DNA of 64,000 bases, from positions 768,001 through 832,000 of the forward strand of contig OZ245020.1 of assembly GCA_965223865.1 (NCBI GenBank), read 5' to 3'. The position numbers and the translations under genes are program-made. Of the stretch, positions 1 through 64,000 are shown in pieces (the first letter of the stretch is position 1; every line of letters begins with the position of its first letter). The DNA comes from Nitrosarchaeum sp. GTDB taxonomy: Archaea > Thermoproteota > Nitrososphaeria > Nitrososphaerales > Nitrosopumilaceae. Under the pieces are notes generated by a model. That model had not been told where the DNA came from and did no database searches. It was given only the letters and a program-made list of their open reading frames with translations.

Positions 1-475
1 CAACTATGGATTTTACTGTTCTTCCTTGTATAAGATTGGCCTCAGAGGATTTTCTATATAGAAATGAGGCTCTTTCTATAATGGCATCGTTTAGGCCGAG
101 TTTCTCCTTTAGTTTACTCATCTCGCCAAGTGCAATGCGCAGATTGCGCTCAGAAGTGGACTTGACCTTGCTCCTGGAATCCCAGACCCTCATTCGTTTT
201 AATGCATGCCGCATCTCCAGGACTAGCGGCTTTCCATCTGAGTCACAGTCAACTTTGCCAATCATGGTAGATAAGCCTCGATCATGCATTGTCAAAGATG
301 TTGCCGCCCCCGTTCTTGCATTTTCCATAAAATTATCATGAAATATTTCAGCACGTTCATCACTGATTCTTTGTTCGATTACTTTTCCGCACTTTGTACA
401 GATTTTTTCTCCTCTGTCTTGATCATATGCAAGTTTCTCATGAGAACAAGAAAGCAGAAAAGAAGATCGTTGCAT
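1..475 (-). CDS. tfb: Transcription initiation factor IIB paralog (3' part runs off the window)
   Basis: Manual translation MQRSSFLLSCSHEKLAYDQDRGEKICTKCGKVIEQ...ARTGAATSLTMHDRGLSTMIG...MRVWDSRSK...ERNLRIALGEM...GRTVKSIV shows the Zn ribbon, B-reader/linker and start of the cyclin fold. Absent from the ORF track because it has no stop in the window. Confidence 0.93.
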   Translation of the reverse strand, partial: MQRSSFLLSCSHEKLAYDQDRGEKICTKCGKVIEQRISDERAEIFHDNFMENARTGAATSLTMHDRGLSTMIGKVDCDSDGKPLVLEMRHALKRMRVWDSRSKVKSTSERNLRIALGEMSKLKEKLGLNDAIIERASFLYRKSSEANLIQGRTVKSIV

Positions 476-476
476 G

Positions 477-665
477 TTACTTTCTCCTTATTGGAATTTC
501 TAGTAACTGGTAATGTGGTTCAATCAACATGCATTGAAAGTGAATCTGTTCTTCTGTAACGTTACTGCAGCGATGGCAGAAAAATTGGTTTGCTTCTCTG
601 CATATGTCGCATTTTTTGTTTACTTCTTGCTCTGTTCCACATTTTCTACACAAGTCAATTCTCAT
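477..665 (-). CDS. Double zinc-finger microprotein, copy 1 (CxxC-x9-CxxC-x7-CxxC-x8-HxxC)
   Basis: 62 aa, 8 regularly spaced Cys/His; two paralogs in the window; stop codon 1 nt before the tfb start. Confidence 0.85.
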   Translation of the reverse strand: MRIDLCRKCGTEQEVNKKCDICREANQFFCHRCSNVTEEQIHFQCMLIEPHYQLLEIPIRRK

Positions 666-703
666 GTTGCAATGTTACGTTTCTAATTGATTTAAATGAT
701 ATG

Positions 704-739
704 AAAATTAGATGCCACTAATTAGAAGAAGCTAATTAG
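704..739. promoter_or_regulatory. Phased CTAATTAG-type box array (3 boxes, 14-bp period)
   Basis: AAAATTAG 704, CTAATTAG 718, CTAATTAG 732, just upstream of the TATA-like TTTAAA (691-696) of the 477..665 gene. Confidence 0.6.
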
Positions 740-792
740 TGCAAGCTATTTGCTCTCATTTTATAGAATCAGAATGATTCTGGAACTATGTT

Positions 793-1137
793 ATGTTTAA
801 TTATAATTTCAGCTCATTTCACATAATGACAACACAGACTGCATTACTGCAAGAAAAAAAACTTTGGGTTATAGTAAACACACTGAAAGAAAACGTGTCT
901 GATGCAGAACTAGAACATGTCAGTTCCTCCATGAAAGAACTGATTGATGATTGGCATTCACAACAAAGATTTGTTTGGTCTGGTTCGTTGGACGATAACA
1001 AAACTGGAATGGCAATCTTTGAAGGGACTGATGAGGAAGCGAAGGAATTCTTTGAGAAGAATAAAAAAGCATGCTCTGGTGTCCTAGACTCTAGTCTTCA
1101 GCAATGGAACGCCATGCCGTTTCTTTCGCTGTTATAA
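793..1137 (+). CDS. YciI/muconolactone isomerase-like dimeric alpha-beta barrel protein (start probably 826)
   Basis: WSGSL...GMAIFE..EEAK pattern resembles YCII-like proteins. Confidence 0.5.
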   Translation: MFNYNFSSFHIMTTQTALLQEKKLWVIVNTLKENVSDAELEHVSSSMKELIDDWHSQQRFVWSGSLDDNKTGMAIFEGTDEEAKEFFEKNKKACSGVLDSSLQQWNAMPFLSLL

Positions 1138-1150
1138 CCTTTTTTATTTT

Positions 1151-2116
1151 TTGTACAAGATGATAAACAAAGGCAAAACCACAACAGCAGCAAATGGCAG
1201 CAATCACATAAGATCTGATGAATACTCTCTTTTTGAGCAATGCCCTGAATCACAATGCAAGAAAGGGCCCATTATTGCAGATGAGAGTACAGGTGACGTA
1301 ATTTGTGGCACTTGTGGCTTGGTGCTAGTTGAAAAGAGCACAGACATGAGGGAGGAATGGAATAATTTTGAAGGAAAGCAGGATAAAACCAGGGTAGGGG
1401 CAAAAACTAGCCTGGTAATCCATGACATGGGCTTGTCTACTGCCATCAAGCCTGTTAACAAGGATGCAGGAGGAAACCGTCTGTCTTTTGAGGCAAGCAG
1501 GCAGTTTCGTCGTCTTCGTATCTGGGACAACAGAAGCAAGACAAGCTCAAGGGAACGTTCGCTGCGTACTGCATTTGTCATACTAGACGGTATGGCAGAC
1601 AAGCTTGCATTGCCTGATATTGTGTCTGAAACTGCAGCATACTATTACAGAAAAATAAAGTCAAGAAATGCAAAGACAGGCAAATCTACAGCAGCGCTGG
1701 TATCGGCGGCACTTTATGCAGCCTGTCGTTTTACCCACACACCAAGAACATTGCAGGATATCGCCAAAGTTTCAAACATCAAGAAAAAGAGCCTTCAAAA
1801 GACATATCGAGATCTGGTAAAACAGCTAGACTTGCAGTTCCCGTCATATGATCCTGTTGCATTTGTAACAGGGCTATCCAGCAGAATCAAGGCAAGTGAG
1901 CAATCAAGAAGATTGGCCATTAAAATTTTGGAGGAGGCAGAAAGGAAAATGCTTCTGACAGGAAAGAATCCAATGGGAATGGCAGCTGGCGCATTGTACA
2001 TTGCATGCATCAATAATCTGGAAAACATTCCGCAGGCCGTAATTGCAAAAGAATCCGGAATCAGTAGTGTAACAATAAGGCATAGCTGCATGTCTCTCAA
2101 AAAAATAAAATTTTAG
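1151..2116 (+). CDS. tfb: Transcription initiation factor IIB paralog
   Basis: CPESQC..CGTCG Zn ribbon, HDMGLST, LRIWD, two cyclin repeats, GKNPMGMAA. Confidence 0.95.
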   Translation: MYKMINKGKTTTAANGSNHIRSDEYSLFEQCPESQCKKGPIIADESTGDVICGTCGLVLVEKSTDMREEWNNFEGKQDKTRVGAKTSLVIHDMGLSTAIKPVNKDAGGNRLSFEASRQFRRLRIWDNRSKTSSRERSLRTAFVILDGMADKLALPDIVSETAAYYYRKIKSRNAKTGKSTAALVSAALYAACRFTHTPRTLQDIAKVSNIKKKSLQKTYRDLVKQLDLQFPSYDPVAFVTGLSSRIKASEQSRRLAIKILEEAERKMLLTGKNPMGMAAGALYIACINNLENIPQAVIAKESGISSVTIRHSCMSLKKIKF

Positions 2117-2210
2117 AATTTCTTAAAAAAATAAACTTAATTTTTGTCGGAATAAACAGGATAAATAGAATTTTTGCATTGAAAACAATTTCTGATTACA
2201 AGTATTTGGA

Positions 2211-2246
2211 AAAATTAGAATGGCCTAATTAGCTTTTTCTAATTTT
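2211..2246. promoter_or_regulatory. Phased CTAATTAG-type box array (3 boxes, 14-bp period)
   Basis: AAAATTAG 2211, CTAATTAG 2225, CTAATTTT 2239, followed by TATA-like TTTTTAA and ATG 2284. Confidence 0.6.
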
Positions 2247-2283
2247 CACATTATTTTTAAGACACATTATCTATACATGTTTC

Positions 2284-2472
2284 ATGGAAAATAAATCATG
2301 CAAGATTTGTAACTCAAATCTTGAAGTAGAAAGAAGATGTAAATTCTGTGATGAGCCAACAAGATTGTTTTGTCATACTTGTGGGATAATGGCAGAAAAG
2401 ATGAGTCATCCTGCATGTATGATTATTGATGCAAACACAATGCTGTTAGAAGCTCAGATTCACAGAAATTAA
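2284..2472 (+). CDS. Double zinc-finger microprotein, copy 2
   Basis: 62 aa, same Cys/His spacing as 477..665. Confidence 0.85.
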   Translation: MENKSCKICNSNLEVERRCKFCDEPTRLFCHTCGIMAEKMSHPACMIIDANTMLLEAQIHRN

Positions 2473-2564
2473 TTTTTATTTTCATTTATTTTTTTCAATA
2501 TGTCTGATGACTTGATGTTAATATTCAAATCCTAAAATAAAAAGATAAGATTTTTGAGATGCAA

Positions 2565-2957
2565 TTATTTTACATGAATCTTACACGTTTTAAAAAGATC
2601 TTTGGTTTTGTCTGCCAAAGTTGCAGCATCAGAATCAGGTTCTGCTGAAATCAAAACAATGTGGTCATACATGGGAACACTTACCATCATAACTTTGCCT
2701 CTTTTGGATGCAGTATAATCAATTGGGCCTAGCGTTTCATTGTATTCTTTTCTCATACTTACATCCAAGCTTATCTGCATGTACATCATTTTCATTTTCT
2801 CTTCGGTTTCATACGGTTCTAGATTCTTCCTAAAACCACCAGCAACCAAGTGTCCCATACTGTTAATGACTCCTGCAAACCTAACTTTAGGATCCTTGTG
2901 CATCTCATTACAAGCGTCTTCTAAAGATTTGTTTTGCTCAAAAGTCAGTAGAGGCAT
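2565..2957 (-). CDS. DUF6659-like (roadblock/longin-like) thaumarchaeal protein
   Basis: DPKVRFAGVINSMG.L.AGG pattern; paralogs at 22776 and 50852. Confidence 0.75.
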   Translation of the reverse strand: MPLLTFEQNKSLEDACNEMHKDPKVRFAGVINSMGHLVAGGFRKNLEPYETEEKMKMMYMQISLDVSMRKEYNETLGPIDYTASKRGKVMMVSVPMYDHIVLISAEPDSDAATLADKTKDLFKTCKIHVK

Positions 2958-3039
2958 TTTCGTTTTGCAGTATGGTAAATCAAAAATAAATTTCTTTCTT
3001 CAAAATTATATCTTCAATAAAAGAAAAAAGAAAATGGAA

Positions 3040-4686
3040 TCACATATCCATTCCAGGCATTCCGCCCATGCCACCCATTCCTCCTCCTGGAGGTCCTGGG
3101 GGAGCTGCGCTTTTGCTTCCTGCTATGACATCATCGATTCTAAGAATCATACATGCAACTTCGGTTGCCCCATTGATTACTTGCTCTTTTACAGCCAAAG
3201 GATCGTAAATGTCGCTATTTGACATGTCTGCAACATTTGCGTTTTCCACATCTATGCCATAGACGGCTTTTCCGTCAGTTGCCTTTTGCCTAAGCTGTAC
3301 CTGGGCATCAAGTGGATCCATTCCTGCGCTTTCAGCCAGGATCACTGCCATGTTCTCAATGGCGTCTGCAAACTTTTGGGCTGCTAGTTGAGAGCGTCCC
3401 TCAAGAGTGTTTGACCAGTACCTTAGCTTGTTTGCAACAAACGCTTCGGGAGCTCCTGCACCTACTAGTGCGTGTGGGTTTATTACCACGTCCTTTACTG
3501 CCATCAAGGCATCATGGATGGAACGGTCAACCTCGTCGACTATCCTTTGAGAACCTCCACGAACCAGAATGCTTACAGCTTTTGGATTCTTGCATCCTTC
3601 GATGAATACCCACTTGTCTGTCTCAACTTCTCTTTCTTCGGCAAGCTCAGCTGATCCAAGATCGTCTTTTGTTAGCTCTGCAATGTTTGTGATTACTCTA
3701 GCACCTGTTGCTTTTGAAAGTTTTATCATGTCACTTTCCTTTATTCTTCTTACTGCCATTATGCCAGCTTTTGTAAGATAATGTTGTGCCATGTCATCGA
3801 TTCCTTTTTGACATAACAGAACGTTTGCACCAGATGCAGATACTTGATCAACGAGTTTTTTGAGCATCCTGTTCTCCTCATCTATGAACTGTTGCATCTG
3901 ATCAGGAGAGTTGATGTTGATCTTTGCATCAAACTCTGTCTTTTCAATTTCTAGCGGACAGTTCACAAGAGCGATCTTTGCAGTCTTGATCTGTTTTGGC
4001 ATTGCGCCATGTACAATTTCTTTGTCCAATATGATCCCCTGGACAAGCTCAGTTGATTTCATGGAGCCTCCTGCCTTTTTCTCTACCTTGATGTTGTCAA
4101 TGTCTACCTTTGTTTTGTTATTTTGTTTTTCACTTACCGCAAGAATAGCTTCTACTACAACTTCAGATAATATCTTGGAATCGGATGTAGTGATTTTAGA
4201 TTCCATTGTAGTCTTTGCTATCTTTTTGAGAAATGCCTTGTCTTGTGGATCTACCTTAACTGCTACACTTCTTAGAATTTCCAATGCTTTGTCAGCTGCT
4301 TTTTTGAAACCATTTACCACTATTGTAGGATGAACATTTTTTTCTGTCAGCTCTTGTGCTTTTTCTAACAGAGAACCAGCTAAAATTACTGTAGATGTGG
4401 TACCATCTCCTACTTCATTGTCTGTAGTCTTTGAGATCTCAACCATCATCTTTGCTGCTGGATGTTGAACATCGATCTCCTTGAGAATTGTAGCGCCATC
4501 GTTTGTAATGGTTACATCTCCCAGAGAATCGACAATCATCTTGTCCATTCCGCGTGGACCTAGGCTTGTCTTGACCAATTCGGCCACCAGCTTTGCAGCT
4601 TGGATATTGTTTTTTTGGGCATCATGCCCTTTTGTTTCAGTTGATCCTTCCTTTAGAAGGACAACAGGTAATTGTTGTTGTGACAT
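3040..4686 (-). CDS. ths: Thermosome (group II chaperonin) subunit
   Basis: [26 protein letters not shown]-rich tail. Confidence 0.98.
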
Positions 4687-4729
4687 TAAATCATCAAATG
4701 CAATTAATTACAAATCCGTTATTTTAATT

Positions 4730-4747
4730 TTGTCATACATATGACAA
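4730..4747. promoter_or_regulatory. Inverted repeat TTGTCAT-N4-ATGACAA in the divergent ths/hsp20 promoter
   Basis: Perfect 7-bp arms; ATGACAA recurs upstream of the other chaperone genes. Confidence 0.55.
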
Positions 4748-4821
4748 TCAGTCAAATACAAAATATATGTACAAAATCTTTAAATTATGTAACACACATT
4801 ACATACACTCAGTGATTAATA

Positions 4822-5331
4822 ATGTGGTTTGATGATACATTTGATCGAGAATTTCGAAGAATGTCGGACCGCTTTTTTAACTGGGATGACATCTTTGAAA
4901 ACAATTGGTTTGGAAACCGACCAATCCAAACAGTAGGTCCTCATTACTATGGTTATACCATGACAATCGGGCCAGACGGAAAACCAGTAGTCAAAGAGTA
5001 TGGCAATTATAAACCCGGAGGAAGACCTTCTGCCCTGTCTTCAGGGACATCTGAACCATATGTAGATGAGGTCCTTGACAAGGAAAACAATTTGCTCAAA
5101 TTAGTAGCAGAGATACCTGGTGTAGAAAAATCAGACATTCAGGTTTCAGTGGATGGGAAAGCCGTTTCACTGAAAGCAGAAAATGATAATCGCAAGTACG
5201 AGACTCATGTTCCATTAAAGTACAAAGTTGATGAGAACTCTGCCAAGGCACAATACAGAAACGGAATCCTTGAACTGACATTCAATCTTGCAGAAGAGAA
5301 ACTAAAAGGCAGAGTTGTGTCAGTAGAATAA
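4822..5331 (+). CDS. hsp20: Archaeal small heat-shock protein Hsp20
   Basis: YYGYTMTIGPDGKP.VKEYGN, AEIPGVEK, A.YRNGILE. Confidence 0.95.
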   Translation: MWFDDTFDREFRRMSDRFFNWDDIFENNWFGNRPIQTVGPHYYGYTMTIGPDGKPVVKEYGNYKPGGRPSALSSGTSEPYVDEVLDKENNLLKLVAEIPGVEKSDIQVSVDGKAVSLKAENDNRKYETHVPLKYKVDENSAKAQYRNGILELTFNLAEEKLKGRVVSVE

Positions 5332-5347
5332 CTCGAGGTGAAAGAAG

Positions 5348-5476
5348 ATGAAGGACAACTATTCATCTATCTCAAAAATCAAGGATTCCCTTAGATCCTC
5401 AATTGCTAGTCTCCTCGTTTCCAGAAGAGACCATCAACAAGTGGAAGATTGGAAGAAGAAACTTTCCTTGAGGTAA
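5348..5476 (+). CDS. Microprotein, 42 aa (MKDNYSSISKIKDSLRSSIASLLVSRRDHQQVEDWKKKLSLR)
   Basis: GAGGTGA SD at 5335-5341; directly after hsp20. Confidence 0.55.
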   Translation: MKDNYSSISKIKDSLRSSIASLLVSRRDHQQVEDWKKKLSLR

Positions 5477-5482
5477 AAGAAA

Positions 5483-5602
5483 TTGTCTAATGCCACTTGT
5501 GCGAGTCGAAGAACAACAATCCAATCTGGAAGGAGGGGAAGATCTGTCTTCCTCTCTTCTTTGGCCGTTGAACGAGTGAAACTGCAATGGAGGTCACAGT
5601 AG
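5483..5602 (+). CDS. Possible 39-aa micro-ORF (TTG start) or frameshifted Zn-finger remnant
   Basis: GAGGTA SD-like element; fills the gap between neighbours; an overlapping frame reads CHLCESKNNNPIWKEGKICLP. Confidence 0.35.
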   Translation: MSNATCASRRTTIQSGRRGRSVFLSSLAVERVKLQWRSQ

Positions 5603-5618
5603 TCTTAGGTGAGCGACC

Positions 5619-5738
5619 ATGAAATGCTATCATGCTGTACTGCTAAGTCAATCACCATCACGAATCAAATACAAGTGCATGTACTGTGATGAGGTATTTT
5701 CCGTGAAAAAATTGAAAACAAGTCTGAGAGGAATGTAA
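5619..5738 (+). CDS. Zinc-ribbon microprotein, 39 aa (MKCYHAVLLSQSPSRIKYKCMYCDEVFSVKKLKTSLRGM)
   Basis: CxH...CxxC; AGGTGAG SD upstream. Confidence 0.7.
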   Translation: MKCYHAVLLSQSPSRIKYKCMYCDEVFSVKKLKTSLRGM

Positions 5739-5741
5739 AAG

Positions 5742-5855
5742 ATGGCAGAAGGACAGGGTTGTAATTTATGTAGTAATGAACATGACGGTAACTTTTACAG
5801 ATTTTGTAAATGTACATGCCATGATAGAATTGCAAGGCAATCTGTTGATCCATAA
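5742..5855 (+). CDS. Cys/His-rich microprotein, 37 aa (MAEGQGCNLCSNEHDGNFYRFCKCTCHDRIARQSVDP)
   Basis: CxxC-x3-H...CxCxCH; starts 3 nt after the previous stop; T-rich tract follows. Confidence 0.72.
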   Translation: MAEGQGCNLCSNEHDGNFYRFCKCTCHDRIARQSVDP

Positions 5856-5917
5856 ATCATTTTAGTTATTATTGTTTTTTCTAAAATTTTTGAATCAAAA
5901 TGTTTTGCATAATAATT

Positions 5918-5933
5918 ATATGACAAGTCATAT
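5918..5933. promoter_or_regulatory. Palindrome ATATGAC-AA-GTCATAT upstream of the second hsp20
   Basis: Perfect 7-bp arms containing ATGACAA. Confidence 0.55.
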
Positions 5934-6003
5934 CTATCAATAACATTATCAAATTAGAAAATCTAACTTGCAAATTAAGTATCAGAAAATTCTTTTTTTG
6001 TTG

Positions 6004-6483
6004 ATGGCTACAAAAAAACCTGTAAAACGAGAATCAGGTCTAGTTCCATTTTGGACATCAAGTTGGGCAGACATTGACAAGTCAATTGAAAACCTGAGAA
6101 AGGATATGGAAAGAGCATTCTCATCATTTCCATCAATGTCTATGCCCAAAATGCCAGAGGCATCTTGCGATGTTATTGATGAAGGTAACCAATTCCGTGT
6201 GAAAATGGATGTTCCAGGCGTAAAGAAAAATGAGATCAGCCTCAATGTGACTGATAACTCCTTGGAAGTGTCAGCAGAGCACAAGGAAGAGTCTGAGGAA
6301 AAGAAGAAAAACTATCTAAAAAAGGAGAGAAGCCATGTCTCATATTATAGGACGTTGCCAATGTCCGAAGACGTAGTTTCAGGTAAAGTAAAGGCAAAAC
6401 TAACTGATGGGGTACTTGACATCATTCTGCCAAAAGCAAAACCAACCAAAACACAAAGGAAAAAATCAATATCAGTTCAATAA
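6004..6483 (+). CDS. hsp20: Small heat-shock protein Hsp20 (alpha-crystallin); ORF track start 5968
   Basis: DVPGVKK, KER....YR.LP, A.L.DGVLDI.LPK, ISV C-terminal IxI motif. Confidence 0.95.
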   Translation: MATKKPVKRESGLVPFWTSSWADIDKSIENLRKDMERAFSSFPSMSMPKMPEASCDVIDEGNQFRVKMDVPGVKKNEISLNVTDNSLEVSAEHKEESEEKKKNYLKKERSHVSYYRTLPMSEDVVSGKVKAKLTDGVLDIILPKAKPTKTQRKKSISVQ

Positions 6484-6522
6484 CCAACTTTTTTATTTTT
6501 TATGTCATAATACACAATCCTG

Positions 6523-6747
6523 ATGAATTATTTTCCAGAACCAAGTTGGCAGGACATACAATCATTTCTTGAAAAAGAGGGTTTTGTAGAAATAAAGTTT
6601 AATGAGAACTGGTATGTCTTTATGCAAAAGGGAAACAAGAACATACGAATTCCAAAACTAAGTAAAATTTCAAGACCGTGCTTAGAGAGCATAATTCAAG
6701 CATCTGACGTGGACAGAGATAGTTTTTTGAATTCATTGAAGAAATAA
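6523..6747 (+). CDS. HicA-like (dsRBD-fold) small protein
   Basis: SWQDI..FL..EGF...V.M.K....I.IP....I....L.SII.A.....F pattern; GSH motif absent. Confidence 0.55.
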   Translation: MNYFPEPSWQDIQSFLEKEGFVEIKFNENWYVFMQKGNKNIRIPKLSKISRPCLESIIQASDVDRDSFLNSLKK

Positions 6748-6776
6748 AAGATGAAATCGACAATTAGAAAATTGTT

Positions 6777-7166
6777 ATGAAAAAGAACAACTCTTCGGAT
6801 AAAATAGAAACAAACACATCATCATTGTCATTTGGAATAAGTAGTGATGAGCTATACAACATGCTTAAGACAAATGATGCGTTATTTTTACTTGATATTA
6901 GGAACCAAAATGAATACAAATCAAAACACATACAGGGTTCGGTGTTGGTTTCGTCATATCACAAAACTGATTTGGGCATGGTACCAAATATTGAAAATTC
7001 CAACAAAACACTTGTATTGATCTGCAGGAACGGAACAGAATCTAGTCAATACGCAGACATTCTTAACAAAATGGGAATCAAATCAAATTATCTGATTGGT
7101 GGAATCGAGGGATGGAATCACAGTCTGTACCATCCGTCATACATGATAGGTGAAAAATTCTCATAG
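6777..7166 (+). CDS. Rhodanese-like sulfurtransferase
   Basis: LLDIR...EY...HI.GS, CRNGTES loop, L.GGIEGW. Confidence 0.9.
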   Translation: MKKNNSSDKIETNTSSLSFGISSDELYNMLKTNDALFLLDIRNQNEYKSKHIQGSVLVSSYHKTDLGMVPNIENSNKTLVLICRNGTESSQYADILNKMGIKSNYLIGGIEGWNHSLYHPSYMIGEKFS

Positions 7167-7216
7167 ACGATAGCAGTCAAATCATTTATTATATTCAATT
7201 TCAAATTCTCTGCGAG

Positions 7217-7648
7217 TTGAAAGTAAAAAGGATACTGGTGCCACTTGATGGTTCAGAGACTTCACTTCATTCTCTAAAATATGCCATTGATTTGGCAAAA
7301 CAATGTGATGCCTCCATCTTAGGCCTACATGTAATTACTGACATGAGCCTATTTACCGCAGCTCATGCAATAGTAGTAAAAGAAGACAAATGGCCAAGTC
7401 ACGTATCTGATTTTATGAAAGAGGCACAAAGTTTGGCAGAAAAAAAGGATGCAAACTATGAGCAACTAGTCATAGGCGGAAAGACTGCAGGATATGACAT
7501 TCTCACATTTGCCGAAAGCAAGACCAATGCAATTGACCTGATCATAATGGGTCGAAGGGGAAGGAGTTTTCCAAAAGAAGTGTTTTTTGGAAGTACGACC
7601 AATTTCATAATTCACAAATCCAAGGTTCCCGTTCTAGTTACAAGATGA
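7217..7648 (+). CDS. usp: Universal stress protein
   Basis: ILVPLDGS, DLIIMGRRG, FFGSTT, VPVLV. Confidence 0.93.
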   Translation: MKVKRILVPLDGSETSLHSLKYAIDLAKQCDASILGLHVITDMSLFTAAHAIVVKEDKWPSHVSDFMKEAQSLAEKKDANYEQLVIGGKTAGYDILTFAESKTNAIDLIIMGRRGRSFPKEVFFGSTTNFIIHKSKVPVLVTR

Positions 7649-7817
7649 AATAATACATTCTTTAGATTTTTGCAGTGTATAAGAAATTAGTTTACAATTT
7701 ACTGCTCACTAACCAATATACTTGATTTGGATAATGAAATTTTCAAAAACGAGTATTGATTCCTAATCTTGGTTTTAGATTACAACATTAAAAGATTACA
7801 AAATCCATATCGGCAAC

Positions 7818-9065
7818 GTGGTAACTGAGTTTGATGTAGTTCCTACCATTATTGGCATTTTGGTTATTGTCATTCCTTCCATGCTGCTTGGAAGACTATG
7901 TGCTAGATTTCGAATATCTGAAATATTTGGATACATCATGGGCGGGATTATTTTTGGCCATTTTGCGATTGGCGGGTTGATTTCGTTTCATGATGAACCA
8001 ATAGTTATAATGGACGATCTAATGCTGTCAATTTGGCAAATCTCAGGAATAGTAATTTTGTTTTCGGCAGGACTGCATTTTACATTTCATGATCTGCGCA
8101 GGGCAGGAATGAAGGCAGCATCGGTAGGAATTGGTGGTGTTGTAGTGCCACTGATTCTGGGATATTTTGTTACCGGTGGTTTTGGATACGAATGGCAAGC
8201 TGCAATAATTATAGGGGCCACTCTAAGTGCCACCAGTATCGCAATTTCTGTAACATCCCTAGAGGAGCTCAGAAAAGAAAAGACCACTGAAGGAAATGTA
8301 CTTGTCAATGCGGCAGTATTGGATGATGTTTTAGGAATTGCAATTCTGTCTGCAATTCTTTCAATCATAGTGACAAACTCTCTTCCTACAATCGAAACAA
8401 TCACTCTACAGACTATCGAATCTATCGGATTCTGGTTTGTGTTGTTGTTAGGAGCAGTATTTTTGCTACCAAGAATTGTGCATGCAACAACAATTGCCCA
8501 TCCAACCTCAATTGAATCACGTGGCATAAACCAAGCTGTGGCCCTAGGCTCTGCTTTTGGACTTGCTGCAATCGCAGGAGGTCTTGGTCTGAATCCAATA
8601 ATTGGAGCGTTTGCAGCTGGCATGGGATTAGCAGGATCCAAGCTAGCAATGCAAGCGCGTGAATTTGCTGGAAGACTCAAAGTAATTTTTACACCATTGT
8701 TTTTTGCAGTGATTGGTGCGCATGTGAATCTGGGCAGTATTTTTGATATTAACATTGGCGTGTTTCTTGGTATTTTAGGAGTTGCAGTAGTCAGTAAAAT
8801 TTTAGGTTGTGGAATTCCGGCATCATTTTTGCTAAAAAATCGCAAGAAGGGTTTGAGGGTAGGCTATGGAATGATTGCAAGAGGAGAGATAGCATTTGTT
8901 ACAGTTGGATTTGGTTTGTCTTATGCTGTGATTGACCAAACACTGTATTCTACCATGATCTTTGTTGTTTTGGCTACGATTTTCATTACACCAGAACTTT
9001 TGAGATTATCTTACAGAAATCAGAATTCTAATCGTCATAAATCCAATAAAACCAAATTCAAGTAA
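7818..9065 (+). CDS. Cation:proton antiporter (CPA2, NapA/KefB-like)
   Basis: Many TM helices, LF.AGL, SATS, AAVLDD, GMIARGE. Confidence 0.93.
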   Translation: MVTEFDVVPTIIGILVIVIPSMLLGRLCARFRISEIFGYIMGGIIFGHFAIGGLISFHDEPIVIMDDLMLSIWQISGIVILFSAGLHFTFHDLRRAGMKAASVGIGGVVVPLILGYFVTGGFGYEWQAAIIIGATLSATSIAISVTSLEELRKEKTTEGNVLVNAAVLDDVLGIAILSAILSIIVTNSLPTIETITLQTIESIGFWFVLLLGAVFLLPRIVHATTIAHPTSIESRGINQAVALGSAFGLAAIAGGLGLNPIIGAFAAGMGLAGSKLAMQAREFAGRLKVIFTPLFFAVIGAHVNLGSIFDINIGVFLGILGVAVVSKILGCGIPASFLLKNRKKGLRVGYGMIARGEIAFVTVGFGLSYAVIDQTLYSTMIFVVLATIFITPELLRLSYRNQNSNRHKSNKTKFK

Positions 9066-9341
9066 TTTGAAAAAATTTAGCTATTTTAGTATGTTATAGT
9101 TAAAACAAAAAAACAAAGATTTTATGCATTTTAAATGAAAGTAATCCTTGAGAATTTGATTTCTGTTCTTTGGATTTTTTAAATAATTTACAATTGGGTC
9201 GTTACAAATTAAACATGAAAAAAATTCCATGATGAATTATTGATATTATATGAATATACTAGTATCACTTTTGAATATTTAATCAAATCTCATGTAATCT
9301 ACAACTATGATTGTGTAATCTGTTTTTAACGAAAAAAACAC

Positions 9342-9435
9342 TTCCATGTGGGTCTAATTTACAATACCATAACTACATCCCCATGCAGGATATGTGGGGG
9401 ACTAGTTTAGGGAGGATTTCCAGACCCACATGGAA
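9342..9435. repeat. Nested inverted repeat / long hairpin (candidate ncRNA or MITE)
   Basis: Perfect 14-bp IR TTCCATGTGGGTCT / AGACCCACATGGAA enclosing AACTA..TCCCC / GGGGA.TAGTT. Confidence 0.6.
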
Positions 9436-9555
9436 ATAAAAATTATAAAATAAATGAAAAAAATTAATCGATTAGCATTCTGGCCATGTACCAAATCGTG
9501 TTTTCTTGTATCTAATTTTCATTGTTTTCATCTTCTCTTAGAACACTAAGTTAAA

Positions 9556-9890
9556 TCACTTGTATGCTTCCAATATTTCGGCTTCAAACGTTGGTTCTGA
9601 CTTTCTTTTTTTGAGTCGTTGCCTGACGTTAATTAGGGAATTATTGATTTGGTATTCTAATAGATACAGTGAAGTTTCTATTGTCTCTAACATATATCAA
9701 AATCATCCTCCTTTGCAAAGATCCAAGACAATCCTATCAAATCCATCGCATTGATTCTGAGCATGTTATCAGTAGGAAGAGCGTTTTTGGCATCACTTCC
9801 ATCCAAACATGATGATTGTATTTGACTCGTTTTTTCTGATTCATATTTTTTGTTTAGCATGATTTGTTGTATCATGAAATGATTAGCCAA
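9556..9890 (-). pseudogene. Frameshifted hypothetical gene
   Basis: 67-aa ORF continues in another frame as MLETIETSLYLLEYQINNSL...EILEAYK*; the shift falls in an ATATAT run near 9692. Confidence 0.5.
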
Positions 9891-10029
9891 TATCAGCTAA
9901 TTAAGACAGAAGAATTTTGAATAAAAATTATCTATAATTAACTAGTTGATTTGCATCAGAATAAAGTCAACTCATTTGTAAAAAGATTAACCGATGGGAA
10001 TAATAGAACAGACGCACGCGATTAATGTT

Positions 10030-10670
10030 TTATGTTACATCAATTGAAAATTCAAGTTGCAGACTGAGTGCCATTGGATTATCCAAACTATGCCAAACAA
10101 ATATTGTAGCAGCATATTTTCCTGCACTCTCAGGAATCCATGATACTGCAGGTCAAAAAGTCTGTCCCGTAACCAGTTTTCCTGTAATCCATGATAAGGA
10201 TTGTACTGCCTCTGATGAGTCCTGAATCTGAACCAAATATGTGAAGGGTTGATCTGTAATGTTTTTGTTTGCAATGTTGGCTGTAATCTGAATCTGTTGA
10301 TTGATCTTGATTTGAGTGATGTTGTTGCCAAACGAATCAATTACTTTGTGGCTTGAGACAGGTACCCTTTCTAATGGAGGGATAACAGGTCCAACAAAGG
10401 TGCCCGCTGAAATTTTGAGATCATCTGTCTTGGTGTATGGTTTTGGTAATGTATTGTCTTCATATTTTGCAGTTACTGTATCGCCATCAGATACACGAAG
10501 TCTATGGCCTGAAGATTGATCCTTGCTTGAAAAAGTGACGTGTCCCTCAAATATTCCGGTTGCAGGACCCGTCTCAGTTACTGCCAAGTCAATGCCTCCA
10601 GTCCTTGGGTTTCTATCTGCATCATGTTTGAAACCAGTCAGGATTACCTCACCTGCAAATAAACTCTAAG
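10030..10670 (-). pseudogene. Fragment of an S-layer-like exported protein gene
   Basis: GEVILTGFKHDAD, GGIDLAVTETGPATGIFEG, TA.YEDNTLP, and a frameshifted C-terminus PAVSWIPE.AG.Y.ATIFVW..LDNP.AL; N-terminus missing. Confidence 0.75.
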
Positions 10671-10690
10671 ATGTCCTGATTGTAGAAATT

Positions 10691-10858
10691 TCAGCATAAA
10701 GTTGCATTCTGACATTTTAACTCACACTCAAAGTGAATCTGTTCATCCACGTACTTGTGGCACTCAATGCATTGAAATTGGGTTGGCTGCTTGCAGCACT
10801 CGCATGATTTTATAACAGCAAGTGAGTTTCCACAGTTTCTACAAGAATCGATTCGCAT
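10691..10858 (-). CDS. Double zinc-finger microprotein, copy 3, 55 aa (MRIDSCRNCGNSLAVIKSCECCKQPTQFQCIECHKYVDEQIHFECELKCQNATLC)
   Basis: Manual translation; shares MRID.CR.CG and EQIHF.C with 477..665. Confidence 0.85.
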   Translation of the reverse strand: MRIDSCRNCGNSLAVIKSCECCKQPTQFQCIECHKYVDEQIHFECELKCQNATLC

Positions 10859-10896
10859 TACTATGATATGTTGATGTTAATACATTACACTTGGTC

Positions 10897-10908
10897 AGCT
10901 GATCAGCT
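10897..10908. promoter_or_regulatory. Palindrome AGCTGATCAGCT between divergent microprotein genes
   Basis: Perfect 12-bp palindrome about 40 bp upstream of 10858; variant of GCTAATTAG. Confidence 0.45.
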
Positions 10909-10965
10909 TACTGGTAGTTTGAGAAATTTACCAGACTCTATGAGATACCATGACATACCATAACC

Positions 10966-11124
10966 ATGAAAACAACAACTCAGATACAAAAAACCAGCAA
11001 CTGGGACAAGATGGTCCATGCCCCTTTCAGAAAAGTAATCAAGTTTGACTTGATCTGTATGGGACTTGGTATTGTAATGGGTATGGGCCTTGGTGCCTTT
11101 TTAGTTGCAGGAGGAGGAGCATAG
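10966..11124 (+). CDS. Membrane microprotein, 52 aa (MKTTTQIQKTSNWDKMVHAPFRKVIKFDLICMGLGIVMGMGLGAFLVAGGGA)
   Basis: Manual translation; Gly-rich hydrophobic C-terminal helix. Confidence 0.7.
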   Translation: MKTTTQIQKTSNWDKMVHAPFRKVIKFDLICMGLGIVMGMGLGAFLVAGGGA

Positions 11125-11143
11125 CTCCTCAATTTACTTTTTT
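11114..11143 (+). terminator. Hairpin plus T tract
   Basis: GAGGAGC-ATA-GCTCCTC followed by AATTTACTTTTTT. Confidence 0.45.
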
Positions 11144-11150
11144 ATCAAAC

Positions 11151-12143
11151 TTGGGTGTGAATAAGACAATGATGAAGTTTACCAAAGTTGAACCAGCATA
11201 TACCTCAAAACATGGATGCAGGTTGGTATGGGAAGGAATCGACGAGGATGATTCAGACACAGTAATACTGAACAAAGATGAGCTTGATTCGCTTGTAGAG
11301 ATTCTAAAAAAGGACAAGACGGGTACAATAACACTAGAGGATCAGATGAGCTTCATTCTGGTAAACTCTGATGTCACGCAATTTATGTTACAGGGTCACG
11401 GACCACTGGAAGCTGACACATTTGATTTACAAAAACAAGTTTTAGAGTACGCAAAAATTCCTCACGAGCCTCAGTATGTCTACATTAATCCAAAAGAATT
11501 CTATCCTTCTGTATGGATAAGAAAAGAAGAAGAAAACTCTTCTGGACAACCAAACAAACAAAAATCAAAACCATCATTATTGCAGGCTATTTTATCCTCA
11601 GACCCAGAGAAAAAAGATCTGTCTCCTTCAGACTCTGACGTGTTTCGTATATTTTCAACAAGACGTTCTACCAGAAGATTTGCAAAAAATAAGATAGAAG
11701 ACTGGAAGGTTGACAAGATACTGGCAGCAGCTGACACTGCACCAACTGCAGGAAACTTTCAGGGTCTCAAGATATTTTACGTAAAAAATAACAAAACAAA
11801 AGAAGCATTAGTCGAGGCTGCAAATAGACAGCCGTATGTGAACGCTCCTCTTGTCCTGGTGTTTTGCATGGATCCATCCAGAGTGAATCTGAAATTCCCG
11901 CCGGAGATACTGGAAAAGTTTTCGATGCAGGATGCAACGTTAGCAGCTGCCTATGCGCAGATTGCAGCCTCAGGATTGGGCTTGAGCTCCATCTGGATAG
12001 GCATGATTGACGAAGAAAAGGTAAAAAATATTCTTGGAACCAAATTAAGACCGTCTTCCATTCTCTGCATTGGATACCCTGACAAGAAAAAGCCACCAAA
12101 ATCAAGAAGAAAACTCAAAGAATTAATCGAGGTCATTGAATAG
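11151..12143 (+). CDS. Nitroreductase-family protein with an extra N-terminal domain
   Basis: RRSTRRF, APTAGN.Q, GLSS.WIG, IGYP in the C-terminal half. Confidence 0.9.
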   Translation: MGVNKTMMKFTKVEPAYTSKHGCRLVWEGIDEDDSDTVILNKDELDSLVEILKKDKTGTITLEDQMSFILVNSDVTQFMLQGHGPLEADTFDLQKQVLEYAKIPHEPQYVYINPKEFYPSVWIRKEEENSSGQPNKQKSKPSLLQAILSSDPEKKDLSPSDSDVFRIFSTRRSTRRFAKNKIEDWKVDKILAAADTAPTAGNFQGLKIFYVKNNKTKEALVEAANRQPYVNAPLVLVFCMDPSRVNLKFPPEILEKFSMQDATLAAAYAQIAASGLGLSSIWIGMIDEEKVKNILGTKLRPSSILCIGYPDKKKPPKSRRKLKELIEVIE

Positions 12144-12216
12144 ATTTAATCAATGTTTCATTATTTTTACATTTTTTCCATCTGTATAGAAAACAGATGC
12201 CGTGTGAATAATTAAA

Positions 12217-12348
12217 TCAGTCCAGTGGAAAGTCGGTTTCACAAATGACGCACCTACCTCTTATTCCCTTATAATTTCCATTATAGTATTGGATTATCTC
12301 TTTTTTGCATATGATACAATTCAAACTATTTTTGGGCAACATATTCAT
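12217..12348 (-). CDS. Zinc-ribbon microprotein, 43 aa (MNMLPKNSLNCIICKKEIIQYYNGNYKGIRGRCVICETDFPLD)
   Basis: Manual translation; two CxxC knuckles. Confidence 0.72.
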   Translation of the reverse strand: MNMLPKNSLNCIICKKEIIQYYNGNYKGIRGRCVICETDFPLD

Positions 12349-12395
12349 TTGGTTTTCACGCTATAAAAACAACATATTACTGAAAGTTTTTTTTG

Positions 12396-12494
12396 TTATT
12401 TTGAAATCTCAATGGCACACTTTGTTGAACAGATTCTTCTGTTGAAAACATCTTCATACTCTCTTCCACAATGAACACATTTTCTAAACACCAT
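12396..12494 (-). CDS. TRASH/treble-clef-like microprotein, 32 aa (MVFRKCVHCGREYEDVFNRRICSTKCAIEISK)
   Basis: CxxCG...CSxxC. Confidence 0.7.
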   Translation of the reverse strand: MVFRKCVHCGREYEDVFNRRICSTKCAIEISK

Positions 12495-12633
12495 GTCCTT
12501 ATTTGGAGTTTCATGAATTTAAAGAGATCATGTATCTAATGATTAAAAAATTCATTTTACATTTGTAGAATATCTCTTAGTTATAGCTCATTTTCATCTG
12601 ATTTTTATGTAGTAAATAAAAAAGTAATTACTC

Positions 12634-13434
12634 ATGAGTGACCTCATTGATGAGACTGCAAACTATGTTTTAGATCTTGCAAGCCCACAAAGATTGTCAA
12701 TACTATTCAAACTGCTTGAGAAAAACTATACTCCAACTGAGATTGCAAAAAAACTAGAGTCTACAAAACAAGAAGTTCATAGAAATTTCATCAGGCTGAC
12801 AGAAAGTGGATTAATCGAGAAAAATGTTGATGGAAAATATTCTCTTACGACATTTGGTGAAGTTGTGTGCACTCAAGTACCTACACTAGTGTTTTTGTCT
12901 CAGAACAGAAAATATTTTGAGGAGCATAGCTTTGGTGAAATTCCTCACAAGTTCAAGATGCGATGTGGGCAGCTTGCCAGCGGAAAGCACATCAAAGGTT
13001 TTTCTAAAGTGATAGAAAAATGGAAATTAATCTACAAAAATGCTGATGATTACATCTATGAGATACTCTCTGAAGTTCCACTTGATTTGATTGAACCGCT
13101 AGTCAGACGCGTTAAGAAAGGAGTGAAATTCAATTACATCTTCTCCGAATCAATAGTTGTTCCAGAAGGACGTAAGTCGTTGTTAAAGAAACTTGGATTT
13201 GACAAGCTTGTAGATAAGGGACTAGTAGAACGCAAGATGGCAGATAATGTACAGACGGTACTGGTCCTCAGTGAAAAGGAAGCCTGTGTCTTGTTTCCAG
13301 ACAAAAACGGAGAATCTGACATCAGTGAGATGTTTTATTCTGATGATCCAATGTTTCATGAGTGGTGTCTTGACTATTTCAGGTACTGTTGGTATGGCTC
13401 TGATGCATTCAAGGAAAGCAAGTTAAAAGAATAA
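12634..13434 (+). CDS. ArsR-type wHTH regulator with C-terminal sensor-like domain
   Basis: LAS.QRL.IL, T.QEVHRN, Y.LTTFG, FHEWCLDYF; paralog at 17151. Confidence 0.88.
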   Translation: MSDLIDETANYVLDLASPQRLSILFKLLEKNYTPTEIAKKLESTKQEVHRNFIRLTESGLIEKNVDGKYSLTTFGEVVCTQVPTLVFLSQNRKYFEEHSFGEIPHKFKMRCGQLASGKHIKGFSKVIEKWKLIYKNADDYIYEILSEVPLDLIEPLVRRVKKGVKFNYIFSESIVVPEGRKSLLKKLGFDKLVDKGLVERKMADNVQTVLVLSEKEACVLFPDKNGESDISEMFYSDDPMFHEWCLDYFRYCWYGSDAFKESKLKE

Positions 13435-13457
13435 TAATCAGATCTGCAAAAAAAGGA

Positions 13458-14096
13458 TTAGGAAACAATTACTGTTCCCGTCATCCATGGGTGTACCATA
13501 CAAAAGTACTCATATTCTCCTGTAATCTCAAAGTCCAACGAATAGGATTGGAAAGGCTCTATTAGCTGACTGTCAAACAGTCCGTTTGGACCATCTCTGG
13601 CGTTTCCACTTGTGACTGTATGCACCACTGAGTCATTGTTTGTCCATATTACCTCTCCGCCATTGTTGATTTTGGCTTGTGATGGAATATAGCAGGTGTT
13701 GTTATCTTCACATCCAGGAACATATGTCATAGGAGATATGCGTACTTCTGCAAGGAATCTGTCATTCATTGACTGTTTTACTACATCTGGAACATCAGGT
13801 ATTGTCTCTCCGATGTCCTCTATTGTTTCTTCTACCTCATCAGTAATCGTTTCAGCTGCGTCTGTCACAATGTCTATCTCATCGATTGTTTCTTCTATCA
13901 TCTCAATTGATTCGTCAATGAACTCTTCTGTGTTTTCTGGGATTTCTCTTAGCTCTGCAGCAGTTCTTGCTATTGCAAGTTCTCCCTGCAATTGCATAGA
14001 ACTCTCATTTGTATTTGAGGAATTTGCAACAAATGCTACTGCTGCTGCAGTTACTGCAAGCACAACAAGAATTCCCATTTTATCTGTGCTGCTCAC
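13458..14096 (-). CDS. Membrane-anchored plastocyanin-like blue copper protein with acidic stalk
   Basis: N-terminal TM, HTVTSG, YFCMVHPWM. Confidence 0.92.
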   Translation of the reverse strand: MSSTDKMGILVVLAVTAAAVAFVANSSNTNESSMQLQGELAIARTAAELREIPENTEEFIDESIEMIEETIDEIDIVTDAAETITDEVEETIEDIGETIPDVPDVVKQSMNDRFLAEVRISPMTYVPGCEDNNTCYIPSQAKINNGGEVIWTNNDSVVHTVTSGNARDGPNGLFDSQLIEPFQSYSLDFEITGEYEYFCMVHPWMTGTVIVS

Positions 14097-14185
14097 ATTA
14101 CTGCTTACGTCTTAATTCCAATAATCCCTCATAAGCTGGGAACATTAATGTCAGCTACTGTTTTGATCAAATAATAATTCATCAT

Positions 14186-14512
14186 CTATACACTCTGTTT
14201 GTATTCTGTTTCAAGTTTTGTAATGTTTTTTACTAAAGAATCAATCTCAAGAACAGTATTTGACAAGTGTGCAAGGGCTTTTTTTCTTTTTTCTTGCATT
14301 TGCTGAATTGATCTTGTACTAAGTTGCTCTATTCCTGTTATTGAGATATTGTTTTCGCGTATTTTTTTGATATCGTCTTTGAGCTCAGTTAATAATCTTG
14401 ATTGTTTCTGACGACATGACAGTATTTCTTTTTTAATTTGTGGTAATTTTGATTTAGTTTTATGCGTGTTGTTTTTAGATTTGGATTTTTTGATGTTCTT
14501 TCCAATCGGTAT
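14186..14512 (-). CDS. Lys-rich coiled-coil protein lacking an ATG/GTG/TTG start (start uncertain)
   Basis: Over 105 open codons IPIGKNIKKSKSK...LETEYKQSV* filling an apparent gap. Confidence 0.5.
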   Translation of the reverse strand: MPIGKNIKKSKSKNNTHKTKSKLPQIKKEILSCRQKQSRLLTELKDDIKKIRENNISITGIEQLSTRSIQQMQEKRKKALAHLSNTVLEIDSLVKNITKLETEYKQSV

Positions 14513-14576
14513 ATTTCTAAGATTATCTTTTTTTATTTGTTTCAGATATTTGGACAGATATAATAATTTTCAAGAA

Positions 14577-14900
14577 TTATTTTACTAGACATTCACATAT
14601 GCCACCTGATATCTTCCAGCTCTTGCCACCCATCTTTTTGCATTGAGTTTTGGATACATTTTTTGCAAGAACATTCCTACACCCTGATTGAAGATAACAT
14701 GTGCCTAGAGATCTTCGTGCATAATGCTTCTTTTTATTTACAGATCTGTGCGTGGCACTTCTCGTCTTTGTTTTACTATCAATCTTTTTGACTGATAAGG
14801 CAGGAAGTTTTTTTCTGATGCGTCTGGTCTTTGAGATAGTAGGTTTCTTAATTTTTGGGATTTTTGGTTTTGGCATTCTGGGTCTTTTTACACCTGGCAT
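14577..14900 (-). CDS. Highly basic protein with Cys-containing C-terminal domain
   Basis: K/R/P-rich N-terminus; GTCYLQSGC..QCKKMGGKSWK..GICEC. Confidence 0.7.
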   Translation of the reverse strand: MPGVKRPRMPKPKIPKIKKPTISKTRRIRKKLPALSVKKIDSKTKTRSATHRSVNKKKHYARRSLGTCYLQSGCRNVLAKNVSKTQCKKMGGKSWKISGGICECLVK

Positions 14901-14938
14901 CTTACTAACAAAGTCTTTATTGATATTAAACCTAGCAC

Positions 14939-15385
14939 TTGAAGAGCAGCATGGTATTATCTTTTAAGCACATACTTGTCCCATATGATGGCACCAAAAC
15001 TGGAGACAAGGCATTTAATGGGGCATTACAGCTTGCAAAAAAATTTGAATCAAAAATTATCCTTTTGTCATGCATAGAGCGTGAACCTACATTTGTTTTC
15101 TTTGAGACAAAATCAGATAAACAAAACGTAAAAAAACGAAACAAAGCAATGCAACAAAGGATGGATAAGCTAAAAAACACTGCAGCCAAAAATAACATAA
15201 CATGCAGTTCCAAAATAACTAACTGTAATTTGGCTTCAAAATGCATTGTATCTTATGTGAAATCACACAAGATTGATCTAATTGTTATGAGCAAATCATC
15301 AAAGATAAATCCTGAAAAAATATATCATGAAAGCACAGTCAACTATGTCTACGGACATGTAGATTGTCCAATGTTTAACATTTAG
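14939..15385 (+). CDS. usp: Universal stress protein
   Basis: ILVPYDG, IDLIVM, ESTVNYV. Confidence 0.9.
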   Translation: MKSSMVLSFKHILVPYDGTKTGDKAFNGALQLAKKFESKIILLSCIEREPTFVFFETKSDKQNVKKRNKAMQQRMDKLKNTAAKNNITCSSKITNCNLASKCIVSYVKSHKIDLIVMSKSSKINPEKIYHESTVNYVYGHVDCPMFNI

Positions 15386-15439
15386 TAAATTTTGTTTTAT
15401 TCAAACGTATCACCATGTCTACAACTTCCAACCTCCTAA

Positions 15440-16453
15440 TTGATTAAATCTAAAAATCGGTATATTTTATTGAAGAAAATCATTTTGACCTTACATGAAC
15501 CGCAAGGTCAAAGCATTGAATACGTATTCAAGGAATTCAAAGTTCCGTTTTATAAAGAAAAAGTAAAAACTGATGAGATGGAGTTACTCGAATATACTGC
15601 ACTTGCGCCGGACAACACTGCAAGAACAATTCTTGAAAAAGTCTCCAGAATACTTGATACTCGACAAAAAGAGGTTACAGTTACAAGTCAGACCCTTGAT
15701 GCTGCTTTTTCAGATTATCTTATGAACCTAGAACAACAGGAGGACTCGAAAAGTACAGGACGTCTAGCCGAAGAGTTCCATGCAATAGCTGAACCCTCAG
15801 TGGATTTTAACAAGAATCTTTTGGCCATGGTCGTAATTGCTTCCGCAGTAGCATTGGTAGGATTATTCACCGACAATGCAGCACTTGTGATTGGAGGCAT
15901 GTTGCTTGCCCCACTGATAGGGCCTATGACTGCTTTTTCGTTTAATGTAGCCGTAGCCCATCCTGAAAAGATGGCAAAGGCCACAGTCAACGGCCTGTTG
16001 TTGCTGATTGCATCATTTGCAACTGCTGCAATACTCACACTGGTTGTATCTCAGTTTGTCGACCTGCCCATAACTGAGGAGATTCTGCTTAGAACAGAGA
16101 CATCTGTTGTTTTCTTGGCATTAGCAATAGCACTCGGAATTGCAGGTGGAATTGCAATGTCTACTAATGTTCCTGGAATTTTAGTAGGTGTTGCAATTGC
16201 AGCAGCACTGGTCCCTCCATCGGCAGTAACTGGAATTGGACTAGCATTAGGAAGAGTTGACATTTTTACCGATGCACTAGTACTTACAGCATCAAATGTA
16301 ATTGGTCTTATACTTGGTATGATGGTAGTATTTTTTGTAAAGAGAATAACTCCAAGAAAATATCATGAAAAAGAAAAAGGCAAAAAATACATGATTATAT
16401 CAATTTCAATTTTTGTTGGGCTTAGTATGATTGTAGGTTGGCTAACATTTTAA
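15440..16453 (+). CDS. TIGR00341/DUF389 membrane protein
   Basis: VIG.ML.APL.GP, LVGVAIAAALVPP. Confidence 0.9.
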   Translation: MIKSKNRYILLKKIILTLHEPQGQSIEYVFKEFKVPFYKEKVKTDEMELLEYTALAPDNTARTILEKVSRILDTRQKEVTVTSQTLDAAFSDYLMNLEQQEDSKSTGRLAEEFHAIAEPSVDFNKNLLAMVVIASAVALVGLFTDNAALVIGGMLLAPLIGPMTAFSFNVAVAHPEKMAKATVNGLLLLIASFATAAILTLVVSQFVDLPITEEILLRTETSVVFLALAIALGIAGGIAMSTNVPGILVGVAIAAALVPPSAVTGIGLALGRVDIFTDALVLTASNVIGLILGMMVVFFVKRITPRKYHEKEKGKKYMIISISIFVGLSMIVGWLTF

Positions 16454-16611
16454 ATTAATGGTACAATCTTGTGGTATTTTATGGTTAACATTGACTTTGT
16501 TTTCTTTTAATCATCCTAATTCCTTATGATGGAACAGAAAGCCGTAAGATTGTATTTCAATCTTCCAATAAGATAGAGTTTGTTGAAGAAATATTCGCCC
16601 TTTTTTACCAT

Positions 16612-16824
16612 CTATGTTTTTACTTTGAATCGATTTTTGTACTCATGAGCAAGCAATATTGGAAATGTAGTAAGCTCGATGTTATCATATAGATTTTTGA
16701 GTTGTTTGTCGCCAAGTGAATGCAGATACTTCTTTATGTTAATTTCAGTTTTAATATGATCTCCTTTAGGGTCGATAAGATTTTTCACGCGTTTATTGCA
16801 TAAATTTTTGATATATTCTATCAT
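16612..16824 (-). CDS. Small hypothetical protein
   Basis: 70-aa ORF; amphipathic helices; FPILLAHEY. Confidence 0.6.
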   Translation of the reverse strand: MIEYIKNLCNKRVKNLIDPKGDHIKTEINIKKYLHSLGDKQLKNLYDNIELTTFPILLAHEYKNRFKVKT

Positions 16825-16896
16825 AAGCTTCTGTTATGATATTAAGCTGTGATTTGTACTAGTTTTGATATCAAATGCACAACAAGTGTTACTATC

Positions 16897-17115
16897 ATGA
16901 CAACATTGAAACAATTCAAAGAGATCCTTGATGATATGGGCGAGCTAATGCTCATGACAGACACAGGAGAAAAATTTGAACTGCATAAACACAACGTGCA
17001 GTTTGATGAACAAAAAGATGCAATTGTAATTGATGCAGCTTCAGAGACCTTCTGGTTGGATCCTGCAAAGATAGCATACTATTGGATCCACAAAGAAGCC
17101 AAAGAAGAGAAGTAG
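16897..17115 (+). CDS. Small beta-rich (Sm/SH3-like) hypothetical protein; ORF track start 16849
   Basis: GELML.TD.GEKFELHKHNV.F...W.D..KI...WIH. Confidence 0.65.
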   Translation: MTTLKQFKEILDDMGELMLMTDTGEKFELHKHNVQFDEQKDAIVIDAASETFWLDPAKIAYYWIHKEAKEEK

Positions 17116-17150
17116 TAGGTAATCAATTAGCCCATTACAACATCAATTCA

Positions 17151-17963
17151 TCAATTTTTTATTCTTATGGGCTTTGTTCTTGATATTTTTTTAGATTTTT
17201 TCCATATATGCTCAAAGTAATCAAGACACCATTCGTGAAATCCCAAACTTTTTCCATAAAACATGTGTCGTAAATCTGGCTCTCTATTTGATGTAGAAAA
17301 TACAACACCAGCCTCTTTTTCGTTTATCAATAAAATCACAGATACCGAACTGTGTTCCTTACGATGTATTTTTTTATCTTCTATGAATTTGTAATAATTC
17401 ATCTTCTCCAACGTTTTGGTTCTGTCTTCTGGTTCTTGTAATTCTCTTGAAATGATATGGCGGTATTGTACTCCTTTTGCGATTTTTTTGAGTAAAGGAC
17501 TCATCATTTCCGGCGGAGATTCGGATAATATGTCAAACACATATTCTTCTGCATTGGAGTATATTGATCTCCATCTCTCCAGGACTGATGTAACTCCTTT
17601 AATGTGCTGACATCCTTCAAGTACTCCCAATCGTTTTGTAAACTTTGTTGGCAGATCTGCAAGATCATGATCCTCAAAGAATTTTTTATTCTTTGTAAGA
17701 AACGAAACGAGAGACATCTGAGACAGCATTACGTTACCAAATGTGGTTATCCTATAATGGTCCCCAAGTCCTTTTCTGACCATTCCAGCATGCCCTAATC
17801 TGTCAAGGTTTCTGTGTATCTCTTGCGGTGTAACGTGAAGTTTTTTTGCTATTGCATTTATTCTTGAAGGTTTTTTTGAAAGATGGCTTAATATCTGGAG
17901 TCGCTGCTCACTGGCTAGTTCTAAAAAATAACTTGCAATGCTCTCAAAATTTGCTGTCAACAA
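17151..17963 (-). CDS. ArsR-type wHTH regulator, paralog of 12634 (start about 17963; track 18092)
   Basis: LASEQRL, TPQEIHRNL, ITTFG, FHEWCLDYF. Confidence 0.88.
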   Translation of the reverse strand: MLTANFESIASYFLELASEQRLQILSHLSKKPSRINAIAKKLHVTPQEIHRNLDRLGHAGMVRKGLGDHYRITTFGNVMLSQMSLVSFLTKNKKFFEDHDLADLPTKFTKRLGVLEGCQHIKGVTSVLERWRSIYSNAEEYVFDILSESPPEMMSPLLKKIAKGVQYRHIISRELQEPEDRTKTLEKMNYYKFIEDKKIHRKEHSSVSVILLINEKEAGVVFSTSNREPDLRHMFYGKSLGFHEWCLDYFEHIWKKSKKISRTKPIRIKN

Positions 17964-18150
17964 AGAGATGATTTTTTTATCATATAAAATCAATTGCCAT
18001 GCTACCATAGACATAAAAAATATTAAGCAAAAAGAACCAAAGAAACAATTTCCTATCAAAGCAGTTTTATCTTTAGTGCATAAGCTTGACATATGATTTT
18101 CAGCTTATTTTTTTATAAATAATAATATCATTTGTACACAAATTGTTCAT

Positions 18151-19110
18151 ATGAGAAATAACCCTGATCAGATCTCAATTCATGATGATAAATTTTACAC
18201 TCATCATTCTTGTGCGGATAAGAATTATTCTGTCTTGGTAACAGATAATGAAAATGGCGAGGTTTGTTGCAGTAAATGTGGTACTGTTCTAGTTGAAAAG
18301 ACAATAGATAGGGCTAACCCTTCCCGAATATTTTCAAGCGAGGATCATGTTTCCAAGAAAGCAAATGGCCCACCTTCAAAACTGTACATGTCTAGCTTGA
18401 AAAGCTCATCTATTATCCCTGACACAACTCTTGATGCGTCAGGAAGAAAAATGATACCAGAAAACCGGGCACGTTTTTCTAGAATGCGTCTATGGGACTC
18501 TCGTAGCAAAAACAACAAAGAAAGAGGCTTTCTACGTGCATTTACAATACTTGATTCTTTTGCAAATAAGCTACACTTGCCTGAAAACGCAAAAGAACAT
18601 TCTGCCTACATTTACAGAAAGGCAGCAGATAGAAAAATTATCAAAGGCCATTCGATTTTATCTATGATGTCAGCATCAGTATATGTGTCTTGCAAACAGC
18701 TTTCGATACCAAGAAGCATTGATGATGTGGCACAAATTGCAAATATTCCAAAAAAGACATTAGCTCGTTCTTTTAGGCGTCTTGTACGTGAGTTGGATCT
18801 AGAAATTATATCATCAAACATTGACTATGTTTCAAAGGTTGCAAGTTCAGTTTCAATTGGAGAAAAAAGCAAGAGAATTTCAAGCAAAATATTACAAGAT
18901 GCAAAAAAAGAAGGTATTCATGTTGGGAAAAATCCTATAGGACTCACTGCTGCATCGGTTTATCTTTCTGCCATTGGCTCTGGAGAATATGTTACTATGA
19001 AAAAATTGTCTCAAAAAAATAATATCAGCACGGTTACAATAAGAAAACTTGTAAGGGTATTGAGGCCCTTTGCGGCAAGATACATCAAAACCATAGAGGT
19101 AAGCAAATAA
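18151..19110 (+). CDS. tfb: Transcription initiation factor IIB paralog (divergent)
   Basis: CSKCGTV, RMRLWDSRSK, IYRKA, GKNPIGL, VTIRK. Confidence 0.93.
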   Translation: MRNNPDQISIHDDKFYTHHSCADKNYSVLVTDNENGEVCCSKCGTVLVEKTIDRANPSRIFSSEDHVSKKANGPPSKLYMSSLKSSSIIPDTTLDASGRKMIPENRARFSRMRLWDSRSKNNKERGFLRAFTILDSFANKLHLPENAKEHSAYIYRKAADRKIIKGHSILSMMSASVYVSCKQLSIPRSIDDVAQIANIPKKTLARSFRRLVRELDLEIISSNIDYVSKVASSVSIGEKSKRISSKILQDAKKEGIHVGKNPIGLTAASVYLSAIGSGEYVTMKKLSQKNNISTVTIRKLVRVLRPFAARYIKTIEVSK

Positions 19111-19129
19111 CAGGACAGAGTATAACATC

Positions 19130-19423
19130 ATGCCAATCAACCAAGACGAATGGAGTAAAGGAAGTATTTTATCAAAATTAAAACCAACAGTCATAAAGTT
19201 TCTTGAAGGCAATAGATCTCAAGCCTTTACAGATGTTGAGATTCTGGAGTCTCTTAAACAAGACAACCAGAGTGTTTCTAGCCAAGGAGGTCTTCTTACG
19301 GGCATGGATTCATTACTTCTTTTAAGACAAAAGCTGAAGGAATTGATCAGTGAAGAAGTTATCGAATCAAAATTAATTGAAATCGAAGATTCTTCATCTA
19401 TGATGTATTACAAATTCAAATAG
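19130..19423 (+). CDS. Small winged-helix-like protein
   Basis: MPI...EW, FL..N...AFT..EI, C-terminal YY; directly after tfb. Confidence 0.65.
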   Translation: MPINQDEWSKGSILSKLKPTVIKFLEGNRSQAFTDVEILESLKQDNQSVSSQGGLLTGMDSLLLLRQKLKELISEEVIESKLIEIEDSSSMMYYKFK

Positions 19424-19500
19424 AATTTTGGCATGTATGTTACAGGCAGGATGGCACAAAAAAATCCAAAAACATCAAAATAGGGAAGAAAGACTCTAAA

Positions 19501-19770
19501 TTGGAAAGTACAACCAATGAAATTATTATTAGGACAAGAGATTTTGAATTATTGCCTGATGTTGAGCACTATGTACAACATCTAAAAGACGAAGGGATAC
19601 TAGAGAAACTTGCAAGTGAAAACAAACTAACTGCAGAAGAATTAAAAAAACTTCCTCTTGGCCGAATGTGTGATATTTTTGAAGAAAACGTAGGTCAAAA
19701 TATGGAATCAGGAGATGTTATTATTTTTTCTGATACAGGAAATTTTGAAGTATATACTGGAGGCACCTGA
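19501..19770 (+). CDS. Acidic hypothetical protein
   Basis: 89-aa ORF. Confidence 0.6.
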   Translation: MESTTNEIIIRTRDFELLPDVEHYVQHLKDEGILEKLASENKLTAEELKKLPLGRMCDIFEENVGQNMESGDVIIFSDTGNFEVYTGGT

Positions 19771-19905
19771 TATTACAAAGTTTTTAGATTCCGAGTGGGC
19801 ACGTTTCTAGACTCCTTACTGTATCCTCTTACATGTTATGCTTCCAATCAAATTTGAACCATAGAAAACTTTATGATTAAGAAACAAGAAGTATAGTAGA
19901 TAAAA

Positions 19906-20158
19906 ATGCCCAAAGGTAAGAAAAACCAGAGGGTGTCCAATCTTGCAAATACCAGCCCGCCCCCGGCACACAACGTTTAGTTCGAAGCCCATCCAAAGGA
20001 GGAATGCAATAAAGATTCCATTTAATGAAAAATACTATGACAATAACTGAATATTCTGCGGAAAGTGCGAGAGATTCATGAAGATTCCAACTGTTAGATG
20101 CCCATGTTGTAAGGGATCAGTGAGATACAAACCTAGGAATAGAAAATTATTCTATTGA
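19906..20158 (+). pseudogene. Degraded Zn-finger gene
   Basis: ...YYDNN*IFCGKCERFMKIPTVRCPCCKGSVRYKPRN with internal stops and a disrupted N-terminus. Confidence 0.55.
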
Positions 20159-20390
20159 GAAGTGCTTAGAGAAAAGAGATCAGAGTAGAAAAACTAGAAA
20201 AATAAATCACTAGTATTCAGCCTTTTTCATTGCTATGACTCAAAAATAAGTAGATTTTTGTAAATTATTGAAGGGAATTATGACAAATGATAATTAAATG
20301 TCTCATCTAATTTTCAATAATTTTTAGATCATTTCAGAAATGAAAATTGTGTTTTGTTTATAAATACCGAATTAAATCAATGTTGAATTC

Positions 20391-22040
20391 ATGACACAAG
20401 TAGGTACAACTTCAGAAGGAGTACCAGTTATTTTACTAAAAGAAGGCACAAAACAATCGCGAGGAAAAGATGCCCAGCGAAATAATATCCATGCTGCAAA
20501 ACTAATCGCCGAAATAATTCAGACCAGTTTGGGACCACGAGGCATGGATAAGATGCTAGTAGATTCAATTGGAGATATCACAATAACAAATGATGGGGCA
20601 ACCATTCTAAAAGAAATTGATGTTCAACATCCAGCTGCTAAAATGATGGTAGAGGTTGCAAAAGCTACAGATAGTGAAGTTGGAGATGGCACTACATCTT
20701 CTGTAGTATTAGCTGGAGCATTACTTGAAAAAGCTGAATCACTAATTGATGATGAGATTCATTCAGTAATTATTGCAGACGGATACAAAAAAGCATCAAG
20801 AAAAGCTACTGAATTCCTAAATAACATAGCTATCAAAGTAGACCCAAATGATAGAGAAATTTTAGAAAAAATTGCTCACACATCGATGCAAACAAAACTA
20901 GTGTCTTTGGATGCATCAGACCTTGCAAAGCTAACAGTAAATGCAGTATTAACAATAGTGGAAGAAAAGAAGGGTTCTTTCAAAGTCAATTTAGATAATG
21001 TCAAAGTAGAAAAAAAGACAGGAGGTTCTATTTCAGATAGTGAACTAGTTAGTGGAATAATTCTTGACAAAGAAATTGTCCATAGTGGAATGCCTCGAAA
21101 GGTAGAGAATGCAAAAATTGCTTTAATTAGTGAAGCATTAGAGATCAAAAAAACAGAGTTTGATGCAAAATTGAACATTTCATCACCAAATCAAATAAAG
21201 TCATTCATGGAAGAAGAAAGTCAATTACTGCGAGATATGGTAAAGACGATAAAAGAAACCAATGCCAATGTTGTATTGTGTCAAAAAGGAATTGACGATA
21301 TTGTTCAGCATTATATGAGCAAAGAAGGAATTCTAGCAGTCAGACGAATTAAAGAAAGCGACATGTCAAAATTAGCAAAATCGACTGGAGGAAGAATCGT
21401 AGGAAGTGTAAATGATTTGAATAATTCTGATTTGGGTTCGGCTCAAAATGTTGAAGAAAAAAGAGTGGAAGAAGACAACTGGGTATTCATTGAAGGGTGC
21501 AAAAATCCAAAGGCAATCAGCATACTGATTAGAGGAGGTTCACAACGAGTAATTGATGAGGCAGACAGATCAATGCATGATGCATTGATGGTAGTCAAAG
21601 ACGTTATTGAACATCCAAATATTGTGTATGGAGGAGGAGCACCTGAAGCATATGTTGCCATAAAGCTAAGAGAGTGGGCAAAATCGTTGTCGGGAAGAGA
21701 ACAGCTTGCAGTTGAGAAATTTGCAGATGCTATGGAGTCAATACCTCTAGCCCTTGCCAGGAATGCAGGAATGAATCCAATTGATTCAATAACTCAACTT
21801 CGCTCAAAGCAAAATTCAGGAGAATATCATACCGGAATTGATGTCATAAATGGGATTGTAACTGATTTTAAAAAATTGGGAATTGTAGAACCGCTTAAAG
21901 TTAAAGAACAAATAATAAAATCTGCTACAGAAACGGCCAATATGATTCTAAGAATCGATAATGTTGTTGCAGTATCAAAAAGCAGTCAACCTGAAATTCC
22001 TCCAGCAATGCCACCTGGAGGCGGCATGGGCATGTATTAA
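20391..22040 (+). CDS. ths: Thermosome (group II chaperonin) subunit
   Basis: [15 protein letters not shown], full-length CCT fold. Confidence 0.98.
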
Positions 22041-22258
22041 AAATAAGATCATTTTAAAAAATAGTAAAATAAAATTGTATTCAATAAAAGTAAAATCACA
22101 AAATAAAGTTTTATTAAATTCAGGAATTAAAAATAAAAAACTATCTTTTGAAGAATTAAGCAAGTAAAAATAATTTTAAAAAAATAATTGCAAAAAGCAT
22201 AATTAAAAAAAGTAATTTGGATAAATCCTTTTAAAAAAAAATTTGTTTTTTAAATCAG

Positions 22259-22681
22259 ATGCTAACTAAAACAGATACCAGAAACAATTTGTTGCATGAT
22301 ATTACACATTGGGGCATTCGTGCATCAATTGGTGCTATATTCATTGTTCACAGCATAAAGAAATTTGATCCAAGTTGGCAGGAGTGGTTAATCAGTATTG
22401 GAATTCCACCTGAAATGCAGCTACCAATTGCCCTTGCAGAATTTTTAGGAGGGACATTCCTGATTGTAGGAATACTTACTAGAATTAGTAGTGCAATATT
22501 TTCGGTAATTTTACTTGGCGCAATATTTCACATTAGATGGGAAAATGGATTTTTTGTTTCTGAAGGAGGATGGGAATGGGATCTCATAATGCTTGCTGCA
22601 GTATTATCCATAATTGTGGTGGGACCAGGAAGACTATCTATTGCAAGTAGAATTAAGAAAATTACAAAATACTTACAATGA
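22259..22681 (+). CDS. DoxX family membrane protein
   Basis: R..IG.IF.VH..KK, E..GG..L..G..TR, GPG.LS. Confidence 0.9.
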   Translation: MLTKTDTRNNLLHDITHWGIRASIGAIFIVHSIKKFDPSWQEWLISIGIPPEMQLPIALAEFLGGTFLIVGILTRISSAIFSVILLGAIFHIRWENGFFVSEGGWEWDLIMLAAVLSIIVVGPGRLSIASRIKKITKYLQ

Positions 22682-22775
22682 CATTTTAGATTAAGCAGAT
22701 AAAAATTCATTTATTTTTCTTGAAACGAAATATTCTACCAAGTTAGCAAAATTTGTAATAATAGCAATCTTCTCT

Positions 22776-23156
22776 TTATTCTTGATTTTTGTAATAAAGT
22801 TTGATTACCTCAGCAACTACTTGATTTGTATCTGCATCTTTTTCAGTACTTACCAATAACAGATTGTCATCTCCAAGATAAAATGAAAAGCGTTTTACTT
22901 TTTCATATTCACCTAATGTGTAAATTGTCTTTCCAAGCCATTTTGCCATTTCTTTTCTTGCTTTCCAATCCATTATTGAGAGACTTACCATTTCTTTTTC
23001 TGCATGGGGGGAAAGAAGATTCTCAATTCCTTTTCTCATACCTCCACCAAGGCAAACTGCCCATTCATCATAAACGGTAGCAAATCGGATTTTAGGATTG
23101 GATTCTAAGATTTGTGAACAAAATTTCTCATAATTCATAATTTCTCTAAAAATCAC
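22776..23156 (-). CDS. DUF6659-like protein
   Basis: PKIRFA..., EYEKVKR, LLVSTE. Confidence 0.75.
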   Translation of the reverse strand: MIFREIMNYEKFCSQILESNPKIRFATVYDEWAVCLGGGMRKGIENLLSPHAEKEMVSLSIMDWKARKEMAKWLGKTIYTLGEYEKVKRFSFYLGDDNLLLVSTEKDADTNQVVAEVIKLYYKNQE

Positions 23157-23274
23157 ATAGGATAAATCAGTTTTTGGGAACTTTTTTTTTGAGATTTTTC
23201 AACAAAGATGGAAACTTCGTAAATCACGCTTCTGATTTGTGCAAAACGTTTGATTTTCAAAAACTTGAATTACA

Positions 23275-23863
23275 TTAATTCACAGTTACAGATGCATTGG
23301 CCCATGGATGAATCATACAAAAGTACGGATATTCACCTGTATTATCGAATCTATGAGAGAAAGTTTGTCCAGATTTGATTAAGCCACTATCAAAAGTTCC
23401 AGATGGACCTTCCAAGATAGTTCCACTTGTTACAGTATGGGCTGCATCATCATCATTTCTCCAAATTACCTCACCACCTTTGAAAATTATCAGAGAAGGT
23501 GGATCATAGCATAAATTAATTTCTTCACATCCAGGTATACTAGTTCCTGCAGGAATGCTCACCAATCGTGCAGGTAGTTTCGATGTAGCTAGTTCTTTTG
23601 CTGTTTCACGTATTTCTTGAGTCTCTTCAACTGCTTGTTTTGTTTTTTCTGTGACTTTTTCCAAGACCTCAACACTAGATTCTTTTATTTCTTGTAATTT
23701 CTCAGATGTTTCCTGACTTGCTTCTTTGAGAGGAACAGTTGTTCTTTCCATAGCGGGTGGAATATCAGAGGGTATGCCAGAACCTCCAGTTGCAGTAAAA
23801 CCCACAGCTGCGGCCACTATTGCAACTGCAATGACTATCCCTGCTTTATCCATTGACGTCATG
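23275..23863 (-). CDS. Membrane-anchored plastocyanin-like protein with coiled-coil stalk (track start 23910)
   Basis: Paralog of 13458; HTVTSG, YFCMIHPWA. Confidence 0.9.
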
Positions 23864-23963
23864 ATGCTTTTTTGTAATCTTTCTTTTAAAAGCAAATACA
23901 ACATTATCAAAAAATGAAATTGTCATCGTAGTTAATTAGAATGGCAAAAAAGTAAGAAACAAA

Positions 23964-24835
23964 TTATTTTTTTGCAACTACAAAATCAACTTTATAGTTT
24001 AATGTTGAGCGAGAACTAAATTTTAAATTCCAAGGATAGTAGAAAGGTTTTTTTGTTTTGTCAGATACAGAAAATCCTAATTCCACAAGACTTTTCCTAA
24101 GAGAGATCTCATCAAGTGGATAACTTACAGAATTTTTTCCTCTCTCAAAATCATAAGGATCAGAAACTACAAAAAATCCTTTTTTGACTTGTTTAGAAAT
24201 GTGTTTTAATAATTGGAGAGGTTCAATCAACTCTAAAACATTCAATGCTAGTATTAGACCAAATTTTGTCTTTCCAAAAAGAGGAGAAAGTGAATCAGCT
24301 ACAAAGTAATCCAAATTCTTCATGTAGGTTTTTTTGCAATTGAAATTGCACTATATGATCTGTCTATACCAAATACAATACCATGATAATCTGCTAAAAA
24401 CCTGGTCATTAAACCTATAGAGCAACCATATTCTAAAATCAAGTCTTTTTTAGAAATGAGTTTTAGATGATTTTTGACTAGGGAATAAAATTTTGAGTTT
24501 TTATTGTTTTGATAGATTTTACTCCATTTCTCTTCAAGTGCTGTTCGATCATCTTCGTCTTTTTTTGCTTTTGTTAAAGATTCTTTGAGAAATTTTTTCA
24601 TTTTTTCATGACTGACATGACGATACATCTTTCCTCCAAGAACAAATCGGGATGAAAGATATTTTGAAAAATCATCCCAAATTATTGGAATTTTATTAAT
24701 GATAGGGAATTGTAGTTTACAGTTTTTGCATTCTAAAATGCCTTCAACAATTTCTTTATCCTTACTAAAAATATCCATTTCTAGTTTTGAGCCACATCTG
24801 ACACATCTTAGGTAATTGAGACTAAATTCGTGCAT
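23964..24835 (-). pseudogene. Trm112-like Zn domain plus class I SAM methyltransferase, split by a frameshift
   Basis: CxxC..CxxC.FPI; LEYGCSIG motif I; two ORFs break at an A7 run (24329-24335). Confidence 0.75.
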
Positions 24836-24929
24836 TTTAGATATGATGTAGTTGATTTTGAACTAATAATTTGTTTTAGGTTCAAACCAAGATAATGTTA
24901 AATGTAGTACAAAAAAGGATTAACTCAAA

Positions 24930-26123
24930 ATGAGCGAATTTGAGGAATTTGCAGAGGCGTTATTTGGTCAACTATCAGTAGAGATTAATGAAGAAAAAGA
25001 GATCATTCAGCTAGCTGAAAAAACAAAAGAAGATCTTCAATCAAAAGTAAAATTTGATGAATTAGATAAAATTACCAATGAATTATTTCTCTCACTTAAA
25101 GAAAAAGTAGAAAAATTTTTAGATATTAAAATTCCAGATGTAAGAGTAGAATTTCCAGAACTCAAAGAGTTAAAGAAAATAAAAGGAGCCAAAGTATTCT
25201 CTGATGAACAATCAAAAGAATTTGTAAATGAATTATTTTTGGCAGTTGCAAATGAGGATCAGAAAACAATCGCAGATTTGATGAAAAAAGAAACTGCAAA
25301 GTATCTAGTATATTCTACATATGCTATTCAATACATTTCAAAGATTTCAACAACATACGGAGATTACTTGGATAATGTAATTTATCTAAATAAGTTTATC
25401 CTATCAAGATATCCACAGATTATTTTACACAAACAAGGAGAACCTTTTGATGCAAGATTTGAAACTGTAAACTCTGGTTATCATGGAGCAGTAAAGATGA
25501 CAATTCTTGAAGAGTTGATTCATTCTTCTCAGAAAAACCTACAAGAATTAAACAAAAATGCTGCAACTCAGGTAAATAAAATCAATGAAGAGCTTGCAAG
25601 AATAATTCTTTCACTAGAAACTGAAACCATAAACAAGCTATCTGAGTATTTGCAATTACAGGCAGTACCAGACGATTTTCCATTTGCAAAAAAGGCAAAT
25701 CTGTTTTTCTTTTTGAATCCAGATCATTTCTTAATTGAGCAGATAGGTCCCGATGTAATGACATTTACTCATGTGGAGATTGACCCAAAGATTTCTGAAT
25801 CAATTCCAGAATTGCTTGAAATTTACAAGAAATGGCTCATTCCCATACAACAGCACCACGCAGCATTTACTGTTATGGAAGGAATGGCAGCATTTGCAAT
25901 AGAGAATATCCTAAAAGACGACCAAGATTTTCAAAACTATCTTACTACCTATATGGGCACAGATTTCTCATCATATCAAGTAAGAAAGAACATGGGAAAG
26001 GACTTTACAAAAATTATTTATGAAAAACTGGGAAAAAGTGCCTTCAAAACAATGATTGAAAACCCACCAAATACTAGAGAGATAAAAGAACCGCAATTAT
26101 ACCTCAAACGGATAAAACAGTAA
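24930..26123 (+). CDS. Conserved hypothetical, zincin-like metallopeptidase fold
   Basis: LEELIH..Q and downstream MEGMA..., Y.....G..F. Confidence 0.6.
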   Translation: MSEFEEFAEALFGQLSVEINEEKEIIQLAEKTKEDLQSKVKFDELDKITNELFLSLKEKVEKFLDIKIPDVRVEFPELKELKKIKGAKVFSDEQSKEFVNELFLAVANEDQKTIADLMKKETAKYLVYSTYAIQYISKISTTYGDYLDNVIYLNKFILSRYPQIILHKQGEPFDARFETVNSGYHGAVKMTILEELIHSSQKNLQELNKNAATQVNKINEELARIILSLETETINKLSEYLQLQAVPDDFPFAKKANLFFFLNPDHFLIEQIGPDVMTFTHVEIDPKISESIPELLEIYKKWLIPIQQHHAAFTVMEGMAAFAIENILKDDQDFQNYLTTYMGTDFSSYQVRKNMGKDFTKIIYEKLGKSAFKTMIENPPNTREIKEPQLYLKRIKQ

Positions 26124-26126
26124 CAA

Positions 26127-26945
26127 TTGCAAGAAAAATTTGATCCATATGTTGCTGAATGGGTATCATTTGTAAAAAATCCAAATTTCAATCTAGTTGA
26201 AAAATGTCTAAAATTTGCACAGCTTTTAGAATATCCTGATCTAAACATTGATGCATACATTCAGAAAATTAACAGAATTGGCATGTCACTAAAAGAATCA
26301 ATTAACGAAGTAAAAAATCCAACATATCTAATTTCAATGTTAAATGAACATCTCTTTGAGAATTTAGGATTTAGTGGAGATGATGATGACTACTATAACC
26401 CAAAAAATAATTTTCTAAATAACGTAATTGACAAAAAATCAGGACTGCCAATTACGATTTCAATTTTGTATGTAGAAGTTGCAAAGTTTGTGGGTCTTGA
26501 TCTAAAAATGGTAGGATTTCCAAGTCATGTTTTGGTAAAATATAGTGAAGAGATGATTTTAGATCCATTCAATGAGGGAAGTTTACTTGATTTAGATGAT
26601 CTGCAAGAAATTTTAGATGCAAATTTTGGAGGACAGTTAGAATTTCAACCAGAGTTTCTAGATGCGATTGAACCAGAACAAGTTTTAGTTAGACTTGCAA
26701 GGAATTTGAAAAATTCCTATGTTCAATCTTTTGTATATGACAAAGCACTAAGATGTGCAGATATGGTTTTGGCAATAGAGCCAGATTCTCCTGAAGATAT
26801 AAGAGACAAGGGGATTTTAGAAGAAAGATTACTGCATTCAGAAATAGCATTAGAGTATCTAAACAAATATTTGGAGATTAATCCAAATGCAGAAGATGTT
26901 GATTTTATTCTAGAATTGATTAGAAGTATAAAGACAAAAAATTAA
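26127..26945 (+). CDS. SirB1-like (transglutaminase-like core plus TPR) protein
   Basis: GF.GD..DYY.P.N, G.PIT.S..Y, FP.H, DPF, TPR. Confidence 0.9.
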   Translation: MQEKFDPYVAEWVSFVKNPNFNLVEKCLKFAQLLEYPDLNIDAYIQKINRIGMSLKESINEVKNPTYLISMLNEHLFENLGFSGDDDDYYNPKNNFLNNVIDKKSGLPITISILYVEVAKFVGLDLKMVGFPSHVLVKYSEEMILDPFNEGSLLDLDDLQEILDANFGGQLEFQPEFLDAIEPEQVLVRLARNLKNSYVQSFVYDKALRCADMVLAIEPDSPEDIRDKGILEERLLHSEIALEYLNKYLEINPNAEDVDFILELIRSIKTKN

Positions 26946-27163
26946 TCAATAATAGAATTGATATCTTGTCCTTTCTTGATCATTGATATTTCGTGTCTGG
27001 CAATTTTGTTTCTTAATGCTCTCTTTAAAATATCAACTTCGCTTCGGAGTAAAGCGATTTCATCTTCAAGCTTTGCTACTCTTTCATAGATTATTGCAGC
27101 TTGAGCGATTTCATCTTCAAGCTTTGCTACTCTTTCATAAATTGTTTCAGCTTCGGAACTCAT
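26942..27163 (-). CDS. Small coiled-coil protein with internal duplication
   Basis: IYERVAKLEDEIA twice. Confidence 0.75.
   Translation of the reverse strand: MSSEAETIYERVAKLEDEIAQAAIIYERVAKLEDEIALLRSEVDILKRALRNKIARHEISMIKKGQDINSIID
27053..27139. repeat. Perfect 36-bp direct repeat, 51-bp period
   Basis: AGCGATTTCATCTTCAAGCTTTGCTACTCTTTCATA at 27053 and 27104. Confidence 0.9.
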
Positions 27164-27236
27164 AATTATCTCTCATCAGAAAATTGTCTTAAAAAGTTAT
27201 GGGTAAATTTGTTGATAGGCTCGTAAGCTTTTTGCA

Positions 27237-27398
27237 CTATAATTCAAATTCTTGGCGACATTTCTCGCATTTTCCCCTCTCTTCACCAGGTGGACCAAGA
27301 AGAAATACTTTGCCAATTGTCTTACAAACTGGGCACATTCCAGTTGTAGCATTTTTTGGACCTGTGCGAATAATTTTTTGTGTTTTTCTTCGCCCCAT
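27237..27398 (-). CDS. Elf1-like zinc-ribbon protein, 53 aa (MGRRKTQKIIRTGPKNATTGMCPVCKTIGKVFLLGPPGEERGKCEKCRQEFEL)
   Basis: MGRRK basic N-terminus plus CPxC/CxxC; the ORF track shows only other frames. Confidence 0.75.
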   Translation of the reverse strand: MGRRKTQKIIRTGPKNATTGMCPVCKTIGKVFLLGPPGEERGKCEKCRQEFEL

Positions 27399-27444
27399 AA
27401 CACTTACGCCAAAATCGGACTATTAAGTTTAATTTTTTAAAAGG

Positions 27445-27528
27445 CGCGGGGAGGGGGATTTGAACCCCCGTGTCCTTGCGGACATGGGATTAGCAATCCC
27501 ACGCCCTACCAGGCTAGGCGATCCCCGC
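27445..27528 (-). tRNA. tRNA-Ser(GCT)
   Basis: GCGGGGA/TCCCCGC acceptor stem, anticodon GCT, long variable arm, TTCAAAT T-loop. Confidence 0.97.
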
Positions 27529-27593
27529 ACAGAGATGCCTTGAATTAATCTGTAAATAAGTCAATATTTTTGTGATATTATTTTAAAAATTCT

Positions 27594-27705
27594 CTAATTC
27601 TTTTTTTAATATACTTCAGATTATCCATAACAGCGAGATATTTTGGATCAGCCTCAATTGCACTTTGAAGCTATTTGATTGCATCATTGTGTGACTTGAG
27701 AGCTC
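27594..27705 (-). pseudogene. TPR gene remnant
   Basis: LKSHNDAIK*LQSAIEADPKYLAVMDNL. Confidence 0.35.
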
Positions 27706-27935
27706 AGTTCAGACATACTCTAAAAAAGTTCATTCTTTTAAATTAAATTTGATTTCACCGTCTAATCAATCTCATTTTCTCCATTCTATTTGGACATGTT
27801 CTAGTTGAGAGATTTGTCTCTTATCTTTGAATTTTCTTAATTGGGTCAAAGTACTAAAAGCAAGATAAGACTATCAAGTCAATACATTTTGTCACAATAC
27901 TGAAAAATTTAGCGGTTGGATCTCAAATCTTAAGA

Positions 27936-28280
27936 TCAAACTGCCTGACCTCCTCTTTCACCAGTTCTGATTCTGACAGAGTCTTCAACATTGTATAGAA
28001 ATATTTTACCATCTCCAACCTTGCCTGTTCGTGCAGAGGTACTGATTACAGAAATAACTTTCTCTGCTTGGTCATCATTACATATCACTTCAATCTTGAT
28101 TTTTGGATTCAGGTATGATGAGGTAAATGTGCCGGGTCTACCACCACTTGTAATTTGCCCTTTCTGAGTTCCCATTCCCTTTACTTCGTAGACAGTCATC
28201 CCACCTACACCAATACCTGCAAGAGCAGTCTTGACAGCATATAGTCTTGTACTTCTAAAAATTGCCTCAATCTTTTTCAT
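27936..28280 (-). CDS. glnB: P-II nitrogen regulatory protein (GlnB/GlnK family)
   Basis: MKKIEAI, G.QKG, PK.KIE, TGKVGDGKIF, RIRTGE. Confidence 0.95.
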   Translation of the reverse strand: MKKIEAIFRSTRLYAVKTALAGIGVGGMTVYEVKGMGTQKGQITSGGRPGTFTSSYLNPKIKIEVICNDDQAEKVISVISTSARTGKVGDGKIFLYNVEDSVRIRTGERGGQAV

Positions 28281-28465
28281 GCTTTCTCCAAAGAATAAAA
28301 TTATTTATGCCTTATAAAATGGACTGATGTGGTGTTTAATAATCGAATATCTTTGCACGTAATACTGTAACTTGTAATGCATAATATCATGAATCTCGCA
28401 ATTTAAATAAGGATATCATTGCTCCAGTCGGCTTTAGGTTTTGTTAGTAATTTTCATTTACAGAA

Positions 28466-28675
28466 ATGATGATTACCGATAAATACAAAACAACTCAAGT
28501 CATGAGCGTTCCTCTGAAATGCCCAATATGCAATATTGGTAAAATGGTAAAAAACAAAAATCCCGAAATGCTTGCAGAGTACGATGCTAAAGAAAAAAAG
28601 CCCAATTCACACGGCATATTGACCAGAACATTTTACTGTGAAAAATGCAGCTATATCATGTTGTATAGGGAATAG
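28466..28675 (+). CDS. Zinc-ribbon small protein
   Basis: CPIC..G.M ... CEKC.Y. Confidence 0.7.
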   Translation: MMITDKYKTTQVMSVPLKCPICNIGKMVKNKNPEMLAEYDAKEKKPNSHGILTRTFYCEKCSYIMLYRE

Positions 28676-28810
28676 CAATTGAATATTTTTATGTCTTGAA
28701 TGTAGCTTTGCTGTGAATGCTATTCTCAAAAAGTAGCGATCTTTGCATACGTATAACTACGGTAAATTTGTAATAATACACACCTTACAAGTATTAATCT
28801 GTAAATAAAT

Positions 28811-29617
28811 TCATTCTTCACCAAACTGACTGTAATTACTTACAATTTCATCAATTGAAACTCTTTTTCCACCTACAATCTTTAGATCAACTTTGACTTT
28901 TTTGTTATTTACAGTAATGATATTGTAGGTGTTCTCAAATAGGCCCCTTACTCTTTCAGAGGTTGCAGTTCCAGCATTTACTACCATGGGCTTTCCAAAG
29001 TTCCAAATCCATGGTCTGTGTTTATGACCACATAAAACAAGATCAACATCAGTATCCATTATAGTTCTTAGTACATCACCTGCATCAATTACTGTTAGTT
29101 GATCAGAACCAGTGTCAGGAATTGCAACAAGATGGTGGTGCATTGCCAAAATTTTTACTTTATCTTTATATTTTTTCATGGTTCTCTCAAGCCACAGGTT
29201 TTGTCTGTATCCAACCTCACCTTCATTTCTGTCTGGTCTTGCAGTACCTAAAGTAACTAAAACAACATTATCACCTAATTCATTAATAGTTTCAAATGGA
29301 AAGAACTTTTTGAAAAGCAAGTATCCAGTGTTTCTATAATCATGATTTCCGCTAATTGTTATGATTTTTTTTGCATTAAATTTTGTTAAAAGAGATTTAC
29401 ATTTTTCATATTCTTTCATTAACCCTTCATTTGTAAGATCTCCTGTTACTACAATTGTATCAGGATTGAGTTGATTTACCTCATCTACTAAAGTATCAAA
29501 TTTTTCTTGTAGGAATTGTGAACCTACATGAAGATCCGAGATTTGCACAAGAATCATTTTAGGTTTTTTTCTTGAATCATTGCTATAAATCATATCCATA
29601 GAAAAATCAGTTGTCAA
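28811..29617 (-). CDS. Metallophosphoesterase (Icc-like)
   Basis: SDLH, GD, GNHD, HH, GHKH. Confidence 0.93.
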   Translation of the reverse strand: MTTDFSMDMIYSNDSRKKPKMILVQISDLHVGSQFLQEKFDTLVDEVNQLNPDTIVVTGDLTNEGLMKEYEKCKSLLTKFNAKKIITISGNHDYRNTGYLLFKKFFPFETINELGDNVVLVTLGTARPDRNEGEVGYRQNLWLERTMKKYKDKVKILAMHHHLVAIPDTGSDQLTVIDAGDVLRTIMDTDVDLVLCGHKHRPWIWNFGKPMVVNAGTATSERVRGLFENTYNIITVNNKKVKVDLKIVGGKRVSIDEIVSNYSQFGEE

Positions 29618-29661
29618 ATCAAGGTAGAATTAAATAATAAGCACTTCAATTTTTTGCAGTT

Positions 29662-30693
29662 TTGGGCAAAAAAGCTGCTGTTATGAAAGGAGACGGTATT
29701 GGACCCGAAGTAGTAGACTCTATGCTCAAAGTTTTAAAAGAATGCAATATTCAATCTGAAATTATTCTCTGTGAGGCAGGCTCTGAACAGTGGGATAAGA
29801 ATGGAAGAAAAGACAAATCATACATTCCTGATGATACAATAAAAATTCTAGAAGAGTCTGATGCTTGTTTTAAGGGACCAACTACAACAATCCCAGTTCC
29901 AAATGCCCCAAGAAGTGTTGCAGTAACACTACGTCAGAAATTTGAATTATATTCCAACATTAGACCAACTAAAACTTTTGATAGACTAACACCAGATAGA
30001 AAACTTGATTGTGTCTGTTTTAGAGAGGCCACCGAAGGACTATACACCGGAGTTGAAGCACAAATCACAGATGATGCAGCAATTGCAATTAGAAAGATTA
30101 CAAGACAAGGATGCAGAAGATTTTTGGGTTCAGCAATGGACTGGGCAAATAGATACAACATGAAAAAGATGGTTGCCATAACAAAAAGAAATATTCTAAA
30201 ACAAACAGATGGAATTTTTTGGCAAGAAGCACAAAAGGCAGTTGAGGGAACTGATGTGGAATTATCTGAAATTTACATAGACAACATGGCACAACAAATG
30301 GTTGTAGCACCAGAGCAATTCAATGGAGCAGTTCTTGTAAGCACAAATCTGTTTATGGATATTATTTCAGAATTAGCTTCAGGGTTAGTAGGATCTATTG
30401 GATTAATTTATTCAGCAAACATGGGAGATGACTTTGCAATGTTTGAGGCAGCCCACGGTAGCGCACCACAATTTGCAGGACAAAACAAAGTAAATCCGAC
30501 TGCAACTATATTATCGGGTGCATGGATGGCTGAATACTTGGGTGAAATTGACATTAGAAATGCAATATTTGAGGCAACTGAACAAGTAATCAATGAGGGA
30601 AAAACAGTTACTTGGGATATTGGTGGTGATGCAGGTACAACTCAAATGACTGATGCAATTATTACATATGCAAAAGATAAACTACGAAAATAA
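29662..30693 (+). CDS. Isocitrate/isopropylmalate dehydrogenase family
   Basis: GDGIGPEV, RE.TEG.Y, FEAAHGSAP, NP. Confidence 0.93.
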   Translation: MGKKAAVMKGDGIGPEVVDSMLKVLKECNIQSEIILCEAGSEQWDKNGRKDKSYIPDDTIKILEESDACFKGPTTTIPVPNAPRSVAVTLRQKFELYSNIRPTKTFDRLTPDRKLDCVCFREATEGLYTGVEAQITDDAAIAIRKITRQGCRRFLGSAMDWANRYNMKKMVAITKRNILKQTDGIFWQEAQKAVEGTDVELSEIYIDNMAQQMVVAPEQFNGAVLVSTNLFMDIISELASGLVGSIGLIYSANMGDDFAMFEAAHGSAPQFAGQNKVNPTATILSGAWMAEYLGEIDIRNAIFEATEQVINEGKTVTWDIGGDAGTTQMTDAIITYAKDKLRK

Positions 30694-30704
30694 TTAGATT
30701 CTGT

Positions 30705-31241
30705 TTATTCTCTTTTGGCCTCAACTAGAACTAGCTCTTCAAAGAAGAGTTTCTTTTTTGCAATGATTTTTGCATTCAAGCCTAGTTTCTGTGCATAATC
30801 AATTAATTTTTGATAATTTGAAAGAGAAGAGGTAACAAAGATGAATTTACCACCCTTTCTAACTTTCTTTATTACAGAATCAAAGATTTTTTTTGGAATC
30901 TCAAATCCATCTTTACCTCCATCAGTTGCCATATCTAAAATTTCATCAGTTGCCAAATATGGAAGGTTACACACGATCAAATCAAATTCATAATTTATTG
31001 CATCTGCACCATTACAGCCTACAATATTTTGAGTTTTGTATGTCTGATTTGCTAGAACATCAAAATTAATGTCAGTCCCAACCACAAAAGAGAATTTCTC
31101 AGAAAGCATCTTTGTTAGATATCCTGAACCACTCCCAACATCTAATGCAGAAAATCCCTCTTCATTTTCAATGTTTGAAGCAATAAAGAATGTATCCTCA
31201 GATGGAGGATACTCTTCATTATCGTAAAATATCTTTTGCAA
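30705..31241 (-). CDS. HemK2/N6AMT-like methyltransferase
   Basis: Y.P.EDT, D.GSGSG, NLPY, KKLFFEEL. Confidence 0.9.
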   Translation of the reverse strand: MQKIFYDNEEYPPSEDTFFIASNIENEEGFSALDVGSGSGYLTKMLSEKFSFVVGTDINFDVLANQTYKTQNIVGCNGADAINYEFDLIVCNLPYLATDEILDMATDGGKDGFEIPKKIFDSVIKKVRKGGKFIFVTSSLSNYQKLIDYAQKLGLNAKIIAKKKLFFEELVLVEAKRE

Positions 31242-31923
31242 TATTTACTATCTCTTCTCCTGAAATATCATCTAGTCGTTTATTGGATGTAGTTTCTTTA
31301 CCAAACTGTTTTAAGATATTTTGAATTGTTTTTCTTCTGTATGAGAAAATTTTATTTATAGTCTCAATGAGTTTTTTATCAATAGTTTGTTTTTTTATTA
31401 TTTTCAAAACAACTGAATCAACTTTTGGTGGAGGATTAAAGTTGTTTTTGCCAACATTTACGATCTTTTTGATTTCAAGAGTATGATTTGCAATAATGGT
31501 AATTGCCCTTCGTTTCTGAAAGGATTCTTCAAGTAATTTATCTGCGAATTCCTTTTGAACCATGATAACACCATGCGAGAATTTTCTTTGTGCTAACCAT
31601 TCAATTGCAGCTTTACTCTTAGAATAAGGAAGATTTGAAACAAATATTGTAAAATCATCTTTCTTTTTGAATCCATCACCTGTCTTCAAAGTGAGATTCT
31701 CGATTTTTCCAAAGTGAGACTTTGCGTTCTGAAAGAGTTTCTTGTCTTCATCAACTGAGATTACTTTTTTGGCGTTTTTGCATAACAAAGGCGTCAAAAT
31801 TCCCAAGCCTGTTCCTAACTCAAATACAGTATCTTTTTTGGTGATTTTAGCCTCAAAAGTAATTGTTTCTGCTATATTGTTAGAGTTTAGAAAGTGTTGG
31901 CCCAGTTTTTTTCTTTTTATCAT
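31219..31923 (-). CDS. ksgA: 16S rRNA dimethyladenosine transferase
   Basis: LGQHFL, E.G.G.G.LT, NLPY, PPPKVDS. Confidence 0.95.
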   Translation of the reverse strand: MIKRKKLGQHFLNSNNIAETITFEAKITKKDTVFELGTGLGILTPLLCKNAKKVISVDEDKKLFQNAKSHFGKIENLTLKTGDGFKKKDDFTIFVSNLPYSKSKAAIEWLAQRKFSHGVIMVQKEFADKLLEESFQKRRAITIIANHTLEIKKIVNVGKNNFNPPPKVDSVVLKIIKKQTIDKKLIETINKIFSYRRKTIQNILKQFGKETTSNKRLDDISGEEIVNIAKDILR

Positions 31924-32498
31924 CTCTTAACAAAGAGATTCATTCTGCTTTCTCCAGTAATCTCATCCATGATTCTCTCAGAGATGTGTTTTATTGGCTC
32001 CTTGAATCCAACCCGTTCTTGCAGGTCTTCATAACTTTCAAACTTTTTCTTTTCTCTTTCTTCTAGCATTGTCTTCATGTAGGTTTTTCCAATTCCAGGA
32101 ATTAGCTCTAGCGCATGAATTCTGGGCGTTAGTGGTCGTGCGTTATTTAGATATTCTACAAATTTAGACTCATTTTCAGTTACAATTTTTTCTACCACTG
32201 TTGGTAATTCACTTTGCGTAGAAGATGATACGTGTTCATAATCCATCTTTCCCAATACTGAGAGAACTTTTGTTCTTCCTTCCTTGCCAATGTATATTCT
32301 TTCTCCAACTTCAAAAGTAGAGTTTGGAACTCCAAGAACTTCAAGCAATGTCAATCTATCCTCACCGATTGCTGTGATGATAATTCCTTCTCGTCCTCTA
32401 ACGGTTGAAGATTTTCCTCTAGGATTAAAATCTAAAACGTATGCATATTCCTCATATTTTCTAGGTGGGGGATGTGCCCTGTACAAAATTAGATACAC
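31920..32498 (-). CDS. DUF655 RNA-binding protein
   Basis: EEYAYVLDF, LELIPGIGK; conserved L21e-rpoF-DUF655-ksgA operon. Confidence 0.93.
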   Translation of the reverse strand: MYLILYRAHPPPRKYEEYAYVLDFNPRGKSSTVRGREGIIITAIGEDRLTLLEVLGVPNSTFEVGERIYIGKEGRTKVLSVLGKMDYEHVSSSTQSELPTVVEKIVTENESKFVEYLNNARPLTPRIHALELIPGIGKTYMKTMLEEREKKKFESYEDLQERVGFKEPIKHISERIMDEITGESRMNLFVKR

Positions 32499-32506
32499 CT
32501 TAAAAA

Positions 32507-32833
32507 TTAAGAATGCTCCTTGATTATTTTGAGCATTTTTTCTAGAGTTTCAGCAAGAATGAGTTTCTTCCATCCAAATGTAAAGGAACGTAGTTCTGCT
32601 AGGCTTGTTGGTCTAATGTTTACAATTTCAACAGCTTCTTCTTCTGTCAATTCGCAATCTTTCATTAGTTTCTTTTTCATGTCTTTAGCTTCTTTAGGAT
32701 CAATTTGGGCAAATTTGGAGACATAATCAAATGTCCATCGCTGAATTTGGTCCATCTGTTCAGCATCAACTTTTCCTAAAATCTCTTTAACTTCTGAAAG
32801 GGAGATGCTTTGTTTCTTTTTTACTTCTTCCAT
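32507..32833 (-). CDS. rpoF: RNA polymerase subunit Rpo4/RpoF
   Basis: IVNI.P....ELR; operon context. Confidence 0.93.
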   Translation of the reverse strand: MEEVKKKQSISLSEVKEILGKVDAEQMDQIQRWTFDYVSKFAQIDPKEAKDMKKKLMKDCELTEEEAVEIVNIRPTSLAELRSFTFGWKKLILAETLEKMLKIIKEHS

Positions 32834-32835
32834 AT

Positions 32836-33135
32836 CTATACACCGAATGGTTTGATATGATCCAATCGAGTGATTAAGGTTTTCGATTTATTTCCCAATT
32901 TCACATCTAATGTGACAGCACGCCTACCAACATCTGTGACAATTCCTACCTTTCCGTGGTATCGTCTGTGTGGTAATCCTTTGTGTTGTCTAGGATCGAT
33001 AATGACAAGTGCCTGCTGGCCCTCATGATACTCTCTGAGTAAGAATGATACTCCTCTTGGAGCTTTTTTCTTCATCACAGATCTAGACTTGTGTTTAAAT
33101 CCATGTGAACGACCAGAAGTTTTCTTAGTTGCCAT
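32836..33135 (-). CDS. rpl21e: 50S ribosomal protein L21e
   Basis: HKGLPHRRYHGKVG. Confidence 0.97.
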   Translation of the reverse strand: MATKKTSGRSHGFKHKSRSVMKKKAPRGVSFLLREYHEGQQALVIIDPRQHKGLPHRRYHGKVGIVTDVGRRAVTLDVKLGNKSKTLITRLDHIKPFGV

Positions 33136-33193
33136 GTATGAGTAAAACCTCCAAAGACCCTATTTTAACACTTACGAAGTATCCAGGCATATT

Positions 33194-33808
33194 TTAGTGC
33201 AAAACGCCAAAAGAAGATAGTGAATCTTTCAATAGCCGAAAATTTGTAAAATGGATGGCATTTATCCCAGATCTCTTTGCAGCATCGATATTTGATTTCT
33301 TGTCATCAATAAAGATAGTTTGGTTTGGTTCAAATGACAGTTTTTCAATCACATATTCATAAATTCTAGGATCTGGTTTTGAGAAACCAATTTGATAGGA
33401 CATGAATTTGTACTCAAAATTATCCAATACATTCCAATCCTCAACTACGTTGTGAGTAATTTTTTCAATATTTGAGATTATTCCCATCGTGTAAGAATTT
33501 TCTTTGATTATTTTTGCAAGATGGATTACCTCATGATTTATTCTAGCTTTTTTTCTAAAGTACGTATTCCATAATGATTCAGTATTTTCTTTGAGCGATA
33601 TAGAATCTACATCACCTGCAATCTTGTCCCAAAATGTTTTCTCTTCAATCTTTCCTGAATCTAATTCATGAAGATATTTTGAAAATGCGTTTTCAATTAA
33701 ATATTCATTAATTTTAAATCGTTTTGAAATCTTAGATGTAATCCAAGACATGTGCCAATAAACTAAGACCCCTCCGATGTCAAATAATACACATTTTATC
33801 TTCGACAC
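33194..33808 (-). CDS. HAD-family hydrolase
   Basis: FDIGGV, SKPD..IY, FIDD. Confidence 0.92.
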   Translation of the reverse strand: MSKIKCVLFDIGGVLVYWHMSWITSKISKRFKINEYLIENAFSKYLHELDSGKIEEKTFWDKIAGDVDSISLKENTESLWNTYFRKKARINHEVIHLAKIIKENSYTMGIISNIEKITHNVVEDWNVLDNFEYKFMSYQIGFSKPDPRIYEYVIEKLSFEPNQTIFIDDKKSNIDAAKRSGINAIHFTNFRLLKDSLSSFGVLH

Positions 33809-33863
33809 AAAAAGAAAAGCATTCTAGTCATATTCATACATTACAAAAGTAGAAAAAGAAGAA

Positions 33864-35006
33864 TTACTCTTCTATTGGTTCTGATTCATCTACAGATGTT
33901 TCTGTAGGCTCAACTGTAGTTTTAATATAAGTTGAGTCTGTTGGTGTTTCCACTTTGGGAGCTTCAACTGTTTCTTCTATTTCAGGTTCTTTGGTTTTTT
34001 TGGTGGTTGTTTTTTTAGTTGTCTTTTTTGTTTTCTTTTCAGCCTCTTCTGGGTCCATAACTCCAGCCTCACCTAGTGCAAAAATTATTTCCTCTTCAGG
34101 ATGATGTGGACTATCAACCATTCTTGCAATTCGTTTTTTGCCGGATTTTTTAAAGTATATTCTATATGTACTTGTATGTGCAACTACATTTCCACCAATT
34201 GGACGAGTTGGATCACCAAAGAAGACATCCGGAGATGCCATAACCTGGTTTGTTGCAATTGCAGCACAATTGTATGTCTCTGCAATTCTAGATAACAGAT
34301 GAACAAAATGATTTAGTTTCTGCTGTCTGTTTGAAAGTGTTCCTCTTCCAAGATATTCAGAACGGAACAGGCCTACTGCAGAGTCTGCAACGATTAGTTT
34401 TACATTGTTTTCCTCAATTACGGGTCCTGCCTCCTCTAGAATCAGTGTTTGGTGTGCACTGTTGTATGCACGTGCCACAATGATATTATCAAGAACTTTT
34501 TCAGGATCCATTCCATGCGCTTGTGCAATAGATACAATTCTTTCAGGTCTGAAAGTGTTTTCAGTATCAATATACAACACAGAGCCTTCTAGTCCGCCTT
34601 CCTCTTTTGGTTTCTGAACCATTACAGACATTGTATGTGCAAACTGTGTTTTTCCACAACCAAATTCTCCATAAACTTCTGTGAGTGCTTGTGTTTCAAG
34701 ACCACCATCAAATAATGTATCAAGACAATTTGTGCCTGTTGTAATTTTACCTATTGATTGTCTGTGTTTGTAAATCTCACTTGCACTAACAAAATCTTTA
34801 GCAAGTAATCCTCCTTCAACTAGATGTTGTCTGGCTTTGTTTACAATTTTTTCAGCAGTGTCCTTTTCCATTCCAGTTATTTCTGCAATCTCCACTGGAC
34901 CCCTAACTATCAGATCCATTACATTGTGAACACCCGCATCAGATAATTTTCTAGTAGTTACAGGACCTACGCCCTCTAAACTATCTAATCTTAAATCTTC
35001 TACCAT
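33864..35006 (-). CDS. radA: DNA repair/recombination protein RadA
   Basis: GEFGCGKTQ, YIDTENTFRPER, RQQKL; charged C-terminal tail. Confidence 0.98.
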   Translation of the reverse strand: MVEDLRLDSLEGVGPVTTRKLSDAGVHNVMDLIVRGPVEIAEITGMEKDTAEKIVNKARQHLVEGGLLAKDFVSASEIYKHRQSIGKITTGTNCLDTLFDGGLETQALTEVYGEFGCGKTQFAHTMSVMVQKPKEEGGLEGSVLYIDTENTFRPERIVSIAQAHGMDPEKVLDNIIVARAYNSAHQTLILEEAGPVIEENNVKLIVADSAVGLFRSEYLGRGTLSNRQQKLNHFVHLLSRIAETYNCAAIATNQVMASPDVFFGDPTRPIGGNVVAHTSTYRIYFKKSGKKRIARMVDSPHHPEEEIIFALGEAGVMDPEEAEKKTKKTTKKTTTKKTKEPEIEETVEAPKVETPTDSTYIKTTVEPTETSVDESEPIEE

Positions 35007-35022
35007 ACCGTATGGTACGGTA
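35001..35022. promoter_or_regulatory. Overlapping palindromes at the radA start
   Basis: TACCATA-N3-TATGGTA (35001-35017) and TACCGTA-N3-TACGGTA (35006-35022); TTATAA at 35031. Confidence 0.5.
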
Positions 35023-35636
35023 CCTGTACTTTATAAGAGTATTGTTTTAGGGTTCTGTTAAGTTATGGGGGCATTAGTCAAATTCTTTACGATAAGCTTC
35101 TGAATACGAGTTTAATCCATCTGTGATAATGATTTTTGATTTTGTAAATATTTGCCATATGTCGCTTCATTTCCAATGATTGGTTCTAAATAGGCATCAC
35201 AATCTAATTTTGATTTATCACGACTTGTAGAGTTTGTCAAAGATTTTAGAAAGTCAAATTCATCATTTGATATTATTGGTCCATCTGTAACTATGTGTTC
35301 AGATATTAATCAGAAAGCATCAGATAACGGAGTAGTTATAGGAGGGGACTTGCATGAAAGAGTAAAAAGTTTTAACGAATACAAATTCAAGCAGATTAAA
35401 GATTTCTCGCTGGGCTTCAAATTCTCTTACCCAGTTTATAGTGTAATGAGAAAATAACGAGAGTATTAACAATGATAATCGATTTTGAATTAATAAATTC
35501 TAAAAGAGGAAAAGAGATCATAAATCATCTTGATGCATTGAGTAAAGAGATATGGGATAAAAAACAGCAGTAAAAATCAACAAAAAATTCAAGATAAAGT
35601 TACGAATTAATGGGTTTTACTTAATTGATATTTTTA

Positions 35637-35819
35637 TTATCTTCTCTTTCTTCGTTGGCCAGGTTTATTCTGCCCTGGAACTCTACCAAGAACAAATCTT
35701 TTTTTGAAGTTACTCTTATTTCTGAGGCTGGAATTAGTACCAACTATTTTTCTTCCTTCAACTTTGGGCGTTTGACCTCTTACTTTACCTGCTTTTGTAA
35801 GCGAACCGTGAGTTGCCAT
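35637..35819 (-). CDS. rps30e: 30S ribosomal protein S30e
   Basis: HGSLTKAGKVR.QTPK. Confidence 0.97.
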   Translation of the reverse strand: MATHGSLTKAGKVRGQTPKVEGRKIVGTNSSLRNKSNFKKRFVLGRVPGQNKPGQRRKRR

Positions 35820-35859
35820 GTTTTAGTTACCGAGAATAGCGAATTTATGTATTTGTATA

Positions 35860-37593
35860 TTACCAATATTTGGCCTTTACAGTCTCTATGACTTTTTCGT
35901 GTTCATGTCCCTTTTTACGTGCATATCTTTCCATTGCACCTAGTGGAACACCTCCAAGTGATCGCGCAATAGCATTAAAGAAGTATCTCTGTGGACCCTT
36001 GGCACCGGTCTTAGTCATGAATTTTTGAATTCCGTACTTGAAATTGTGTTGCCAAGTCTTGTATAAGACTCCAAGTTGTGCAGGAGTCATTTCATTTCCA
36101 ATGTTAAAGAAGTCAGATTTTTCTAACAACCCAATAGGAACAAATGTCAAAGCAGTAGCAGTAAACATTGATTCTGGCTGTTCATGTTCTAGCTCACTAA
36201 GTAGCCTAATTGTTTCCCAAGAATCTTCAGGCGTCTCATCGTTATCAAGTCCCATAATTAATGTAAATGCAGGAATCCAGTAATGCTGATTTAGGCTTTT
36301 TACGCCCTCTTTGACAACCCAGTGCCATTCATCTGGAGAATATGGTGCAAGTTTTCTGTCTGCATATTTTCCAATCAATCTCAAACTTCCAGTTTCAAAA
36401 CCAGCCTGTACACCAATCATATTATCAGGTCCAGATTTGATTATTTTTGATAGATTTGGAATTAGTTTTTCATCAGCAATAGCTCCGGCCAATGTACCAT
36501 GTGTGGGGTTTGTATGTTCAACACCTGTAGACATGATTGCAGTAAACAATTCCTCAAGGGCTTCTCTATTTGGTTCCATTCCTTTTGCAGTTCGAGGGTC
36601 CATTCCATAAACAAAGATGTCATCACTATGAATCCATGCAGATTTTGAACCGCCTTTTCTCATGTTAATTTCAATTTCTTTTTTGACTTTTTCAGGAGGA
36701 TAGTATCTTAATGATCTTAATGTTACATCGCAGAATTTACAACCTCTTCCACATCCTCGCATAACTTCAACCATTCCGTGCATGCTTGGTTCAACAATGT
36801 CAGGAATTTCATCTAATTCAGGTCTATCCCAGAAATTTACAAATCTTCCATGGAGTTTTCTTCCATTTCTTTCAAATTCCTTGATGTTTACTTTAAAGTC
36901 ACTTCTCTTTCTGAAAGGATCCATGTTTTCAAAATCTCCGTTAATTAAGTAGTTGAAAAATCTACCAGCATGTCCGTCAATCTCAGGTGCAATTCCTCCA
37001 AGCTCTCCTTCTAAAATTGCATAAATTCCAAACTCTTCAATTTTTTCTGGATCATAGTTGTATTGCCAAGTTCCTGATGCACCAGAAATTACTTTTGCTT
37101 TACTTCCAGTTTTTGCTTTTGCAGCTTTGATTCTATGATGAAGTTCAGTATTGTAAAGCTCATCATATGAAATTTGTTTTCTACCATAAGTAAATGTCAT
37201 TGTTACTGGACCCATTCCAAGAGGATCCATTTCGTATGTACCTACAACTTGAGTCTCTGGTCCAATAAATTGTTCGATATGATCAGGATGAGCTACTACT
37301 ACTTCATCTCTTCTAAAACCGTCTCGAAGCAAACCTGCCTCAAGTTTTCTGAGTCCATATGGAGCATACTTTGCAACTCCGTTTGTATGAGGAATGTAAT
37401 TGCAAATAAAATCAAATAATATTTTGGGAGTAACCTGTTTTCCTAAAATTTTATACCAAAAGCTGCTTTTATCTCGATTTGGATCAATTGCTGGTGCACA
37501 TCCGAAAAATGTAGCTAACGATAATCCCCGATACGGAGACATCAAAGTTCGATCAGCTGTCAGTACGATCTTTGGGGTACCCATATCCTTCAA
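35860..37593 (-). CDS. Radical SAM protein
   Basis: RGCGRGCKFC (CxxxCxxC), APYGLRK.EA. Confidence 0.93.
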   Translation of the reverse strand: MKDMGTPKIVLTADRTLMSPYRGLSLATFFGCAPAIDPNRDKSSFWYKILGKQVTPKILFDFICNYIPHTNGVAKYAPYGLRKLEAGLLRDGFRRDEVVVAHPDHIEQFIGPETQVVGTYEMDPLGMGPVTMTFTYGRKQISYDELYNTELHHRIKAAKAKTGSKAKVISGASGTWQYNYDPEKIEEFGIYAILEGELGGIAPEIDGHAGRFFNYLINGDFENMDPFRKRSDFKVNIKEFERNGRKLHGRFVNFWDRPELDEIPDIVEPSMHGMVEVMRGCGRGCKFCDVTLRSLRYYPPEKVKKEIEINMRKGGSKSAWIHSDDIFVYGMDPRTAKGMEPNREALEELFTAIMSTGVEHTNPTHGTLAGAIADEKLIPNLSKIIKSGPDNMIGVQAGFETGSLRLIGKYADRKLAPYSPDEWHWVVKEGVKSLNQHYWIPAFTLIMGLDNDETPEDSWETIRLLSELEHEQPESMFTATALTFVPIGLLEKSDFFNIGNEMTPAQLGVLYKTWQHNFKYGIQKFMTKTGAKGPQRYFFNAIARSLGGVPLGAMERYARKKGHEHEKVIETVKAKYW

Positions 37594-37635
37594 CGCAATA
37601 ATTTCGCGATTTGCTTTAAACCTTGCTGGAAATAT

Positions 37636-38454
37636 CTAATAATTTTCAAGAATTCCAGCCTTGTTTCTATGAAAATGACCAAATTCAGGGTTAGAAAGTA
37701 GGTGTTTCCCATCAAAGACAGTACCATCTCTGCAAACCAAATCTTCACCCATACAACAGCTTCCACATATACCAACGCCACATTTCATCATACGCTCAAG
37801 ACTAGCTTGAACAAAAAGACCCTTAGAATGAGCAGACTGAACGGTTTTAAACATCATTATTTCAGGGCCACATGTGTAAACACCATCGTAATAATTTTCA
37901 TTAATTAATTTCTCGACCATGTTCGTGACATAACCTTTTTCTCCATAACTTCCATCATCTGTGGTTACGATTACCTGATGAGAATTTTTTTCCAAAAGAT
38001 TATTTGCTAAATCTTCAAAGAAAACCTCATCTTTTGATTTTGCCCCTATTAGAACAGTAACATTGTCATCGGGTTTTACAAAAGTTAGTAATCGCATCAT
38101 TGGAACAAGTCCAGTACCGCCACCAACAAGCAAAAGTTTTCCTTGTTTCAAATTAAAAGAATTTCCATATGGACCTCTGACACCAATCTTATCTCCGACT
38201 TTAACATTAAACAAGCCAGTTGATGCAGGACCATGTTTTCGTACTGTAAATGCAGCTTTTCCAGATTCATTAGCAATCATAACACTCATTGGCAGTTCAT
38301 TTATTCCAGGAACCCAAACCATTGCAAATTGTCCTGGAAGAACACTTGACATTATTTCATCAGAAAAAACAAGAGTCCTTACAGTAGGTGTTTCATCAAT
38401 GATTTTTTCTATTTTGCAAATTTTTGGATGATTATGATTTCTTTGCAAGACCAA
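37636..38454 (-). CDS. pyrK: Dihydroorotate dehydrogenase electron transfer subunit
   Basis: PGQF, RGPYG, CGP, MKCGVGICGSC. Confidence 0.95.
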   Translation of the reverse strand: MVLQRNHNHPKICKIEKIIDETPTVRTLVFSDEIMSSVLPGQFAMVWVPGINELPMSVMIANESGKAAFTVRKHGPASTGLFNVKVGDKIGVRGPYGNSFNLKQGKLLLVGGGTGLVPMMRLLTFVKPDDNVTVLIGAKSKDEVFFEDLANNLLEKNSHQVIVTTDDGSYGEKGYVTNMVEKLINENYYDGVYTCGPEIMMFKTVQSAHSKGLFVQASLERMMKCGVGICGSCCMGEDLVCRDGTVFDGKHLLSNPEFGHFHRNKAGILENY

Positions 38455-39343
38455 TCATCTCCTCAATTTTTGAAAAACCATTATCATTCATGTATTTTTT
38501 TATTCCATTGTTAATATCATTGAATATATTTACCCAATGATCACCAAGTGCACTTCCTAATTGAACAGAAGATGCTCCTGCTAAGAAAAATTCTACGGCA
38601 TCTTCCCATGTTGAGACTCCTCCACAACCAATTATTGGAATTTCATATTTTGAAGAAATTTCATAAACACATCTAAGTGCAACAGGTTTTATTGGTGTAC
38701 CTGATAAACCACCAAACTTGTTACTCAGAATAGGTCTTTTTGTATCAACATCAATTGCCATTGCTCTAATTGTATTGATTGCAGTAATTGCATCAATGCC
38801 AGACTCTATTGCAGTTGCTACTGTATTGAGATAATGAGTCGTTCCCAGACCTACTTTAGCAATTACTGGAACAGGGGTTGTATTTTTGACGGTAGTTACA
38901 ATTTTTTTAACTAATTCAGGATCATCTCCTACTTCAAGACCAACTTTGGCAACATGAGGACAAGAAAGATTTAGCTCATATGCAGTAACATTACAATTTG
39001 CAAATTGTTTTACCATAAATTCAAAGTCCTCAGGAATAGAACCAACTAAGCTAACAATTATTGGGACATCCTTGTTTGTTTCTATCATTTTTGCAAAATA
39101 TGGAGCACCAGGATTTGAAAGTCCGACTGCATTAATCCATCCTCCGCCTTTCACGCTAAAGATGGTAGGATTAGCATAACCGTCCCAAGGTTCTTTACTT
39201 AGAGATTTTGTTACAACTGCTCCAGCTCCTGAGCGGTATAATCGATTAAAAACATCAAGAGATATTCCCAAAATGCCAGATGCCAACATTATAGGCCTCT
39301 CTAGGCGGATTTTACCTATAGAAGTAGCAAGACTTAATTCCAC
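38432..39343 (-). CDS. pyrD: Dihydroorotate dehydrogenase
   Basis: LNLSCPH, GGLSG, IIGCGG. Confidence 0.96.
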   Translation of the reverse strand: MELSLATSIGKIRLERPIMLASGILGISLDVFNRLYRSGAGAVVTKSLSKEPWDGYANPTIFSVKGGGWINAVGLSNPGAPYFAKMIETNKDVPIIVSLVGSIPEDFEFMVKQFANCNVTAYELNLSCPHVAKVGLEVGDDPELVKKIVTTVKNTTPVPVIAKVGLGTTHYLNTVATAIESGIDAITAINTIRAMAIDVDTKRPILSNKFGGLSGTPIKPVALRCVYEISSKYEIPIIGCGGVSTWEDAVEFFLAGASSVQLGSALGDHWVNIFNDINNGIKKYMNDNGFSKIEEMIGLAKKS

Positions 39344-39429
39344 TTTGATTCGTAAATCAAGTTTTGAATATAACAGTTGATTCGCATGTTTCTGTACCTT
39401 TTTTAAAGGAGACTCTGAATGAGCTAGTC

Positions 39430-40680
39430 ATGTATTCTGTGATTTTAACAGAATTGGGAATTTCAGTTTTCAAAGATGAAAAACTTGAAAAATCATTTCC
39501 ATTCTCCAATTTGGTAAAAGATTATCTAGATATTAAGAAAAAAGAAGCAAGATTAAATGACCTTGTGGAATTTCTTGGTTCCATTCAAAGAAGTGTTTTA
39601 GTCAGCGATGAAGCACTACTTGCAATACTAAAAAAAAAATATATTGATTCTCAATTAATGGATGAATCAGAATTAGAAAGAATTCAATCTTCTAAACCAC
39701 AGATTATTGTAGAGTCAGGTTTTGCTGTAAATATTCAAGATGCTCTAGGAAAGCTAAGAGAATTTGCAATGGGATTATCATCTACAAAAGTTACAGAAGT
39801 TTCTGAGAGTCCAGATCTTCATATAATTCAAGCAATTAATTCCCTTGATGAAATTGACAAAATCGCAAATGCATTGAGTTCACGATTACGTGAGTGGTAT
39901 GGATTACACTTTCCAGAATTAGACAATGTTATTGATAGTATTAATGGATATGCTCAAATTGTAATAGCAGGAAAACGTGACTCTTTATCAAAAGAAATCT
40001 ATGAAGATGCAGGTTTTCCTGATTCAAAAGTTGAAATGCTGTCATTAATTGCCTCAAAGAGTAGAGGAGGAGATATTTCAGATGTCAATCTTGCAATTGT
40101 TCAATCTATTGCAAAACAGATTCTAGATTTTCACGATTTACGAAAAAAAATAGAGGATCATATTGAATCTGAGATGGAATCTATTGCACCAAATATTTCT
40201 GCAATTCTTGGAACCGCAGTAGGTGCAAGAATATTATCAAGAGCAGGAAGTCTAAGAAGATTAGCATCAATGCCTGCAAGCACTATACAGGTACTTGGTG
40301 CAGAAAAGGCTCTTTTCAGATCTTTGAAGACAGGGTCTCAACCACCAAAACATGGATTGCTATTCCAGCATTCAATGGTTCATGCTGCACCAAGATGGCA
40401 AAGAGGAAAAATAGCTAGAGCAATTGCTGCAAAAGCAGTTATTGCCGCTAGAGTAGACGTTTACGGAGAAGGGCTCAACAAAACTTTGCTTGAAAAGCTC
40501 AATGTAAGAGTGGACGAAATTGGAAAGAAATACGAAGAGCCATCCGAAAAAGACACTAGAAAACCAGAATCATTTAGACGCGATAAAAGTAATTTTGGCA
40601 GAAGAAAGGATTCTAGAAGAAGAGATGGCGGAGATTCTAGAAAAAAGAGTAAAAAGAGAAAAAAGTTTGGAAGAAGATAA
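39430..40680 (+). CDS. nop5: C/D snoRNP protein Nop5/Nop56 (track start 39364)
   Basis: REWYG.HFPEL, PASTIQVLGAEKALF, PKHG. Confidence 0.96.
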   Translation: MYSVILTELGISVFKDEKLEKSFPFSNLVKDYLDIKKKEARLNDLVEFLGSIQRSVLVSDEALLAILKKKYIDSQLMDESELERIQSSKPQIIVESGFAVNIQDALGKLREFAMGLSSTKVTEVSESPDLHIIQAINSLDEIDKIANALSSRLREWYGLHFPELDNVIDSINGYAQIVIAGKRDSLSKEIYEDAGFPDSKVEMLSLIASKSRGGDISDVNLAIVQSIAKQILDFHDLRKKIEDHIESEMESIAPNISAILGTAVGARILSRAGSLRRLASMPASTIQVLGAEKALFRSLKTGSQPPKHGLLFQHSMVHAAPRWQRGKIARAIAAKAVIAARVDVYGEGLNKTLLEKLNVRVDEIGKKYEEPSEKDTRKPESFRRDKSNFGRRKDSRRRDGGDSRKKSKKRKKFGRR

Positions 40681-41341
40681 TCAATCATATTTCTGGATAA
40701 AAACAGAAGGGGAAAGCAAATTAGCTACTGAGAATTTAGTGGTAGGAAATCAAGTATACAAAGAAAAGTTAATCACAAAAAAAGGAATAGAGTATAGATT
40801 ATGGGATCCTTTTAGAAGTAAATTAGCAGCTGCTATAATGAATGGATTAGAAGAATTTCCATTTAAAAATAAATCAACTGTTTTGTATCTAGGAGTCTCT
40901 ACAGGTACCACGGTAAGCCATATTTCTGATATTGTAGGTCCTAGTGGCATAATATTTGGTGTAGAACATGCAAGTAGGGTTGCAAGGGATTTTTTAGACA
41001 GGGTTGCGTCATACAGAAAAAACATCATTCCAATTTTACAGGATGCTAGAAAACCAAAGGAGTATTTTTCTGTATTTGGTAAAGTAGATGTAGTTTATGT
41101 AGATATTGCTCAACCCGATCAAACAAAAATTGCAATTGAGAATTGCAATATTTATCTGAAAAAACAAGGATATTTCTTTTTGGTAATCAAAACTAGAAGT
41201 ATAGATGTTACAAAATCACCAAAACAGATTATTGAAGAGGAAGTTAAAAAAATAAAATCAAATTTTGATATTTTACAAATAATTGATCTTCATCCATATG
41301 ATAAGGATCATGCAATAGTTATTGCAAAATCATTAAGATGA
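40667..41341 (+). CDS. flpA: Fibrillarin-like rRNA 2'-O-methyltransferase (TTG start likely; track 40520)
   Basis: YR.WDPFRSKLAA, VLYLG...GTT.SH, D.AQPDQ. Confidence 0.96.
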   Translation: MEEDNQSYFWIKTEGESKLATENLVVGNQVYKEKLITKKGIEYRLWDPFRSKLAAAIMNGLEEFPFKNKSTVLYLGVSTGTTVSHISDIVGPSGIIFGVEHASRVARDFLDRVASYRKNIIPILQDARKPKEYFSVFGKVDVVYVDIAQPDQTKIAIENCNIYLKKQGYFFLVIKTRSIDVTKSPKQIIEEEVKKIKSNFDILQIIDLHPYDKDHAIVIAKSLR

Positions 41342-41959
41342 GTTAAAATTCAAAATTTTCTGAGTGGGTTTCCAACTTTTTCGCACAAATGTTGGAATGG
41401 TTTTGTGTGTTTTATAGTAGGATTTTACAAAGTTTATAGTCTTTGAGTCAGATGGATATCCGCTACCAATATTATAGTTTTTTCTGAGCCTAGAAATTGA
41501 TCTATCTCTTGAAACTTTGGCAATGATTGACGCCGCAGAAACTATAACAAACTTGCTATCAGCATGATGATAGGACTTGATTTTTTTATTATTTGATAAG
41601 ATTGAAATTTCTTTTCCAAATCTTTGGGGATTAACATCACATGAATCAACATAAGACGTATCAGGATCAAGTTTTGAAATTACTTTTGCCATATATTTTG
41701 CTTCTAGATGATTTAGATTATGTTTTATTACACTTGCATCAATAGATTTTGGAAAAATTCTCACTACACAGTAATCATCCACTAAAGAAATAATTTTTTT
41801 GTAGAGTTCTTCGCGTGATTTTGAAGGTAATTTTTTTGAGTCTTTAACTCCAAGAGACGATAGTTTTCGAAGTTTTGTTTTATTAAGAGAGATCCCAGCT
41901 ATTACAAGTGGACCCAACATAGAACCACGTCCTGCATCGTCTACTCCACAAATTTGCAC
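41333..41959 (-). CDS. rnhB: Ribonuclease HII
   Basis: GVDDAGRG, DSKKL, SAASIIAK, GSGYPSD. Confidence 0.96.
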   Translation of the reverse strand: MQICGVDDAGRGSMLGPLVIAGISLNKTKLRKLSSLGVKDSKKLPSKSREELYKKIISLVDDYCVVRIFPKSIDASVIKHNLNHLEAKYMAKVISKLDPDTSYVDSCDVNPQRFGKEISILSNNKKIKSYHHADSKFVIVSAASIIAKVSRDRSISRLRKNYNIGSGYPSDSKTINFVKSYYKTHKTIPTFVRKSWKPTQKILNFNSS

Positions 41960-42020
41960 AAATTTTGTCTTTGAATTAGAGTATTAAACCATTATAGGTT
42001 TAAGAACTATAGAAAAATAA

Positions 42021-43163
42021 TTGCAAATTCCAGATGAAGATTTTAAAGATATAATAGAAGGTAAAACGAAATTATGTGTTCCTAAAAAATCAATTACAGA
42101 AAAAGTACCTCCAAAAGAACCAGCATTTTTCAATCCAAAAGCAAAATTGAATAGAGATTTGTCAATTATTGCATATGCATCATTTCTAAAAAATTTTGAA
42201 GGGCCAAAAATCTTTCTTGAAGGATTATCAGGATTAGGAGTCAGAGGTTTGAGAGTAGCAAATGAATTAGATGTAGATAATATTGTAATAAATGATCTAA
42301 ATCCCACTGCGCTTAAACTAGCTGCACATTCTGCAAAATTAAATAATTTAAAAAATATCAAGTTTTCTGAAAAAGAAGTTTGTAGATTTTTTAGTGATTA
42401 TTCCAAAAAGGGAGAAAGAGGCTCAATTGTAGATATTGACCCATTTGGTTCACCTACACCATTTTTTGATTGTGGTGTCAGGGCAACAATGCATGGAGGG
42501 ATTCTATCTGCTACTGCAACAGATCTACAAGTATTAAATGGATTATTTCAGAATGCATGCAAAAGAAAATACGGAGGAGTGCCGATAAGAGTAGAGTATG
42601 GAAATGAGATTGCTATCAGGCTCATTCTAGGATGTCTTAGATTGGTTACAGGAAGATTAGGAGTAAAAATAGTTCCTCTTTTTGTTGAAAGTGACATGCA
42701 CTATTACAGAACTTATGTTAGGATTTTGAATCGGCCAGACCAAGAAGAAAATATTGGATATATTGTGCATTGTAAAAATTGTGGAAACAGAAAAACATCT
42801 CTTGAACAGATTCACAAATGCGAGTTATGTAAATCAAAAAACATTTTTGCTGGGCCTCTTTGGATTGGAAAAGTTTTTGAGAAAGAATTTGTAGAAAATA
42901 TGCTAAACGAAATTCCAAATTTTACAGTGGAGAAAGCTTGTGAAAAAACATTACAAAAATGTTTAGTTGAATCTGAAATGCCTGGAACTTATTTTACACT
43001 AGATGAAGTTGCATCAAAATTAAAATCATCACCCCCAAAACTAGAAGAGGTTATTTCTAGACTTGGAAAAAATGGATATATTTCTAGTCCAACTTCCTTT
43101 TGTTCTACAGGTTTTAAGACTAATGCCACCATTGAGCAGATTATGAAATTAGCCTTTTCTTAG
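42021..43163 (+). CDS. trm1: tRNA (guanine26-N2)-dimethyltransferase
   Basis: FFNP...NRD, DIDPFGSP, GPLW. Confidence 0.95.
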   Translation: MQIPDEDFKDIIEGKTKLCVPKKSITEKVPPKEPAFFNPKAKLNRDLSIIAYASFLKNFEGPKIFLEGLSGLGVRGLRVANELDVDNIVINDLNPTALKLAAHSAKLNNLKNIKFSEKEVCRFFSDYSKKGERGSIVDIDPFGSPTPFFDCGVRATMHGGILSATATDLQVLNGLFQNACKRKYGGVPIRVEYGNEIAIRLILGCLRLVTGRLGVKIVPLFVESDMHYYRTYVRILNRPDQEENIGYIVHCKNCGNRKTSLEQIHKCELCKSKNIFAGPLWIGKVFEKEFVENMLNEIPNFTVEKACEKTLQKCLVESEMPGTYFTLDEVASKLKSSPPKLEEVISRLGKNGYISSPTSFCSTGFKTNATIEQIMKLAFS

Positions 43164-43753
43164 CCCGTATATCCAAGACATACAAAGTATAATTCACTAC
43201 TTTGTTTTCTGCTTGCCTTGGGTTTTGTCATATTTATTCTTGCAAATTTTTTCTTTACATAATCTTTAAACTCCATAGAATATTCTCCATCAAATACCTT
43301 AAAGACAGCATTTCCTTTATGTGCTAAAACCTTATCCATGATTTTTGTACATTCGTAATTTAGTGAGATCTGTTTAGCATGATCGACTGACCAATTGCCA
43401 GTAACTTGGGGTGAAAGATCACAAATTACAGCATTAACCTTCCTTTCAAAATAAGACAGGATTTCATCAACAACAGACAAATCTTCAATGTTTTCTCGAA
43501 TTATATAAGCTCCGGGAATATCTTCAACGTATGAAAGATCAATTCCCATTATCTTTCCTTTGTTTCCTGCTAGTTTTACTGCCATTTGGGTCCAACCACC
43601 AGGAGCACAACCTAAATCAAGTACATAAAAACCAGGCCCAATGATTCGATAAGATTGATTTAATTCTTTGAGTTTGTACGCAGCTCTACTTCGAAATCCT
43701 TGTTCATGAGCTAGTCTTCGATAGTGATCTTTTCGTGCATCAATTAATTTCAT
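43160..43753 (-). CDS. rlmE: 23S rRNA Um2552 methyltransferase RlmE/FtsJ (track start 43792)
   Basis: RSRAAYKL, DLGCAPGGW, KP.ASR..S.E. Confidence 0.95.
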   Translation of the reverse strand: MKLIDARKDHYRRLAHEQGFRSRAAYKLKELNQSYRIIGPGFYVLDLGCAPGGWTQMAVKLAGNKGKIMGIDLSYVEDIPGAYIIRENIEDLSVVDEILSYFERKVNAVICDLSPQVTGNWSVDHAKQISLNYECTKIMDKVLAHKGNAVFKVFDGEYSMEFKDYVKKKFARINMTKPKASRKQSSELYFVCLGYTG

Positions 43754-44502
43754 TTGGCTTTCTTTGGTTTTTTCATTTCTGCAAGTACCCAATCTTCAAT
43801 AAACTGACAATTTCTTGGGCTAATTTCTCCTTCAAGTGAACACTTTTGTTCTACTGGACATACAAGGCATGGAGAATTTTCAATTGATTGAGTACTGATA
43901 GGGGTTTTCTTTAAAATTAGTTTGTAAGTCCATCTGCCTTTTTCAAGAAGTTTTTCTCTAGTAATGATTCCCATTCTTTCGAGTTTTAATGCAAGTCGAG
44001 AGCCATCTCTACTGGTAAGTTTAAGTTTTTTCCAAAGTTCACTTTGAAACAGTCCATCAGATTCTTTTTCTGCTAGAATGTCACAGACTTTATTCGTCAA
44101 TCTTTCCATATCTACTTTTTCAATTTGGAAATTTTCTATTTCTTCATCAGTAAGTTGCTCTTCTAATTCTTCTTCAAGTGTTTTTTCAGCTTCTTTCTTT
44201 GCTTCTTCTATTTCTTTTTTAGTTAATTTCTTTTCTTTGGTTGGTTTTTCTGCTTTTGTTTTCTTTTCTTTGGTTGGTTTTTCTGCTTTTGTTTTCTTTT
44301 CTTTGGTTGGTTTTTCTGCTTTTGTTTTCTTTTCTTTGGTTGGTTTTTCTGCTTTTGTTTTCTTTTCTTTGGTTGGTTTTTCTGCTTTTGTTTTCTTTTT
44401 TAGCAACTTTGAATCCATATCTTTCTTTTTTTCCTTGAGTTCAGCCAATTCAGCTTTAATCTTTTCAGCCTCTTCAGTCAGATTATCTTTTTTCTTTGCC
44501 AT
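43750..44502 (-). CDS. RPC34-like / TFE-beta-like wHTH plus Fe-S protein with Lys-rich repeat N-terminus
   Basis: G..QSELWK.L.L.SR.GSR wHTH; PC..C.....C......SP..C.....W C-terminus. Confidence 0.75.
   Translation of the reverse strand: MAKKKDNLTEEAEKIKAELAELKEKKKDMDSKLLKKKTKAEKPTKEKKTKAEKPTKEKKTKAEKPTKEKKTKAEKPTKEKKTKAEKPTKEKKLTKKEIEEAKKEAEKTLEEELEEQLTDEEIENFQIEKVDMERLTNKVCDILAEKESDGLFQSELWKKLKLTSRDGSRLALKLERMGIITREKLLEKGRWTYKLILKKTPISTQSIENSPCLVCPVEQKCSLEGEISPRNCQFIEDWVLAEMKKPKKAK
44231..44395. repeat. 33-bp tandem repeat x5 (KKTKAEKPTKE)
   Basis: TTTTCTTTGGTTGGTTTTTCTGCTTTTGTTTTC, five identical copies. Confidence 0.95.
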
Positions 44503-44556
44503 TAAATCATCCTTATTTTAGCATAAAATTCCTATTTATTATACAATAGTGTATTC

Positions 44557-45033
44557 CTATTTAATAGTAAATTTCCCAGTTGTTGTAATATTATGTTTTT
44601 GAGCCTTGTCTTTCATCTCTGCTATAATTTCATACTGTCCTGGAGTGTTAATGACTTCAGAAAATTCATCTCCAATAGGTAATTGGGTGTTATTTTTAGC
44701 AAAACATTGCTCTAAAAAGCCGTTTTGGGCAACTATACTTTTGTCTGATGAATATATTGTGACATAAAGATCACCACAATCAAAAAAGGTGTCATTTACA
44801 GTAATGAAAATTTTTACTGGACTAGAAGTAGAATATTGTTGAGCAAGACCAATGATTTGAATAGATTTCTTGTGTGATTTATCAGATGAACCATCACGCC
44901 ACAGCATTAGTTCACGATCTGGTGCTTGTAAAACATCAGCCATAACAACTGAACCAAATACAATTGAAAATATTACTGGTAAAACAAATACAGCATATAG
45001 AACTCCTCTAGTTGCCATTTGGTTAATCTCCAA
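44557..45033 (-). CDS. Membrane-anchored Ig-like hypothetical protein
   Basis: N-terminal TM, FDCGDL, PG.Y.I. Confidence 0.7.
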   Translation of the reverse strand: MEINQMATRGVLYAVFVLPVIFSIVFGSVVMADVLQAPDRELMLWRDGSSDKSHKKSIQIIGLAQQYSTSSPVKIFITVNDTFFDCGDLYVTIYSSDKSIVAQNGFLEQCFAKNNTQLPIGDEFSEVINTPGQYEIIAEMKDKAQKHNITTTGKFTIK

Positions 45034-45119
45034 TAATTCCCTTATATCTATTTAGCAAATTCAATAATGGTGATAAATCTGACGAATGAGTTAAATCGTA
45101 GCCAACTAAAGAACGCTAG

Positions 45120-47213
45120 ATGCGACTTAGAAAATTTCGAGTTAGAGCATATCGTTGCATTCATGATTCTGGAGAAATCAATGTAGGAGATTTAGCAGCA
45201 TTTGTTGGAAGAAATGAGAGTGGGAAAACTACAATCCTTCAAGCTTTGACACTGCTAAACAAGGATGAACATGTTTCAGATTTGGATCTTTGTGATGAAA
45301 TGTTTGAAGAGCTTAAGGAAGAAATTAGACTTGCGGAGGGAGAATTTGAATTAAGTATAAATGAAATAAGAATCCTAAAAGAAAGATTTCCAAATCTACC
45401 TGAAATGAAAAAAATCAAACTTTTTAGAACTAATAAAATCCCTAAAGTTCAATATGAATTTCAAGATATTCAATTAAGTGAGGATGAAAATAGAGGATTA
45501 AATTCCTGGGAAAATTTTGCAAAGCGAATTATTGATTTTTTAGATACAATTCCTAATCATCTAAGAATTCAAATTGATACAGGATTTTTTGAAGGAGATC
45601 CTCCTAAGAATCAAGAAGCATTTGACAGGGGAATGGCAGAATTTAGTAATCAATTTCATGTTATCGCTATTCAGGAGCCAAAGGTAATAGAAGAGTGGGA
45701 AAAAATCTATGAAAATCCTGAAAATCAATTTTCTAACCTTCTTAGTGGTGAAAGTGAAAAAACGGCATTAGAGAATTTTGTAGCAGCACAGTTACATCCA
45801 CGTTTCGTTTATTTTTCAGACTATAAGAAAATCTATGGAAATATCAACCTAAATGAATACATCAGAGAGAATAGAGGAGAAAGAGGTGAATCAATTGAAT
45901 ATATTGAAGAGTTTGATAAGGCAGAAACCGTAAGAAATCTGTTTTATTTGGCAGAATTAGATATTAAAGAATTAGATGAGGTTAAGGAGACACCATCAAA
46001 GTGCATAAAAATTCTCAATACTGCAAGTAACAGATTAACAAGTAAACTTAATCCTGCATGGAAAGGAGATCCGATTCATGTTGACTTGAGATACAATCCA
46101 GGAAACATCATGAGTGTAGTAATTTCAGATGTACACAAAGATGGAACTATTACAAACACAGGTTTGTTAAATAGACGAGCTGAGGGTTTCAAATGGACAT
46201 TTTCGTTTATTGTAAACTTTGCAGCAGAAACACAAAGAGCAGAACTAAAAGAAGCTATTCTTCTTTTAGACGAGCCAGCAAGAAATCTTCATCCAACACA
46301 ACAAATGGGAATATCCGATCTTCTAAAAGGGCTTGCAGGGTCAAACCAAGTGCTTTATGCAACTCACTCACCTTTTATGATTTTTGACTATACTCCTGGA
46401 AACTTGCTTGTAGTGGAATTAGATAAGAAAAAACATCTTAGCAGAATCTTTTATGATTATTGGAATGCAGATGATAAAACATTAACTCCTATACTTTACG
46501 GATTATCAAGAGGATTAGTAGAGTCAATAGTTGACCGAGAAATTGGAACTAATTCAAGACCAGTAATAATTGTAGAAACAATGTCTGATGCAATGTATCT
46601 AAATGCATTTGACAAATTTTTACAGGATCCTAACATCTCAATGAATCCATTAAATATAGTTGCAGCTTATAACAAAAATTCAGTCTTACCATTAGCAATA
46701 TTTTATAGAAATCATGGCTATAGAACATTTATTTTACTTGATAATACGGAAGAATCAAAACAGATTTCATCTCAACTAGCATCAAATGATTTCTCACCAC
46801 TGCAAACAATTTTCTTTGAAAGAGAGGCAAAAAAGCTAGAATCAATTGAAGACTATATTATTTTAGAAGACTATCTTTATGCAGTAAACCAAACTTATGA
46901 GATTAAATTAAGACATGAGGGGTATTCCAATCTCACACCAGAGGATGTATTATCAAAAGAAAAGAAGGGAATTTTAGAGAATCTAAGAAGCATTTGGGAG
47001 GATCATAGAGATGATGATTGGGGAAAGTTTGACAATGAAGAAATTACTCGGTATATTTGTGAAAAAATCACTTTTGAGGAGACTGATTTCTTATCAGATA
47101 AGACAAAAGACCAGTTTAGATCACTATACAGGATGATTGCAGAACGAATAAGACAATATCAAAATGTTGCCACAAAACCAGACTTGGACAAATATCAGCG
47201 TACAAAAGCCTAA
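45120..47213 (+). CDS. OLD-like ABC-ATPase plus TOPRIM-like protein
   Basis: GRNESGKT, LLLDEP..NLHP, ATHSP, IIVE..SD. Confidence 0.85.
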   Translation: MRLRKFRVRAYRCIHDSGEINVGDLAAFVGRNESGKTTILQALTLLNKDEHVSDLDLCDEMFEELKEEIRLAEGEFELSINEIRILKERFPNLPEMKKIKLFRTNKIPKVQYEFQDIQLSEDENRGLNSWENFAKRIIDFLDTIPNHLRIQIDTGFFEGDPPKNQEAFDRGMAEFSNQFHVIAIQEPKVIEEWEKIYENPENQFSNLLSGESEKTALENFVAAQLHPRFVYFSDYKKIYGNINLNEYIRENRGERGESIEYIEEFDKAETVRNLFYLAELDIKELDEVKETPSKCIKILNTASNRLTSKLNPAWKGDPIHVDLRYNPGNIMSVVISDVHKDGTITNTGLLNRRAEGFKWTFSFIVNFAAETQRAELKEAILLLDEPARNLHPTQQMGISDLLKGLAGSNQVLYATHSPFMIFDYTPGNLLVVELDKKKHLSRIFYDYWNADDKTLTPILYGLSRGLVESIVDREIGTNSRPVIIVETMSDAMYLNAFDKFLQDPNISMNPLNIVAAYNKNSVLPLAIFYRNHGYRTFILLDNTEESKQISSQLASNDFSPLQTIFFEREAKKLESIEDYIILEDYLYAVNQTYEIKLRHEGYSNLTPEDVLSKEKKGILENLRSIWEDHRDDDWGKFDNEEITRYICEKITFEETDFLSDKTKDQFRSLYRMIAERIRQYQNVATKPDLDKYQRTKA

Positions 47214-47292
47214 GATTAAAGAAGATTTCTGATGATAGATACTCAATTAAAAAATACAAAAACTCCAAAATCCTTTAAGGTTTAAGTTAGAG

Positions 47293-49452
47293 ATGACGAA
47301 AAATAACTTCATGAATAAATCCTCGTTGAGAGGAATTTTCCTTTCAATTCTGATATTTTCTATTGGATTTGGAGTTATTCCTAGTGTGTATGCAGAATCA
47401 GTTACTGCAAAAAGTATTGCATTTGAAGAAACCACCATTATTGAATTTTTTAATCAAGGTACAAAAGACATCAATACCTTTAGAATTTGGCTAAGTAGTG
47501 ATTTTAATTTCAAGTCGTTTAAGACAGAAAAAGGTTGGACTGGTGAAAAAACGTTACAGGGAGTTATCGTCTTTAACTCTGAAGAAGCTATTAAACCAGG
47601 AGAATCAATAAAATTTGGAGTTAAAACAGACAAAGTAAGCTCAGGAATTAATTGGAAGGCACTTGACAACAATGACAAACAAATAGATGCAGGGAAATCT
47701 GTTGCAGATGATCTTCCAGAACCAATAACAAATACAAAACCTCAAGAAGATAGCACATCAACAAATGGAGTTTTGTCAGATTCAATTTTTAGGATCATAC
47801 CGGAGAAACCAAATGTTGGTTCAACAATTAGAGTAACAGGAGATAATTTTGGGTCATCCCAAGAATTTGATTTTTTGATAGATTCTAGGAAAATTGGAAA
47901 TTTTGTTACGAATGATGCAGGTTATTTTATGACAACTATGAAAATTCCAGATAATATTGACGCAGATAGAGTAAACTTTGTTGTAAAAGACAATAATAAC
48001 AAGGAAAAGACGATAAGCCTGAGATTAGGAGATGTAGAAAGTAGGATTCCCGAAGACAACGTGAAGCTCACCATCAAAGGAGTTCCAGACATAATGCATA
48101 GAGGAGATTTCTTGGAGATCTCAGGTACAGGTCAACCAGACAGTGCTGTTTCAGCAACAGTGTTCAATCCAGATGGAGAGATAATCAATACAAGAACGGC
48201 TGAAATAAATTCTAAAGGAAATTGGGAATTAGAAGAACCGATTATTGTTCCACTTGACACGGAATTTGGAGTATATAGTGCTGAGATTTCTGATGGAAGA
48301 GAAACCATTTTAAAGAATTGGACAGTCGAATCATCTAAACTAATTGTAATATCTCCAGAAGTTTTAAAGTTTGATCCTGGTGAAACTATGAAATACAATG
48401 GCACTGCAATACCAAATACCCCAATAGAATTGATTCTGGAAGATCCTTTAGGAGATGAGAGATTTGCGGACATTATCGAAGTAGATTCTTCAGGAATTGT
48501 AGAATTTGAATATCCTACCATTGCAAATGTAGACAAGGAGGGAACATGGACATTGATTGCCACCCAAGGCAAAAATAAAGAATTTATTTTTGCAGGATTA
48601 GGAGAAGTACCAACAATTCCAGTAAATTTTGAATTTGACAAGTTAAATTACAAATCATCAGAAACTGCATTAATTACGTTGACTGGAAAACCATCAGACA
48701 TTCTTAGCATGTTAATAGTTGACCCTTCAGATAAACCAAAAGGAGAAACAATTTCAATTCAGTTAGAACCAGATGGAAGATCCATTTATGAATTAGATTT
48801 AGACAAATATTCCTCAGGAGTTTATACTGCAGTGGTAAGTAAGGGAACAACAAAAAGTAGCGAGATTTTTACAGTAGGATTACAGACAGGATCTGGAGAT
48901 GTCGATATTAACACTACAAAATTAGAATATGGACCGGGAGATTCAGTGTTGATACTAGGGGATACAAATTCCAATGTACTCCTTACAATCACATTATACG
49001 ACCAAGATGGAAAGGAAATAAAATCTAAAGAAACATTCTCAGACAAGAATGGAAAAATTACAGAAGAAGGTTTCAGGATACCTTCTAGCGCCGAACCAGG
49101 AACATGGCAATTGAAGGCCACTAGTGGTTCAAACTACGATATTGTAGATATTGAAATAACTGCAGTTAAACAAGAAGGAATGGTAATCAAGGTAGTTGAA
49201 GGTACTGAAATTCCAGGTATTGGAAAAATAATAAACATTATGATTGATGGTGCAAATCCAAGATCTACAGTTTTGATCGAAATACAAACAGAAGATGGTG
49301 AGACTATTGATGATACTTTAAAATGTGTAGCTACAGATCAAGCAAGTTGTGAAATTCCGTGGACAATTTCCAAGGATACATTACCAGGCATATACAGTGT
49401 AAAGGCAAAAGACGGACACGATTCAGCTGAAACAACGTTTGTTGTAGATTAA
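47293..49452 (+). CDS. Large secreted Ig-like repeat surface protein
   Basis: Signal peptide ending VYA; repeated G.Y/G.W beta-sandwich domains. Confidence 0.85.
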   Translation: MTKNNFMNKSSLRGIFLSILIFSIGFGVIPSVYAESVTAKSIAFEETTIIEFFNQGTKDINTFRIWLSSDFNFKSFKTEKGWTGEKTLQGVIVFNSEEAIKPGESIKFGVKTDKVSSGINWKALDNNDKQIDAGKSVADDLPEPITNTKPQEDSTSTNGVLSDSIFRIIPEKPNVGSTIRVTGDNFGSSQEFDFLIDSRKIGNFVTNDAGYFMTTMKIPDNIDADRVNFVVKDNNNKEKTISLRLGDVESRIPEDNVKLTIKGVPDIMHRGDFLEISGTGQPDSAVSATVFNPDGEIINTRTAEINSKGNWELEEPIIVPLDTEFGVYSAEISDGRETILKNWTVESSKLIVISPEVLKFDPGETMKYNGTAIPNTPIELILEDPLGDERFADIIEVDSSGIVEFEYPTIANVDKEGTWTLIATQGKNKEFIFAGLGEVPTIPVNFEFDKLNYKSSETALITLTGKPSDILSMLIVDPSDKPKGETISIQLEPDGRSIYELDLDKYSSGVYTAVVSKGTTKSSEIFTVGLQTGSGDVDINTTKLEYGPGDSVLILGDTNSNVLLTITLYDQDGKEIKSKETFSDKNGKITEEGFRIPSSAEPGTWQLKATSGSNYDIVDIEITAVKQEGMVIKVVEGTEIPGIGKIINIMIDGANPRSTVLIEIQTEDGETIDDTLKCVATDQASCEIPWTISKDTLPGIYSVKAKDGHDSAETTFVVD

Positions 49453-49491
49453 TTTCAAACAATTTTATTCCACCAGTTTTGAAATTTTTTT

Positions 49492-50004
49492 ATGAACCTT
49501 AAAGACAAAATTTCAGAATATCCGGATTTTCCTAAAAAAGGAATATTATTTAGAGATTTCAGTCCAATTCTGAAGGATCCATCAGCATTATCATATATTG
49601 CTGATGAGTTTACAAAGTATTTTCATCCAAAAGAAGTCGATGTTTTTGCAGGAGTAGAATCAAGAGGTTTTATTCTTGCCTGTATTATGGCTTCAAGATA
49701 TAACAAAGGCATGATAATGATTAGAAAGGCAGGTAAACTCCCTGGAAAAACTACGAAACTATCATACAAGATTGAATATGGTCAAGATACAATTGAAATT
49801 CAAAAGGATGTAATTCAAGAGGGGCAAAAAATAATCATATGCGATGATCTGTTAGCAACAGGAGGAACTGCCAAAGCTTCGGCAAGACTTATTGAAAAAG
49901 TAGGAGGTATAATATCGGGATTTGCATTTATCATTGAACTAACTGATTTGAATGGAATAAAAGGCATCAGCAAATACAATTGCAAATCATTGGTGAAGTA
50001 TTAA
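49492..50004 (+). CDS. apt: Adenine phosphoribosyltransferase
   Basis: [25 protein letters not shown]. Confidence 0.97.
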
Positions 50005-50795
50005 TGGAAAAAGATGTAGAGATTGGAATTTTTGGAGGAACTGGGATATACGACTCGGGACTGTTAGAAAACCCTCAGGAATTAGATATTGATACTCCTT
50101 ATGGGAAACCTTCAGATACAATTACTGTAGGTGTTTTCAGGGGAAAGAAAATTGCATTTTTGCCCAGACATGGAAAAAAACACTCAGTTCCACCTCACAT
50201 GATAAATTACAAAGCAAACATCTGGGCATTTAAGGAATTAGGAGTAAAAAGAATTCTTGCACCATCGGCAGTAGGTAGTTTAAAAGAAGAACTAGAGCCG
50301 GGACATTTTGCATTACCAACTCAATTTTTAGATTTTACAAAATCAAGAGAAGGATCATTTTCTGAAAATGGACGAGTAATCCACATTTCCGTTGCAGAAC
50401 CCTTTTGTCCAGAGATACAATCATCAGTTTTAAAAGTGGTAAAGAAACTAGATTTTAAAATTCACAAGGATTGTACATACGTATGTATTGAGGGACCAAG
50501 ATTTTCCACTAAAGCTGAATCAAAGTTTTACAGAACAACTGGTGCTGAAATTATTGGAATGACACTTGTTCCAGAATGTCAACTTGCAAGAGAAGCGCAA
50601 ATATGTTATACATCTATTTCAACTGTGACAGATTATGATGTCTGGGCCGAAAAGTCTGTTACGGCAAAAGAAGTACTAGAAACATTATCAAAGAATGTGG
50701 AAAGAACAAAGAAAGTTCTAATTGAATTAATAGATAGTATTCCTAAAACCAGAAGCTGTTCTTGTGCAAAGGCTCTTGAAGAAGCAGAATTCTAA
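50004..50795 (+). CDS. mtnP: 5'-methylthioadenosine phosphorylase (track start 49980)
   Basis: GIFGGTG, RHG, EGPRFST.AES, TDYD. Confidence 0.96.
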
Positions 50796-50851
50796 TCATC
50801 TACATCAAAGAGAATTCAAAATCCAATACACAAAAATGGGAAGGATATTCG

Positions 50852-51205
50852 TTATTTTAGCCTCAATTTCCTAGCTTTACTAATAATTTTAGAATGATCA
50901 GCTCTAGCGCTTGTAGTCAGATACAGAAGATGGGCATCATCTAGCGGTATTACCAGACGCTTGATCTTGTCATACTCAGCAAGAGCATACTTTCCTTTGC
51001 CTATCTTTTGTGAGAGTTTGTTTCGAGCTTTCCAAATGTTTGCAGATGTCTTTAGTGATTGGAGACTCTCTTTTGCTGTTAAAAGATTTTTTACTCCCTT
51101 TTTGTGCCCGCTAGATTTTATTCTTCCATTGATGTCTGTGATGGTTGCATAACGAATTGCAGGGCTAATTTTCATAGCTTGTTCCTGAAGACTTTGATAG
51201 TCCAT
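50852..51205 (-). CDS. DUF6659-like protein
   Basis: IRYA.I.D..G, AEYDKIKR. Confidence 0.75.
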   Translation of the reverse strand: MDYQSLQEQAMKISPAIRYATITDINGRIKSSGHKKGVKNLLTAKESLQSLKTSANIWKARNKLSQKIGKGKYALAEYDKIKRLVIPLDDAHLLYLTTSARADHSKIISKARKLRLK

Positions 51206-51335
51206 GTGATATATAGGAATCTGCTATATGTTAAAGATTTAAAAAATTAGATTTTTAAAATACCCTTTTATTTTCAAAAATCTTCAGTTTCAAAAAAAAT
51301 TGATCACATAATTATGAGAAAGACAATTATCTATT

Positions 51336-51710
51336 ATGGCAGATCCAAAAAAGGAAGCTGAACATTTATGGAATTTGTATGTCCAGTCGCTTGAAACCTG
51401 GAAAAAAGCTCACTAATCATGGCAAAAATCAGGAGAATATGCACTAAAACAATAATGCCAAAGCCATGAATTTTTCATGGAAACAGTATGATGCAGGTCA
51501 GATAAACAAGTACAATGAGGCATGGGCAAAGACTTGGAGTGAAGTTGGAGAAAACCCATACAGATGGTATTTGAAAGCCTGGGAAAAAATATGGAAGGAT
51601 TCAGGATTTGTGTCATTAGGACTTTTAATCAACAATGGCAGAAGATATGGGTAAATTCTACTCAAGAAGTATTCAAAAAATATCTTGAAGTTCTAAAATA
51701 TTCAGAGAAT
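51336..51710 (+). pseudogene. Degraded Trp-rich helical protein gene
   Basis: MADPKKEAEHLWNLYVQSLETWKKAH*SWQKSGEYALKQ* followed by frameshifted W-periodic segments. Confidence 0.55.
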
Positions 51711-51790
51711 AATTGATTCTCTACAATTTTTTGATGATAAAAATAAAGAGTAAATAATACTGGTATTTTCACTACGAAAATTCTTAGTTT

Positions 51791-52135
51791 TTATGAAATC
51801 AGAGATGCAGTTTCTCTTTTACTGTCATCATGAGGATCAAAACCTCGCTTTTTGTGTATAGTGTCTATTACGCCTTTGGTAAATTTGTCAAACTTTTCAT
51901 CTTTCATAGAGTCTATGACTTCATCTACTGTCTTTTTCATATCAATTTTCTTGCATCTGCGGTCTGCCTCAGAACAATAAAACTCGATATATCTTTGAAT
52001 GTAATCGTATTCTGGTCCCTCTATTCCTATTTCAAATCTCCTTCGGCTTAGTCTTTGCCTCCAGCTTTCACTCATAATGTTACTTTGCTCTTCTTTTGTA
52101 TTAAACCCTCTAACCATAAAGTTAACTTGATTCAA
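51791..52135 (-). CDS. Hypothetical protein
   Basis: 114-aa ORF; start uncertain. Confidence 0.5.
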   Translation of the reverse strand: MNQVNFMVRGFNTKEEQSNIMSESWRQRLSRRRFEIGIEGPEYDYIQRYIEFYCSEADRRCKKIDMKKTVDEVIDSMKDEKFDKFTKGVIDTIHKKRGFDPHDDSKRETASLIS

Positions 52136-52611
52136 AAATTTTTGCAGTAATACCTATTGTACGTATAGAAGATACAGAGGATGTAAACAAAACTCTTGAT
52201 GGAAACATTGCATCAAGAGCATTTACTGTATATCAACTAGCAAATACCATTATTCATGACTTTGTATTTGCAATCTTTCTCTTGACCTTCGTTAGATAGG
52301 CAATAATGCCACCTATAACTGCTGTAATAGCTGTGATTCCCGCTACTATGTCTGACACTGGTAAATTCTCCCATAAAATCAATGCAACTGTTTTCTTCTG
52401 CAATCAGCAATTTCTTTTTTTGTACATCTTGGTATCCTGATTTCCAATAGATTTTTGGTAAATCAAAAATGGAAAGACCTATAAGATTTTAGATAAATTA
52501 GATGAAAAACTGAGTTAATGTAATTTCAACAATTTGAATATCTGCATCAAATTCATCGTTTTAATAATGCTAAATTAAGACATTACAGAATAAAATCACT
52601 GCAAAGTTTAT

Positions 52612-52896
52612 CTAGTCATCTACAAAAGTCTCACGTCTTAGTCCTTCAGGTAATGTGAGATCCCCTTTCAAAAGATTTTCCTGAAGAGATATAATTACTT
52701 CATTAACATCATAGTCTAGTTTTTTCAATTCTTTTTCAGTAGTTTTTGAAATTTTTGCACCAATATTTTGACCTCCTATTCTACCAAATGCAATAGCACT
52801 AAATCTAAATTTATGATCATCAATCGTAAAATTACCGGTAATTTTTGCAGCCATTTGACTCCCGTGAATATTGTTAATGTGAACTTTAAGATTCAT
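52612..52896 (-). CDS. Conserved hypothetical protein
   Basis: IAFGRIGGQN. Confidence 0.75.
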   Translation of the reverse strand: MNLKVHINNIHGSQMAAKITGNFTIDDHKFRFSAIAFGRIGGQNIGAKISKTTEKELKKLDYDVNEVIISLQENLLKGDLTLPEGLRRETFVDD

Positions 52897-52904
52897 TTTA
52901 GAAA

Positions 52905-53303
52905 TCAGATTTCAACTGCCTTATTGATATGATCATCAATTAAAAAACTCCAGTGTTTGTCATCTTTAATTTTGAAGTTCTTTGTATTAAGAGAAATTAC
53001 CTGTTCATCTAGACATTCATGTTTTATTTCACCATGTTTTTTTAGTTTAACTAATTTCCACCTGTATTTTCCTTGTTGTAATTTGCATACAGTAACACCC
53101 CATTTTGCGTCAGGATCAATTTTTGGCATTCCTACTAAATCTGCTAATTCTTCAATACCTAGTTGTTTTTCTTCACAAAATCTTTTTTTACAAACTCCAC
53201 ATCTCCATACATCAATAGAACCTATTGTTCGTTCATCAATATTTATATTTACTACACCAAAATAGACTGGTTGGTGTTTGCATGTTTCTGTATCTATTGT
53301 CAA
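52905..53303 (-). CDS. Zn-finger-containing hypothetical protein
   Basis: CKH...WRCGVC. Confidence 0.75.
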   Translation of the reverse strand: MTIDTETCKHQPVYFGVVNINIDERTIGSIDVWRCGVCKKRFCEEKQLGIEELADLVGMPKIDPDAKWGVTVCKLQQGKYRWKLVKLKKHGEIKHECLDEQVISLNTKNFKIKDDKHWSFLIDDHINKAVEI

Positions 53304-53325
53304 TGCTGTTCACCATTCCTTAGTA

Positions 53326-53682
53326 TTATTTAGTTCTTGCATCATCATAGGGTTTTTCTAAAATTATTCCGATGTTATCGACAATCTTGTTTCTCTTAAA
53401 TTCAATATTATCTCTTTCACAAAGTCTTCTATACATATTAACAGATGTAAACCTTGGATGCATTGCCTCAAATTCCGTATCAGTGATATCTATGAATGCA
53501 CCTAATGCCATTAGATCCTTTGAAGTTTTCAATGATTCTTCAAGTGAGATTTTTAATTTTTCAGAAATTTTTTTTGAAGTCATTTTTCCATCGCAAGTTA
53601 CCAATAAAAAGACTTTAGCTTGTATACGACTCAATTTAATTTCTGATATAAGAGCTTCTTCAAGTTTTATGAGATCAATCAT
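53326..53682 (-). CDS. TrmB-like wHTH protein
   Basis: LS..QAKVF..L...G.MT...IS..L. Confidence 0.75.
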   Translation of the reverse strand: MIDLIKLEEALISEIKLSRIQAKVFLLVTCDGKMTSKKISEKLKISLEESLKTSKDLMALGAFIDITDTEFEAMHPRFTSVNMYRRLCERDNIEFKRNKIVDNIGIILEKPYDDARTK

Positions 53683-53897
53683 TTTTTTACCAACAATTTT
53701 TTAGAAATTTTTAATGAAAATCCCATAGCAAGAAAATGAACAATTGCTCCAACAATTGCAGCTTGAATTAAATCATTTAGGATATTCCAACTTAGAAAAA
53801 ATGCTATAATCGAAGGGATTGTAACGATAATGGCAATAATAGATCCTTTTAAAATAATTTCTTTCAATGAAAGTATGTCAATTTTTTTCTCTGCCAA
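53679..53897 (-). CDS. Small 2-TM membrane protein
   Basis: Two hydrophobic helices; stop overlaps the next start. Confidence 0.7.
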   Translation of the reverse strand: MAEKKIDILSLKEIILKGSIIAIIVTIPSIIAFFLSWNILNDLIQAAIVGAIVHFLAMGFSLKISKKLLVKK

Positions 53898-54281
53898 TAT
53901 TTCAAATTTTTAAAATTGGTAATAAAAACTAAAGATAATTCATTATTTACATTATAATTTTTTTCATTCTTTATGAGGTATTATTTAATCAGTTTTTGAT
54001 ATAAAATTAATTCGATATAGATAAAAGAAAAAATAGATTATTGAATAAAATTTCCTTGTTTGTGAGGGATACACTCTTGATAAAGTTCGCTTCTAATTTC
54101 ATTGATTGTACAACCACATTTTACAACAATTAATTGAGAAAGTTCAGAATCATTCATAAATTAACCTTTATGAAATTTGTTTAAAATTTCATTTAATAGA
54201 GTCTATAAGGTCAACAGAATAGTAGAAACTAATAAAATTTCTAAGTGTACTTTATATTTGGTGAAGAGAGATTTTTGATGT

Positions 54282-54737
54282 TTGGCAAGTTATAAGGGTG
54301 CTTATTCAAATGAACAATCTCTAAATTTCATTATTCCAATTATGGTAATTTTATTTCTTGGAATAATTTATGTAATGACTCAAAGATCTGGTTCAGGTTT
54401 CGTAAGCTTTATTCTCATTGGAGCAGCTGCAATTACAATGTTTTATTGGATAAGAGTACTTAAGAAAATGACCAAGGATCAAAAACCACTTTATACTGCA
54501 AGGGAACAAGAAACCAAAAATTGGGTGTATGACCTTATCAAGGGAGAGGGTGAGTTTGTTTTTGTGGCAGAAGTTCCCGGTCCAGAAGACAAAATTGCAG
54601 TTAGATTAATTGATGGAATTTTATATATTCGTGGTTCTGGAGGTTTTTCTAAAGAAGTTCCTATAGAAGGATCTAATGAAATGCAGATTTTTGATTTTAA
54701 ATATAGAAATGGAGTTTTAACTTTAAGAATAAAGTAA
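54282..54737 (+). CDS. Membrane-anchored Hsp20-like domain protein
   Basis: 2 TMs, then AEVPG...YRNGVL. Confidence 0.8.
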   Translation: MASYKGAYSNEQSLNFIIPIMVILFLGIIYVMTQRSGSGFVSFILIGAAAITMFYWIRVLKKMTKDQKPLYTAREQETKNWVYDLIKGEGEFVFVAEVPGPEDKIAVRLIDGILYIRGSGGFSKEVPIEGSNEMQIFDFKYRNGVLTLRIK

Positions 54738-55847
54738 CTATAGACTTTTTGCTAGCTCTAATTTCTGTGGAAGATATTTTTCAGTAATATTAGTTAGACC
54801 ATATTTTGAAAATGCTTCTAGCTCTGCTTTTCTTTTAATACGTAAAAATACATCTAATTCCTTTTTCCAAATTCCTTCTTGATATCTTGGATCCTTTTGT
54901 AAATCATAGCATCTCTTGATGTCAGATTCAGTCATTGGTATTGTAGGAAGTTTGAATTTTTCAATATCTGTGGCCCACACCCCTACCCACTTTGCATCAG
55001 GTACAGTTAATTCTCTTAAATGTGCTGCATTGGCAGAACCAGATTTTATAACCATTGCAATATGTTCCCCATAAACATCTCCATCTGTTAGAACAATTAT
55101 GGGTAATCCCATTTCATCATGAAGTCGTTTAAGAAGAGTTCGAGTTGATCGAGGTGCTTGACCGCCAGTATTTATGATAATTGATTTGAATTTCTTATCA
55201 ACTTGTTCTTCTACAAATCTAGTAAACAAACCTCCCTTTTCTATGGCAATTACAATTTCTGCACTAGTATCAAGCAACTCAGCAGTAGTCAAACTAGGTC
55301 CTATAGAATATCCATCAGGATGGTTTGAAAGATTCATTGTCTTCCCTTCATACCCTGGAATAGTATATTCTATATTCAAATCACCAAAAATAGAACTTCT
55401 TTCTTCAGGAAATATATGAAAATCTTCTCTTGGTTTTGAGGTAACTGCTTCTAAATCTACAATAATGTTATCAGATTCAGCCTGATCTTCAAATTCAATT
55501 GCAAAAGCCTGAGAGGAGTAATAAACATCTCTTAAGGTTGATGATTTTTTTTCTTGAGTAAGTCGATTTGCAAAAAATGCTAACCACATTAATTGTGTAA
55601 AAGATCTCAGTTGAGATGAATTTCTTGAGCTGCGCAAAGATGTAGTGTTTCCTAAAATGTATTGTCTCAATTTTTTGTCATATACAATATTACTAACTGA
55701 CCTACTAGGAATTGAAAATTTTGGAAACTGACCATTGTCCAGATCTTCATATATTTTAGCTCCATGAGTTTTTAGAATTTCGATTACGTCCTTTTGTTTT
55801 TTTTCAGATTTTTTACGTATTTCTTTTGATTTTTTACTTGTTTTCAA
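54738..55847 (-). CDS. top6A: DNA topoisomerase VI subunit A
   Basis: RDVYY, IEK, TDGD.YG, KAELEA. Confidence 0.97.
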   Translation of the reverse strand: MKTSKKSKEIRKKSEKKQKDVIEILKTHGAKIYEDLDNGQFPKFSIPSRSVSNIVYDKKLRQYILGNTTSLRSSRNSSQLRSFTQLMWLAFFANRLTQEKKSSTLRDVYYSSQAFAIEFEDQAESDNIIVDLEAVTSKPREDFHIFPEERSSIFGDLNIEYTIPGYEGKTMNLSNHPDGYSIGPSLTTAELLDTSAEIVIAIEKGGLFTRFVEEQVDKKFKSIIINTGGQAPRSTRTLLKRLHDEMGLPIIVLTDGDVYGEHIAMVIKSGSANAAHLRELTVPDAKWVGVWATDIEKFKLPTIPMTESDIKRCYDLQKDPRYQEGIWKKELDVFLRIKRKAELEAFSKYGLTNITEKYLPQKLELAKSL

Positions 55848-57672
55848 TGACTGTTTCCTCCTCTAGCATTTTCTTATAGCTTGGCTCTTTCTTCTTTCCA
55901 GCAAGTTCCGTGCAGAATTGAGCAATTAATGGAATATATTTTGCATAAAGATTTGCACGTTTTTTAGCCATTTCAGCTTGGCCTTTCTTTGACATGTATG
56001 CTGCAAGTTTTCTAGATAAGAATTGTAATGACAATCTCAACTCACGTTCTATTTCTGGTCTGTCTGCAACATTTTCTTTTCCAGCGGTTTTGTATGGAAT
56101 TCTAGTAGAACAAATATGAGAAACTATGATAAATGGTGGATCTCCTTTTACCTTGTATCTTCCCCAATCAGTATCATTAACAACTTTTAGAACAACATCA
56201 CTACCTTCATCATAAAGCAATGGGATTCGATTTGCATATCTGTAGACATGAGGTCCTCCAGATTTAATATCACCACCATAAGCTATTCCCATTTCAATAA
56301 TAAAGGGAAATCCAGAATAAGCAGATGCTGGACGTTGAACTACTGCTGTAAAATCAGGATTAAAGAATTTTTTTATTCCTTTTTCCAATGGTTCTTCTCC
56401 TAATGGTGCAAGACAACTTGGATCAGGAGAAAGGAAATCTTCAAATTTTTGTAAAGAGTCGCTTAGTTTTACTAATTCTTGATTTGTCATTGTTCCCATT
56501 CGTTTTTCAGGTTTAAATCCGGCAAATTCTGCAAATTTAACTGCAGTTGTAGGACCTACACGTTGGAACCTTTTTGTCAAAAATGTTGTTAGTGCTTCTC
56601 CTTGAACAGTGTTCGTAAGCTGTTTGTAATAGGAACTTTCAGGGTCCATATTAACTGATTTTGATTGTGAATCACCAAAATCCCAATAGTATAATTTTTT
56701 GTTAGGTACATCCATTTCTTCAATTCGTATTTTACGGAGTTTTTCAAAATCCATTTTAAGAAATGACATTAATGCAATTACAACTCTCACTTGACGTGAC
56801 AAATTTTTCCATTTCTTCCTTGCTTTTTCCATGATTGCAGTGAAACTAAAATTCTTTTTTGATAAACCCAAATCCTTTCTAACTTTTTCAATCATATTAT
56901 CATCAATAGTAGGAATTTCAAATTGAGATTCAACAATCATTCTACGTATTCTTTCAACATCAATTCCATGTGGATGAGGTCTAATTATAGTGGGCGGTGG
57001 AGGAATTTCTTTAACAAACCTAGAATGATGAAATTTTTGCCCTTTAGGATCATCAAAGGTAATCGTCGCATAAGGAGTAATTAAAGACGTTTCATAAACA
57101 TAATCTCTAATTTTTGTTCCTGCTTTGGAATAATCACCCTCTAAGCAGATACTAACTGAAAGACCCTTTTTTGATATATCTTTTGTATTATGTTTTAGAA
57201 TTACAGGTTTGTTTTTTTGAATGTCTAATAATATTTCAAATTCATCTTGAGTTTTTCCATCAGTAGAACTTTTTACAATAACTGGTTTGTTGGTAGTAAT
57301 TTGGCCGTAAAGAATAGCCATTGTTGCACCAAGTCCAAACATACCTCTGGCTTGTTTTAATCCAAATTTTGAACCATATAGAACTGTTCCAAATGCTAGA
57401 GGAATATGTTCAGCATCAATGCCAGGACCGTTATCTTTTACAGTCAAAATATAGGGTTTTGGGTCAGATTTTTCAGGATCTACTGCCTTAATTGTAAGGT
57501 GAACATCAGGAAGAATTCCCTTTTGGTCACAAGCATCTAATGCATTTTCAACAAATTCTCTTACAGCAGTATAAAGAGAACGAGTAGGATTACTAAATCC
57601 AGCTAAATCACGGTTACTATAAAAAAATTCACTAGGAGATATCTGATTGAATTGTTCTTTAATCAAAGACAT
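55834..57672 (-). CDS. top6B: DNA topoisomerase VI subunit B
   Basis: ENALDA, DNGPGI, RYANRIPL. Confidence 0.97.
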   Translation of the reverse strand: MSLIKEQFNQISPSEFFYSNRDLAGFSNPTRSLYTAVREFVENALDACDQKGILPDVHLTIKAVDPEKSDPKPYILTVKDNGPGIDAEHIPLAFGTVLYGSKFGLKQARGMFGLGATMAILYGQITTNKPVIVKSSTDGKTQDEFEILLDIQKNKPVILKHNTKDISKKGLSVSICLEGDYSKAGTKIRDYVYETSLITPYATITFDDPKGQKFHHSRFVKEIPPPPTIIRPHPHGIDVERIRRMIVESQFEIPTIDDNMIEKVRKDLGLSKKNFSFTAIMEKARKKWKNLSRQVRVVIALMSFLKMDFEKLRKIRIEEMDVPNKKLYYWDFGDSQSKSVNMDPESSYYKQLTNTVQGEALTTFLTKRFQRVGPTTAVKFAEFAGFKPEKRMGTMTNQELVKLSDSLQKFEDFLSPDPSCLAPLGEEPLEKGIKKFFNPDFTAVVQRPASAYSGFPFIIEMGIAYGGDIKSGGPHVYRYANRIPLLYDEGSDVVLKVVNDTDWGRYKVKGDPPFIIVSHICSTRIPYKTAGKENVADRPEIERELRLSLQFLSRKLAAYMSKKGQAEMAKKRANLYAKYIPLIAQFCTELAGKKKEPSYKKMLEEETVIENK

Positions 57673-58231
57673 CTTGATCTTCCCACAGTTTTATTTTTTC
57701 TTGTTTTTCTTTACGATTTACAGCTTCTAGTCTGTTGTAAACTGCACCATGCATACTTCCACTGGAAATAGAAGAAATTGCATCAACTGCTGATCTTAAT
57801 TTTGTGGTGTTGCCAATTATTGAAACCGTTTTTCCATAAACAGAGATATGTGTATCACTTAGATTTTCCATATTTCTTCTTGCCTTACCACCTTCTCCTA
57901 TGATCCTCCCTTTTATCCTTTCAATATTTGAGCTAGACTTACCGGCAAACTCTCTCAAATCGATCACATGTAACGTGTTGTCATTTTCTAACAAAGTCAT
58001 TGCTTTTTCGGGAGAAAATCCTCTCCCAATTGCAGTGACAATCTCAATTGCCTTAAAAGGTTGGATTTTTTCGATATTTCCAGCTGATTTTATTAATACT
58101 TCACCAGTATCTCCATCAATTTCCAAAGTCACAAGACATAGCTTTTCAATTGTTGATTTTGTTTTTCCAGATTTACCAATTAAAACACCTATCCTTTCAT
58201 TTGGGATACGAATCAATTTTTCAAAGCTCAT
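57659..58231 (-). CDS. KH-domain rRNA processing protein (Dim2/Pno1)
   Basis: LIGKSG, AIGRGFSP, GRIIGEGG. Confidence 0.93.
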   Translation of the reverse strand: MSFEKLIRIPNERIGVLIGKSGKTKSTIEKLCLVTLEIDGDTGEVLIKSAGNIEKIQPFKAIEIVTAIGRGFSPEKAMTLLENDNTLHVIDLREFAGKSSSNIERIKGRIIGEGGKARRNMENLSDTHISVYGKTVSIIGNTTKLRSAVDAISSISSGSMHGAVYNRLEAVNRKEKQEKIKLWEDQDVFD

Positions 58232-59010
58232 TTTACAATTTCCTCAAATATTTCTGTTGGATTATTAACTGAAATACCTCTTTTAGAGAAGAATCGCGTT
58301 ATGTTATTAATATCTCTTTGAAGAAATTTTTTTGCATTGGGGTGTCTCAGATCAACTGCTGAGCCAAGATCAAAAACAATCAATCCCTTTTTCGTTTTGA
58401 AAATATTATATTCAGAGTAATCACCATGTACAAGTTTTGCATTTTGGTATAATTTTTTTAAAATCGATATAGATTCATGATAATCATTTTCAGAAATTTT
58501 TGATTCAAGTAATAATTTTGCAGGAGCTCCATTTTTACCTACAAATTTCATTGCCAATACATTATTTGTAACATAGAGGGGTTTAGGTACAGGAATTCCA
58601 CAATCAAAACATTGAGAAAGATTTCGGAATTCCTTTCTAGCCCAAAAATGAATCAAATTTTTAGTTCCTTTTTTTAATTTCGAAAATCTTGGATCTCCCA
58701 GAATATAGGGCTCTCTTTTTTTAAAATTTGAAGTACTTACCAAATAAATCTTCAAAGCTACATCTTCATTATTTTCATCAACTGCCCAAAATAGAAGAGA
58801 TTCCTTTCCACCGCTAACAGCTCCATTAACATATGCAATAATATGATTCCGTATCATATTGTATAGAGTCATAACAGTTGGCTTGTCTAAGACTTCGTTG
58901 ATTACTTTACCTTTTTTAAAACCATCATCAAGATTTTTCTTTTTAGATTTTGAAATTAATTTTTTTTCAATTTTTGATTCTAATTTTTTTTCAATTTCAT
59001 CTGACAACAA
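58228..59010 (-). CDS. rio1: RIO1 serine kinase
   Basis: GKES, LVHGD.SEYN, D.G.AV...HP. Confidence 0.94.
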   Translation of the reverse strand: MLSDEIEKKLESKIEKKLISKSKKKNLDDGFKKGKVINEVLDKPTVMTLYNMIRNHIIAYVNGAVSGGKESLLFWAVDENNEDVALKIYLVSTSNFKKREPYILGDPRFSKLKKGTKNLIHFWARKEFRNLSQCFDCGIPVPKPLYVTNNVLAMKFVGKNGAPAKLLLESKISENDYHESISILKKLYQNAKLVHGDYSEYNIFKTKKGLIVFDLGSAVDLRHPNAKKFLQRDINNITRFFSKRGISVNNPTEIFEEIVK

Positions 59011-59070
59011 ATTATTTTGCTGATACTAGATAAAATGGATTTCTTTTTATTTTTGTAAGTATTGAATAAA

Positions 59071-59367
59071 TCATGTATTAAAAACAATTAAGAAAGGTAC
59101 CCCTGAAATTTTTTTAATACCATTTTCTGAACCGATTCCTAATTCTATTGAAAGTGATACAGTATCATTTCCAACCATATTGATAATGGATGATTTTTTG
59201 AGTAATATTTCAGCTTCTTCCTTGTTTACAATTTTTTCTCCATAATAGCTCTTATTGATTTTCATAATCAATTCACCTTGAACAATTTCTTTTCCAAGTA
59301 AATCAAAATCACAAATATTTAACATCATATTTTTTTGATAATCAGTGGTTTTGACAGAAAATTTCAT
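59071..59367 (-). CDS. DUF424 protein (track start 59406)
   Basis: ICD..LLG, N.VG...V. Confidence 0.88.
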   Translation of the reverse strand: MKFSVKTTDYQKNMMLNICDFDLLGKEIVQGELIMKINKSYYGEKIVNKEEAEILLKKSSIINMVGNDTVSLSIELGIGSENGIKKISGVPFLIVFNT

Positions 59368-59789
59368 TATGCATATTTTCCTTTGAGTGTAGATTTTGCT
59401 CCACATGCTTCACACATCAAAAAAGAAATTCGATTTTCTTTGACAATTTTTGTATCAGGACTTTTGCATGTAGGACATTCCAAATAATCTTTCACATAAA
59501 TTTGAAATAACCGTGTAAAATCATCTGGTGCTCGTCTTCCAATAAACATAGCTTTGTCTCCTAAGCGCTCTGCAGGAACTGCAAATTCTTTTGATAGGTA
59601 CTGTAATACTTTGTCAGGATCTCTGCGTAATATCTTTGGAAATTCTGAGAAATTACGTAGAAATGTCTTTTGTCCCTCCCACATAACGTCAACTATAGGA
59701 AGTTCAAATCTTGCAGTGGTTTCTTTTTTAGTATTACCTATCTTATCCTGAATTCTTTTCAGCAGACGTTCATACTCGGATTTGGTCAC
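59367..59789 (-). CDS. eif2b: Translation initiation factor aIF2 beta
   Basis: YE.LL, CPTCKSPDT, CEACGA. Confidence 0.95.
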   Translation of the reverse strand: MTKSEYERLLKRIQDKIGNTKKETTARFELPIVDVMWEGQKTFLRNFSEFPKILRRDPDKVLQYLSKEFAVPAERLGDKAMFIGRRAPDDFTRLFQIYVKDYLECPTCKSPDTKIVKENRISFLMCEACGAKSTLKGKYA

Positions 59790-59859
59790 TAATATTTAGT
59801 GGACAGTACACCCTATATGGGTTTTTGAAAAAGAGAAATCGTGGATTTCTGTTAGTGTT

Positions 59860-60006
59860 TTATTCCATCTTTCCTATTCGGAAAACATTAGTTCCACATT
59901 TTGGACATACTCCTTTCACAGCAGGACGTCCATTTTTTAGTTTAGTTACTTTGGGACCTTTAATTTCCCTTTTAGCTCTGCATTTTACGCAATATGCTTC
60001 AACCAT
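59860..60006 (-). CDS. DUF5679-like zinc-ribbon protein, 48 aa (MVEAYCVKCRAKREIKGPKVTKLKNGRPAVKGVCPKCGTNVFRIGKME)
   Basis: AYCVKC...KNGR.A.KG.CP.CG..VFRIG; below the ORF cutoff. Confidence 0.88.
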   Translation of the reverse strand: MVEAYCVKCRAKREIKGPKVTKLKNGRPAVKGVCPKCGTNVFRIGKME

Positions 60007-60255
60007 TCTAAAAAATGTCAAACTCGGTTCTATTTAGGAAGAGCCTGTGAAAATTATTTAACTATAGACTAGATGTGTGTAAATTTTTTAGAGTGTTAAG
60101 AAACAGACTTTATAAAAAATACAACTAATAATATGAATTTGTTAATAATTCTAAAAAGAATTGTGACAGAATTGATTTTTTTTAATATTTGTTCAAGAAG
60201 GATGTATTTTACGACTAGTTATCAGTTATAAACTCCCTGTTTGTAGGATCACAAA

Positions 60256-60753
60256 ATGGCATCAAAAAAAGGAATTACAGTTACTGTGATAATTCTAGCA
60301 GTTATTACAGGAGCAAGTTTTCTATTTTGGATAATGCCTGAGGAAACTGAATCAACCTTTGTGGTTTCAGATTATGAGGATTATTTAGATGGTATAAAAA
60401 ATATCCATGAAGTTTTGCAAGAATCAATAGATATAGAATTCCAAAATCTTATTGATGGAAAAATTACACCAGATGAGTATATTGCAATTACAGAGATAAC
60501 AACAACTCAAGTAACAGCAAAAATAAGTGAATTTGTAACATCAAAACCGTCAGAACCCTGGCAAGAAAGCTACATTAGTTATATGGATGCTCTAAAAAAA
60601 TTCAATTCATACATTGTAGAAACTAAAGTTTATGCAAATATGATTAAAGAAGGGAGTGATCAAAATGAAATGAAAGAAATTTTCCAAAAGATAGAAACGT
60701 TAAAAGAAGAATCCAAGCAGATTGCAAAAAATTCAGATAACTTACGACCATAA
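60256..60753 (+). CDS. Membrane-anchored helical hypothetical protein
   Basis: N-terminal TM; WQESY. Confidence 0.75.
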   Translation: MASKKGITVTVIILAVITGASFLFWIMPEETESTFVVSDYEDYLDGIKNIHEVLQESIDIEFQNLIDGKITPDEYIAITEITTTQVTAKISEFVTSKPSEPWQESYISYMDALKKFNSYIVETKVYANMIKEGSDQNEMKEIFQKIETLKEESKQIAKNSDNLRP

Positions 60754-60819
60754 ATAGCCTCAAAACCGAAGTATAATATTTTCAAAAGTTGGAAATCGTT
60801 AAAAAGCAATTTCACAAAT

Positions 60820-61974
60820 ATGAAGTCAATGTCTCAAAGTTCTGAAAAAATAGAAAAGGACGTAAATGCATCTACAGTCAACAAATTACTTGTAATTTGT
60901 GTGGATAGAGACAACGATATAGGCGAAAAAGCAGGTATCACTACACCAGTTATTGGAAGAGATGAGTGTATAGAGGCAGCTCAAAGATTAGCTTTAGAAG
61001 ATCCGGAAGATGCAGATTCAAATTCTATATTTGCAGCAATAAAGACCTATGAAGACCTAATAAGTAAAGGATACCAAGTAGAAGTTGTAACAATAGCAGG
61101 AGTAAAAGAACGAGGTGTACAAGCAGATGAAAAGATTTTATCTGAAGCTAGAAAGGTTTTGGAAAAATTTTCTGCGAATGGAGCTGTAATTGTTTCGGAT
61201 GGAGAAGATGATGAAAGTGTAATTCCTGTGATTCAAAATGTCCTACCAGTTGTATCGGTACAAAGAGTGGTAATGAAAGTCAGTAGAAGTGTAGAGTATT
61301 CTTATGCGGTTTTTGGAAAATATCTAAAAATGATAGCATATGATTCAAAGTATTCAAAATTTTTCTTAGGTGTTCCAGGAATCCTTTTGTTAATAGGCGG
61401 AATTGCAACTGTTTTCGGATATACTGCAGAAATTTTTGCAGTTTTAGTTAGTATTTTAGGAGGAGCATTTTTGATTAGGGCTTTTGATGTAGATAGAGCT
61501 TGGTCTAGCTGGACAAAACCCACTCCAATGGGATTCATCAGAATGTTTACAATGGTTGCAGGAGTTCTACTTATTCTGTCATCAGTTCCAGCTGGAATTA
61601 GTTCAGTAGATTCAGAATTATTAGAAAGGAATACAGAATTTATTTCAAAAATTACTGACAAAGTAATAATTGGACAATTTGTTTCAGGTGCATTACCAAT
61701 ATTATGGATTGGCATAGGTTCAATTTTTGCAGGGATTTTACTTAGTAATTGGATAGGAGAAGTTCCAAGACAAATTAGTGATATACTTAGGCTAATTGTT
61801 CTTGGAGCCTTGTATCCCACAGTATATCAATTTACAAACATCATGATAAATGAAGAAAATTCATTTACATTAATACCACCTTTGTTAGCAGGACTTGCAG
61901 CCACGTTAATCTCAGCAACGATTTTGTTTAAAAAATATAGAAAACACAGACATCAAGAAATGGTTTCAGATTAG
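60820..61974 (+). CDS. DUF373 membrane protein
   Basis: CVDRD.D.G.K, DPED.D.N, SDG.DDE. Confidence 0.92.
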   Translation: MKSMSQSSEKIEKDVNASTVNKLLVICVDRDNDIGEKAGITTPVIGRDECIEAAQRLALEDPEDADSNSIFAAIKTYEDLISKGYQVEVVTIAGVKERGVQADEKILSEARKVLEKFSANGAVIVSDGEDDESVIPVIQNVLPVVSVQRVVMKVSRSVEYSYAVFGKYLKMIAYDSKYSKFFLGVPGILLLIGGIATVFGYTAEIFAVLVSILGGAFLIRAFDVDRAWSSWTKPTPMGFIRMFTMVAGVLLILSSVPAGISSVDSELLERNTEFISKITDKVIIGQFVSGALPILWIGIGSIFAGILLSNWIGEVPRQISDILRLIVLGALYPTVYQFTNIMINEENSFTLIPPLLAGLAATLISATILFKKYRKHRHQEMVSD

Positions 61975-62052
61975 GATTCGAATCATTTTTTAATATTTTT
62001 TTATCTGAAAAACACTGATATCTTCACATGTGTATTATACATCAAAAGGTGA

Positions 62053-62850
62053 CTGGATATTAGCAAGTTTTTAGATACAATATTTCAATTATCAGGCCTA
62101 TACAAAATTTACTCAAAGAGACTTGAAAATGAGGTTCGTAATGGAGATATCCCAAATCATGTTGCACTCATTTTAGATGGAAATAGAAGATGGGCAAAAA
62201 GACACTTAGTTATTCAAAAAAAAGGACATTGGAAAGGTGCAGATGCCGTGGAAAGACTACTTGATTGGTGTGAAGAATTTGATATTAAGATAATCACATT
62301 ATACGCACTTTCGGCTGAAAATCTTGAGAGAGATGATGATGAGTTGGAATACATATATGATTTGATTCGTATGAGATTAAGAAAATTGTACAATGATCCT
62401 AGAATCCATAAAAATAAAATGAGAGTAAAAGCAATTGGAAGGATAGAACTTTTACCAGATTCTATTAAAGAAGTTTTAAAGCTATTAGATGATGCTACAA
62501 AAAATTACAATAATCATTTTCTAAATATTGCACTTGCATATGGAGGACAGTGCGAACTTGTTGATGCAGTAAAGAAAATAGGTAATAAAATTAAGAATGG
62601 ATCTTTAAATGTAAAAGAGATAAATGAAAAAGAAATTGAATCAAATCTTTACACTTCGCATCTTCCGCAATCATCTCCAGACATGATACTTAGAACGTCA
62701 GGAGAAAAAAGATTGAGTGGCTTTCTAATGTGGCAAAGTGCCTACAGTGAATTAGTTTTTATGGATATTTTTTGGCCAGAATTTAGAAAGATTGATTTGA
62801 TGAGAGCAATTAGAACATTTCAAGAAAGAAAAAGAAGAATGGGAAAATAA
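62053..62850 (+). CDS. uppS: cis-prenyltransferase (UppS); non-canonical start inferred
   Basis: HVALILDGNRRWA lies in frame upstream of the GTG at 62248; RTSGE.RLS.F..WQ. Confidence 0.93.
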   Translation: MDISKFLDTIFQLSGLYKIYSKRLENEVRNGDIPNHVALILDGNRRWAKRHLVIQKKGHWKGADAVERLLDWCEEFDIKIITLYALSAENLERDDDELEYIYDLIRMRLRKLYNDPRIHKNKMRVKAIGRIELLPDSIKEVLKLLDDATKNYNNHFLNIALAYGGQCELVDAVKKIGNKIKNGSLNVKEINEKEIESNLYTSHLPQSSPDMILRTSGEKRLSGFLMWQSAYSELVFMDIFWPEFRKIDLMRAIRTFQERKRRMGK

Positions 62851-62853
62851 AAA

Positions 62854-63273
62854 ATGATTGAAGAAACATCAGCAGGAGTAGTAATATTTAGGAGAGAAAA
62901 TTTGAAAATTTTGTTTTTATTGTTACATTATCCATCTGGACATTGGGATTTCGTTAAGGGGAAAATGGAAAAAGGAGAAACATTTCATCAAACAGCAATA
63001 AGAGAAACTAAGGAAGAAACAGGAATCACAGATATTACTTTTGTGGAAAATTTTGAAGAATGGATTGAATATAATTTTCAATTTCAAGGAGAACTTGTTC
63101 ATAAAAAAGTTGTGTTTTTCTTGGGTGAAACAAAAAATAAAGAAGTATTAATTTCTCATGAACATCTTGATTTTACTTGGATGGATTATCTTACCGCAAT
63201 AGATAAAACAACATTTGATAACGCAAAAACAGTTTTAACAAAATCATACTTGCTTCTTAGTAAGACTCTTTAA
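62854..63273 (+). CDS. Nudix hydrolase (Ap4A hydrolase-like)
   Basis: KG.....E.....A.RE..EETG, SHEH. Confidence 0.92.
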   Translation: MIEETSAGVVIFRRENLKILFLLLHYPSGHWDFVKGKMEKGETFHQTAIRETKEETGITDITFVENFEEWIEYNFQFQGELVHKKVVFFLGETKNKEVLISHEHLDFTWMDYLTAIDKTTFDNAKTVLTKSYLLLSKTL

Positions 63274-63993
63274 CTTCAATTCTTTTGAGATTAAAGCAGG
63301 ATTTTTGTTATTAAGAATAGTCCTGCCTACAATAAGGTAATCAGTGCCTGCAGACATAACTTCATTGGCATTACCTCCTTGGGTTCCTACTCCAGGAGAA
63401 AAAATATTTAATTTTTTTCCAGCCTTTTTTGAACAGAATTTTATAATTTCTGGGTATGTAGCACCAACTACAATACCATCCACCTCCGCTGCGAGGGCCC
63501 AATCTAAAAATAGTTGGTAGAGTTGCTCTTTTTTTTTTATTTTAATTTCCATATCGTATGATAACTTTGCTTCAGGTGCACTCATATGACAAAGTGTAAT
63601 AACACCCTTGTTGTTTTTATGAGCAGATTTTACTAGATTCCTTAAACTTTCCAATCCCATGATTGGGTTTGCAATAACTGCATCAAACCCAAAATTCCAT
63701 AGATGTTCAGTCGTGATTTTATTTGTATTTCCAATATCGTTTAATTTAATGTCAGCAATAGTTTGTAATCCATATTGATGGGCTACCGTATTTATTCGAA
63801 TAATCTCTTTAGATCCAAGTGGTAACAATAAATGAAAATTTAACTTAATTCCACATAAAAAGGAATGAAGATTTTTTATATTTTGAATAGTTTTTGATTC
63901 CAAATTATGTATAGAGGTATCATAATCATTAGCAAGGATTACTTTACCATTACTTTTTGATATGTTTAAAAGTCTAGTTTTGAAGGTGGCCAT
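63244..63993 (-). CDS. pyrF: Orotidine 5'-phosphate decarboxylase
   Basis: DIKLNDIGNT, VVGAT, PGVG.QGG, IVGR. Confidence 0.96.
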   Translation of the reverse strand: MATFKTRLLNISKSNGKVILANDYDTSIHNLESKTIQNIKNLHSFLCGIKLNFHLLLPLGSKEIIRINTVAHQYGLQTIADIKLNDIGNTNKITTEHLWNFGFDAVIANPIMGLESLRNLVKSAHKNNKGVITLCHMSAPEAKLSYDMEIKIKKKEQLYQLFLDWALAAEVDGIVVGATYPEIIKFCSKKAGKKLNIFSPGVGTQGGNANEVMSAGTDYLIVGRTILNNKNPALISKELKLKSLTKKQV

Positions 63994-64000
63994 AATCTAC

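Follow-up and report, generated by a model that had tools for sequence, protein, structure and literature searches.

The results described here reveal that three short open reading frames (ORFs) in the window (the whole stretch of 64,000 nucleotides of Nitrosarchaeum DNA that was analysed, from the genome designated G000) belong, as real genes, to an uncharacterised family of microproteins in ammonia-oxidising archaea, and that the link of this family to TFB genes is real, if partial. The three zinc-finger (ZF) ORFs lie at 477..665 on the minus strand (copy 1, 62 aa), 2284..2472 on the plus strand (copy 2, 62 aa) and 10691..10858 on the minus strand (copy 3, 55 aa). Their translations align without a gap across residues 1–55, with C6, C9, C19, C22, C30, C33, H42 and C45 invariant, which bears out the common spacing CxxC-x9-CxxC-x7-CxxC-x8-HxxC on which the first-pass annotation had grouped them. 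Across an alignment of 78 sequences, C6, C9, C19, C22 and H42 remain invariant, while C30 and C33 are kept in 77 and C45 in 74 of the 78; at the level of sequence, the eight Cys/His residues at fixed spacing are those of a two-zinc-site finger. The simplest interpretation of these ligands is a pair of zinc sites borne by a core of zinc-ribbon type that precedes a short helix, and from them the family may be predicted to bind zinc. For the haloarchaeal microproteins, it is reported that a predicted Cys4 site does not always bind zinc, and that AlphaFold2 is unable to tell whether such sites hold metal (PMC11241148).

The family, as we define it, comprises proteins of 45–80 aa, so far of Nitrososphaerota only, in which eight metal ligands (C4 plus C2HC) are conserved, and is split into about ten old paralogue lineages, each with its own gene neighbourhood. 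The initial description of a three-member family proved too narrow, because G000 contains nine copies at E <= 5.4e-9 and one weak copy of 45 aa, two of the further copies lying shortly upstream of the window (G000:C1:765890 and 757846). Profile searches recovered 329 representative proteins at E <= 1e-3. The family is carried by 95 of the 114 genomes sampled within this taxonomic family and, at class level, by 108 of 201; none was found outside Nitrososphaerota in the searches made. Compared with the orthologues of one genome of the same genus, copy 1 has a dN/dS of 0.03 and copy 2 one of 0.245.

The family has no convincing match in Pfam, NCBIfam or the solved structures. The best Pfam score (zf-B_box, 16.8 bits) falls short of the cut-off of 24.1 and the best NCBIfam score (15.5 bits) of the cut-off of 40; B-box, DZR, Zn_ribbon_6, RCKP rubredoxin-like and dual-CXXC small proteins were each rejected as the parent family with scores under the curated cut-offs. 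Origin as a split-off TFB ribbon fragment was likewise rejected: hhalign of the 78-sequence profile against 20 TFBs gave a probability of 4.3% over 17 columns, and Pfam Zn_Ribbon_TF does not match the microproteins. Fold matches are weak and generic. The top structural match of the model is ZifS (TTHA0897) of Thermus thermophilus (PDB 8yoz), a small zinc-finger protein known to us by its entry title, with Z 3.7 and an rmsd of 5.3 over 58 residues at 14% identity, a score within the tool's range for common arrangements. The TFIIB N-terminal domain (1pft, Z 2.6), 1rly (Z 2.0) and the Rpb9 and TFS4 ribbons (Foldseek E 0.5–0.9) all remain at the level of generic ribbons.

The TFB link is exemplified by copy 1, the first gene of a ZF-to-TFB pair. 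Its stop codon (479..477) is followed, after one base, by the ATG (475..473) of a TFB paralogue, as had been noticed at first sight; the 5′ part of this gene, which has Pfam matches to Zn_Ribbon_TF and TFIIB, occupies 2..475 on the minus strand, and the full ORF (300 aa) continues outside the window as far as G000:C1:767573. In the Zn ribbon of this TFB, the first knuckle has shrunk to C-x-H. The interval between the genes is too short for a promoter, and copy 1 and the TFB gene are predicted to be co-transcribed. The pair recurs in 12 genomes of four genera (g1, g3, g5 and g18), always with a TFB of one clade, the distance from ZF stop to TFB start being 1–9 nt in 10 of the 12 and the called frames overlapping in G239 and G260, so that the suggestion of a tightly packed unit is sustained well beyond this genome. 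The paired clade has 11 unique members in the TFB tree; a ZF gene stands directly upstream in 9 and is absent in two. In genus g5, genes closely related to copy 1 adjoin a winged-helix regulator gene, not a TFB gene.

Extending the comparison to 81 copies from 11 complete genomes, we found 8 within about 200 nt of a TFB gene (0.23 expected) and 14 within 2 kb (1.76 expected), although the adjacent cases represent few independent events and these Poisson figures overstate the significance, because related genomes share the adjacencies. The remaining 67 of 81 have no TFB gene within 2 kb. TFB genes nevertheless form the commonest neighbour cluster (16 genes in 14 of 77 regions of ±3 kb), with winged-helix proteins in 8 regions. 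Besides the copy 1 arrangement, ZF and TFB genes are convergent in genus g14 and divergent in g17 and g58, and in a second family, Nitrososphaeraceae, a TFB gene is followed by a ZF gene with a C-terminal membrane tail (G183 and G199); the ZF proteins of this second family have HxH as the final ligand pair. All of these adjacencies look independent.

The membrane-anchored forms of the family are new here. Sixty-four protein clusters join an N-terminal ZF, via a basic stretch and a transmembrane helix, to a conserved outer domain of some 100 aa, the layout of a membrane-tethered signal transducer; full-length copies occur in genera g8, g14 and g16, and two of the anchored forms are encoded directly after a TFB gene.

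We tentatively prefer, at somewhat less than an even chance, the reading that the family serves stress-linked control of transcription as a small regulatory module that binds proteins, including copy 1 acting on its TFB. In the predicted mechanism, copy 1 would be made from one transcript with the accessory TFB paralogue and would target that TFB or the pre-initiation complex formed with it, whether as a cofactor that it needs or as an antagonist that titrates it; binding to TFB or polymerase and the direction of the effect are both inferred. The other lineages would do a similar job elsewhere, some of them tethered to the membrane, and many copies would be switched together via tandem CTAATT(AG) boxes located just upstream of the TATA box. 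The TFB-coupled branch may represent a new kind of archaeal transcription initiation regulator. The median net charge over the ZF core is 0, i.e., about neutral, for which a protein-binding role fits better than a DNA-binding one.

The tandem boxes, which are also new here and precede many family genes, are central to the alternative that survives best, namely that the microproteins are small sequence-specific DNA-binding factors that act on their own CTAATT(AG) boxes (autoregulation) and control nearby stress genes, TFB being one neighbourhood among several. Copy 1 is preceded by three boxes read from the sequence (739..732, 725..718 and 711..704, minus strand), 14 bp apart, with a TATA-like ATTTAAAT at 697..690 outside the box span, all boxes lying in a 127-nt divergent region common to copy 1 and a 114-aa ORF (793..1137, plus strand). 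Copy 2 has two boxes (2225..2232 and 2239..2246, plus strand; 0 matches in 100 shuffles) and a TATA-like TTATTTTTAAG at 2251..2261 on the same strand. Among 83 unique family genes, tandem boxes occur at the fixed positions −59/−45 from the ATG in 16, belonging to several lineages, and loci with CTAATT-N8-CTAATT are enriched before family genes: 4 of 6 in G000, where about 1.4 hits are expected, and 12 of 22 in five more genomes, in which the pattern has 36 hits versus 8 for the reversed pattern. The box, a short palindrome, is a candidate operator, and shared upstream boxes would also be expected of an autoregulating DNA binder, as would fit the divergent orientation of several copies to a neighbouring operon (e.g., copy 3 and the nitroreductase/regulator genes) and the presence of the NrdR zinc ribbon (Z 3.0) and the Dof domain (Z 2.5) among the weak fold matches. 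However, the neutral core argues against DNA binding, neither fold nor sequence comparisons linked the family convincingly to a DNA-binding finger, the boxes are missing at copy 3 and most other copies (67 of 83), another regulator, such as the winged-helix protein of the 8 regions, could bind them, and the alternative does not explain why a single TFB clade is so tightly paired. We consider this alternative unlikely, while still the most serious competitor. Boxes are also borne by an ORF named glyoxalase-like from its sequence alone.

The loci of copies 2 and 3 differ from that of copy 1. The 114-aa ORF, divergent from copy 1 and of unknown family, ends 13 nt before a second TFB gene (1151..2116, plus strand; 321 aa; Pfam TFIIB, E 7.5e-33), and copy 2 begins 167 nt downstream of the latter. 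Its position after a TFB gene on the same strand was thus correctly noted, but a functional link is not supported by the comparison: a TFB neighbour of copy 2 is found in this genome only, none occupies the corresponding locus in G082, a genome of the same genus, and copy 2 has its own promoter-like region. Its closest relatives adjoin a thermosome/Hsp20 or a secreted-protein gene, and in the window it is followed by genes assigned by Pfam to DUF6659 (2565..2957, minus strand), thermosome (3040..4686, minus strand) and two Hsp20 proteins (4822..5331 and 5968..6483, plus strand). Copy 3 is divergent from a small membrane ORF (10966..11124), a nitroreductase-family gene (11151..12143; Pfam Nitroreductase, E 9e-23) and a winged-helix regulator gene (12634..13434; Pfam HVO_A0261_N/FilR1/ArsR-type HTH), all on the plus strand; its orthologue in G082 has the same context, and genera g1, g3 and g5 retain the nitroreductase/regulator neighbourhood. 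Copy 3 is not TFB-linked.

Such neighbours invite the view that the microproteins are zinc-thiolate stress proteins, working as redox or nitrosative switches or as holdase-like helpers of Hsp20 and thermosome, with no direct role in transcription initiation, a view to which we assign a small chance. It accords with the proximity of Hsp20, 8 of 11 genomes having an Hsp20 gene no more than 3 kb from an intact family member and 5 having it as the next gene, a conservation about equal to that of the TFB adjacency, with the thermosome, two Hsp20, rhodanese and universal stress protein genes of the window region, with nitroreductases among the conserved neighbours and the box-bearing glyoxalase-like ORF, and with the concerted rise of nitroreductase-domain proteins and TFBs reported for biofilms of three ammonia oxidisers (PMC12448741). 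Pfam nevertheless reveals no similarity to DnaJ-type fingers or Hsp33, several lineages adjoin unrelated genes (methyltransferase, agmatinase-like and ThrRS-like, the last two named from sequence alone), and the pairing with a TFB clade and the membrane-tethered forms favour signalling over chaperoning. Some other role, e.g., as an RNA- or ribosome-binding zinc ribbon, with TFB adjacency as inherited gene order and not function, has equally poor prospects: ribosomal and polymerase zinc ribbons dominate the fold match lists (at chance-level scores), most copies are far from TFB genes and the adjacency rests on few ancestral arrangements, but these arose in several orientations and in two families, and neutral leftover order is unlikely, because gaps of 1–9 nt have been kept across four genera despite saturated synonymous sites (dS 2.5).

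The proposed regulatory module is worth comparing with known systems. Bacterial zinc-binding anti-sigma factors of the ZAS type have a small cytoplasmic zinc-thiolate domain with the signature HxxxCxxC, sometimes with a membrane helix and an outer domain, and are encoded beside the initiation factor that they control. By analogy, the operon layout and the membrane-anchored forms of the present family resemble those of ZAS proteins with ECF sigma operons, whereas there is no homology, HxxxCxxC is absent and the partner would be TFB, not sigma. We could speculate, with considerable doubt, that the family is the archaeal counterpart of these factors, a soluble or membrane-tethered "anti-TFB" or TFB escort that would detect thiol, oxidative or nitrosative stress at its zinc sites and respond by freeing or activating alternative TFBs within a CTAATT-box regulon; if so, a partner-switching layer would exist above the many TFB paralogues that ammonia-oxidising archaea are known to possess. 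To our knowledge, nothing is known of how the activity of these paralogues is controlled. Their expression is reported to switch in biofilm experiments (PMC12448741).

Sulfolobus TFB3, a truncated TFB paralogue, is reported to be a small four-cysteine zinc ribbon factor that acts at promoters in trans, together with a full-length TFB, and to co-occur with TFB1 proteins of non-canonical ribbon (PMC6101594), recalling the reduced first knuckle in the TFB of copy 1. TFB3 is, however, a TFB homologue with a coiled coil, whereas the present family lacks profile similarity to TFB (probability 4%), has eight ligands instead of four, is multi-copy and adjoins a TFB gene in an operon-like pair. The haloarchaeal microproteins, including HVO_2753 with two predicted fingers, are similarly archaeal, shorter than 70 aa, built on CxxC pairs and multi-copy within a genome; they differ in having C(P)XCG pairs instead of CxxC-x9-CxxC-x7-CxxC-x8-HxxC, no sequence relationship to the family was found, and a conserved TFB operon and shared promoter boxes do not figure in the portion of that account available (PMC11241148).

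Our literature search found no dedicated TFB partner or antagonist family in archaea; if the microproteins bind TFB, they would be the first, as far as the literature searched goes. The TFB-paired microprotein, its membrane-anchored relatives and the shared promoter element offer a testable handle on TFB control, with proteins that are tiny and easy to express and a TFB partner that is defined. Even without TFB binding, the genomes of Nitrososphaerota gain a gene family that is widespread and unannotated, together with a motif like that of a regulon. The 114-aa ORF between copy 1 and the second TFB gene has no Pfam or NCBIfam match over the cut-off, and its paralogues also adjoin family members at G000:C1:287842 and in G047.

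The three zinc-finger microprotein ORFs of the window, copy 1 (477..665, minus strand), copy 2 (2284..2472, plus strand) and copy 3 (10691..10858, minus strand), lie where the first-pass annotation had placed them and share one ligand spacing; their first 55 residues align without a gap, and C6, C9, C19, C22, C30, C33, H42 and C45 are invariant across the three. They do not, as had been supposed, make up a three-member family, since a profile of the three finds, in the whole genome of the window (G000; 2.01 Mb, four contigs), nine copies at E ≤ 5.4e-9 and one further weak copy of 45 aa. A family match was obtained in 108 of 201 genomes of the class, class tallies taking in one genome flagged as unpublished (G132); matches are present in 95 of the 114 genomes of the window's own family, Nitrosopumilaceae, with weaker scores in 11 of the 14 of a second family, Nitrososphaeraceae, and in one of the 73 class genomes outside both; individual genomes carry between 1 and 10 copies. 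When 1.84 billion representative proteins were searched with a profile, 329 matched at E ≤ 1e-3, among them 62 at E ≤ 1e-10, and most of the best 150 of the 329 are 46–90 aa long. Named homologues are without exception "hypothetical protein" of Nitrosopumilus or Nitrosopumilaceae with no Pfam domain, a protein atlas queried with a homologue returned only unnamed or "hypothetical protein" clusters of Nitrososphaerota, copies 1–3 reached the cut-off of no Pfam or NCBIfam model, and the best match in a profile search of solved structures had an E value of 0.005. The family is uncharacterised in the libraries searched. Its class, that of archaeal zinc-finger microproteins, is already known (PMC11241148, in the part available), and the available portions of the literature described neither a zinc microprotein coupled to TFB nor an anti-TFB factor. 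In an alignment of 78 sequences, each of the eight ligand positions shows little or no variation, and dN/dS against G082, a genome of the same genus, amounts to 0.03 for copy 1, where dS is saturated (2.5), and to 0.245 for copy 2; conservation and dN/dS therefore rule out chance ORFs, and the family ORFs are real genes under constraint.

The AlphaFold2 model of copy 1, computed from the 78-sequence alignment (mean pLDDT 82.4; >90 over residues 11–40), contains two short strands (14–18 and 25–29) and a helix (43–55) beginning at the HxxC pair. Foldseek with this model returned no match at E ≤ 0.001, its list consisting mostly of Rpb9/TFS-type ribbons at E 0.2–1; in a wide structural search, the top score was that of ZifS (8yoz; Z 3.7), on which no paper was found in the literature, followed by the ribbon of NrdR (Z 3.0) and the N-terminal domain of TFIIB (Z 2.6), scores up to 3.7 being a "common arrangement" by the tool's own grading. 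In view of these weak scores, the domain is predicted to be a zinc-ribbon-like finger that has no convincing relative among known folds. That it was split off or duplicated from the TFB zinc ribbon is rejected, because profile-profile comparison with TFBs gave a probability of only 4%. Ligand losses in the 78-sequence alignment never fall in the pairs that would be informative for sequential versus interleaved (cross-brace) sites.

A single base separates the stop codon of copy 1 from the ATG of the adjoining TFB gene (2..475, minus strand, running past the window start; full gene G000:C1:767573-768475), just as first noted, and the promoter-like region is upstream of the microprotein gene. 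As the 1-nt spacer leaves no room for another promoter, the simple reading is that copy 1 and the TFB gene would be co-transcribed. A 269-nt contig (372..640) spans the junction, but it is no proof of a single transcript, the runs being labelled metatranscriptomic but flagged as "probably DNA"; two such "probably DNA" runs contain small parts of a close relative. The same arrangement, microprotein then TFB on one strand, is found in 12 genomes (genus g1, G000, G082 and G189; g3, G096, G108 and G188; g5, G016 and G106; g18, G157, G161, G239 and G260), with a gap of 1–9 nt in 10 of them, those of G239 and G260 being unmeasured because the called frames of the two genes overlap. These TFBs form one clade of the TFB tree, 9 of whose 11 unique members have the microprotein upstream; the two that lack it (G106:C4 and G016:C15) have an unrelated 109-aa ORF there instead. 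In the TFB next to copy 1, as in those most closely related to it, the first zinc-ribbon knuckle is reduced to C-x-H or a single Cys (SCSH, FCGH, SCYH or SCSE), as against CxxC in other TFBs. A precedent for a small zinc protein working with a TFB, to which the reduced knuckle bears a likeness, is the Sulfolobus system, in which TFB3, a small Zn-ribbon factor, activates with a TFB1 of non-canonical ribbon (PMC6101594, in the part available). The parallel is suggestive only, because a sister TFB subclade that is linked to the microprotein as well retains the CxxC knuckle.

Copy 2 indeed follows another TFB gene (1151..2116, plus strand) on the same strand, starting 167 nt past its end; within that gap, after T-rich stretches 3' of the TFB stop, it has its own box-plus-TATA region, and this order was found in G000 only. 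Its closest relatives in a noisy tree adjoin thermosome/Hsp20 genes in G082, belong to an Hsp20/regulator/nitroreductase cluster of G096 or stand beside a secreted-protein gene, and the Hsp20-adjacent copies of g2, g3 and g14 fall on other branches of the same tree. Other pairs are convergent (g14) or divergent (g17 and g58), and in Nitrososphaeraceae (G183 and G199) a TFB is directly followed by a 71–82-aa family member (1465..1713 of locus L208; 1504..1719 of L209) with H-x2-H as its last ligand pair and a hydrophobic tail as its C-terminal end. No TFB lies within 1.5 kb of L206, a third copy that is tail-anchored. A TFB-like match with an internal TGA at G000:C1:1440256-1440699 has a short open frame of 145 aa and may be a broken TFB paralogue.

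For scoring TFB adjacency, as the first-pass annotation had suggested, all family and all TFIIB-repeat matches were located in 11 complete genomes and their distances measured, with TFB gene spans estimated from the repeat matches and expected counts derived from genome size and a total of 102 TFB genes. The outcome was divided: 8 of 81 copies lie within about 200 nt of a TFB gene against 0.23 expected, and 14 within 2 kb against 1.76 expected, whereas 67 of the 81 are more than 2 kb away from any TFB gene, which contradicts a TFB link of the whole family. When neighbours within ±3 kb of every match were clustered (77 regions), TFB was the commonest neighbour family (16 genes in 14 regions), followed by Hsp20 (10 regions) and a 266–275-aa winged-helix regulator (9 genes in 8 regions), counts that are not independent because there is overlap among some G000 regions and the same arrangements recur in related genomes. 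The proposed microprotein-TFB link is partly supported: copy 1, with its pair in 12 genomes, speaks for it strongly, copy 2 weakly and copy 3 not at all.

Copies 1 and 2 have in common CTAATTAG-N6-CTAATT just upstream of a TATA-like box, the latter about 28 nt before the ATG (for copy 1, at 697..690). Tandem CTAATT(AG) boxes occur in the window at 704..739 and 2225..2246, and in G000:C1 at 290032-290051, 1281806-1281825, 1475616-1475635 and 1225564-1225595. In G000, CTAATT-N8-CTAATT gives 10 matches on both strands, at six loci, against about 1.4 expected, and four of the six loci precede family genes; in five further genomes it gives 36 matches against 8 for the reversed pattern, corresponding by coordinates to 22 loci, of which 12 immediately precede a family gene. 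Two or three boxes stand before 16 of 83 unique family genes, in several lineages of g1 and g3, at −59/−45 or −74/−60/−46 from the ATG with a spacing of 14 bp, a pattern that looks like a small regulon with leaderless transcripts. Because the boxes of copy 1 are in the 127-nt region that it shares with a divergent 114-aa ORF (793..1137), whose end is 13 nt from the start of the second TFB gene, one control region may drive two opposite "small ORF then TFB" units. The most economical reading of the family is that it would be a small protein-binding zinc module of transcription control under stress. Its main rival is a DNA-binding, autoregulating factor acting via the CTAATT boxes, with which the boxes before family genes would be consistent; the domain core is about neutral in charge, and boxes are also found upstream of a 95-aa membrane protein, a recurrent non-family locus in G000, and at a glyoxalase-like ORF (so named from its sequence only). 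Short contigs of sequencing run X3 join 726/737 to 2225 and connect the box regions of copies 1 and 2 with about 1.5 kb left out between them, most likely by an assembly-graph link via the repeated box and not by a deletion. A 104–114-aa protein of no known family recurs beside family members (window 793..1137; G000:C1:287842-288156; L157 of G047), and the weak 45-aa family copy is 25 nt downstream of the one at 288 kb.

As a protein-binding module, the microprotein of the copy 1 lineage would be the dedicated partner of one TFB clade, and in other lineages it would sometimes be tethered to the membrane, much as an anti-sigma factor or a one-component signal transducer is. The family domain also forms the N-terminus of ~212-aa proteins (64 protein clusters; P0130, P0132, P0137, P0168 and P0174), which continue into a basic stretch, then a transmembrane helix and, beyond it, a conserved outer domain of ~100 aa in which two cysteines are invariant. 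Full-length copies of these fusions occur in g8, g14 and g16 (loci L076–L087), and no fusion copy was found in G000.

Opposite copy 3, in divergent orientation, stand a small membrane ORF, a nitroreductase-family gene and a winged-helix regulator (12634..13434), a context kept in g1, g3 and g5. Biofilms of three ammonia oxidisers show a joint rise of TFBs and a nitroreductase-domain protein (PMC12448741, whose available part mentions neither zinc nor small proteins). An alternative role may be chaperone-linked or redox: 8 of the 11 genomes have an Hsp20 gene no more than 3 kb from an intact family member, and Hsp20 comes second to TFB among neighbours. Other lineages have as neighbours a methyltransferase with large secreted proteins, agmatinase-like and ThrRS-like genes (both so named from sequence only), or a nitroreductase with DUF6659. 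The role may also be one unrelated to transcription control, stress chaperoning or redox. In the window, 2565..9065 is a stress-type run encoding a DUF6659 protein, a thermosome, two Hsp20, a rhodanese, a universal stress protein and a predicted multi-pass membrane protein of 415 aa. Elsewhere in the genome, G000:C1:762847-765589, just upstream of the family copy at 765890, holds an Hsp20 gene and a 729-aa ORF whose N-terminal sequence, the only part considered, resembles that of a Cdc48-type ATPase.
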